Origin: Escherichia coli
GTDB taxonomy: Bacteria; Pseudomonadota; Gammaproteobacteria; Enterobacterales; Enterobacteriaceae
Reading direction: 5' to 3' (one strand)
Length of the DNA stretch: 64,000 nucleotides
Assembly (NCBI RefSeq): GCF_017348835.2
Contig: NZ_CP071375.1
Translations under genes and position numbers: made by a program
Notes under the pieces: generated by a model
What the model was told of the DNA's origin: nothing
What the model saw: only the letters and a program-made list of their open reading frames with translations
Databases searched by the model: none
Shown here: piece by piece, positions 1-64,000 of the stretch
How positions within the stretch are numbered: position 1 is the first letter of the stretch
How the letters are laid out: each line of letters begins with the position of its first letter

Positions 1-1050
<1,050 letters not shown>

Positions 1051-1274
1051 AATTTATATTCCCGGGAATTCATCATGATTATCAAAACGTTAAAAATGAG
1101 CGCACGAAAGCGAAATTGATGAAACGTTCGCTCACTATTTACCAGGTAAATTTATGGGATTGTAGCGTAAAAAAAGACAATTTCGCAGTCTTGCGCTGCA
1201 TTGATTAGTGCGTATGATAGCGTCACTGGAGTTGCGCTCTTACCCTTATAGCCATTAACCCCAGGAATCCGCAC

Positions 1275-2318
1275 ATGCGTATTGAAGAAGATCTGAAGTT
1301 AGGTTTTAAAGACGTTCTCATCCGCCCTAAACGCTCCACTCTTAAAAGCCGTTCCGATGTTGAACTGGAACGTCAATTCACCTTCAAACATTCAGGTCAG
1401 AGCTGGTCCGGCGTGCCGATTATCGCCGCAAATATGGACACCGTAGGCACATTTTCTATGGCCTCTGCGCTGGCTTCTTTTGATATTTTGACTGCTGTGC
1501 ATAAACACTATTCTGTCGAAGAGTGGCAAGCGTTTATCAACAATTCTTCCGCTGATGTGCTGAAACATGTGATGGTTTCTACCGGTACGTCAAATGCGGA
1601 TTTCGAAAAAACTAAACAGATTCTCGACCTGAACCCGGCATTAAATTTCGTTTGTATTGACGTGGCGAATGGTTATTCCGAACACTTCGTGCAGTTCGTT
1701 GCGAAAGCGCGTGAAGCGTGGCCAACCAAAACCATTTGTGCTGGCAACGTAGTGACTGGTGAAATGTGTGAGGAGCTTATCCTCTCCGGTGCCGATATCG
1801 TTAAAGTTGGCATTGGCCCAGGTTCTGTTTGTACAACTCGTGTCAAAACAGGCGTCGGTTATCCGCAACTTTCTGCGGTAATCGAATGTGCCGATGCTGC
1901 GCACGGTCTGGGCGGAATGATCGTCAGCGATGGTGGCTGCACCACGCCGGGCGATGTCGCGAAAGCTTTTGGCGGCGGTGCCGATTTCGTCATGCTTGGC
2001 GGCATGCTGGCGGGCCACGAAGAGAGCGGCGGTCGCATCGTTGAGGAGAACGGCGAGAAATTTATGCTGTTCTACGGCATGAGCTCCGAGTCTGCGATGA
2101 AACGTCACGTTGGCGGCGTTGCGGAATATCGCGCAGCAGAAGGTAAAACCGTTAAGCTGCCGCTGCGAGGCCCGGTTGAAAATACCGCGCGTGATATTTT
2201 GGGCGGCCTGCGTTCAGCTTGTACATACGTTGGGGCTTCACGCCTGAAAGAGTTGACCAAGCGCACCACGTTTATTCGTGTGCTGGAACAAGAAAACCGC
2301 ATCTTCAACAACCTGTAA
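1275..2318 (+). CDS. guaC: GMP reductase
   Basis: 347-aa ORF; IMPDH/GMPR TIM-barrel signature ([11 protein letters not shown]). Confidence 0.95.
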
Positions 2319-2325
2319 TCTCCCA

Positions 2326-2355
2326 ACGCTGGCGTGGAGCAACACGCCAGCGTTA
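2326..2355. terminator. perfect 12-bp stem hairpin between convergent guaC and hofC
   Basis: aacgctggcgtg-gagcaa-cacgccagcgtt; no clear U-tract on either side. Confidence 0.5.
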
Positions 2356-3555
2356 TCCCATCCCACTCATCGCATCGCCTAAATGGAAAATTGGCAGATA
2401 CATCGCCACCACCAGCGTACCGATAATTCCTCCCGTTATGATCAGCAACGCCGGTTCCAGTAAGGCTGCTAGGTTATCCGCCAGCGCCATTGTGTTATCC
2501 CGATGATGATGGGCGAGGTTGTCTAACATGAGATCCAGCAAGCCGGAGGCCTCTCCCGTTCTCACTAATTGCAAACAGAGCGGGCTAAACTCACCGGCAT
2601 TTTTTAGCGCCAGCCAGATGGGATGACCGTTACTGATATCGTGCTGGATTTGTGTCAGAAGTTGCACCCAGTACGGGCAGCGCATTGTTTCTCTGACGCT
2701 CTCTACGCCCTGTAAAAAAGTAATGCCTGCACTTTGAGTCAGCGCCAGAATCGTAAAGATCTGCGTGAGTTTTTGTCCCCGCATCAGTGAACCCATAATC
2801 GGGATGCGTAACAGCAATTTCTGCCGCGCGATAAGCCAGGTCGGGCGGCGCATCAGCAACTTATTGGCTATCGTCAGCAGAAAGCCGAACAACACCAGCA
2901 GCCAGCCCCATTCGCCACTAAAGTCTGCCAGCGTCATGATCCCCTGCGTTAGTGCCGGTAGTGGGGTGTTGAAGGTCTTATAGATAGCGGCAAACTCCGG
3001 CAGAACAAAATGCAGCATTGCCACAACCACCATGATTGCCATCGCTAAAATGATGATGGGATAACGTAACGCTGATTTCACTTTGTCGGTCAACTGACGC
3101 TGGGCTTTTTGCTGACGCGCCAGTTCAAAGCAGCATTCATCCAGCTTACCGGTCAGTTCACCCGTGCGGATCATCGCCTGATAGAGCGGCGGAAATACCT
3201 CTGACCAGGGTAATAAGGCATTGGAAAAAGCAATGCCCTGTTCGAGATCGTGCGCCAGCGATTGCAGCAACGCTTGCCATTGCTTACTGGGATGCTGTTC
3301 CGCCAGCAGTGCCAGCCCTTCAGAAAGCGTTAACCCGGCTTTAAGTAGCGTCGCCAGTTGATGAATGACTTCCGCGCTTTTATCTCCTCGCCACTGCGCA
3401 GAATTGATAGCAATTCGCTTCAGGCTTAGTGGAGTAACCATCTGTTGCTGTAGTGCCATGAGCAGCAAAGCACGGCTCTCTGCCCATAGCATCCCATCTT
3501 GCGCATTGCCGTCGCCGGTTATGCCATGCCAGCGCCAGAGTTGCTTACTCGCCAT
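2353..3555 (-). CDS. hofC: type IV pilus assembly inner-membrane platform protein (PilC/GspF family)
   Basis: 400-aa ORF, ATG at 3553-3555; polytopic membrane protein; stop of hofB overlaps. Confidence 0.9.
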   Translation of the reverse strand: MASKQLWRWHGITGDGNAQDGMLWAESRALLLMALQQQMVTPLSLKRIAINSAQWRGDKSAEVIHQLATLLKAGLTLSEGLALLAEQHPSKQWQALLQSLAHDLEQGIAFSNALLPWSEVFPPLYQAMIRTGELTGKLDECCFELARQQKAQRQLTDKVKSALRYPIIILAMAIMVVVAMLHFVLPEFAAIYKTFNTPLPALTQGIMTLADFSGEWGWLLVLFGFLLTIANKLLMRRPTWLIARQKLLLRIPIMGSLMRGQKLTQIFTILALTQSAGITFLQGVESVRETMRCPYWVQLLTQIQHDISNGHPIWLALKNAGEFSPLCLQLVRTGEASGLLDLMLDNLAHHHRDNTMALADNLAALLEPALLIITGGIIGTLVVAMYLPIFHLGDAMSGMG

Positions 3556-4930
3556 GCGGCATCCCCAATACGCGGATTAACTCTTCAAAGGTGGTTAAGC
3601 CTTGCTCCACGGCCAGGCAGCCGTTTTCAAAAAGCGTTCGCATACCCGCCTGTCGGGCGTGCGTTTCCAGCGATTCAACTTCAGTATTAGAGGAAATAAG
3701 CTGGCGTATGGCTGGTGTAATGGGCAGGACTTCAAACAAGGCGGTACGACCATAAAAACCGTGGTAGCAATGTACACAACCGGGTGCCTGCCAGTGGGGC
3801 AGCGGCGACGGCCATACATTGTCTGGAATATGGATGGGCTCCCCTTGCTGTCGGCGACAATGCGGGCAAAGTTTGCGTACCAGACGCTGGGCTATTACCA
3901 GCGTAAGCGCTGATGAGAGCATCCAGCGAGCAACGCCCATTTGCTGTAAACGTACCAGCGTTTCAGTGGTGGAATTGGTGTGTAGCGTGGACAACACCAG
4001 GTGACCGGTTTGCGCGGCTTTAATGGCAATTTCTGCCGTTTCGCCATCGCGGATCTCTCCGATCATGATGACGTCAGGGTCCTGGCGCAATAACGCACGC
4101 AAAACGCCCTGAAAGGTGAGTCCGGCACGCGGATGGATTTGTGTCTGGTTTAGTCCGGCTATGGGGATCTCAACCGGATCTTCGACGCTACAAATATTAA
4201 TGTCAGCGGTATTCAGCGTTTGCAGGGCACTATAAAGCGTGACCGTTTTGCCGCTGCCGGTAGGGCCAGTTACCAGCACCAGTCCCTGTGGTTGTTGCAA
4301 GGCATGAGCAAAGTCCGCCAGTTGTAACGGCTGCATTCCCAGCGTGTTAACATCCAGTGCCTGGCTCACCTGCTGTAACAACCTTAATACCACCTTTTCA
4401 CCACCCCGACATGGTAAGGTCGCAATACGAAATGAGACGGCGTTTCCTGCCAGTTCGACAGTGAATTGCCCGTCCTGCGGCAGGCGATGTTCCGCAATAT
4501 CCAGGTTTCCCAGCACTTTTAATCTGGCGGTTAATGTGACTCCGGCATCCGGTGAAACATCCGGTAAAGGATGCAATACGCCGTCGATACGCAAGCGGAT
4601 GCGGTAGGCATTGTCCGCTGGTTCGATATGAATATCAGACGCGCGTTGTTCCAGCGCAGATTGTAACGTTCGAGTCAGCAACTCTGCTTTGGGCTGATGC
4701 TTCTCCTGAACAGCTACGGGCAATGTCTGTTGTGTGCGACTGGCGTGACCTTCCATTTGTTGGCGCGTCCAGCAGGTGATCTCAATACGTTTGGTGGTAG
4801 CGAAATGCAATGCGTCCAGCAATTCATGTGAGGGGGCATCGACCACCGCAACATGAACCACTTCTTCGCTGGCATCCAGCAAGACTCCCTGATAACGCAG
4901 ACACAGGGCGGTGAGCTGTGGAATATTCAT
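3545..4930 (-). CDS. hofB: type IV pilus assembly ATPase (PilB/GspE family)
   Basis: 461-aa ORF; Walker A GPTGSGKT, CxxC tetracysteine motif; ATG at 4928-4930. Confidence 0.9.
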   Translation of the reverse strand: MNIPQLTALCLRYQGVLLDASEEVVHVAVVDAPSHELLDALHFATTKRIEITCWTRQQMEGHASRTQQTLPVAVQEKHQPKAELLTRTLQSALEQRASDIHIEPADNAYRIRLRIDGVLHPLPDVSPDAGVTLTARLKVLGNLDIAEHRLPQDGQFTVELAGNAVSFRIATLPCRGGEKVVLRLLQQVSQALDVNTLGMQPLQLADFAHALQQPQGLVLVTGPTGSGKTVTLYSALQTLNTADINICSVEDPVEIPIAGLNQTQIHPRAGLTFQGVLRALLRQDPDVIMIGEIRDGETAEIAIKAAQTGHLVLSTLHTNSTTETLVRLQQMGVARWMLSSALTLVIAQRLVRKLCPHCRRQQGEPIHIPDNVWPSPLPHWQAPGCVHCYHGFYGRTALFEVLPITPAIRQLISSNTEVESLETHARQAGMRTLFENGCLAVEQGLTTFEELIRVLGMPHGE

Positions 4931-4939
4931 TGCCGCTCC

Positions 4940-5380
4940 TTAGTTGGCGTCATCAAAGCGGAAGACATCTTCGCAGGCTTGCTGCAATGCGCTGTCACTT
5001 TGAATATTGCAGTTGCGCGTCCAGCCGGTGACGCCGTTTGCGTTATCCCAACCCGGTGTCATGACGACGCTTAGTCCATTGAGACTTTCTTGCCCGGTCA
5101 GCGACACCACGCCTTTTGCCACACTCATGGCTGAAACATAGCGGGTGGTGGTAGGCGAGGGAATGCCATTGCTGCCACCGTCGCAGGTATCTAATCCACC
5201 ATGTTCCAGCGCGCACAACTCTACGGCGGTACGGTAAGGCACAAAGGTTTGTAGCATGTCGGTGAGTGCGGCTTTGCGCAGGTAGTTTTGATAAGCGGGA
5301 ATACCAATGGCGCTTAAAATGGCAATGATGCCAATAACCACCATCAGTTCGATAAGTGTAAAACCGCGTTGCTTGTCCAT
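4940..5380 (-). CDS. ppdD: type IV prepilin (major pilin)
   Basis: 146-aa ORF; prepilin leader and N-methylation motif MDKQRGFTLIELMVVIGIIAIL. Confidence 0.9.
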   Translation of the reverse strand: MDKQRGFTLIELMVVIGIIAILSAIGIPAYQNYLRKAALTDMLQTFVPYRTAVELCALEHGGLDTCDGGSNGIPSPTTTRYVSAMSVAKGVVSLTGQESLNGLSVVMTPGWDNANGVTGWTRNCNIQSDSALQQACEDVFRFDDAN

Positions 5381-5582
5381 CTGTTTCGCTCCTTGATTGG
5401 GTTGGCGCTACTTTGGCAAACGCCATCAGCACAAGCGAGGGGCAAAAAAAGAAACGGGAAAGCAGCTTCCGAGGTTTTTTATTCCGTTGCAGCGAAAGAC
5501 AAGAAATTTGCGAGGCGTTACGAAGAAAGTTGGGGAAGGGGTGATTATCCGCCCACTATGGAGCGGATAAATCTGTCAGCAA

Positions 5583-6536
<954 letters not shown>

Positions 6537-6563
6537 TTAGCACCACATATAAGGAGATCCTGC

Positions 6564-7115
6564 ATGTTGTTAGAACAGGGGTGGCTGGTTGGCGCGCGCC
6601 GCGTTCCCTCACCACATTACGATTGCCGCCCGGATGACGAAACACCCACCCTGCTGGTGGTGCACAATATTAGCCTGCCGCCAGGCGAGTTTGGCGGTCC
6701 GTGGATCGACGCATTATTCACTGGAACTATTGATCCGCAGGCACATCCTTTCTTTGCTGAGATCGCCCATTTGCGCGTCTCCGCTCACTGTTTGATTCGC
6801 CGTGATGGTGAAATAGTCCAGTATGTTCCTTTCGATAAACGTGCCTGGCATGCGGGAGTCTCTCAGTATCAGGGGCGCGAACGCTGCAATGATTTTTCTA
6901 TTGGGATTGAGCTTGAAGGCACCGATACGCTGGCGTATACCGATGCGCAGTATCAACAGCTTGCGGCGGTTACGCGGGCACTGATTGATCGCTATCCAGA
7001 TATCGCTAATAACATGACGGGCCATTGTGATATTGCGCCGGATCGGAAAACCGATCCCGGCCCTGCATTTGATTGGGCACGGTTTCGTGCGCTGGTCAGC
7101 AAGGAGACAACATGA
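6564..7115 (+). CDS. ampD: anhydro-N-acetylmuramyl-L-alanine amidase
   Basis: 183-aa ORF; SD aaggag 6551-6556; amidase_2 family. Confidence 0.95.
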
Positions 7116-7966
7116 CGCTATTTACAACCTTACTGGTGTTAATTTTCGAGCGCCTGTTTAAGTTGGGCGAGCACTGGCAGCTTGATCATCGTCTTGAAGC
7201 GTTCTTTCGGCGGGTGAAACATTTTTCTCTCGGGCGCACGTTAGGCATGACCATTATTGCGATGGGCGTGACTTTTTTACTGTTACGCGCATTGCAGGGA
7301 GTATTGTTCAACGTTCCCACGCTGCTGGTGTGGCTGCTGATTGGTTTGCTGTGTATTGGCGCAGGTAAAGTTCGTCTTCATTATCATGCTTATCTGACAG
7401 CTGCTTCACGTAATGATAGCCATGCCCGTGCCACGATGGCTGGCGAACTCACCATGATTCACGGCGTCCCGGCAGGCTGCGACGAACGTGAGTATTTGCG
7501 TGAGCTGCAAAATGCATTGCTGTGGATTAACTTTCGTTTTTATCTTGCACCGCTGTTCTGGCTGATTGTGGGGGGAACCTGGGGACCCGTTACGCTGATG
7601 GGGTATGCGTTCTTGCGTGCATGGCAATACTGGCTGGCGCGATACCAGACGCCGCATCATCGTTTACAGTCCGGCATTGATGCCGTGCTTCATGTACTGG
7701 ATTGGGTGCCGGTTCGTCTTGCGGGGGTGGTATATGCCTTGATCGGTCATGGTGAGAAAGCGTTACCGGCCTGGTTTGCTTCGCTGGGTGATTTCCATAC
7801 TTCGCAATATCAGGTATTAACGCGTCTGGCGCAGTTCTCTCTGGCGCGTGAACCGCATGTCGATAAGGTGGAGACGCCGAAGGCAGCGGTTTCAATGGCG
7901 AAGAAAACCTCGTTCGTGGTCGTGGTGGTGATTGCGCTACTGACGATTTACGGGGCGTTGGTGTAA
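7112..7966 (+). CDS. ampE: inner membrane protein AmpE
   Basis: ATG at 7112 overlaps ampD stop (ATGA); reads [16 protein letters not shown]...; ORF track start 7073 is upstream in-frame. Confidence 0.9.
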
Positions 7967-7974
7967 AGATTATT

Positions 7975-7999
7975 GCCCTCACCCTGTACGGGTGAGGGC
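7975..7999. terminator. GC-rich hairpin between convergent ampE and aroP
   Basis: gccctcaccc-tgtac-gggtgagggc; same ccctcaccc/gggtgaggg unit recurs at 52362-52395. Confidence 0.6.
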
Positions 8000-8008
8000 G
8001 TAGAGAGA

Positions 8009-9382
8009 TTAATGCGCTTTTACGGCTTTGGCGGTTTTCTCTTTAAACAGATAGCCGATACCTAACACGATCAGCCATACCGGGATCAGGTATACCGAAA
8101 TCGCCATTCCTGGGGTCATCAGCATAATCACCAGTACCGCCGCCATAAACAGCAGGCAGATCCAGTTACCCAGCGGATAAAGCAGAGCAGGGAAGCGAGT
8201 TACCACGCCTTGTTCCTGCTTGGCGCGGCGGAATTTCATATGCGCCAGGCTAATCATCGCCCAGTTGATCACCAGTGCAGATACCACCAGCGCCATTAAC
8301 AGGCCAAATGCGGATTCCGGAGCAAGATAGTTAATCAGTACGCACAATGCCGTTACCAGTGCAGACACCAGAATGGTGTTAACCGGTACGCCGCGTTTAT
8401 CGACAGACGCCAGCGCTTTTGGCGCGTTACCCTGTTGTGCCAGACCAAACAGCATACGGCTGTTGCAATATACGCAGCTGTTGTACACGGAGAGCGCCGC
8501 AGTCAGTACCACGATGTTCAGCGCATTCGCCACAAAGGTATCGCCTAACTCGTGGAAGATCAGCACAAACGGACTGGTATCGGCGGTAACGCGGGTCCAC
8601 GGCATCAGTGAGAGCAGAACGGCTAACGAACCAATATAGAAAATCAGGATGCGGTAGATAACCTGGTTAGTTGCTTTCGGGATACTTTGCTCCGGGTTAT
8701 CAGCTTCTGCTGCGGTGATCCCCACCAGTTCCAGACCACCGAACGAGAACATGATAATCGCCATCATCATCACCAGCCCGGTGAAGCCGTGCGGCAGGAA
8801 ACCGCCCTGATCCCACAGGTTGCTAACGCTTGCCTGCGGACCGCCGTTACCACTGAACAGCAGCCAGCCGCCGAAGATGATCATCGCTACTACCGCAATA
8901 ACTTTGATAATGGCAAACCAGAACTCCATCTCACCAAACACTTTTACGTTGGTCAGGTTGATGGCGTTAATCACCACAAAGAACACGGCGGCAGAAACCC
9001 AGGTTGGGATTTCCGGATACCAGAACTGAATGTATTTACCCACAGCAGTCAGCTCTGCCATGGCAACTAAAACGTACAGTACCCAGTAGTTCCAGCCAGA
9101 AGCGAAGCCAGCAAAGCTGCCCCAGTATTTATAAGCAAAGTGGCTAAAGGAGCCTGCGACAGGTTCTTCGACCACCATTTCACCCAGCTGACGCATGATC
9201 AGAAAGGCGATAAAACCAGCAATGGCGTAACCCAGGATAATCCCTGGCCCTGCGGACTGTATTACGGAGGCGCTACCCAGGAATAACCCGGTCCCTATCG
9301 CGCCACCCAGCGCGATAAGCTGAATATGGCGGTTTTTAAGGCCGCGCTTTAGCTGCTCGCCGTGCTGTTGACCTTCCATCAT
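8009..9382 (-). CDS. aroP: aromatic amino acid:H+ symporter (APC family)
   Basis: 457-aa ORF MMEGQQHGEQLKRGLKNRHIQLIALGGAIGTGLF; 12-TM permease. Confidence 0.95.
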   Translation of the reverse strand: MMEGQQHGEQLKRGLKNRHIQLIALGGAIGTGLFLGSASVIQSAGPGIILGYAIAGFIAFLIMRQLGEMVVEEPVAGSFSHFAYKYWGSFAGFASGWNYWVLYVLVAMAELTAVGKYIQFWYPEIPTWVSAAVFFVVINAINLTNVKVFGEMEFWFAIIKVIAVVAMIIFGGWLLFSGNGGPQASVSNLWDQGGFLPHGFTGLVMMMAIIMFSFGGLELVGITAAEADNPEQSIPKATNQVIYRILIFYIGSLAVLLSLMPWTRVTADTSPFVLIFHELGDTFVANALNIVVLTAALSVYNSCVYCNSRMLFGLAQQGNAPKALASVDKRGVPVNTILVSALVTALCVLINYLAPESAFGLLMALVVSALVINWAMISLAHMKFRRAKQEQGVVTRFPALLYPLGNWICLLFMAAVLVIMLMTPGMAISVYLIPVWLIVLGIGYLFKEKTAKAVKAH

Positions 9383-9874
9383 GAAACCTCGTGCGGTGAT
9401 TGTTTTTTTGATCTACGCAGTGATGCGTGTGTAAGTTTGCAATTCCGTTTGTTGTATTAATTTGTTTACATCAAAGAAGTTTGAATTGTTACAAAAAGAC
9501 TTCCGTCAGATCAAGAATAATGGTATGCGGCAGCGAATGCACCCGCTTTATGCATGGTTGAAGATGAGTTGCTTAAAAAGAAACCGTTTGTAAATCTCAG
9601 CCTCAACCCCTCTCAATATGCAGAATGAATTTAAATTCGTTTTAACTGAATTAAAAATCACAAAATTGGTAAGTGAATCGGTTCAATTCGGATTTTTATA
9701 GTTTAATAATCGTTAAAAAATCCCTTTCCTACGTAAAGTCTACATTTGTGCATAGTTACAACTTTGAAACGTTATATATGTCAAGTTGTTAAAATGTGCA
9801 CAGTTTCATGATTTCAATCAAAACCTGTATGGACATAAGGTGAATACTTTGTTACTTTAGCGTCACAGACATGA

Positions 9875-9891
9875 AATTGGTAAGACCAATT
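9875..9891. promoter_or_regulatory. PdhR operator (GntR-family palindrome) in pdhR promoter
   Basis: aattggtaagaccaatt perfect inverted repeat ~30 bp upstream of pdhR ATG. Confidence 0.75.
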
Positions 9892-9922
9892 GACTTCGGC
9901 AAGTGGCTTAAGACAGGAACTC

Positions 9923-10687
9923 ATGGCCTACAGCAAAATCCGCCAACCAAAACTCTCCGATGTGATTGAGCAGCAACTGGAGTTTTTGATCCTCGAAGGC
10001 ACTCTCCGCCCGGGCGAAAAACTCCCACCGGAACGCGAACTGGCAAAACAGTTTGACGTCTCCCGTCCCTCATTGCGTGAGGCGATTCAACGTCTCGAAG
10101 CGAAGGGCTTGTTGCTTCGTCGCCAGGGTGGCGGCACTTTTGTCCAGAGCAGCCTATGGCAAAGCTTCAGCGATCCGCTGGTGGAGCTGCTATCCGACCA
10201 TCCTGAATCACAGTATGACTTGCTCGAAACACGACACGCCCTGGAAGGTATCGCCGCTTATTACGCCGCGCTGCGTAGTACCGATGAAGACAAGGAACGC
10301 ATCCGTGAACTCCACCACGCCATAGAACTGGCGCAGCAGTCTGGCGATCTGGACGCGGAATCAAACGCCGTACTCCAGTATCAGATTGCCGTCACCGAAG
10401 CGGCCCACAATGTGGTTCTGCTTCATCTGCTAAGGTGTATGGAGCCGATGTTGGCCCAGAATGTCCGCCAGAACTTCGAATTGCTCTATTCGCGTCGCGA
10501 GATGCTGCCGCTGGTGAGTAGTCACCGCACCCGCATATTTGAAGCGATTATGGCCGGTAAGCCGGAAGAAGCGCGCGAAGCATCGCATCGCCATCTGGCC
10601 TTTATCGAAGAAATTTTGCTCGACAGAAGCCGTGAAGAAAGCCGCCGTGAGCGTTCTCTGCGTCGTCTGGAGCAACGAAAGAATTAG
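9923..10687 (+). CDS. pdhR: pyruvate dehydrogenase complex repressor (GntR family)
   Basis: ATG at 9923 gives [21 protein letters not shown]...(254 aa); ORF track starts 11 codons upstream. Confidence 0.92.
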
Positions 10688-10847
10688 TGATTTTTCTGGT
10701 AAAAATTATCCAGAAGATGTTGTAAATCAAGCGCATATAAAAGCGCGGCAACTAAACGTAGAACCTGTCTTATTGAGCTTTCCGGCGAGAGTTCAATGGG
10801 ACAGGTTCCAGAAAACTCAACGTTATTAGATAGATAAGGAATAACCC

Positions 10848-13511
10848 ATGTCAGAACGTTTCCCAAATGACGTGGATCCGATCGAAACTCGCGACTGGCT
10901 CCAGGCGATCGAATCGGTCATCCGTGAAGAAGGTGTTGAGCGTGCTCAGTATCTGATCGACCAACTGCTTGCTGAAGCCCGCAAAGGCGGTGTCAACGTA
11001 GCCGCAGGCACCGGTATCAGCAACTACATCAACACCATCCCCGTTGAAGAACAACCGGAGTATCCGGGTAATCTGGAACTGGAACGCCGTATTCGTTCAG
11101 CTATCCGCTGGAACGCCATCATGACGGTTCTGCGTGCGTCGAAAAAAGACCTCGAACTGGGCGGCCACATGGCGTCCTTCCAGTCTTCCGCAACCATTTA
11201 TGATGTGTGCTTTAACCACTTCTTCCGTGCACGCAACGAGCAGGATGGCGGCGACCTGGTTTACTTCCAGGGCCACATCTCCCCGGGCGTGTACGCTCGT
11301 GCTTTCCTGGAAGGTCGTCTGACTCAAGAGCAGCTGGATAACTTCCGTCAGGAAGTTCACGGCAATGGCCTCTCTTCCTATCCGCACCCGAAATTGATGC
11401 CGGAATTCTGGCAGTTCCCGACCGTATCTATGGGTCTGGGTCCGATTGGTGCTATTTACCAGGCTAAATTCCTGAAATATCTGGAACACCGTGGCCTGAA
11501 AGATACCTCTAAACAAACCGTTTACGCGTTCCTCGGCGACGGTGAAATGGACGAACCGGAATCCAAAGGTGCGATCACCATCGCTACCCGTGAAAAACTG
11601 GATAACCTGGTCTTCGTTATCAACTGTAACCTGCAGCGTCTTGACGGCCCGGTCACCGGTAACGGCAAGATCATCAACGAACTGGAAGGCATCTTCGAAG
11701 GTGCTGGCTGGAACGTGATCAAAGTGATGTGGGGTAGCCGTTGGGATGAACTGCTGCGTAAAGATACCAGCGGTAAACTGATCCAGCTGATGAACGAAAC
11801 CGTTGACGGCGACTACCAGACCTTCAAATCGAAAGATGGTGCGTACGTTCGTGAACACTTCTTCGGTAAATATCCTGAAACCGCAGCACTGGTTGCAGAC
11901 TGGACTGACGAGCAGATCTGGGCACTGAACCGTGGTGGTCACGATCCGAAGAAAATCTACGCTGCATTCAAGAAAGCGCAGGAAACCAAAGGCAAAGCGA
12001 CAGTAATCCTTGCTCATACCATTAAAGGTTACGGCATGGGCGACGCGGCTGAAGGTAAAAACATCGCGCACCAGGTTAAGAAAATGAACATGGACGGTGT
12101 GCGTCATATCCGCGACCGTTTCAATGTGCCGGTGTCTGATGCAGATATCGAAAAACTGCCGTACATCACCTTCCCGGAAGGTTCTGAAGAGCATACCTAT
12201 CTGCACGCTCAGCGTCAGAAACTGCACGGTTATCTGCCAAGCCGTCAGCCGAACTTCACCGAGAAGCTTGAGCTGCCGAGCCTGCAAGATTTCGGCGCGC
12301 TGCTGGAAGAGCAGAGCAAAGAGATCTCTACCACTATCGCTTTCGTTCGTGCCCTGAACGTGATGCTGAAGAACAAGTCGATCAAAGATCGTCTGGTGCC
12401 GATCATCGCCGACGAAGCGCGTACTTTCGGTATGGAAGGTCTGTTCCGCCAGATTGGTATTTACAGCCCGAACGGTCAGCAGTACACCCCGCAGGACCGC
12501 GAGCAGGTTGCTTACTATAAAGAAGACGAGAAAGGTCAGATTCTGCAGGAAGGGATCAACGAGCTGGGCGCAGGGTGTTCCTGGCTGGCAGCGGCGACCT
12601 CTTACAGCACCAACAATCTGCCGATGATCCCGTTCTACATCTATTACTCGATGTTCGGCTTCCAGCGTATCGGCGATCTGTGCTGGGCGGCTGGCGACCA
12701 GCAAGCGCGTGGCTTCCTGATCGGCGGTACTTCCGGTCGTACCACCCTGAACGGCGAAGGTCTGCAGCACGAAGATGGTCACAGCCACATTCAGTCGCTG
12801 ACTATCCCGAACTGTATCTCTTACGACCCGGCTTACGCTTACGAAGTTGCTGTCATCATGCATGACGGTCTGGAGCGTATGTACGGTGAAAAACAAGAGA
12901 ACGTTTACTACTACATCACTACGCTGAACGAAAACTACCACATGCCGGCAATGCCGGAAGGTGCTGAGGAAGGTATCCGTAAAGGTATCTACAAACTCGA
13001 AACCATTGAAGGTAGCAAAGGTAAAGTTCAGCTGCTGGGCTCCGGTTCTATCCTGCGTCACGTCCGTAAAGCGGCAGAGATCCTGGCGAAAGATTACGGC
13101 GTAGGTTCTGACGTTTATAGCGTGACCTCCTTCACCGAGCTGGCGCGTGATGGTCAGGATTGTGAACGCTGGAACATGCTGCACCCGCTGGAAACTCCGC
13201 GCGTTCCGTATATCGCTCAGGTGATGAACGACGCGCCGGCAGTGGCATCTACCGACTATATGAAACTGTTCGCTGAGCAGGTCCGTACTTACGTACCGGC
13301 TGACGACTATCGCGTACTGGGTACTGATGGCTTCGGTCGTTCCGACAGCCGTGAGAACCTGCGTCACCACTTCGAAGTTGATGCTTCTTATGTCGTGGTT
13401 GCGGCGCTGGGCGAACTGGCTAAACGTGGCGAAATCGATAAGAAAGTGGTTGCTGACGCAATCGCCAAATTCAACATCGATGCAGATAAAGTTAACCCGC
13501 GTCTGGCGTAA
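10848..13511 (+). CDS. aceE: pyruvate dehydrogenase E1 component
   Basis: 887-aa [27 protein letters not shown]... Confidence 0.97.
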
Positions 13512-13525
13512 GAGGTAAAAGAATA

Positions 13526-55261: not shown

Positions 55262-57511
55262 ATGGCGCGTTCCAAAACTGCTCAGCCAAAACACTCACTG
55301 CGTAAAATCGCAGTTGTAGTAGCCACAGCGGTTAGCGGCATGTCTGTTTATGCACAGGCAGCGGTTGAACCGAAAGAAGACACTATCACCGTTACCGCTG
55401 CACCTGCGCCGCAAGAAAGCGCATGGGGGCCTGCTGCAACTATTGCGGCGCGACAGTCAGCTACCGGCACTAAAACCGATACGCCGATTCAAAAAGTGCC
55501 ACAGTCTATTTCTGTTGTGACCGCCGAAGAGATGGCGCTGCATCAGCCGAAGTCGGTAAAAGAAGCGCTTAGCTACACTCCTGGCGTTGCCGTGGGAACT
55601 CGTGGCGCATCCAACACTTACGATTACCTGATCATCCGCGGATTTGCCGCTGACGGCCAAAGCCAGAACAACTATCTGAATGGCCTGAAGATGCAGGGCA
55701 ACTTCTATAACGATGCGGTTATTGACCCATATATGCTGGAGCGCGCTGAAATCATGCGTGGCCCGGTTTCCGTGCTGTATGGGAAAAGCAGCCCAGGTGG
55801 CCTGTTGAACATGGTCAGCAAGCGCCCGACCACTGAACCGTTGAAAGAAGTTCAGTTTAAGGCCGGTACTGACAGCCTGTTCCAGACCGGTTTTGACTTC
55901 AGCGATGCGCTGGATGATGACGGCGTTTACTCTTATCGTCTGACCGGTCTTGCGCGCTCTGCCAATGCCCAGCAAAAGGGCGCGGAAGAGCAGCGTTATG
56001 CCATTGCGCCAGCGTTCACCTGGCGTCCGGACGATAAAACCAATTTCACCTTCCTCTCTTACTTCCAGAACGAGCCGGAAACCGGTTATTACGGCTGGTT
56101 GCCGAAAGAGGGAACCGTTGAGCCGCTGCCGAACGGTAAGCGTCTGCCGACAGACTTTAACGAAGGGGCGAAGAACAACACCTATTCTCGTAATGAGAAG
56201 ATGATTGGCTATAGCTTCGACCACGAATTTAACGACACCTTTACCGTACGTCAGAACCTTCGCTTTGCGCAAAATAAAGTTTCGCAAAAGAGCGTATATG
56301 GCTACGGCATGTGTTCAGATCCTCTCTATTCCTCAAACCCCTCTTCGAGTCCATGTGCCAACGTGCCGCAGTCTCAATGGGGCCATACACTGACTCGTCA
56401 GTACGTTATCGATAATGAGAAGTTAGAAAACTTCTCTGTTGATACTCAGTTGCAAAGCAAATTCGCAACCGGTTCAGTGGATCACACTCTGCTGACTGGC
56501 GTTGACTTTATGCGTATGCGTAATGACATCGACTCCTGGTTCGGATATGCCGGTTCAGTTGCACCATCTGATATCTATAATTTAGACCGTAGTGACTTTG
56601 ATTTTGGCGCTCACCCAAATCCGTCTGGTCCATACCGCGTTCTGCTGAAACAGAAACAAACCGGTCTGTATGTTCAGGATCAGGCGCAGTGGGATAAAGT
56701 GCTGGTTACGCTTGGCGGTCGCTATGACTGGGCCGATCAGTCATCTTTCAACCGTGATTACGGTAATAAATCCGATCGCGATGATAAACAGTTCACCTGG
56801 CGTGGCGGTGTTAACTATCTGTTCGACAACGGCGTAACGCCTTATTTCAGCTACAGTGAATCGTTTGAACCCGCTTCGCAGACCGATGCAAACGGCGATC
56901 TGTTTGCACCTTCGAAAGGCAAACAGTATGAAGTCGGCGTGAAATATGTGCCAGAAGATCGCCCAATTGTGGTGACTGGCGCACTGTATCAGCTTACCAA
57001 AACTAATAACCTGATGGCGGATCCGAACGGTTCACTGTTCTCGGTTGAAGGCGGTGAGATTCGTGCGCGTGGCGTAGAGCTGGAAGCGAAAGCGGCACTA
57101 TCGGCGAGTGTTAACTTAGTTGGTTCTTACACCTACACCGACGCGGAATACACCACTGACACCAACTACAAAGGCAATACGCCGGCACAGGTGCCAAAAC
57201 ACATGGCTTCGCTGTGGGCTGACTATACCTTCTTTGACGGTCCGCTTTCAGGTCTGACGCTGGGCACCGGTGGTCGTTATACTGGCTCCAGCTATGGTGA
57301 TCCGGCTAACTCCTTTAAAGTGGGAAGTTATACGGTCGTGGATGCGTTAGTGCGTTATGATCTGGCGCGAGTCGGCATGGCTGGCTCCAACGTGGCGCTG
57401 CATGTTAACAACCTGTTCGATCGTGAATACGTCGCCAGCTGCTTTAACACTTATGGCTGCTTCTGGGGCGCAGAACGTCAGGTCGTTGCAACCGCAACCT
57501 TCCGTTTCTAA
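55262..57511 (+). CDS. fhuA: TonB-dependent ferrichrome outer-membrane transporter
   Basis: 749-aa ORF; signal peptide; TonB box DTITVTAA; C-terminal ...VVATATFRF. Confidence 0.95.
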   Translation: MARSKTAQPKHSLRKIAVVVATAVSGMSVYAQAAVEPKEDTITVTAAPAPQESAWGPAATIAARQSATGTKTDTPIQKVPQSISVVTAEEMALHQPKSVKEALSYTPGVAVGTRGASNTYDYLIIRGFAADGQSQNNYLNGLKMQGNFYNDAVIDPYMLERAEIMRGPVSVLYGKSSPGGLLNMVSKRPTTEPLKEVQFKAGTDSLFQTGFDFSDALDDDGVYSYRLTGLARSANAQQKGAEEQRYAIAPAFTWRPDDKTNFTFLSYFQNEPETGYYGWLPKEGTVEPLPNGKRLPTDFNEGAKNNTYSRNEKMIGYSFDHEFNDTFTVRQNLRFAQNKVSQKSVYGYGMCSDPLYSSNPSSSPCANVPQSQWGHTLTRQYVIDNEKLENFSVDTQLQSKFATGSVDHTLLTGVDFMRMRNDIDSWFGYAGSVAPSDIYNLDRSDFDFGAHPNPSGPYRVLLKQKQTGLYVQDQAQWDKVLVTLGGRYDWADQSSFNRDYGNKSDRDDKQFTWRGGVNYLFDNGVTPYFSYSESFEPASQTDANGDLFAPSKGKQYEVGVKYVPEDRPIVVTGALYQLTKTNNLMADPNGSLFSVEGGEIRARGVELEAKAALSASVNLVGSYTYTDAEYTTDTNYKGNTPAQVPKHMASLWADYTFFDGPLSGLTLGTGGRYTGSSYGDPANSFKVGSYTVVDALVRYDLARVGMAGSNVALHVNNLFDREYVASCFNTYGCFWGAERQVVATATFRF

Positions 57512-57561
57512 TTTCTCTTTTGGGGCACGGATTTCCGTGCCCGTTTCACAAGTTGGCTGTT

Positions 57562-58359
57562 ATGCAGGAATACACGAATCATTCCGATACCACTTTTGCA
57601 CTGCGTAATATCTCCTTTCGTGTGCCAGGGCGCACGCTTTTGCATCCGCTGTCGTTAACCTTTCCTGCCGGAAAAGTGACTGGTTTGATTGGTCACAACG
57701 GTTCTGGTAAATCCACGCTGTTAAAAATGTTGGGCCGTCATCAGCCGCCGTCAGAAGGTGAAATTCTTCTTGATGCCCAGCCGCTGGAAAGCTGGAGTAG
57801 CAAAGCATTCGCCCGCAAAGTGGCTTATTTGCCGCAGCAGCTTCCTCCGGCAGAAGGGATGACCGTGCGTGAACTGGTGGCGATTGGTCGTTACCCGTGG
57901 CATGGCGCGCTGGGGCGCTTTGGTGCGGCAGATCGCGAAAAAGTTGAGGAAGCTATCTCGCTGGTTGGCTTAAAACCGCTGGCGCATCGGCTGGTCGATA
58001 GTCTCTCTGGCGGTGAGCGTCAGCGGGCGTGGATCGCCATGCTGGTGGCGCAGGATAGCCGTTGTCTGTTGCTCGACGAACCGACCTCGGCGTTGGATAT
58101 CGCCCACCAGGTTGATGTGCTGGCGCTGGTGCACCGTTTAAGTCAGGAACGTGGTCTGACGGTCATTGCCGTGCTGCACGATATCAATATGGCGGCACGC
58201 TACTGTGATTATCTGGTCGCCCTGCGCGGCGGTGAAATGATTGCTCAGGGAACGCCTGCGGAAATTATGCGCGGCGAAACCCTCGAAATGATTTATGGCA
58301 TCCCGATGGGTATTTTGCCGCATCCGGCGGGTGCTGCACCTGTGAGTTTTGTTTATTGA
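57562..58359 (+). CDS. fhuC: ferric hydroxamate ABC transporter ATP-binding protein
   Basis: ATG at 57562 gives MQEYTNHSDTTFALRNISF... (265 aa); Walker A GHNGSGKST. Confidence 0.95.
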   Translation: MQEYTNHSDTTFALRNISFRVPGRTLLHPLSLTFPAGKVTGLIGHNGSGKSTLLKMLGRHQPPSEGEILLDAQPLESWSSKAFARKVAYLPQQLPPAEGMTVRELVAIGRYPWHGALGRFGAADREKVEEAISLVGLKPLAHRLVDSLSGGERQRAWIAMLVAQDSRCLLLDEPTSALDIAHQVDVLALVHRLSQERGLTVIAVLHDINMAARYCDYLVALRGGEMIAQGTPAEIMRGETLEMIYGIPMGILPHPAGAAPVSFVY

Positions 58360-59249
58360 TGAGCGGCTTACCTCTTATTTCGCGCCGTCGACTGTTAACG
58401 GCGATGGCGCTTTCTCCGTTGTTATGGCAGATGAATGCCGCCCACGCGGCGGCTATTGATCCCAATCGTATTGTGGCGCTGGAGTGGTTGCCGGTGGAAT
58501 TACTGCTGGCGCTCGGCATCGTGCCTTATGGCGTGGCGGACACCATCAACTATCGCCTGTGGGTTAGCGAACCACCGTTACTTGAATCGGTGATTGACGT
58601 CGGTTTGCGCACAGAACCTAACCTTGAACTGCTGACCGAAATGAAACCGTCGTTTATGGTCTGGTCGGCAGGATATGGCCCTTCACCAGAAATGCTGGCT
58701 CGTATTGCGCCGGGGCGCGGATTTAACTTCAGCGACGGCAAACAGCCGCTGGCGATGGCGCGTAAATCACTGACGGAAATGGCAGATTTACTTAACCTGC
58801 AAAGCGCAGCGGAAACGCATTTAGCGCAATACGAAGACTTTATCCGCAGCATGAAACCCCGCTTTGTGAAGCGTGGTGCACGCCCGTTATTGCTGACGAC
58901 GCTTATCGATCCGCGCCATATGTTGGTCTTCGGGCCAAACAGCTTGTTCCAGGAAATTCTCGATGAGTACGGCATCCCAAATGCCTGGCAAGGGGAAACC
59001 AACTTCTGGGGCAGCACCGCCGTCAGTATCGATCGTCTGGCGGCGTATAAAGATGTTGATGTGCTCTGTTTTGATCACGACAACAGCAAAGACATGGATG
59101 CGCTAATGGCAACCCCGCTGTGGCAGGCCATGCCGTTTGTCCGTACAGGGCGCTTTCAGCGCGTACCTGCAGTCTGGTTTTATGGTGCGACGCTCTCGGC
59201 AATGCACTTTGTGCGTATTCTGGATAACGCCATCGGAGGTAAAGCGTGA
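58359..59249 (+). CDS. fhuD: ferric hydroxamate periplasmic binding protein
   Basis: ATG at 58359 overlaps fhuC stop (TGATG); MSGLPLISRRRLLTAMALSPLLW (Tat-like RR signal). Confidence 0.93.
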   Translation: MSGLPLISRRRLLTAMALSPLLWQMNAAHAAAIDPNRIVALEWLPVELLLALGIVPYGVADTINYRLWVSEPPLLESVIDVGLRTEPNLELLTEMKPSFMVWSAGYGPSPEMLARIAPGRGFNFSDGKQPLAMARKSLTEMADLLNLQSAAETHLAQYEDFIRSMKPRFVKRGARPLLLTTLIDPRHMLVFGPNSLFQEILDEYGIPNAWQGETNFWGSTAVSIDRLAAYKDVDVLCFDHDNSKDMDALMATPLWQAMPFVRTGRFQRVPAVWFYGATLSAMHFVRILDNAIGGKA

Positions 59250-61228
59250 GTAAACGAATTGCGCTTTTCCCGGCGTTATTGCTGGCGCTGTTAGTGATTG
59301 TCGCTACGGCGCTCACCTGGATGAACTTCTCGCAGGCGCTGCCGCGTAGCCAGTGGGCGCAGGCTGCCTGGTCGCCGGATATTGACGTCATCGAGCAGAT
59401 GATTTTTCACTACAGCTTGTTGCCGCGTCTGGCGATTTCGCTGCTGGTGGGCGCGGGCCTGGGGCTGGTGGGCGTGCTGTTTCAGCAAGTGCTGCGTAAC
59501 CCGCTGGCGGAACCGACGACGTTGGGCGTTGCTACAGGCGCGCAACTGGGGATTACCGTCACGACGCTCTGGGCGATCCCTGGTGCGATGGCGAGCCAGT
59601 TTGCTGCGCTGGCAGGGGCTTGTGTTGTTGGCTTAATTGTCTTTGGCGTCGCGTGGGGGAAACGGCTGTCGCCGGTAACGCTGATTCTCGCGGGGCTGGT
59701 AGTGAGCCTTTATTGTGGGGCAATCAATCAATTACTGGTTATCTTCCATCATGACCAGTTGCAAAGCATGTTTCTGTGGAGCACTGGAACGCTGACGCAA
59801 ACCGACTGGGGCGGCGTTGAGCGTTTATGGCCGCAGCTGCTGGGCGGCGTGATGCTGACGTTATTGCTACTTCGCCCGTTAACCCTGATGGGGCTTGATG
59901 ATGGCGTGGCGCGCAATCTCGGGCTGGCCTTGTCGCTCGCGCGTCTGGCGGCGCTGTCGCTGGCGATTGTCATCAGTGCGCTGCTGGTGAATGCGGTAGG
60001 GATTATCGGCTTTATCGGGTTGTTCGCGCCGCTGCTGGCAAAAATGCTGGGGGCGCGGCGTCTGCTGCCACGGTTGATGCTGGCGTCGCTGATTGGGGCG
60101 CTGATCCTCTGGCTTTCCGATCAAATCATCCTCTGGCTGACTCGTGTGTGGATGGAAGTGTCCACCGGTTCGGTCACTGCGTTGATCGGTGCGCCGCTGC
60201 TACTGTGGCTGTTGCCGCGTTTACGCAGCATTAGCGCGCCGGATATGAAGGTCAACGATCGTGTCGCGGCTGAACGCCAACATGTGCTGGCGTTTGCCCT
60301 CGCGGGCGGCGTGCTGCTGTTGATGGCTGTGGTGGTGGCGCTGTCGTTTGGTCGTGATGCGCACGGCTGGACGTGGGCGAGCGGGGCGTTGCTCGATGAT
60401 TTAATGCCCTGGCGCTGGCCGCGAATTATGGCGGCGCTGTTTGCGGGCGTCATGCTGGCGGTGGCGGGCTGTATTATTCAGCGGCTGACCGGAAACCCGA
60501 TGGCAAGCCCGGAAGTGCTGGGGATTAGCTCCGGCGCGGCGTTTGGCGTGGTGTTAATGCTGTTTCTGGTACCGGGTAATGCCTTTGGCTGGCTGTTACC
60601 CGCAGGCAGTCTCGGGGCGGCGGTGACGCTGTTGATCATTATGATCGCCGCCGGACGCGGTGGATTTTCCCCACACCGTATGTTACTGGCGGGGATGGCG
60701 TTAAGTACCGCATTCACCATGCTTTTGATGATGTTGCAGGCGAGCGGTGACCCGCGAATGGCGCAAGTGCTGACCTGGATTTCCGGTTCGACCTACAACG
60801 CGACCGATGCGCAGGTCTGGCGCACCGGAATTGTGATGGTGATTTTGCTGGCGATTACCCCGCTGTGCCGCCGCTGGCTGACCATTTTACCGCTGGGTGG
60901 TGATACCGCCCGAGCCGTAGGAATGGCGCTGACGCCGACGCGAATTGCGCTGCTGCTGTTAGCGGCTTGCCTGACGGCGACCGCGACGATGACTATTGGA
61001 CCGTTGAGTTTTGTTGGTTTAATGGCACCGCATATTGCGCGGATGATGGGTTTTCGACGGACGATGCCACACATCGTAATTTCGGCGCTGGTGGGTGGTT
61101 TACTGCTGGTATTCGCTGACTGGTGTGGGCGGATGGTGCTGTTTCCATTCCAGATCCCGGCGGGGCTGCTGTCGACCTTTATCGGCGCGCCATATTTTAT
61201 CTATTTGTTGAGAAAGCAGAGCCGTTAA
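59246..61228 (+). CDS. fhuB: ferric hydroxamate ABC transporter permease (fused duplicated permease)
   Basis: 660-aa ORF with GTG start overlapping fhuD stop; two homologous halves. Confidence 0.93.
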   Translation: MSKRIALFPALLLALLVIVATALTWMNFSQALPRSQWAQAAWSPDIDVIEQMIFHYSLLPRLAISLLVGAGLGLVGVLFQQVLRNPLAEPTTLGVATGAQLGITVTTLWAIPGAMASQFAALAGACVVGLIVFGVAWGKRLSPVTLILAGLVVSLYCGAINQLLVIFHHDQLQSMFLWSTGTLTQTDWGGVERLWPQLLGGVMLTLLLLRPLTLMGLDDGVARNLGLALSLARLAALSLAIVISALLVNAVGIIGFIGLFAPLLAKMLGARRLLPRLMLASLIGALILWLSDQIILWLTRVWMEVSTGSVTALIGAPLLLWLLPRLRSISAPDMKVNDRVAAERQHVLAFALAGGVLLLMAVVVALSFGRDAHGWTWASGALLDDLMPWRWPRIMAALFAGVMLAVAGCIIQRLTGNPMASPEVLGISSGAAFGVVLMLFLVPGNAFGWLLPAGSLGAAVTLLIIMIAAGRGGFSPHRMLLAGMALSTAFTMLLMMLQASGDPRMAQVLTWISGSTYNATDAQVWRTGIVMVILLAITPLCRRWLTILPLGGDTARAVGMALTPTRIALLLLAACLTATATMTIGPLSFVGLMAPHIARMMGFRRTMPHIVISALVGGLLLVFADWCGRMVLFPFQIPAGLLSTFIGAPYFIYLLRKQSR

Positions 61229-61234
61229 TAGAAT

Positions 61235-61255
61235 GCCTCGCCCGGTGGGCGAGGC
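61235..61255. terminator. bidirectional hairpin terminator between convergent fhuB and hemL
   Basis: gcctcgccc-ggt-gggcgaggc flanked by A/T-rich sequence. Confidence 0.7.
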
Positions 61256-61262
61256 AAAATCA

Positions 61263-62543
61263 TCACAACTTCGCAAACACCCGACGTGCAGCATCGATGG
61301 TGTTATTGATATCTTCCATGCTGTGCGCCACAGACATAAAGCCCGCTTCAAACGCTGACGGTGCCAGGTAAACACCTTCATCCAGCATCATATGGAAGAA
61401 ACGCTTAAAGCGCTCGACGTCACAGGCCATCACATCCTGATAGCACGTCACGGACCCGGCGTCGGTAAAGAAGATACCGAACATACCACCGACGTGGTTA
61501 ACGACCAGCGGAATTCCGGCTTCTTCTGCCGCTTCCAGCAGACCTTCTGCCAGACGTGTTGTCAGCTCATCCAGCGTTTCGTGAACGCCCGGCTGCGCGA
61601 CTTCATTCAGACAGGCGAAACCGGCTGCCATCGCAATTGGGTTACCGGAAAGCGTACCCGCCTGATAGACCGGACCCGTCGGGGCCAGCGCATCCATTAC
61701 ATCACGACGACCACCGAATGCGCCTACCGGCATTCCACCGCCGATGATTTTTCCGAGGCAGGTTAAATCTGGCACTACGCCGTAATAATCCTGTGCGCCA
61801 GCTAGCGCTACGCGGAAACCGGTCATCACTTCATCGATGATCAGCAACGCGCCAAATTCGTCACACAGCGCACGCAGACCTGGCAGGAACTCTGGCAGCG
61901 GCGGAACACAGTTCATATTGCCTGCCACCGGCTCGACGATAATACAGGCAATCTCTTGCGGGTATTGCTCAAACGCGGCGCGTACAGAAGCCAGATCGTT
62001 ATAAGTACAGGTTAAGGTATGTTTGGCGAAATCTGCCGGAACGCCCGGCGAGTTTGGCTGGCCTAACGTGAGTGCGCCAGAACCGGCTTTTACCAGCAGG
62101 CAGTCAGCGTGACCGTGGTAACAACCTTCAAATTTAATAATTTTGTCGCGACCGGTAAAACCACGGGCCAGGCGGATGGCGCTCATGGTCGCCTCGGTGC
62201 CGGAGTTCACCATGCGCACCATATCCATGGTCGGGACCAGTTCGGTCACCAGTTGCGCCATTCTCACTTCCATTTCGGTCGGTGCACCAAAGCTTAAACC
62301 ACGCTCGGCGGCTTCAATCACGGCATTGCGGATCGCCGGATGGTTATGGCCCAGCACCATCGGCCCCCAGGAACCGACATAATCGATATAGGCTTTGCCA
62401 TCAACATCGTACAGATAAGCGCCGTCCGCTTTTTCGATAAACAGTGGAGTGCCGCCCACGCCAGTAAAGGCGCGAACAGGGGAGTTCACACCGCCAGGGA
62501 TCAGCTCGCGCGCTGCGCTGTAAAGATTTTCAGACTTACTCAT
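61263..62543 (-). CDS. hemL: glutamate-1-semialdehyde 2,1-aminomutase
   Basis: 426-aa [32 protein letters not shown]-dependent aminotransferase class III. Confidence 0.95.
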
Positions 62544-62749
62544 GGAGGGTTCCTGATTCGTAGAAAAAGTGAATGGCTGCTATTCTATGTTATTCATAAC
62601 AAGTTAAATACTCGTCAAACATCAGGCTGCTTGTACTGGTGCAATCCTGAGTTCTTAGAGTATAAAAGTTTTGTGCATTTGAAACATTACGCTTTGCAAA
62701 GGATTTTCATGGAACGTGCGAGTAAAATGCCGTCATCTTATTTGTATGA

Positions 62750-64000
<1,251 letters not shown>

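Follow-up and report, generated by a model that had tools for sequence, protein, structure and literature searches.

Several described systems resemble the ppdD-hofB-hofC locus, and they differ from it in instructive ways. The pilABCD operon of Haemophilus influenzae likewise encodes a pilin, a PilB-type ATPase and a PilC-type platform protein in this order and is under CRP-S and Sxy control (PMC1635313). By contrast with the E. coli operon, which contains no peptidase gene, it also holds the prepilin peptidase gene pilD, and H. influenzae takes up DNA by natural transformation, whereas in E. coli uptake is limited to traces (PMC3330819). The PilA-PilB-PilC core of Pseudomonas, Myxococcus and Neisseria has a homologous pilin N-terminus, ATPase and platform, but PpdD is short (140 aa when mature) and falls into a PpdD-specific group of enterobacterial pilins (PMC11046646), and the E. 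coli system, unlike these type IVa pili, is silent in culture. The GspE, GspF and GspG proteins of type II secretion have ancestry and fold in common with the operon proteins, and the HMMs of the two systems cross-match; however, type II secretion makes a periplasmic pseudopilus, whereas the PpdD product is a true pilus (6gv9).

We analyzed a 64-kb stretch of the E. coli PE164 genome (hereafter the window) for the identity, integrity, selection and synteny of these genes and for the presence and conservation of a CRP-S site. The region is very probably the chromosomal ppdD-hofB-hofC (hcpABC) operon, which encodes core parts of a type IVa pilus under Sxy/CRP-S control (Table 1). It agrees with K-12 ppdD-hofB-hofC and EHEC hcpABC in locus, gene order, gene lengths, junctions and CRP-S site, and the differences are allelic only.

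Table 1. Features of the ppdD-hofB-hofC locus and its flanks in the window.
Feature	Position	Strand	Remarks
ppdD (hcpA), type IVa major prepilin	4940..5380	-	146 aa; NF007862, N_methyl and PDB match
hofB (hcpB; PGAP label 'gspE'), PilB/GspE-family assembly ATPase	3545..4930	-	461 aa; NF007755, T2SSE, MshEN and structure matches
hofC (hcpC), PilC/GspF-family inner-membrane platform protein	2353..3555	-	400 aa; two T2SSF domains
hofB/hofC overlap	3545..3555	-	11 nt shared by hofB stop and hofC ATG
hofB Shine-Dalgarno AAGGAG	4936..4941	-	Overlaps ppdD stop; 5 nt before hofB ATG; sequence ACTAAGGAGCGGCAATG
ppdD Shine-Dalgarno AAGGAG	5389..5394	-	
nadC-ppdD intergenic/operon regulatory region	5381..5582	-	202 bp; nadC stop at 5583
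CRP-S site ATTTGCGAGGCGTTACGAAGAA (plus strand)	5506..5527	.	Core 5509-5524; C at position 6, G at position 17
Block CTGCAAC	5486..5492	-	16 nt downstream of CRP-S core; also in Yersinia, Serratia, Dickeya, Tatumella
Block GGAAG..TTTCC	5470-5457	-	Conserved, terminator-like look
Block T-run + GCCCCTCGC	5450-5435	-	Conserved, terminator-like look
Block TGCCAAAGT, pattern TGnCAnAGT	5410..5418	-	T, G, C, A and T invariant in 16 Enterobacteriaceae sequences
Stable hairpin ATCCGC..GCGGAT just 3' of nadC stop	5547..5568	-	-15 kcal/mol, z -4.7
Perfect 12-bp inverted repeat between convergent guaC and hofC	2325..2354	.	-23 kcal/mol on both strands, z -5.0 and -7.4

The ORF list contained the three genes as minus-strand frames in the order ppdD, hofB, hofC, with no frameshift or internal stop in any of them, and their lengths equaled those in the RefSeq annotation of K-12, O157:H7 and seven other strains. 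A 9-nt spacer (4931-4939) separates the ppdD stop from the hofB ATG, hofB and hofC are probably translationally coupled, and all three genes probably lie on a single transcript. The initial annotation had described full-length frames with tight or overlapping junctions and a gap of about 200 bp between nadC and ppdD; the ORF coordinates, the junction sequences and the measured length of the gap all agree with this description. The hairpin downstream of nadC is likely to be the end of the nadC transcript, and other genera carry a GC hairpin, or a hairpin followed by a T-run, at the matching position. At the opposite end, the inverted repeat adjoins the hofC stop codon, lacks a T-run on either side and is likely to form the 3' end structure of the guaC and hofC transcripts.

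The identities proposed by the initial annotation (prepilin, assembly ATPase and platform protein) held throughout: all three proteins scored far above the cut-offs of their NCBIfam equivalog models, and the structure matches agreed. The PpdD protein begins MDKQRGFTLIELM and scored 269 bits against NF007862 (cut-off 138), while also passing the cut-offs of TIGR02532 and PF07963. It has the class III signal of a prepilin, a short basic leader of 6 residues (MDKQRG|FTLIELMVVIGIIAILSAIG) ending in Gly-1, followed by Phe+1, Glu+5 and a hydrophobic alpha1-N helix, with FTLIEL at the mature N-terminus; four Cys are found at 56, 66, 124 and 136. PpdD of PE164 is identical to K-12 WP_000360904.1 and differs by one residue from the EHEC type IV pilus pilin (PDB 6gv9/6gms), the pilus whose structure was determined by cryo-EM in 6GV9. 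PpdD of PE164 may likewise polymerize into a pilus fiber.

HofB combines a T2SSE domain with Walker A, Walker B/Asp box, His box and tetracysteine Zn motifs, as expected of a PilB-type ATPase; the motifs read GPTGSGKT (222), VIMIGEIRD (287) and VLSTLHT (312), with CPHC (355) and CVHC (385) forming the tetracysteine motif. It scored 824 bits against NF007755 (an NCBIfam equivalog labelled GspE, cut-off 617), 489 bits against PF00437 and 489 bits against the generic PilB equivalog TIGR02538, the last being under the cut-off of 675.65. HofB is devoid of the longer N-terminal region of PilB, the TIGR02538 match beginning at profile position 167, and it matched PilB/GspE structures with E about 1e-105. 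HofC is a polytopic membrane protein with two T2SSF repeats, the architecture of a PilC-type platform; it scored 659 bits against the NCBIfam equivalog NF007861 (cut-off 401) and 189 bits over two stretches against PF00482, and matched PilC 3jc8 with E 3e-43.

The initial annotation had assumed a dedicated promoter upstream of ppdD, and had suggested that a CRP-S site be sought in the intergenic region and that expression be checked under Sxy/CRP conditions. We defined a CRP-S site as a 22-bp CRP site with C6/G17 and the core TGCGA-N6-TCGCA lying upstream of the operon. The site found at 5506-5527 matches 8 of the 10 core positions, with the CRP-S base present in each half; K-12 has the identical site, and it did not vary among 10 E. 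coli strains. Because the window contains 25 matches to the CRP-S pattern when 45 are expected, a match is not significant on sequence alone and by itself provides no evidence. At the same position, 17 of 24 other Enterobacterales loci have a match of at least 8/10, against 0.19 expected. The assumed promoter region thus contains a CRP-S site conserved by position across genera. The PE164 site differs in its setting from that of the H. influenzae operon: its center is 136 nt upstream of the ppdD start codon, and further conserved blocks occupy the stretch between the two.

For CRP binding, Sxy induction, pilin production, DNA uptake and pilus structure we draw on published work. The suggested expression check proved to be already in print. 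Cameron & Redfield (2006) showed by EMSA that CRP binds a ppdD promoter fragment (PMC1635313), and 5506-5527 falls within that fragment, bounded by primers ppdDF/ppdDR. The operon was induced 90-fold in a manner dependent on Sxy, CRP and cAMP, and was also subject to catabolite repression; these dependences were established for the K-12 allele, whose CRP-S site is identical to that of PE164 (PMC1635313). Activation at CRP-S sites needs AR1 of CRP but not AR2 and involves contact between Sxy and CRP (PMC6728893). Sxy induction leads to processed PpdD and, with lambda Red, to hofQ-dependent transformation/DNA uptake, the measured E. coli uptake being very low (PMC3330819), and EHEC makes HCP pili on Minca medium (PMC2920817). 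The label 'cryptic', applied to the operon by the initial annotation, is therefore apt in that the operon is normally silent, but not in view of the PpdD and DNA uptake obtained by Sxy induction or of the EHEC pili.

Between the CRP-S site and the ppdD start codon there are four more conserved blocks of non-coding sequence, which are kept across Enterobacteriaceae genera although the surrounding intergenic DNA has diverged beyond alignment. The block at 5410..5418 is a candidate extended -10 element, which would place the transcription start near 5403, and the blocks in 5435..5470 are possibly an UP-element or a protein-binding site. With 5410..5418 as the extended -10, the CRP-S site would be near -113.5, an unusually large distance for class I activation. 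A scan of 2100-5800 for consensus sigma-70 promoters returned 0 sites (2.6 expected), and no mapped transcription start of the ppdD operon was found in the papers covered. The fold of the whole intergenic RNA gave z 0.04 and Rfam gave no match at E<=1 over 1000-7200; neither result points to a structured leader or an sRNA. A terminator/attenuator suggested by a scan match at 5455-5471 was rejected on its folding (-7 kcal/mol, z 0.05). By eye, the blocks did not fit sigma-54, sigma-E, sigma-32, second CRP, FNR, LexA, ArgR or PurR sites in spacing or sequence, and a likeness to CTGCAAC-GGAAT-AAAAAA upstream of hofM was discarded as uninformative, the stretch being part of the coding sequence of mrcA. 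Two promoter-region bases, at 5450 and 5484, carry changes private to PE164. It is a rather unlikely idea that the ppdD promoter is more than a simple class I CRP-S promoter and that the blocks between the CRP-S site and the candidate -10 are sites of an extra factor or a DNA-bending architecture. If true, an extra promoter requirement could account for the silence of the operon and for its elusive natural inducing conditions.

Could the cluster instead be an unused relic, intact by chance and drifting toward pseudogenes? Its expression is undetectable in standard conditions, natural transformation of E. coli has never been observed (PMC3330819), and its dN/dS is 4-9 times that of the neighboring housekeeping genes guaC and nadC (0.023). 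However, mean pairwise dN/dS among 10 sampled E. coli strains was 0.12 for hofC, 0.08 for hofB and 0.21 for ppdD, far under 1, indicating that the three genes are under purifying selection; all three were intact and unchanged in length in 10/10 of these strains, and 5423 of 5426 complete E. coli genomes carried at least 80% of the locus. The order ampD-nadC-ppdD-hofB-hofC-guaC was kept in about 24 sampled Enterobacterales loci, the regulatory site persists across the order despite intergenic DNA that is otherwise unalignable, and the catalytic motifs are intact, all of which makes a relic extremely improbable. The maintained function that the initial annotation had read from the intact frames thus gains support from selection and near-universal presence. 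HofB and HofC each have 8 residue differences from K-12. Mosaic patches of divergent, mostly synonymous sequence occur in the 3' third of hofB, with a 100% identity match in only 2 of 5426 genomes; an E. albertii origin of the divergent patch was rejected, since the K-12 sequence is at least as close to E. albertii as the patch.

The names in databases invite another reading, in which HofB and HofC are type II secretion parts and PpdD is a pseudopilin: PGAP calls HofB 'type II secretion system protein GspE', RefSeq lists 'protein transport protein HofC', both proteins also match GspE and GspF models, and, according to literature cited in PMC2649431, the Klebsiella Pul secreton can assemble PpdD. 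Yet both equivalog cut-offs were missed (GspE TIGR02533, 458 against 630; GspF TIGR02120, 265 against 424) whereas the HofB- and HofC-specific models were passed, and HofB matches PilB (489 bits) better than GspE. PpdD forms a type IVa pilus of solved structure, the secretin partner HofQ is required for DNA uptake, and the neighbors are nadC and guaC rather than genes for GspD, GspC, GspG-K, GspL and GspM, as a gsp operon would have, so we regard this reading as very unlikely. We know of no substrate secreted by HofB/HofC. A different question is whether the same machine was selected as an adhesive or virulence pilus ('hemorrhagic coli pilus') for host colonization and not for DNA uptake. EHEC EDL933 produces PpdD/HcpA pili on Minca medium, UPEC hofQ mutants have a kidney colonization defect at day 7 (PMC2649431), and PE164 is a pig isolate, from diarrhea and blood. 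On the other hand, the operon is core in commensal and laboratory strains too, for a surface antigen PpdD shows unusually high conservation (identity of 78-95% between Enterobacteriaceae genera; dN/dS 0.21), and control runs via the competence co-activator Sxy. We consider an adhesive role possible, if doubtful; it is compatible with, and does not exclude, a Sxy-controlled type IVa pilus operon, whose physiological role may be DNA uptake or adhesion.

On our preferred reading of a Sxy-controlled type IVa pilus operon, transcription is off in ordinary culture and would be switched on when cAMP-CRP and its co-activator Sxy (TfoX) act at the weak CRP-S site through a class I-like mechanism, giving one transcript from the nadC-ppdD gap on which hofB and hofC would be translationally coupled. 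A prepilin peptidase encoded elsewhere would remove the 6-residue leader of PpdD and methylate Phe+1, HofB would act as a hexameric PilB-type ATPase driving extension and HofC as the PilC-type platform in the inner membrane. The operon alone would not suffice for a pilus, which would need the unlinked hofMNOPQ genes (alignment complex and secretin) as well as the minor pilins of the ppdAB-ygdB-ppdC cluster and the peptidase of gspO/pppA; a reconstitution design (bioRxiv 10.1101/856302) names all the gene clusters that are needed. No prepilin peptidase, secretin, PilMNOP alignment complex or minor pilins were found within the 64-kb window. Since 5425 of the 5426 complete E. coli genomes contain the hofMNOPQ partner cluster, PE164 almost certainly has it too. 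The assembled fiber may support DNA uptake at a low level, and also adhesion in some pathotypes.

Published work already describes the operon, its control by Sxy and CRP-S, the structure of the pilus and a reconstituted system for its assembly, so the finding is correct but not new, and within the window the locus has value as a correctly recognized landmark and little as a discovery. What our analysis adds is population-scale support that ppdD, hofB and hofC are core and under purifying selection, together with a CRP-S site placed at exact coordinates and backed across genera. The uncharacterized core promoter and the conserved upstream blocks bear on the old question of when E. coli turns this system on.

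Three consecutive frames on the minus strand, encoding the major prepilin PpdD, the PilB-type ATPase HofB and the PilC-type platform protein HofC, were found in the ORF list of positions 1-8500, and the frames, coordinates, junctions and nadC gap described in the initial annotation were borne out in each detail. With the stop codon of nadC at 5583, the nadC-ppdD gap (5381-5582) measures 202 bp. A 9-nt spacer separates the ppdD stop from the hofB ATG, the hofB Shine-Dalgarno sequence (AAGGAG) shares bases with the ppdD stop codon, and the hofC ATG overlaps the hofB stop by 11 nt; from these junctions we infer that translation of hofB and hofC is coupled to that of the preceding gene.

Features of the ppdD-hofB-hofC operon and its flanking gaps
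Feature	Position	Strand	Description
ppdD	4940-5380	minus	146 aa, N-terminus MDKQRGFTLIELMVV; ORF list of 1-8500
hofB	3545-4930	minus	461 aa; ORF list of 1-8500
hofC	2353-3555	minus	400 aa; ORF list of 1-8500
Perfect 12-bp inverted repeat	2325-2354		in 34-bp gap between convergent guaC and hofC
CTGCAAC	5492-5486	minus	conserved; present also in Yersinia, Serratia, Dickeya, Tatumella
GGAAG..TTTCC	5470-5457	minus	conserved block (alignment)
T-run + GCCCCTCGC	5450-5435	minus	conserved block (alignment)
TGnCAnAGT	5418-5410	minus	conserved block (alignment), candidate extended -10

The three products scored far above the cut-offs of their gene-specific NCBIfam equivalogs, confirming the proposed identities for this textbook locus: PpdD matched NF007862 'prepilin peptidase-dependent pilin' with 269 bits (cut-off 138), HofB matched NF007755 with 824 bits (cut-off 617) and HofC matched NF007861 'protein transport protein HofC' with 659 bits (cut-off 401). 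In Pfam, PpdD matched N_methyl, and Pilin at 21.6 bits, slightly below the 22-bit cut-off; HofB matched T2SSE and MshEN, and HofC carried two T2SSF repeats. HofB retains its Walker A (GPTGSGKT), Asp/Walker B (VIMIGEIRD) and His (VLSTLHT) boxes and a tetracysteine motif (CPHC...CVHC), and PpdD retains four cysteines. PpdD is one residue apart from PDB 6gms and from 6gv9, a cryo-EM structure of the enterohaemorrhagic E. coli (EHEC) type IV pilus. HofC matched PilC, and HofB matched both PilB and GspE ATPases (E about 1e-105). The pilus structure is reportedly that of Bardiaux et al. 2019, and the reconstitution of the machine is said to be by Luna Rico et al. 2019.

A type II secretion reading could draw on the GspE match and on the RefSeq/PGAP name of HofB, 'gspE, type II secretion system protein GspE'. 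However, HofB bears that name because NF007755 does, and the generic equivalogs GspE and GspF were matched with scores under their cut-offs, so that the label is a naming artefact; these low equivalog scores, the gene neighbourhood and the known structure of the pilus rule the reading out. For automated readers the label is a naming trap. The idea that the operon is a relic was likewise ruled out, by selection and conservation data. At least 80% of 2200-5700 was present in 5423 of 5426 complete E. coli genomes by megablast, and all three genes were annotated intact, with identical lengths, in the window and in nine strains taken evenly down the megablast ranking (including K-12, O157:H7, APEC O1 and ST38). 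Mean pairwise dN/dS (Nei-Gojobori) was 0.12 for hofC, 0.08 for hofB and 0.21 for ppdD; the genes on either side, guaC and nadC, had 0.023. Selection on the operon is thus purifying, if somewhat looser than on housekeeping genes, as opposed to neutral decay.

A HofB scan of the genome collection yielded about 24 Enterobacterales loci (among them Escherichia albertii, Citrobacter, Enterobacter, Kluyvera, Leclercia, Klebsiella, Serratia, Yersinia, Dickeya, Brenneria, Erwinia, Tatumella, Edwardsiella and Pantoea), across which the order (ampD)-nadC-ppdD-hofB-hofC-guaC is maintained. Amino acid identity across Enterobacteriaceae genera (loci L010-L030 of this comparison) was 78-95% for PpdD, 64-89% for HofB and 55-92% for HofC; PpdD thus exceeds HofB and HofC in conservation and about equals NadC, the opposite of the usual pattern for surface-exposed major pilins. 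The 64-kb window held no further type IV pilus genes, and the unlinked partner cluster hofMNOPQ occurred in 5425 of 5426 E. coli genomes. Unrelated to the type IV pilus genes are yacC (about 24284-24631), annotated 'YacC family pilotin-like protein', and a seven-gene Yad-type chaperone-usher fimbrial operon between folK and panB (about 37719-44700).

Apart from one mismatch at 22344, the window is the reverse complement of 4044273-4108272 of E. coli PE164 (NZ_CP114128.1), a strain isolated from a pig in Nanjing. The 3' third of hofB (3671-4030) is a mosaic of divergent patches, with 7-12 mostly synonymous differences per 90 nt from each other sampled E. coli, and because of these patches only 2 genomes matched the whole region at 99% or more. 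A 341-nt probe (3680-4020) reached 100% identity only in the pig isolates PE164 and F2_81; one genome matched at 97.4% and 5416 matched at 90-95%. The patch is no nearer to E. albertii than the K-12 sequence is, and E. albertii was rejected as its source; a small import by recombination, from an Escherichia lineage outside the sample, is probable.

The search for a CRP-S site (a CRP site needing the co-activator Sxy) in 5381-5582, suggested in the initial annotation, gave one at 5506-5527. The pattern TGCGA-N6-TCGCA, with up to 2 mismatches, matched at 5509-5524, and the surrounding 22-mer, ATTTGCGAGGCGTTACGAAGAA, has the CRP-S-specific C in each half-site. On sequence alone the match is uninformative, because the window held 25 matches against 45 expected. 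Support comes from its invariance in E. coli, its similar position across loci and its location inside a CRP-shifted fragment. The 22-mer is the same in K-12 and invariant across the ten strains, with 16 other intergenic positions variable. The 260 bp preceding the pilin gene were scanned in 24 other Enterobacterales loci, and in 17 of these the sole match of at least 8/10 began 138-154 nt upstream of the pilin ATG; with shuffled sequences, 0.19 loci had a match there (maximum 4). The site also falls within the fragment delimited by primers ppdDF and ppdDR, which purified CRP shifts (Cameron & Redfield 2006, PMC1635313). The proposed expression check already has a positive published answer: Sxy induced the operon 90-fold, read with a hofB amplicon; the induction had an absolute requirement for both CRP and cAMP, and glucose repressed it (PMC1635313). 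Later work showed that processed PpdD pilin is made upon Sxy induction. The operon, its CRP-S site and its control by Sxy and CRP were therefore already known, and the locus was correctly recognised.

No σ70 promoter was detected by consensus scan of 2100-5800, and the accessible literature, which leaves out some key older work, gave no mapped transcription start for the operon. Alignment of 16 Enterobacteriaceae upstream sequences revealed four conserved blocks in otherwise unalignable DNA, in addition to the CRP-S site and the Shine-Dalgarno sequence; the three nearest the CRP-S site matched no known factor site and form no stable RNA structure. A terminator-like flag on the third block was rejected, as there is no stable fold (-7 kcal/mol, z 0.05). 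The whole intergenic fold had a z of 0.04 and no Rfam family matched, so the conserved blocks probably act at the DNA level. Among ten E. coli, two bases in this region are private to the window strain: T instead of G at 5450, extending the T-run to 7, and G instead of A at 5484. The fourth block, TGCCAAAGT, agrees with an extended -10 (TG, A at -11, T at -7). If it serves as such, transcription would begin near 5403, which would put the centre of the CRP-S site at about -113.5, in the same helical phase as class I positions but more distant than the -62, -73 and -100 reported in H. influenzae. CRP-S activation requires AR1 but not AR2 of CRP and involves direct CRP-Sxy contact in a class I-like mechanism (PMC6728893). 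This putative extended -10 underlies the less likely, novel reading, in which the ppdD promoter would not be a simple class I CRP-S promoter.

In the best-supported model, one transcript would begin in the nadC-ppdD gap, requiring, according to the literature, cAMP-CRP and Sxy at 5506-5527, and would end at the strong hairpin adjoining the hofC stop codon. The inverted repeat there folds at -23 kcal/mol on both strands (z -5.0 and -7.4), with no T-run on either side. A peptidase whose gene lies outside this locus would process PpdD, and HofB and HofC, acting with HofMNOPQ and the minor pilins, would polymerise it; in a reconstitution design the complete set of required genes is hofBC, hofMNOPQ, ppdAB-ygdB-ppdC and gspO (bioRxiv 10.1101/856302). 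The same genes, as hcpABC, give the 'hemorrhagic coli pilus' of EHEC on Minca medium (PMC2920817), and UPEC hofQ mutants have a kidney persistence defect (PMC2649431). The fibre would serve DNA uptake and, in some pathotypes, may serve adhesion too.

Follow-up and report, generated by a model that had tools for sequence, protein, structure and literature searches.

The spacer between the divergent genes aroP and pdhR raises two questions: whether the pyruvate dehydrogenase regulator PdhR has a second site there, in addition to its operator close to pdhR, and whether a spacer of this length and composition conceals further promoters, a small RNA or a leader peptide. We examined the spacer (positions 9383-9922) within a stretch of 64,000 nucleotides of Escherichia coli DNA, here called the window. 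A search of 5426 complete E. coli genomes with the 540-bp spacer gave a match in 5423, and the spacer has 99% identity to its counterpart in K-12 MG1655, in which the coordinate equals the window position + 112169. Because of this identity and the MG1655 annotation, we assign the flanking genes as aroP, which encodes the aromatic amino acid:H+ symporter (8009-9382, minus strand), and pdhR (9923-10687, plus strand); both coding sequences are in the list of open reading frames and in the K-12 and RefSeq annotations, and aceE is the next gene after pdhR. The predicted 540-bp AT-rich divergent region is thus confirmed: the spacer is exactly 540 bp, as it is in K-12, and has a G+C content of 35%, compared to 52% for the whole window. 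Its length, noted as unusual in the original prediction, is kept at 524-653 bp throughout 79 Enterobacteriaceae species, and the MG1655 annotation has no feature in its interior.

For comparison, pdhR loci were fetched from 80 species; the spacer was shorter than 700 bp in 78 of these, which gave 79 spacers with that of the window. Chance expectations were obtained from 20,000 dinucleotide shuffles of the spacer, and scans for full PdhR sites and for TyrR sites allowed up to 3 mismatches. As a whole, the spacer is probably the two-part control region already known for the divergent aroP and pdhR-aceEF-lpd units, in which the resemblance to a second PdhR site is specific to one lineage and PdhR most likely acts only through its box at +19. 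Sequence matches, their conservation and spacing, start sites from the literature and the one PdhR box listed by genomic SELEX are the observations on which this reading is built. The region is already known and, compared to other divergent control regions of E. coli, is well characterised.

PdhR sites in the spacer

The perfect PdhR box that had been placed at 9875-9891 is indeed there. This site, AATTGGTAAGACCAATT, is the sole perfect PdhR box in the 64 kb of the window and is centred at +19 with respect to the pdhR start. PdhR is a member of the GntR family with the palindromic operator AATTGGTnnnACCAATT. The 17-mer at 9875-9891, which matches it perfectly and is invariant in the species compared, is this operator, with two inverted half-sites separated by a 3-bp gap and with the GGTnnnACC core that tight PdhR binding needs, according to the genomic SELEX study (PMC7660256). 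Column identity of the box is 99% among the 79 species, and the full box, TTGGTNNNACCAA, occurs exactly once in each of the 79 spacers, mostly 45-48 bp upstream of the ATG. Similarly, the published genomic SELEX of PdhR gives one box for the spacer, scored 14/14, at K-12 position 122052. The SELEX peak (121966) lies 86 bp from this box, on arrays that cannot resolve sites 211 bp apart. We considered the position of the peak, between the operator and the putative second site, as a hint of double occupancy and rejected it, since offsets of 68-108 bp are the usual range for single-box targets (81 bp for grcA, 90 for cyoA and 108 for ndh). Bound at +19, PdhR blocks transcription until it is released by pyruvate, and it most likely acts through this box alone.

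The putative second site resembles the left half of the operator. The look-alike aattggtaag is present at 9664-9673 as the original prediction stated, and ggttcaatt is found after it, at 9680-9688; the exact repeat in fact extends over 11 nt, AAATTGGTAAG, occurring at 9663-9673 on the plus strand and again, as part of the operator, at 9874-9884, 211 bp away. A second copy of at least 10 consecutive bases of the box arose in 177 of the 20,000 shuffles (0.9%), a resemblance that is nominally unusual, but for a feature that was picked post hoc. Only the left half-site is present. The full box ATTGGTNNNACCAAT had no match at the look-alike with up to 3 mismatches, and a scan of the entire spacer to the same limit yielded no second full PdhR box. 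Aligned as an operator, positions 9664-9680 agree with the left half at 7/7 positions and with the right half at 1/7 (TGAATCG versus ACCAATT), and the core reads GGTaagTGA where the operator needs GGTnnnACC.

The look-alike has a column identity of 37% among the 79 spacers, which is that of the neighbouring variable DNA. An extra AATTGGT is found at this position in 3 of the 79 spacers (those of the window, of one more E. coli and of one Escherichia species), E. albertii has one mismatch there, and Salmonella, Citrobacter, Klebsiella and the remaining species have unrelated DNA. The look-alike was missing from 75 other Enterobacteriaceae species of the comparison and was found in none outside Escherichia. 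Within the E. coli clade, it is confined to the usp-negative allele of the spacer; the 11-mer is missing from the alternative allele, represented by 1059 E. coli genomes, and is kept in a further, separately fetched usp-negative allele of E. coli that diverges from the window type over the 60 bp upstream of it. Because of this retention and the nominal improbability of the repeat, a weak, lineage-specific function of the 11-mer is possible. The last bases of the 11-mer (AAG) are the flank of a Cra-type operator whose right arm is ggttcaatt.

The claim of a second PdhR half-site is therefore not supported, since the site has no right half, lacks conservation beyond the E. coli clade, is absent from the allele of the 1059 genomes and has no counterpart in SELEX, which gives one box. 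Compared to a PdhR operator, the look-alike has the left half only, lacks ACC, is lineage-specific and is unreported as a PdhR site. A role as a second PdhR operator is therefore unlikely, and the look-alike is best read as a lineage-specific chance resemblance in variable DNA beside a Cra box.

A putative distal Cra-type operator upstream of pdhR

On the evidence of sequence and conservation, the constrained element in this part of the spacer is a putative distal Cra-type operator, and not the PdhR look-alike. Box A, TGAATCGGTTCA (9674-9685), is a palindrome of the Cra/FruR type centred at -185.5 from the pdhR start. It has 1 mismatch to TGAAWCGWTTCA, is perfect to the Cra core TGAAWCSNTHHW and agrees at 11/12 positions with the palindrome TGAATCGATTCA. 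The classical degenerate Cra consensus, RSTGAAWCSNTHHW, reportedly goes back to the work of Ramseier, and box A matches it as well. Box A also fits both the Cra motif derived from ChIP-exo, ctgaAtCGaTtcag, and the known motif, gcTGAAtCGaTTCAgc (Kim et al.). Box B, TGAAACGTTATA (9765-9776), is a second, weaker Cra-like box, centred at -94.5; it is perfect to the degenerate Cra core, lies 91-92 bp downstream of box A and has a column identity of 83%, and would presumably be a Cra site too. Two matches to the Cra core per 540 bp were obtained in 40 of the 20,000 shuffles (0.2%).

Box A is conserved in both sequence and position. In a stretch that is otherwise unalignable among the 79 species, its column identity is 94%, compared to 42% upstream and 52% downstream. 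In 71 of the 79 species, the palindromic TGAAWCGNTTCA precedes the PdhR box by 201-204 bp, and the distance of box A to aroP shifts with the length of the spacer, whereas its distance on the pdhR side is fixed. Moreover, usp-positive E. coli keep TGAATCGGTTCA despite diverged flanks, at a position 250 bp upstream of the ATG of pdhR. In E. coli, the Cra-type box grows to an 18-bp near-palindrome, AAGTGAATCGGTTCAATT (9671-9688), with 14/18 symmetric positions; this extension is unconserved in other genera.

Cra is reported from ChIP-exo and RNA-seq to bind and repress pdhR-aceEF-lpd, opposing activation by CRP (Kim et al. 2018, NAR 46:2901). Given the sequence of box A, Cra is likely to be the protein that binds it. 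Box A shares with Cra/FruR operators, which are bound by a LacI-family regulator at genes of central carbon metabolism, the consensus, the conservation and a place upstream of a Cra-repressed operon. It differs from the repressing Cra sites described by Kim et al. in that those cover the -10 element or the start, or lie downstream of the promoter, whereas box A is ~185 bp upstream of the start. For this operon, the Cra binding described by Kim et al. is 'downstream of two promoters', a phrase that could refer to an intragenic site at 10078-10089, or to box A itself, which is downstream of both the aroP promoter P3 and a marginal start at 9605. The intragenic site is a weaker Cra-like sequence, TGAATCGCCTCA, on the minus strand within the pdhR coding sequence. 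We considered it as the real Cra target and ranked it below box A, as the less likely of the two, since it shows no extra conservation at synonymous sites.

If Cra acts through boxes A and B, the most likely consequence would be a coupling of the PDH operon to flux through glycolysis: low levels of fructose-1-phosphate and fructose-1,6-bisphosphate would allow Cra to bind, and the operon would be repressed. A site at -185 might act by looping to box B, as a roadblock to transcripts from further upstream or by a phase-dependent effect from a distance.

Two control modules and an island insertion site

The pdhR promoter has its start at A 9865 (K-12 122034, plus strand), 58 nt upstream of the ATG by 5'RACE (PMC2759082), with a Cappable-seq score of 1290 and 1225 reads in another start-site map (PMC3415461). 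We read its hexamers as a -35 element TGGACA (9830-9835) and, after 17 bp, a -10 element TACTTT (9853-9858); these fall below the threshold of the promoter scan, and the hexamers of this promoter are known to be poor (PMC2759082). Two sites for global regulators are probably located upstream. The CRP-like site TGTTAAAATGTGCACA (9787-9802), centred at -70.5, has 2 mismatches to TGTGAN6TCACA and is highly conserved, and the FNR-like site ATGATTTCAATCAA (9808-9821), centred at -50.5, has 1 mismatch to TTGATN4ATCAA and is near-invariant. CRP is a listed regulator of pdhR (Kim et al.; PMC2759082), and a ChIP peak of Fnr has been found in the aroP-pdhR spacer (PMC3974632), so that the two candidate sites agree with the reported control by Fnr, CRP and PdhR. 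The 180 bp upstream of pdhR (9743-9922) are ~85-100% conserved over genera. High conservation is also seen within the first ~15 codons of pdhR (9923-9970), in which third-position identity is ~0.9, compared to a mean of 0.58 for the gene (71 species), which suggests that the 5' end of pdhR may be under constraint beyond coding. The pdhR module, at ~9660-9922, would combine occlusion by PdhR at +19 with control by FNR and CRP and, most probably, by Cra at the distal operator of constant distance.

The aroP side of the spacer corresponds to a system that has been described before (Wang, Yang, Pittard 1997-98, as summarised in PMC7142922). It comprises the promoters P1 and P2, which point towards aroP and overlap back-to-back with the divergent, TyrR-activated P3, and two TyrR boxes in the aroP leader, one strong and one weak. 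The P1 start at 9507 (K-12 121676) is listed in the start-site table of PMC3415461 and defines a 125-nt 5' UTR for aroP (9383-9507, minus strand). The strong TyrR box, TGTATTAATTTGTTTACA (9453-9470), has 2 mismatches to TGTAAAN6TTTACA, is the best match in the window and is conserved. The probable weak box, TGTAAGTTTGCAATTCCG (9430-9447), lies 23 bp from the strong box and has more than 3 mismatches; its assignment is suggested by a partial consensus, its position on the aroP side and its conservation. Upstream of the mapped start we read the P1 -10 element as TATTCT (9514-9519, minus strand), which is back-to-back with that of P3, TGGTAT (9521-9526, plus strand), as given in PMC7142922; both are highly conserved. 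Thus, a strong box, the P3 -10 element and the P1 start are all found in the window, along with a weak box whose position is inferred, and there is no difference from the known TyrR system, as the spacer is 99% identical to that of K-12. An inverted repeat, ATGCA-N9-TGCAT (9537-9555), extends over the -35 region of aroP P1 and is highly conserved. The activity of P3 is very low in K-12; in strains that bear the PAIusp island, usp is transcribed from it (PMC7142922). In the aroP module (~9383-9596), TyrR with aromatic amino acids recruits RNA polymerase to P3 and thereby shuts off P1, so that control of aroP is a TyrR-directed competition between these promoters. The two modules appear to join near 9596, exactly at the insertion point of PAIusp.

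This spacer is the insertion site of PAIusp (Rihtar et al. 2020, PMC7142922). Two central-spacer alleles are found among the 5426 E. coli genomes, the window type in 4364 and the alternative in 1059; the latter is only ~60% identical over window positions 9597-9735 and accompanies the usp-imu island inserted near 9594-9597 (RefSeq names usp as tssD). Compared to the occupied site, which is found in ~20% of E. coli genomes, the window has the empty form: its strain is without the island, and the look-alike occurs only in the empty-site allele. Both ends of PAIusp carry a copy of a block resembling TAAAAAGAAA-N6-GTAAAT, identical at 16/23 bases, which is possibly an imperfect target duplication. 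A different insertion is found in CFT073, in which an IS3-family element (1248-2461 of locus L003; window ~9781-9788) lies ~80 bp upstream of the pdhR start and puts ~1.5 kb between both Cra-type boxes and the promoter.

Alternative readings and their weight

The expectation of several promoters was correct, although these promoters were already known (P1, P2 and P3 of aroP and the pdhR start at 9865). Published start-site maps, in which the Cappable-seq sites considered were those of the plus strand, contain the aroP start at 9507 and the pdhR start; beyond the latter, the sole plus-strand Cappable-seq site is a marginal one at 9605 (K-12 121774), with a score of 1.55. This site is just downstream of a conserved block, TTAAAAAGAAACCGTTTGTAAAT (9570-9596, plus strand), at the boundary of the two modules, which has a column identity of 76% and contains weak promoter-like hexamers, TTGCTT and TAAATC, separated by 16 bp. 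As candidates, a small RNA and a leader peptide were both rejected. A search of Rfam with 9383-9922 gave no match, a terminator scan of the spacer gave no terminator-like site and a promoter scan of the spacer gave no site at threshold. Folding indicated that neither the UTRs nor the P3 transcript is unusually stable (z of -0.07 to -0.67, with -0.67 for the aroP 5' UTR). The sole ATG-started open reading frame wholly within the spacer (9618-9701, 27 codons) is not conserved, as K-12 has a stop at codon 2. The suggested small RNA or leader peptide was thus not borne out. A small RNA is found outside the spacer: tp2 (RF02030), a full-length Rfam match at 10732-10845 on the minus strand (103 bits, E = 2e-19), sits between pdhR and aceE, in antisense orientation to the operon.

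Three other readings compete with the bipartite control region, and box A is central to the one that deserves the most weight, which is nevertheless unlikely. In this reading, box A serves another regulator (PlaR/YiaJ, a KdgR-like IclR protein or another member of the LacI family), and Cra acts elsewhere, for instance at 10078-10089. Genomic SELEX of PlaR does include the aroP/pdhR spacer, and the PlaR box, ATnTGAAACnnnGTTCAnTT, also has TGAA...TTCA arms; the wording of Kim et al. and the Cra-like TGAATCGCCTCA within pdhR can be read in the same direction. However, the PlaR box has no match in the spacer at up to 3 mismatches and differs in the gap between its arms (N4 versus N6), and on these two grounds PlaR was rejected as the binder of box A. 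Box A itself is perfect to the Cra consensus and is kept in about 70 species, while the intragenic site has no excess of synonymous conservation. Less probable is a reading in which the central spacer hides a transcript, from an upstream pdhR promoter or as a small RNA or leader peptide, with box A as its operator or roadblock. The hexamers of block 9570-9596 with the start at 9605, P3 transcription running in the same direction and the maintained length of the spacer would fit such a transcript, but 9605 scores 1.55 where the pdhR start scores 1290, and the second start-site map does not contain it. Furthermore, the DNA downstream of 9597 is poorly conserved (42%) and unannotated in MG1655, the 27-codon reading frame is broken in K-12, and neither an Rfam match nor a terminator nor a stable fold was found.

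The remaining reading, which we regard as very improbable, makes the 11-mer a functional, Escherichia-specific auxiliary half-site for PdhR that loops to the +19 operator or competes with Cra at box A. In its favour are the 11 nt identical to the left half of the operator, which few shuffles reproduce at 10 bases or more, the retention of the 11-mer in a divergent usp-negative allele with a single mismatch in E. albertii, and its direct contact with the Cra-type box; in addition, a simple count gives it 8/14, near the weakest genomic SELEX sites, and the 211 bp that separate it from the +19 operator are ~20 helical turns. Against these stand a right half that agrees at 1/7 positions, with TGA in place of the essential ACC, the absence of the 11-mer from the 1059 genomes of the alternative allele and from every non-Escherichia species, and a single SELEX box with the usual peak offset. 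Two points of background also count against it: FadR-type members of the GntR family bind as dimers to two half-sites, and, to our knowledge, neither tetramers of PdhR nor looping by it have been reported. A more specific version, in which AAATTGGTAAG is a recently evolved, Escherichia-specific PdhR half-site set against an ancient Cra operator, such that PdhR tunes the occupancy of Cra or loops to +19, is slightly less probable still. If true, it would mean a lineage-specific cross-talk between pyruvate and fructose phosphates at the PDH operon that has been lost in usp-positive (mostly B2) strains.

The preferred reading thus remains that of a known bipartite control region, with PdhR at +19 and, probably, Cra at box A. 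The extra PdhR site fails the comparative tests, and the significance of the finding beyond housekeeping is small. The comparison does reveal that E. coli has two deeply diverged central-spacer alleles, one that goes with the usp genotoxin island and one with its absence, and that the Cra box is found in both of them. The fixed distance between operator and promoter over genera that marks this footprint makes it a precise target for dissecting the repression of the PDH operon by Cra.

Follow-up and report, generated by a model that had tools for sequence, protein, structure and literature searches.

The fhuA gene of an Escherichia coli genome carries a loop-bearing block deeply diverged from K-12 and is probably an old allele class placed by intragenic recombination

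Phages T1, T5 and phi80, colicin M, microcin J25 and albomycin all enter by way of FhuA, and, to our knowledge, almost all structural and genetic work on this protein uses the K-12 allele. In the window, the whole stretch of 64,000 nucleotides of E. coli DNA that was analysed, an open reading frame at 55262–57511 on the plus strand was identified as fhuA. Its product of 749 amino acids plus stop scored 1452.4 bits against the FhuA equivalog model NCBIfam NF007465 (cut-off 803), with residues 1–749 covered, contained the Pfam domains PF07715 (Plug) and PF00593 (TonB_dep_Rec_b-barrel), and matched PDB FhuA chains at E = 0. The identical gene of the pig isolate PE164 is annotated as fhuA (WP_089553304.1); the window and PE164 are 100% identical over 49262–63511 and differ by 1 mismatch in the 49,973 bases of 1–49973. 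The genes stand in the order fhuACDB downstream of mrcB, as in the K-12 locus mrcB-fhuACDB:

52508–55042, plus strand: mrcB, the upstream neighbour (PE164 annotation; 98.1% identity to K-12; dS 0.082)
55262–57511, plus strand: fhuA coding sequence, ferrichrome outer-membrane transporter and phage/colicin receptor (open reading frame, NF007465, Pfam, PDB and PE164 annotation)
57562–61228, plus strand: fhuC, fhuD and fhuB, the remaining operon (PE164 annotation; 96.5–98.0% identity to K-12; dS 0.07–0.14)

A pseudogene or an assembly artefact was ruled out, since the open reading frame is intact, the PE164 sequence agrees and an allele at least 99% identical occurs in 53 genomes.

Compared with FhuA of MG1655, the window protein is identical at 673 of 750 aligned positions (89.7%) and different at 77, all of which lie between mature residues 77 and 600, residue 77 being the first. 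A preliminary description of this DNA had singled out segments of FhuA within 56290–56800 as differing from K-12. The pairwise alignment bore this out: both peptides are present, neither is identical to K-12, and 54 of the 77 differences fall inside this range. The peptide at nucleotides 56306–56440 shares 23 of 45 aligned positions with K-12 and carries a 3-aa insertion; the one at nucleotides 56549–56653 shares 18 of 36 and carries a 1-aa deletion. The range covers the divergent core of the gene, and the whole block, at about 55500–57200, extends beyond it. The changed loops are as follows:

56312–56386, plus strand: L4 (K-12 mature residues 318–339), 15 of 25 positions changed, counting a 3-aa insertion within the C318–C329 disulfide loop
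56543–56632, plus strand: L5 (K-12 mature residues 394–419), 16 substitutions and a 1-aa deletion, making 17 changes over 30 residues
56741–56776, plus strand: L6, tip of the beta11–beta12 hairpin, 8 substitutions (E459S, L461F, V464D, A465Y, T467N, T468K, D469S, K470D)
56870–56911, plus strand: L7 (K-12 mature residues 502–515), 7 of 14 residues changed, the tip residue D509N among them
57020–57040, plus strand: L8 (K-12 mature residues 552–558), E554N and F557L

The insertion in L4 sits after mature P321, and both cysteines of the loop are retained. Loop limits were taken from an AlphaFold2 model built on a 33-sequence alignment, a model of low confidence (mean pLDDT 51, cork unmodelled) of which we used only the strand limits of residues 300–660 (block-mean pLDDT about 54–87, mostly >60). 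These limits agree with the loop deletions given in PMC10373560 (L4 318–339, L5 394–419, L8 552–558). In a separate structural study, EL7 comprises Glu501–Ser516 with Asp509 at its tip, and Phe557 is the tip residue of EL8 (PMC9586334).

Most of the differences face outwards, as had been proposed. Sixty-three of the 77 lie in extracellular loops (L4, L5, L6, L7 and L8; 44 differences) or in outer strand halves (19), the remainder being distributed over inner strand halves (8), the cork (4), a periplasmic turn (1) and the unresolved beta1–beta2 stretch (1). Set against inner strand halves together with periplasmic turns, loops and outer strand halves were enriched in changes (odds ratio 4.9, p = 1.2e-6). 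The changes were not confined to buried strands; all eight in the inner halves were conservative, as were all four among the 160 cork residues. No differences from K-12 were seen in L3, L10 or L11 over the 750-position alignment.

The features needed for transport were retained:

55379–55393, plus strand: TonB box, mature residues 7–11 (DTITV), the same as in K-12 (mature 5–12 read KEDTITVT in both)
56084–56179, plus strand: L3, holding the ferrichrome-binding residues Y244 and W246, 0 of 32 residues different, within an island of 96–98% nucleotide identity
57416–57478, plus strand: L11 with the C692–C698 disulfide, 0 of 21 residues different, with C692, F693, Y696 and C698 kept

The residues that we take, from the 1998 FhuA structures, to form the ferrichrome pocket (R81, G99, Q100, F115, Y116, Y244, W246, Y313, Y315, F391 and F693) are all as in K-12. 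Two of them, Y244 and W246, have been described as ferrichrome-binding sites (PMC10373560), and a sliding comparison over 56021–56245 gave 96–97% nucleotide identity to K-12. The signal peptide and the four cysteines, which make up both disulfides, are also the same in the two proteins. Altogether, the comparison shows that the predicted transport machinery (signal peptide, TonB box, cork, pocket, L3, L10, L11 and disulfides) is kept as in K-12, and that the predicted outward-facing surface (L4, L5, the L6 tip, L7 and L8) is a different loop set. Import of ferrichrome and albomycin via TonB would still be expected of the window protein.

Divergence at the nucleotide level reached much further than the protein comparison suggests. 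Nucleotide identity to K-12 is 86.2% for fhuA, versus 96.5–98.1% for mrcB, fhuC, fhuD and fhuB, and it falls from 98–100% at the ends of the gene to 60–80% across L4–L8. Two nested intervals describe the divergence:

55500–57200, plus strand: divergent block relative to K-12, with approximate, intragenic recombination boundaries (identity 60–92% inside, 99–100% before and after)
56251–57150, plus strand: central part of this block, 74.8% identical to K-12 in nucleotides and thus no nearer to K-12 than to other genera

Over 56251–57150, Citrobacter species are 78–79.6% identical to the window, Salmonella arizonae is 73.9% and Escherichia sp. E1V33 90.2% identical. Silent sites gave the clearest measure. 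Relative to K-12, dS is 0.82 for codons 81–630 and 0.07 for the ends of fhuA (Fisher p = 1e-23 for silent differences in these codons versus the gene ends), against a background of 0.07–0.14 in mrcB, fhuC, fhuD, fhuB and hrpB. For codons 331–630, dS reaches 1.57 with a dN of 0.156, and when only the barrel strands of these codons are counted the values are 0.92 and 0.08. Deep divergence therefore reaches the barrel strands as well, where it is mostly silent, and the core is conserved at the protein level only. The view that barrel core and TonB box are conserved consequently holds for the protein, in which the TonB box is identical, and fails for the silent sites of the barrel. These data show that the loop-bearing block, of ~1.7 kb, has a silent divergence ~10-fold that of the flanking genes, and that clustered point mutations of recent date do not account for the difference.

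The block is itself a mosaic. Along the gene the best-matching allele alternates among B1.H1.1, Rb-23, E1V33, E. whittamii, K-12 and O170:H18, and the segment 55501–56020 is at least 99% identical in 54 complete genomes and at most 94.4% identical in all others. Since the ends of the block are intragenic and the nearest relative switches every few hundred bases, the pattern points to repeated intragenic homologous recombination of long-separated alleles. The preliminary description had seen in the loop differences the pattern expected of diversifying selection, which would imply that such selection acted on a K-12-like gene. This reading was not supported, given a dS of 1.57 over codons 331–630 and a dN/dS that is never near 1 where it can be measured; because dS within the block is at the between-genus level or saturated, an old allele class combined with homologous recombination fits the data, and diversifying selection fits them poorly. 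We consider it very likely, in a judgement that covers our explanation as a whole, that the fhuA gene of the window is an old allele class placed here by intragenic recombination.

An alternative FhuA allele type, and the phenomenon of loop hotspots and recombination, were already known. Wang, Chen, Zhu, White and Koster (2018) divided FhuA into clusters E1–E4 with hotspots at the loop tips (bioRxiv 10.1101/320069). In that scheme, E2 is marked by an L4 insertion relative to E1/S1, E3 by shortened L4 and L5 and lengthened L6 and L7, and E4 by insertions in L3 and L10 and a deletion in L4 (bioRxiv 10.1101/320069). The predicted window protein has the E2 mark, a 3-aa insertion in L4, and its remaining loops lack any further indel by which clusters are defined. 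By alignment, the E3 and E4 marks are absent from it and present in the E3-like protein of APEC O78 (729 aa) and the E4-like protein of LP5-1 (731 aa), respectively. Judged by these features, the window allele matches cluster E2. Serotype O145:H28 was among those analysed by Wang et al. (bioRxiv 10.1101/320069), and the O145:H28 genomes in our collection carry an allele 99.6% identical to that of the window. Within its family, the window allele has the L4 tip SSNPSSSPCANV, not TKDQEALKASPCLSI, and its cork-coding segment is found in only 54 complete genomes. Of 5,424 complete E. coli genomes, 53 have an allele at least 99% identical, O145:H28, 042, IAI39 and CE10 among them, and about 20% carry the family, taken as an identity of at least 80% over the core block, frequencies that come from a collection weighted to clinical and outbreak strains and are not population estimates.

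The same loop types were found beyond Escherichia. Among 68 species-representative loci, picked with peptide patterns from the window allele and hence giving frequencies that are not population estimates, 33 had a window-like L4 and 23 a K-12-like one, which made the type that K-12 lacks somewhat the commoner in this panel, and L5 co-varied with L4 (locus L019, with an internal stop in its fhuA, was left out of the protein alignment). Citrobacter, Enterobacter, Leclercia and further genera have window-type L4 and L5; the K-12 type occurs in Salmonella and also in different species of these same genera. Seven enterobacterial genera or more contain both types. In the loops, amino-acid identity is 78.6% when sequences of one type are compared between genera, versus 56.7% when the two types are compared within a genus; for the latter comparison, nucleotide identity of the strands is 81.7%, which equals the between-genus level. 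Unlike loop type, flanking sequence clusters by genus. The FhuA proteins of C. sedlakii, C. amalonaticus, Enterobacter vonholyi, Leclercia sp. and other Enterobacteriaceae have an L4 and L5 nearly as in the window, at an overall protein identity of 90–93%. Their silent sites are saturated relative to the window (dS 1.3–2.3) and their flanking gene parts follow the genus; they are old relatives and not recent donors.

Between the two classes dS is 1.5, versus 0.34–0.39 within a class between Escherichia species. Together, the panel and the comparisons of silent sites display the pattern of a long-lived trans-species polymorphism: classes common to several genera, a divergence between classes that exceeds that between species, and a divergence peak that decays into the flanks. 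We propose tentatively, and with somewhat less than even confidence, a two-state FhuA dimorphism in which L4 and L5 are inherited together with L6–L8, which predates the splits between genera and which has been kept by phages and bacteriocins that dock to one form. As part of our main explanation, we infer from the pattern that both types are kept in populations by balancing, frequency-dependent selection, each escaping the enemies adapted to the other; sequences exchanged between genera long ago, and diverged since, would produce similar numbers. The genera of the proposed dimorphism are Escherichia, Citrobacter, Enterobacter, Leclercia, Lelliottia, Phytobacter and Buttiauxella. Clusters common to Escherichia and Salmonella were reported previously (Wang et al. 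2018, bioRxiv 10.1101/320069); the breadth, the silent-site age and the coupling of L4 and L5 go somewhat beyond those clusters.

Within an allele type, the loops have scarcely changed. The window allele and that of E. coli Rb-23, which is of the same type, differ by a dS of 0.16 and a dN of 0.003 (dN/dS about 0.02), the window allele and that of Escherichia sp. E1V33 by 0.39 and 0.033, and the K-12 and E. whittamii alleles by 0.34 and 0.006. Overall, dN/dS within an allele type is 0.02–0.17, and the loops within a type are under strong purifying selection. This conservation bears on the possibility that the loops are weakly constrained and have drifted neutrally, hitch-hiking in a recombination hotspot with neither selection for diversity nor functional effect. 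Such drift would be in keeping with the tolerance of loop deletion for transport and for much phage binding. We nevertheless regard it as unlikely, since dN within a type is only 0.003 at a dS of 0.16, weak constraint would not predict a loop identity of 78.6% between genera for the same type, and two discrete types with co-varying L4 and L5 persist in at least seven genera.

Recent diversifying selection, in which phages or bacteriocins would have driven point mutations in the loops of a K-12-like fhuA, could account for the strong enrichment of amino-acid changes in exposed loops, and fhuA has been reported as positively selected in E. coli (Chen 2006; Petersen 2007; both quoted by later literature). 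It is very improbable on our data. Silent divergence in the same block is 0.8–1.6 or saturated, versus 0.07–0.14 in neighbour genes; pairwise dN/dS is at most 0.29 in every 30-codon window with measurable dS; the loops are nearly invariant within a type across dS of 0.16–0.39; and other genera carry the same loop sequences. No dN/dS above 1 was found at variable sites, the ratio being undefined in L4 and L5, where silent sites are saturated relative to K-12; this saturation leaves room for past episodes of positive selection in the loops. Recombination, rather than selection on point mutations, has been placed behind the diversity of fhuA and other outer-membrane protein genes, and the positive-selection signal has since been reread in these terms (bioRxiv 10.1101/320069; bioRxiv 10.1101/2021.09.21.461324).

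That the loop-coding block was recently imported from a different genus, for example Citrobacter or Enterobacter, is very improbable and was rejected on nucleotide identity and dS. The window L4 and L5 do match C. sedlakii, C. amalonaticus and Enterobacter vonholyi at 41–42 of 45 and 33–34 of 39 positions, far above K-12, and the core block is slightly closer in nucleotide identity to Citrobacter (78–79.6%) than to K-12 (74.8%). Among representatives of 100,044 species, however, none outside Escherichia is more than 80% identical to the block in nucleotides, and dS values of 1.3–2.3 separate the window from Citrobacter and Enterobacter, at least as much as in the flanks. The nearest relative, Escherichia sp. 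E1V33, has diverged evenly along the gene and to the degree usual between species (dS 0.26–0.39).

An old allele class with its own loop set would offer a different docking surface to FhuA-dependent phages, among them T5 through pb5, T1 and phi80, and probably also to colicin M. In K-12, 19 FhuA residues make 27 hydrogen bonds to T5 pb5 (PMC9586334 SI Fig. S5A). Eleven of these 19, which carry 17 of the 27 bonds, are replaced in the window protein, and an altered phage sensitivity of the allele is therefore plausible. According to published work, the FhuA–pb5 interface withstands point changes as well as the deletion of any single loop except L8, so T5 might still bind the window protein. T1 and phi80 depend on L4 and/or L8, according to PMC10373560. 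A literature search for experiments in which natural classes of FhuA allele were challenged with phages or colicins found none, and Wang et al. noted that the effect of these classes on phages and colicins remains to be tested (bioRxiv 10.1101/320069). Residue-level contacts of microcin J25 with FhuA were not found in the literature text searched; for microcin J25 and colicin M, the sole observation is that the pocket floor is conserved in the window protein.

The alternative loop set is carried by ~1 in 5 complete E. coli genomes of the collection, among them Shiga-toxin strains of O145:H28, the enteroaggregative strain 042, IAI39 and CE10. Predictions of host range, cocktails of phages and siderophore-antibiotic designs that rely on K-12 FhuA may therefore not transfer to such strains. 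The practical value of the present analysis lies in the residue-level prediction for T5 pb5 and not in discovery.

The closest known system is K-12 FhuA (cluster E1; 1BY3, 2FCP, 1QFG, 8A8C and 8B14), encoded by the same gene at the same locus, from which the window protein differs by an L4 longer by 3 aa, an L5 shorter by 1 aa, and a reshaped L6 tip, L7 and L8. Like fhuA, the mosaic outer-membrane protein genes ompC, ompF, ompA and lamB of E. coli combine a conserved barrel with variable loop tips, and in these genes the hypervariable regions at the loop tips coincide with phage-binding sites and are reassorted by local recombination (bioRxiv 10.1101/2021.09.21.461324). Unlike their products, FhuA is a 22-strand TonB-dependent transporter with a cork, whose variable loops form a ligand pocket with a floor that must stay constant.

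By every sequence test, the following ORF is identified as FhuA.

55262–57511, plus strand: fhuA, ORF with a 749-aa product

The product scored 1452 bits against a cut-off of 803 for the NCBIfam FhuA equivalog, carries both the Pfam Plug and TonB-dependent barrel domains, and is matched by all solved E. coli FhuA chains (E = 0). The surrounding order, mrcB-fhuA-fhuC-fhuD-fhuB, is the usual one. Pig isolate PE164 (NZ_CP114128.1) is 100% identical to window positions 49262–63511 and differs by one base in 49,973 over positions 1–49973; its annotation of the same gene is fhuA (WP_089553304.1).

Nucleotide identity to K-12 is 86.2% for fhuA versus 96.5–98.1% for the flanking genes, and the divergence forms a block with both ends inside fhuA.

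Nucleotide identity to K-12 along fhuA
Up to about 55500: 99–100%
55500–56020: about 90%
About 56020–56250 (L3 island): 96–97%
56250–57100: 60–80%
Beyond about 57200: 98–100%

G+C content is 0.46–0.49 in the divergent core (56200–56950) and falls to 0.42 in the mrcB–fhuA spacer (55001–55299), versus 0.52–0.60 in neighbouring sequence. Just 3' of fhuA, identity drops briefly to 90–94% within fhuC (57590–57814), possibly a small recombination tract of its own. The hrpB 3' end and hrpB–mrcB spacer (52058–52495) show 90–92% identity versus 96–100% around them.

The preliminary description had proposed that FhuA loop segments at 56290–56800 differ from K-12. Both quoted peptides were found: the first (nt 56306–56440) shares 23 of 45 residues with aligned K-12 and has a 3-aa insertion, and the second (nt 56549–56653) shares 18 of 36 and has a 1-aa deletion. 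Across the MG1655 FhuA alignment, 673 of 750 positions match and 77 differ, all within mature residues 77–600 and 54 of them within 56290–56800. The comparison with K-12 was therefore correct, and on mapping the changes were not mainly buried.

Location of the 77 amino-acid differences from K-12
Extracellular loops: 44 (L4 15, L5 17 with the deletion counted, L7 7, L6 2, L8 2, L9 1, L2 1)
Outer strand halves: 19
Inner strand halves: 8, all conservative (V/I, I/L, E/Q, N/Q)
Cork: 4
Periplasmic turn T4: 1
Unresolved beta1–beta2 stretch: 1
L3, L10, L11: 0

Differences are enriched on the outside (odds ratio 4.9, p = 1.2e-6), with loop limits that depend on a weak AlphaFold2 model cross-checked against the literature. 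Strand limits came from this model, whose mean pLDDT is 51 overall with the cork unmodelled; over residues 300–660 the block means are about 54–87, mostly above 60. Gaps between model strands reproduce the published loop deletions (L3 247–273, L4 318–339, L5 394–419, L8 552–558, L10 640–654, L11 689–701; PMC10373560 Table S1) and also agree with EL7 501–516 and EL8 546–564 (PMC9586334). The TonB box, Y696 and all four cysteines are the same as in K-12. So are all the residues lining the ferrichrome pocket (R81, G99, Q100, F115, Y116, Y244, W246, Y313, Y315, F391 and F693). These comparisons show an intact FhuA in which the transport parts are K-12-like and the outward surface is replaced.

Silent divergence from K-12 was then estimated by codon range.

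Divergence from K-12 (Nei–Gojobori; Jukes–Cantor-corrected dS above about 1 is imprecise)
mrcB, fhuC, fhuD, fhuB, hrpB: dS 0.07–0.14 (highest in hrpB, 0.14)
fhuA ends: dS 0.07
fhuA codons 81–630: dS 0.82
fhuA codons 331–630: dS 1.57, dN 0.156
Strands only, codons 331–630: dS 0.92, dN 0.08

The centre of fhuA differs from its ends with a Fisher p of 1e-23. Since dS is high in this centre, strands included, the barrel core is kept as protein only, and its DNA has diverged from the K-12 sequence to the degree seen between genera. The suggestion that barrel core and TonB box are conserved thus holds for the TonB box and at the protein level, but not for the barrel DNA. The diversifying selection on exposed loops that was also proposed there is disfavoured as a recent process acting on a K-12-like fhuA: a dS of 0.82–1.57, with dN/dS at most 0.29 in 30-codon windows wherever dS is measurable, is not its expected trace.

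Within E. coli, we searched 5,426 complete genomes, a set that is not a random sample of the species. Whole fhuA was at least 99% identical in 53, including O145:H28 Shiga-toxin strains, 042, IAI39 and CE10, so the allele belongs to phylogroups D, E and F. Identity was 95–99% in 630 genomes, 90–95% in 483, 80–90% in 3,695 (the K-12-like majority) and 60–80% in 563. The core block alone (56251–57150, the most divergent part) was at least 80% identical in 1,093 of 5,423 genomes (about 20%), which we call its family. O170:H18 and B1.H1.1 belong to this family with another L4 tip (TKDQEALKA...). Rb-23 encodes an almost identical FhuA from core-block DNA that is only 96.6% identical; for codons 331–630, dS is 0.16 and dN 0.003. 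Against Escherichia sp. E1V33, dS is 0.39 and dN 0.033. Selection inside the family is purifying, loops included.

The window fhuA is a fine-scale mosaic. Its closest allele changes every 100–500 bases, in the order B1.H1.1, Rb-23, E1V33 or E. whittamii, K-12, and O170:H18 or Rb-23. Only 54 genomes match segment 55501–56020 at 99% identity or above, and every other genome stays at 94.4% or below. In Rb-23 (NZ_AP025677.1, locus L072, 1–1292), genes for a fimbrial usher and another fimbrial protein stand upstream of fhuA in place of mrcB, a sign of rearrangement or insertion at its 5' boundary. A few fhuA-like matches are plasmid-borne (3 to 5 places), some E. coli genomes have matches in two places, and one weak match (H100) is annotated merely as a TonB-dependent siderophore receptor.

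Relatives beyond E. coli were sought in one genome each of 100,044 species. No recent foreign donor of the core block was found in this panel: nucleotide identity was 90.2% to Escherichia sp. E1V33, 78–79.6% to Citrobacter species, 74.8% to K-12 and 73.9% to Salmonella arizonae, and dS to Citrobacter and Enterobacter was 1.3–2.3. The scan, fished with peptides of the window allele, gave 68 loci, of which 33 have a window-like and 23 a K-12-like L4, and L5 type tracks L4 type. At protein level, loops nearly the same as those of the window allele (L4 41–42/45, L5 33–34/39 positions) occur in C. sedlakii, C. amalonaticus, Enterobacter vonholyi and Leclercia sp., the K-12 loops in E. whittamii, Salmonella arizonae, Enterobacter asburiae, Leclercia adecarboxylata and others. 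Both types are found inside Escherichia, Citrobacter, Enterobacter, Leclercia, Lelliottia, Phytobacter and Buttiauxella. In a 17-sequence panel, loop amino-acid identity was 78.6% for the same type between genera versus 56.7% for the other type within a genus; strand nucleotide identity was 82.6% versus 81.7%, rising to 90.3% when both type and genus were shared. Flanking parts of fhuA group by genus regardless of type (88–90% within, 82% between genera). Thus the two loop sets are old and discrete, carried by a coding block with its own history. To judge from the pattern, phage and bacteriocin pressure may maintain both types; former transfers between genera could alternatively lie behind it.

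As judged from sequence, this FhuA would still import ferrichrome and albomycin via TonB and would present a different docking surface. The T5 receptor-binding protein pb5 makes 27 hydrogen bonds to 19 FhuA residues (PMC9586334 SI Fig. S5A). Eleven of these 19 are replaced (Y325S, K327S, K344Q, D394A, D395G, N419P, A465Y, T467N, V506T, E554N, F557L); they carry 17 of the 27 bonds, 10 of the 17 via side chains now gone. However, the large pb5 interface tolerates point changes and single-loop deletions except L8, which argues against a strong prediction for T5. Within L4, the disulfide loop has three more residues than that of K-12. T1 requires L4, and phi80 requires L8 and partly L4 (PMC10373560). 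D509 (EL7 tip) and F557 (EL8 tip), which shift upon binding of the T5 exclusion protein Llp (PMC9586334), are both altered. No experiment with this class of allele turned up in a literature search; Wang et al. (bioRxiv 10.1101/320069) state that such an experiment is still to be done.

Pseudogenes of fhuA with an internal stop were seen in the K-12-derived mouse-gut isolate PG20180175 (locus L001, 6001–8244) and in Escherichia sp. MOD1-EC7003 (locus L019, 1501–3741), the first by its annotation and the second on translation. Receptor loss is another known path to phage resistance. About 10 kb from fhuA, a yad-type chaperone-usher fimbrial operon (37719–44700) adjoining folK is far from K-12 yadN-yadC: only usher and chaperone align (67–71% nucleotide identity), megablast gave no match, and it is another surface structure whose allele has apparently been replaced.

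The loop divergence of FhuA is real but already known, and both RefSeq and familiar reference strains contain the window allele. Published work (Wang et al., bioRxiv 10.1101/320069, and bioRxiv 10.1101/2021.09.21.461324) already covers the division of E. coli FhuA into four clusters, hotspots at the L3–L7 and L10 tips, conservation of cork, TonB box and strands, clusters common to Escherichia and Salmonella, and the attribution to local recombination of signals once read as positive selection. What we add is evidence from silent sites for an old block, a residue-by-residue overlap with the T5 interface, the spread of the two types over seven genera and the coupling of L4 with L5; these are modest extensions. 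In the published scheme, K-12 FhuA is cluster E1; the alleles of APEC O78 (729 aa; L4 and L5 shorter, L6 and L7 longer) and LP5-1 (731 aa; insertion in L3, deletion in L4) match the descriptions of E3 and E4, respectively; and the window allele fits cluster E2, as its L4 carries an insertion when compared with E1 and it shows neither the E3 nor the E4 marks.
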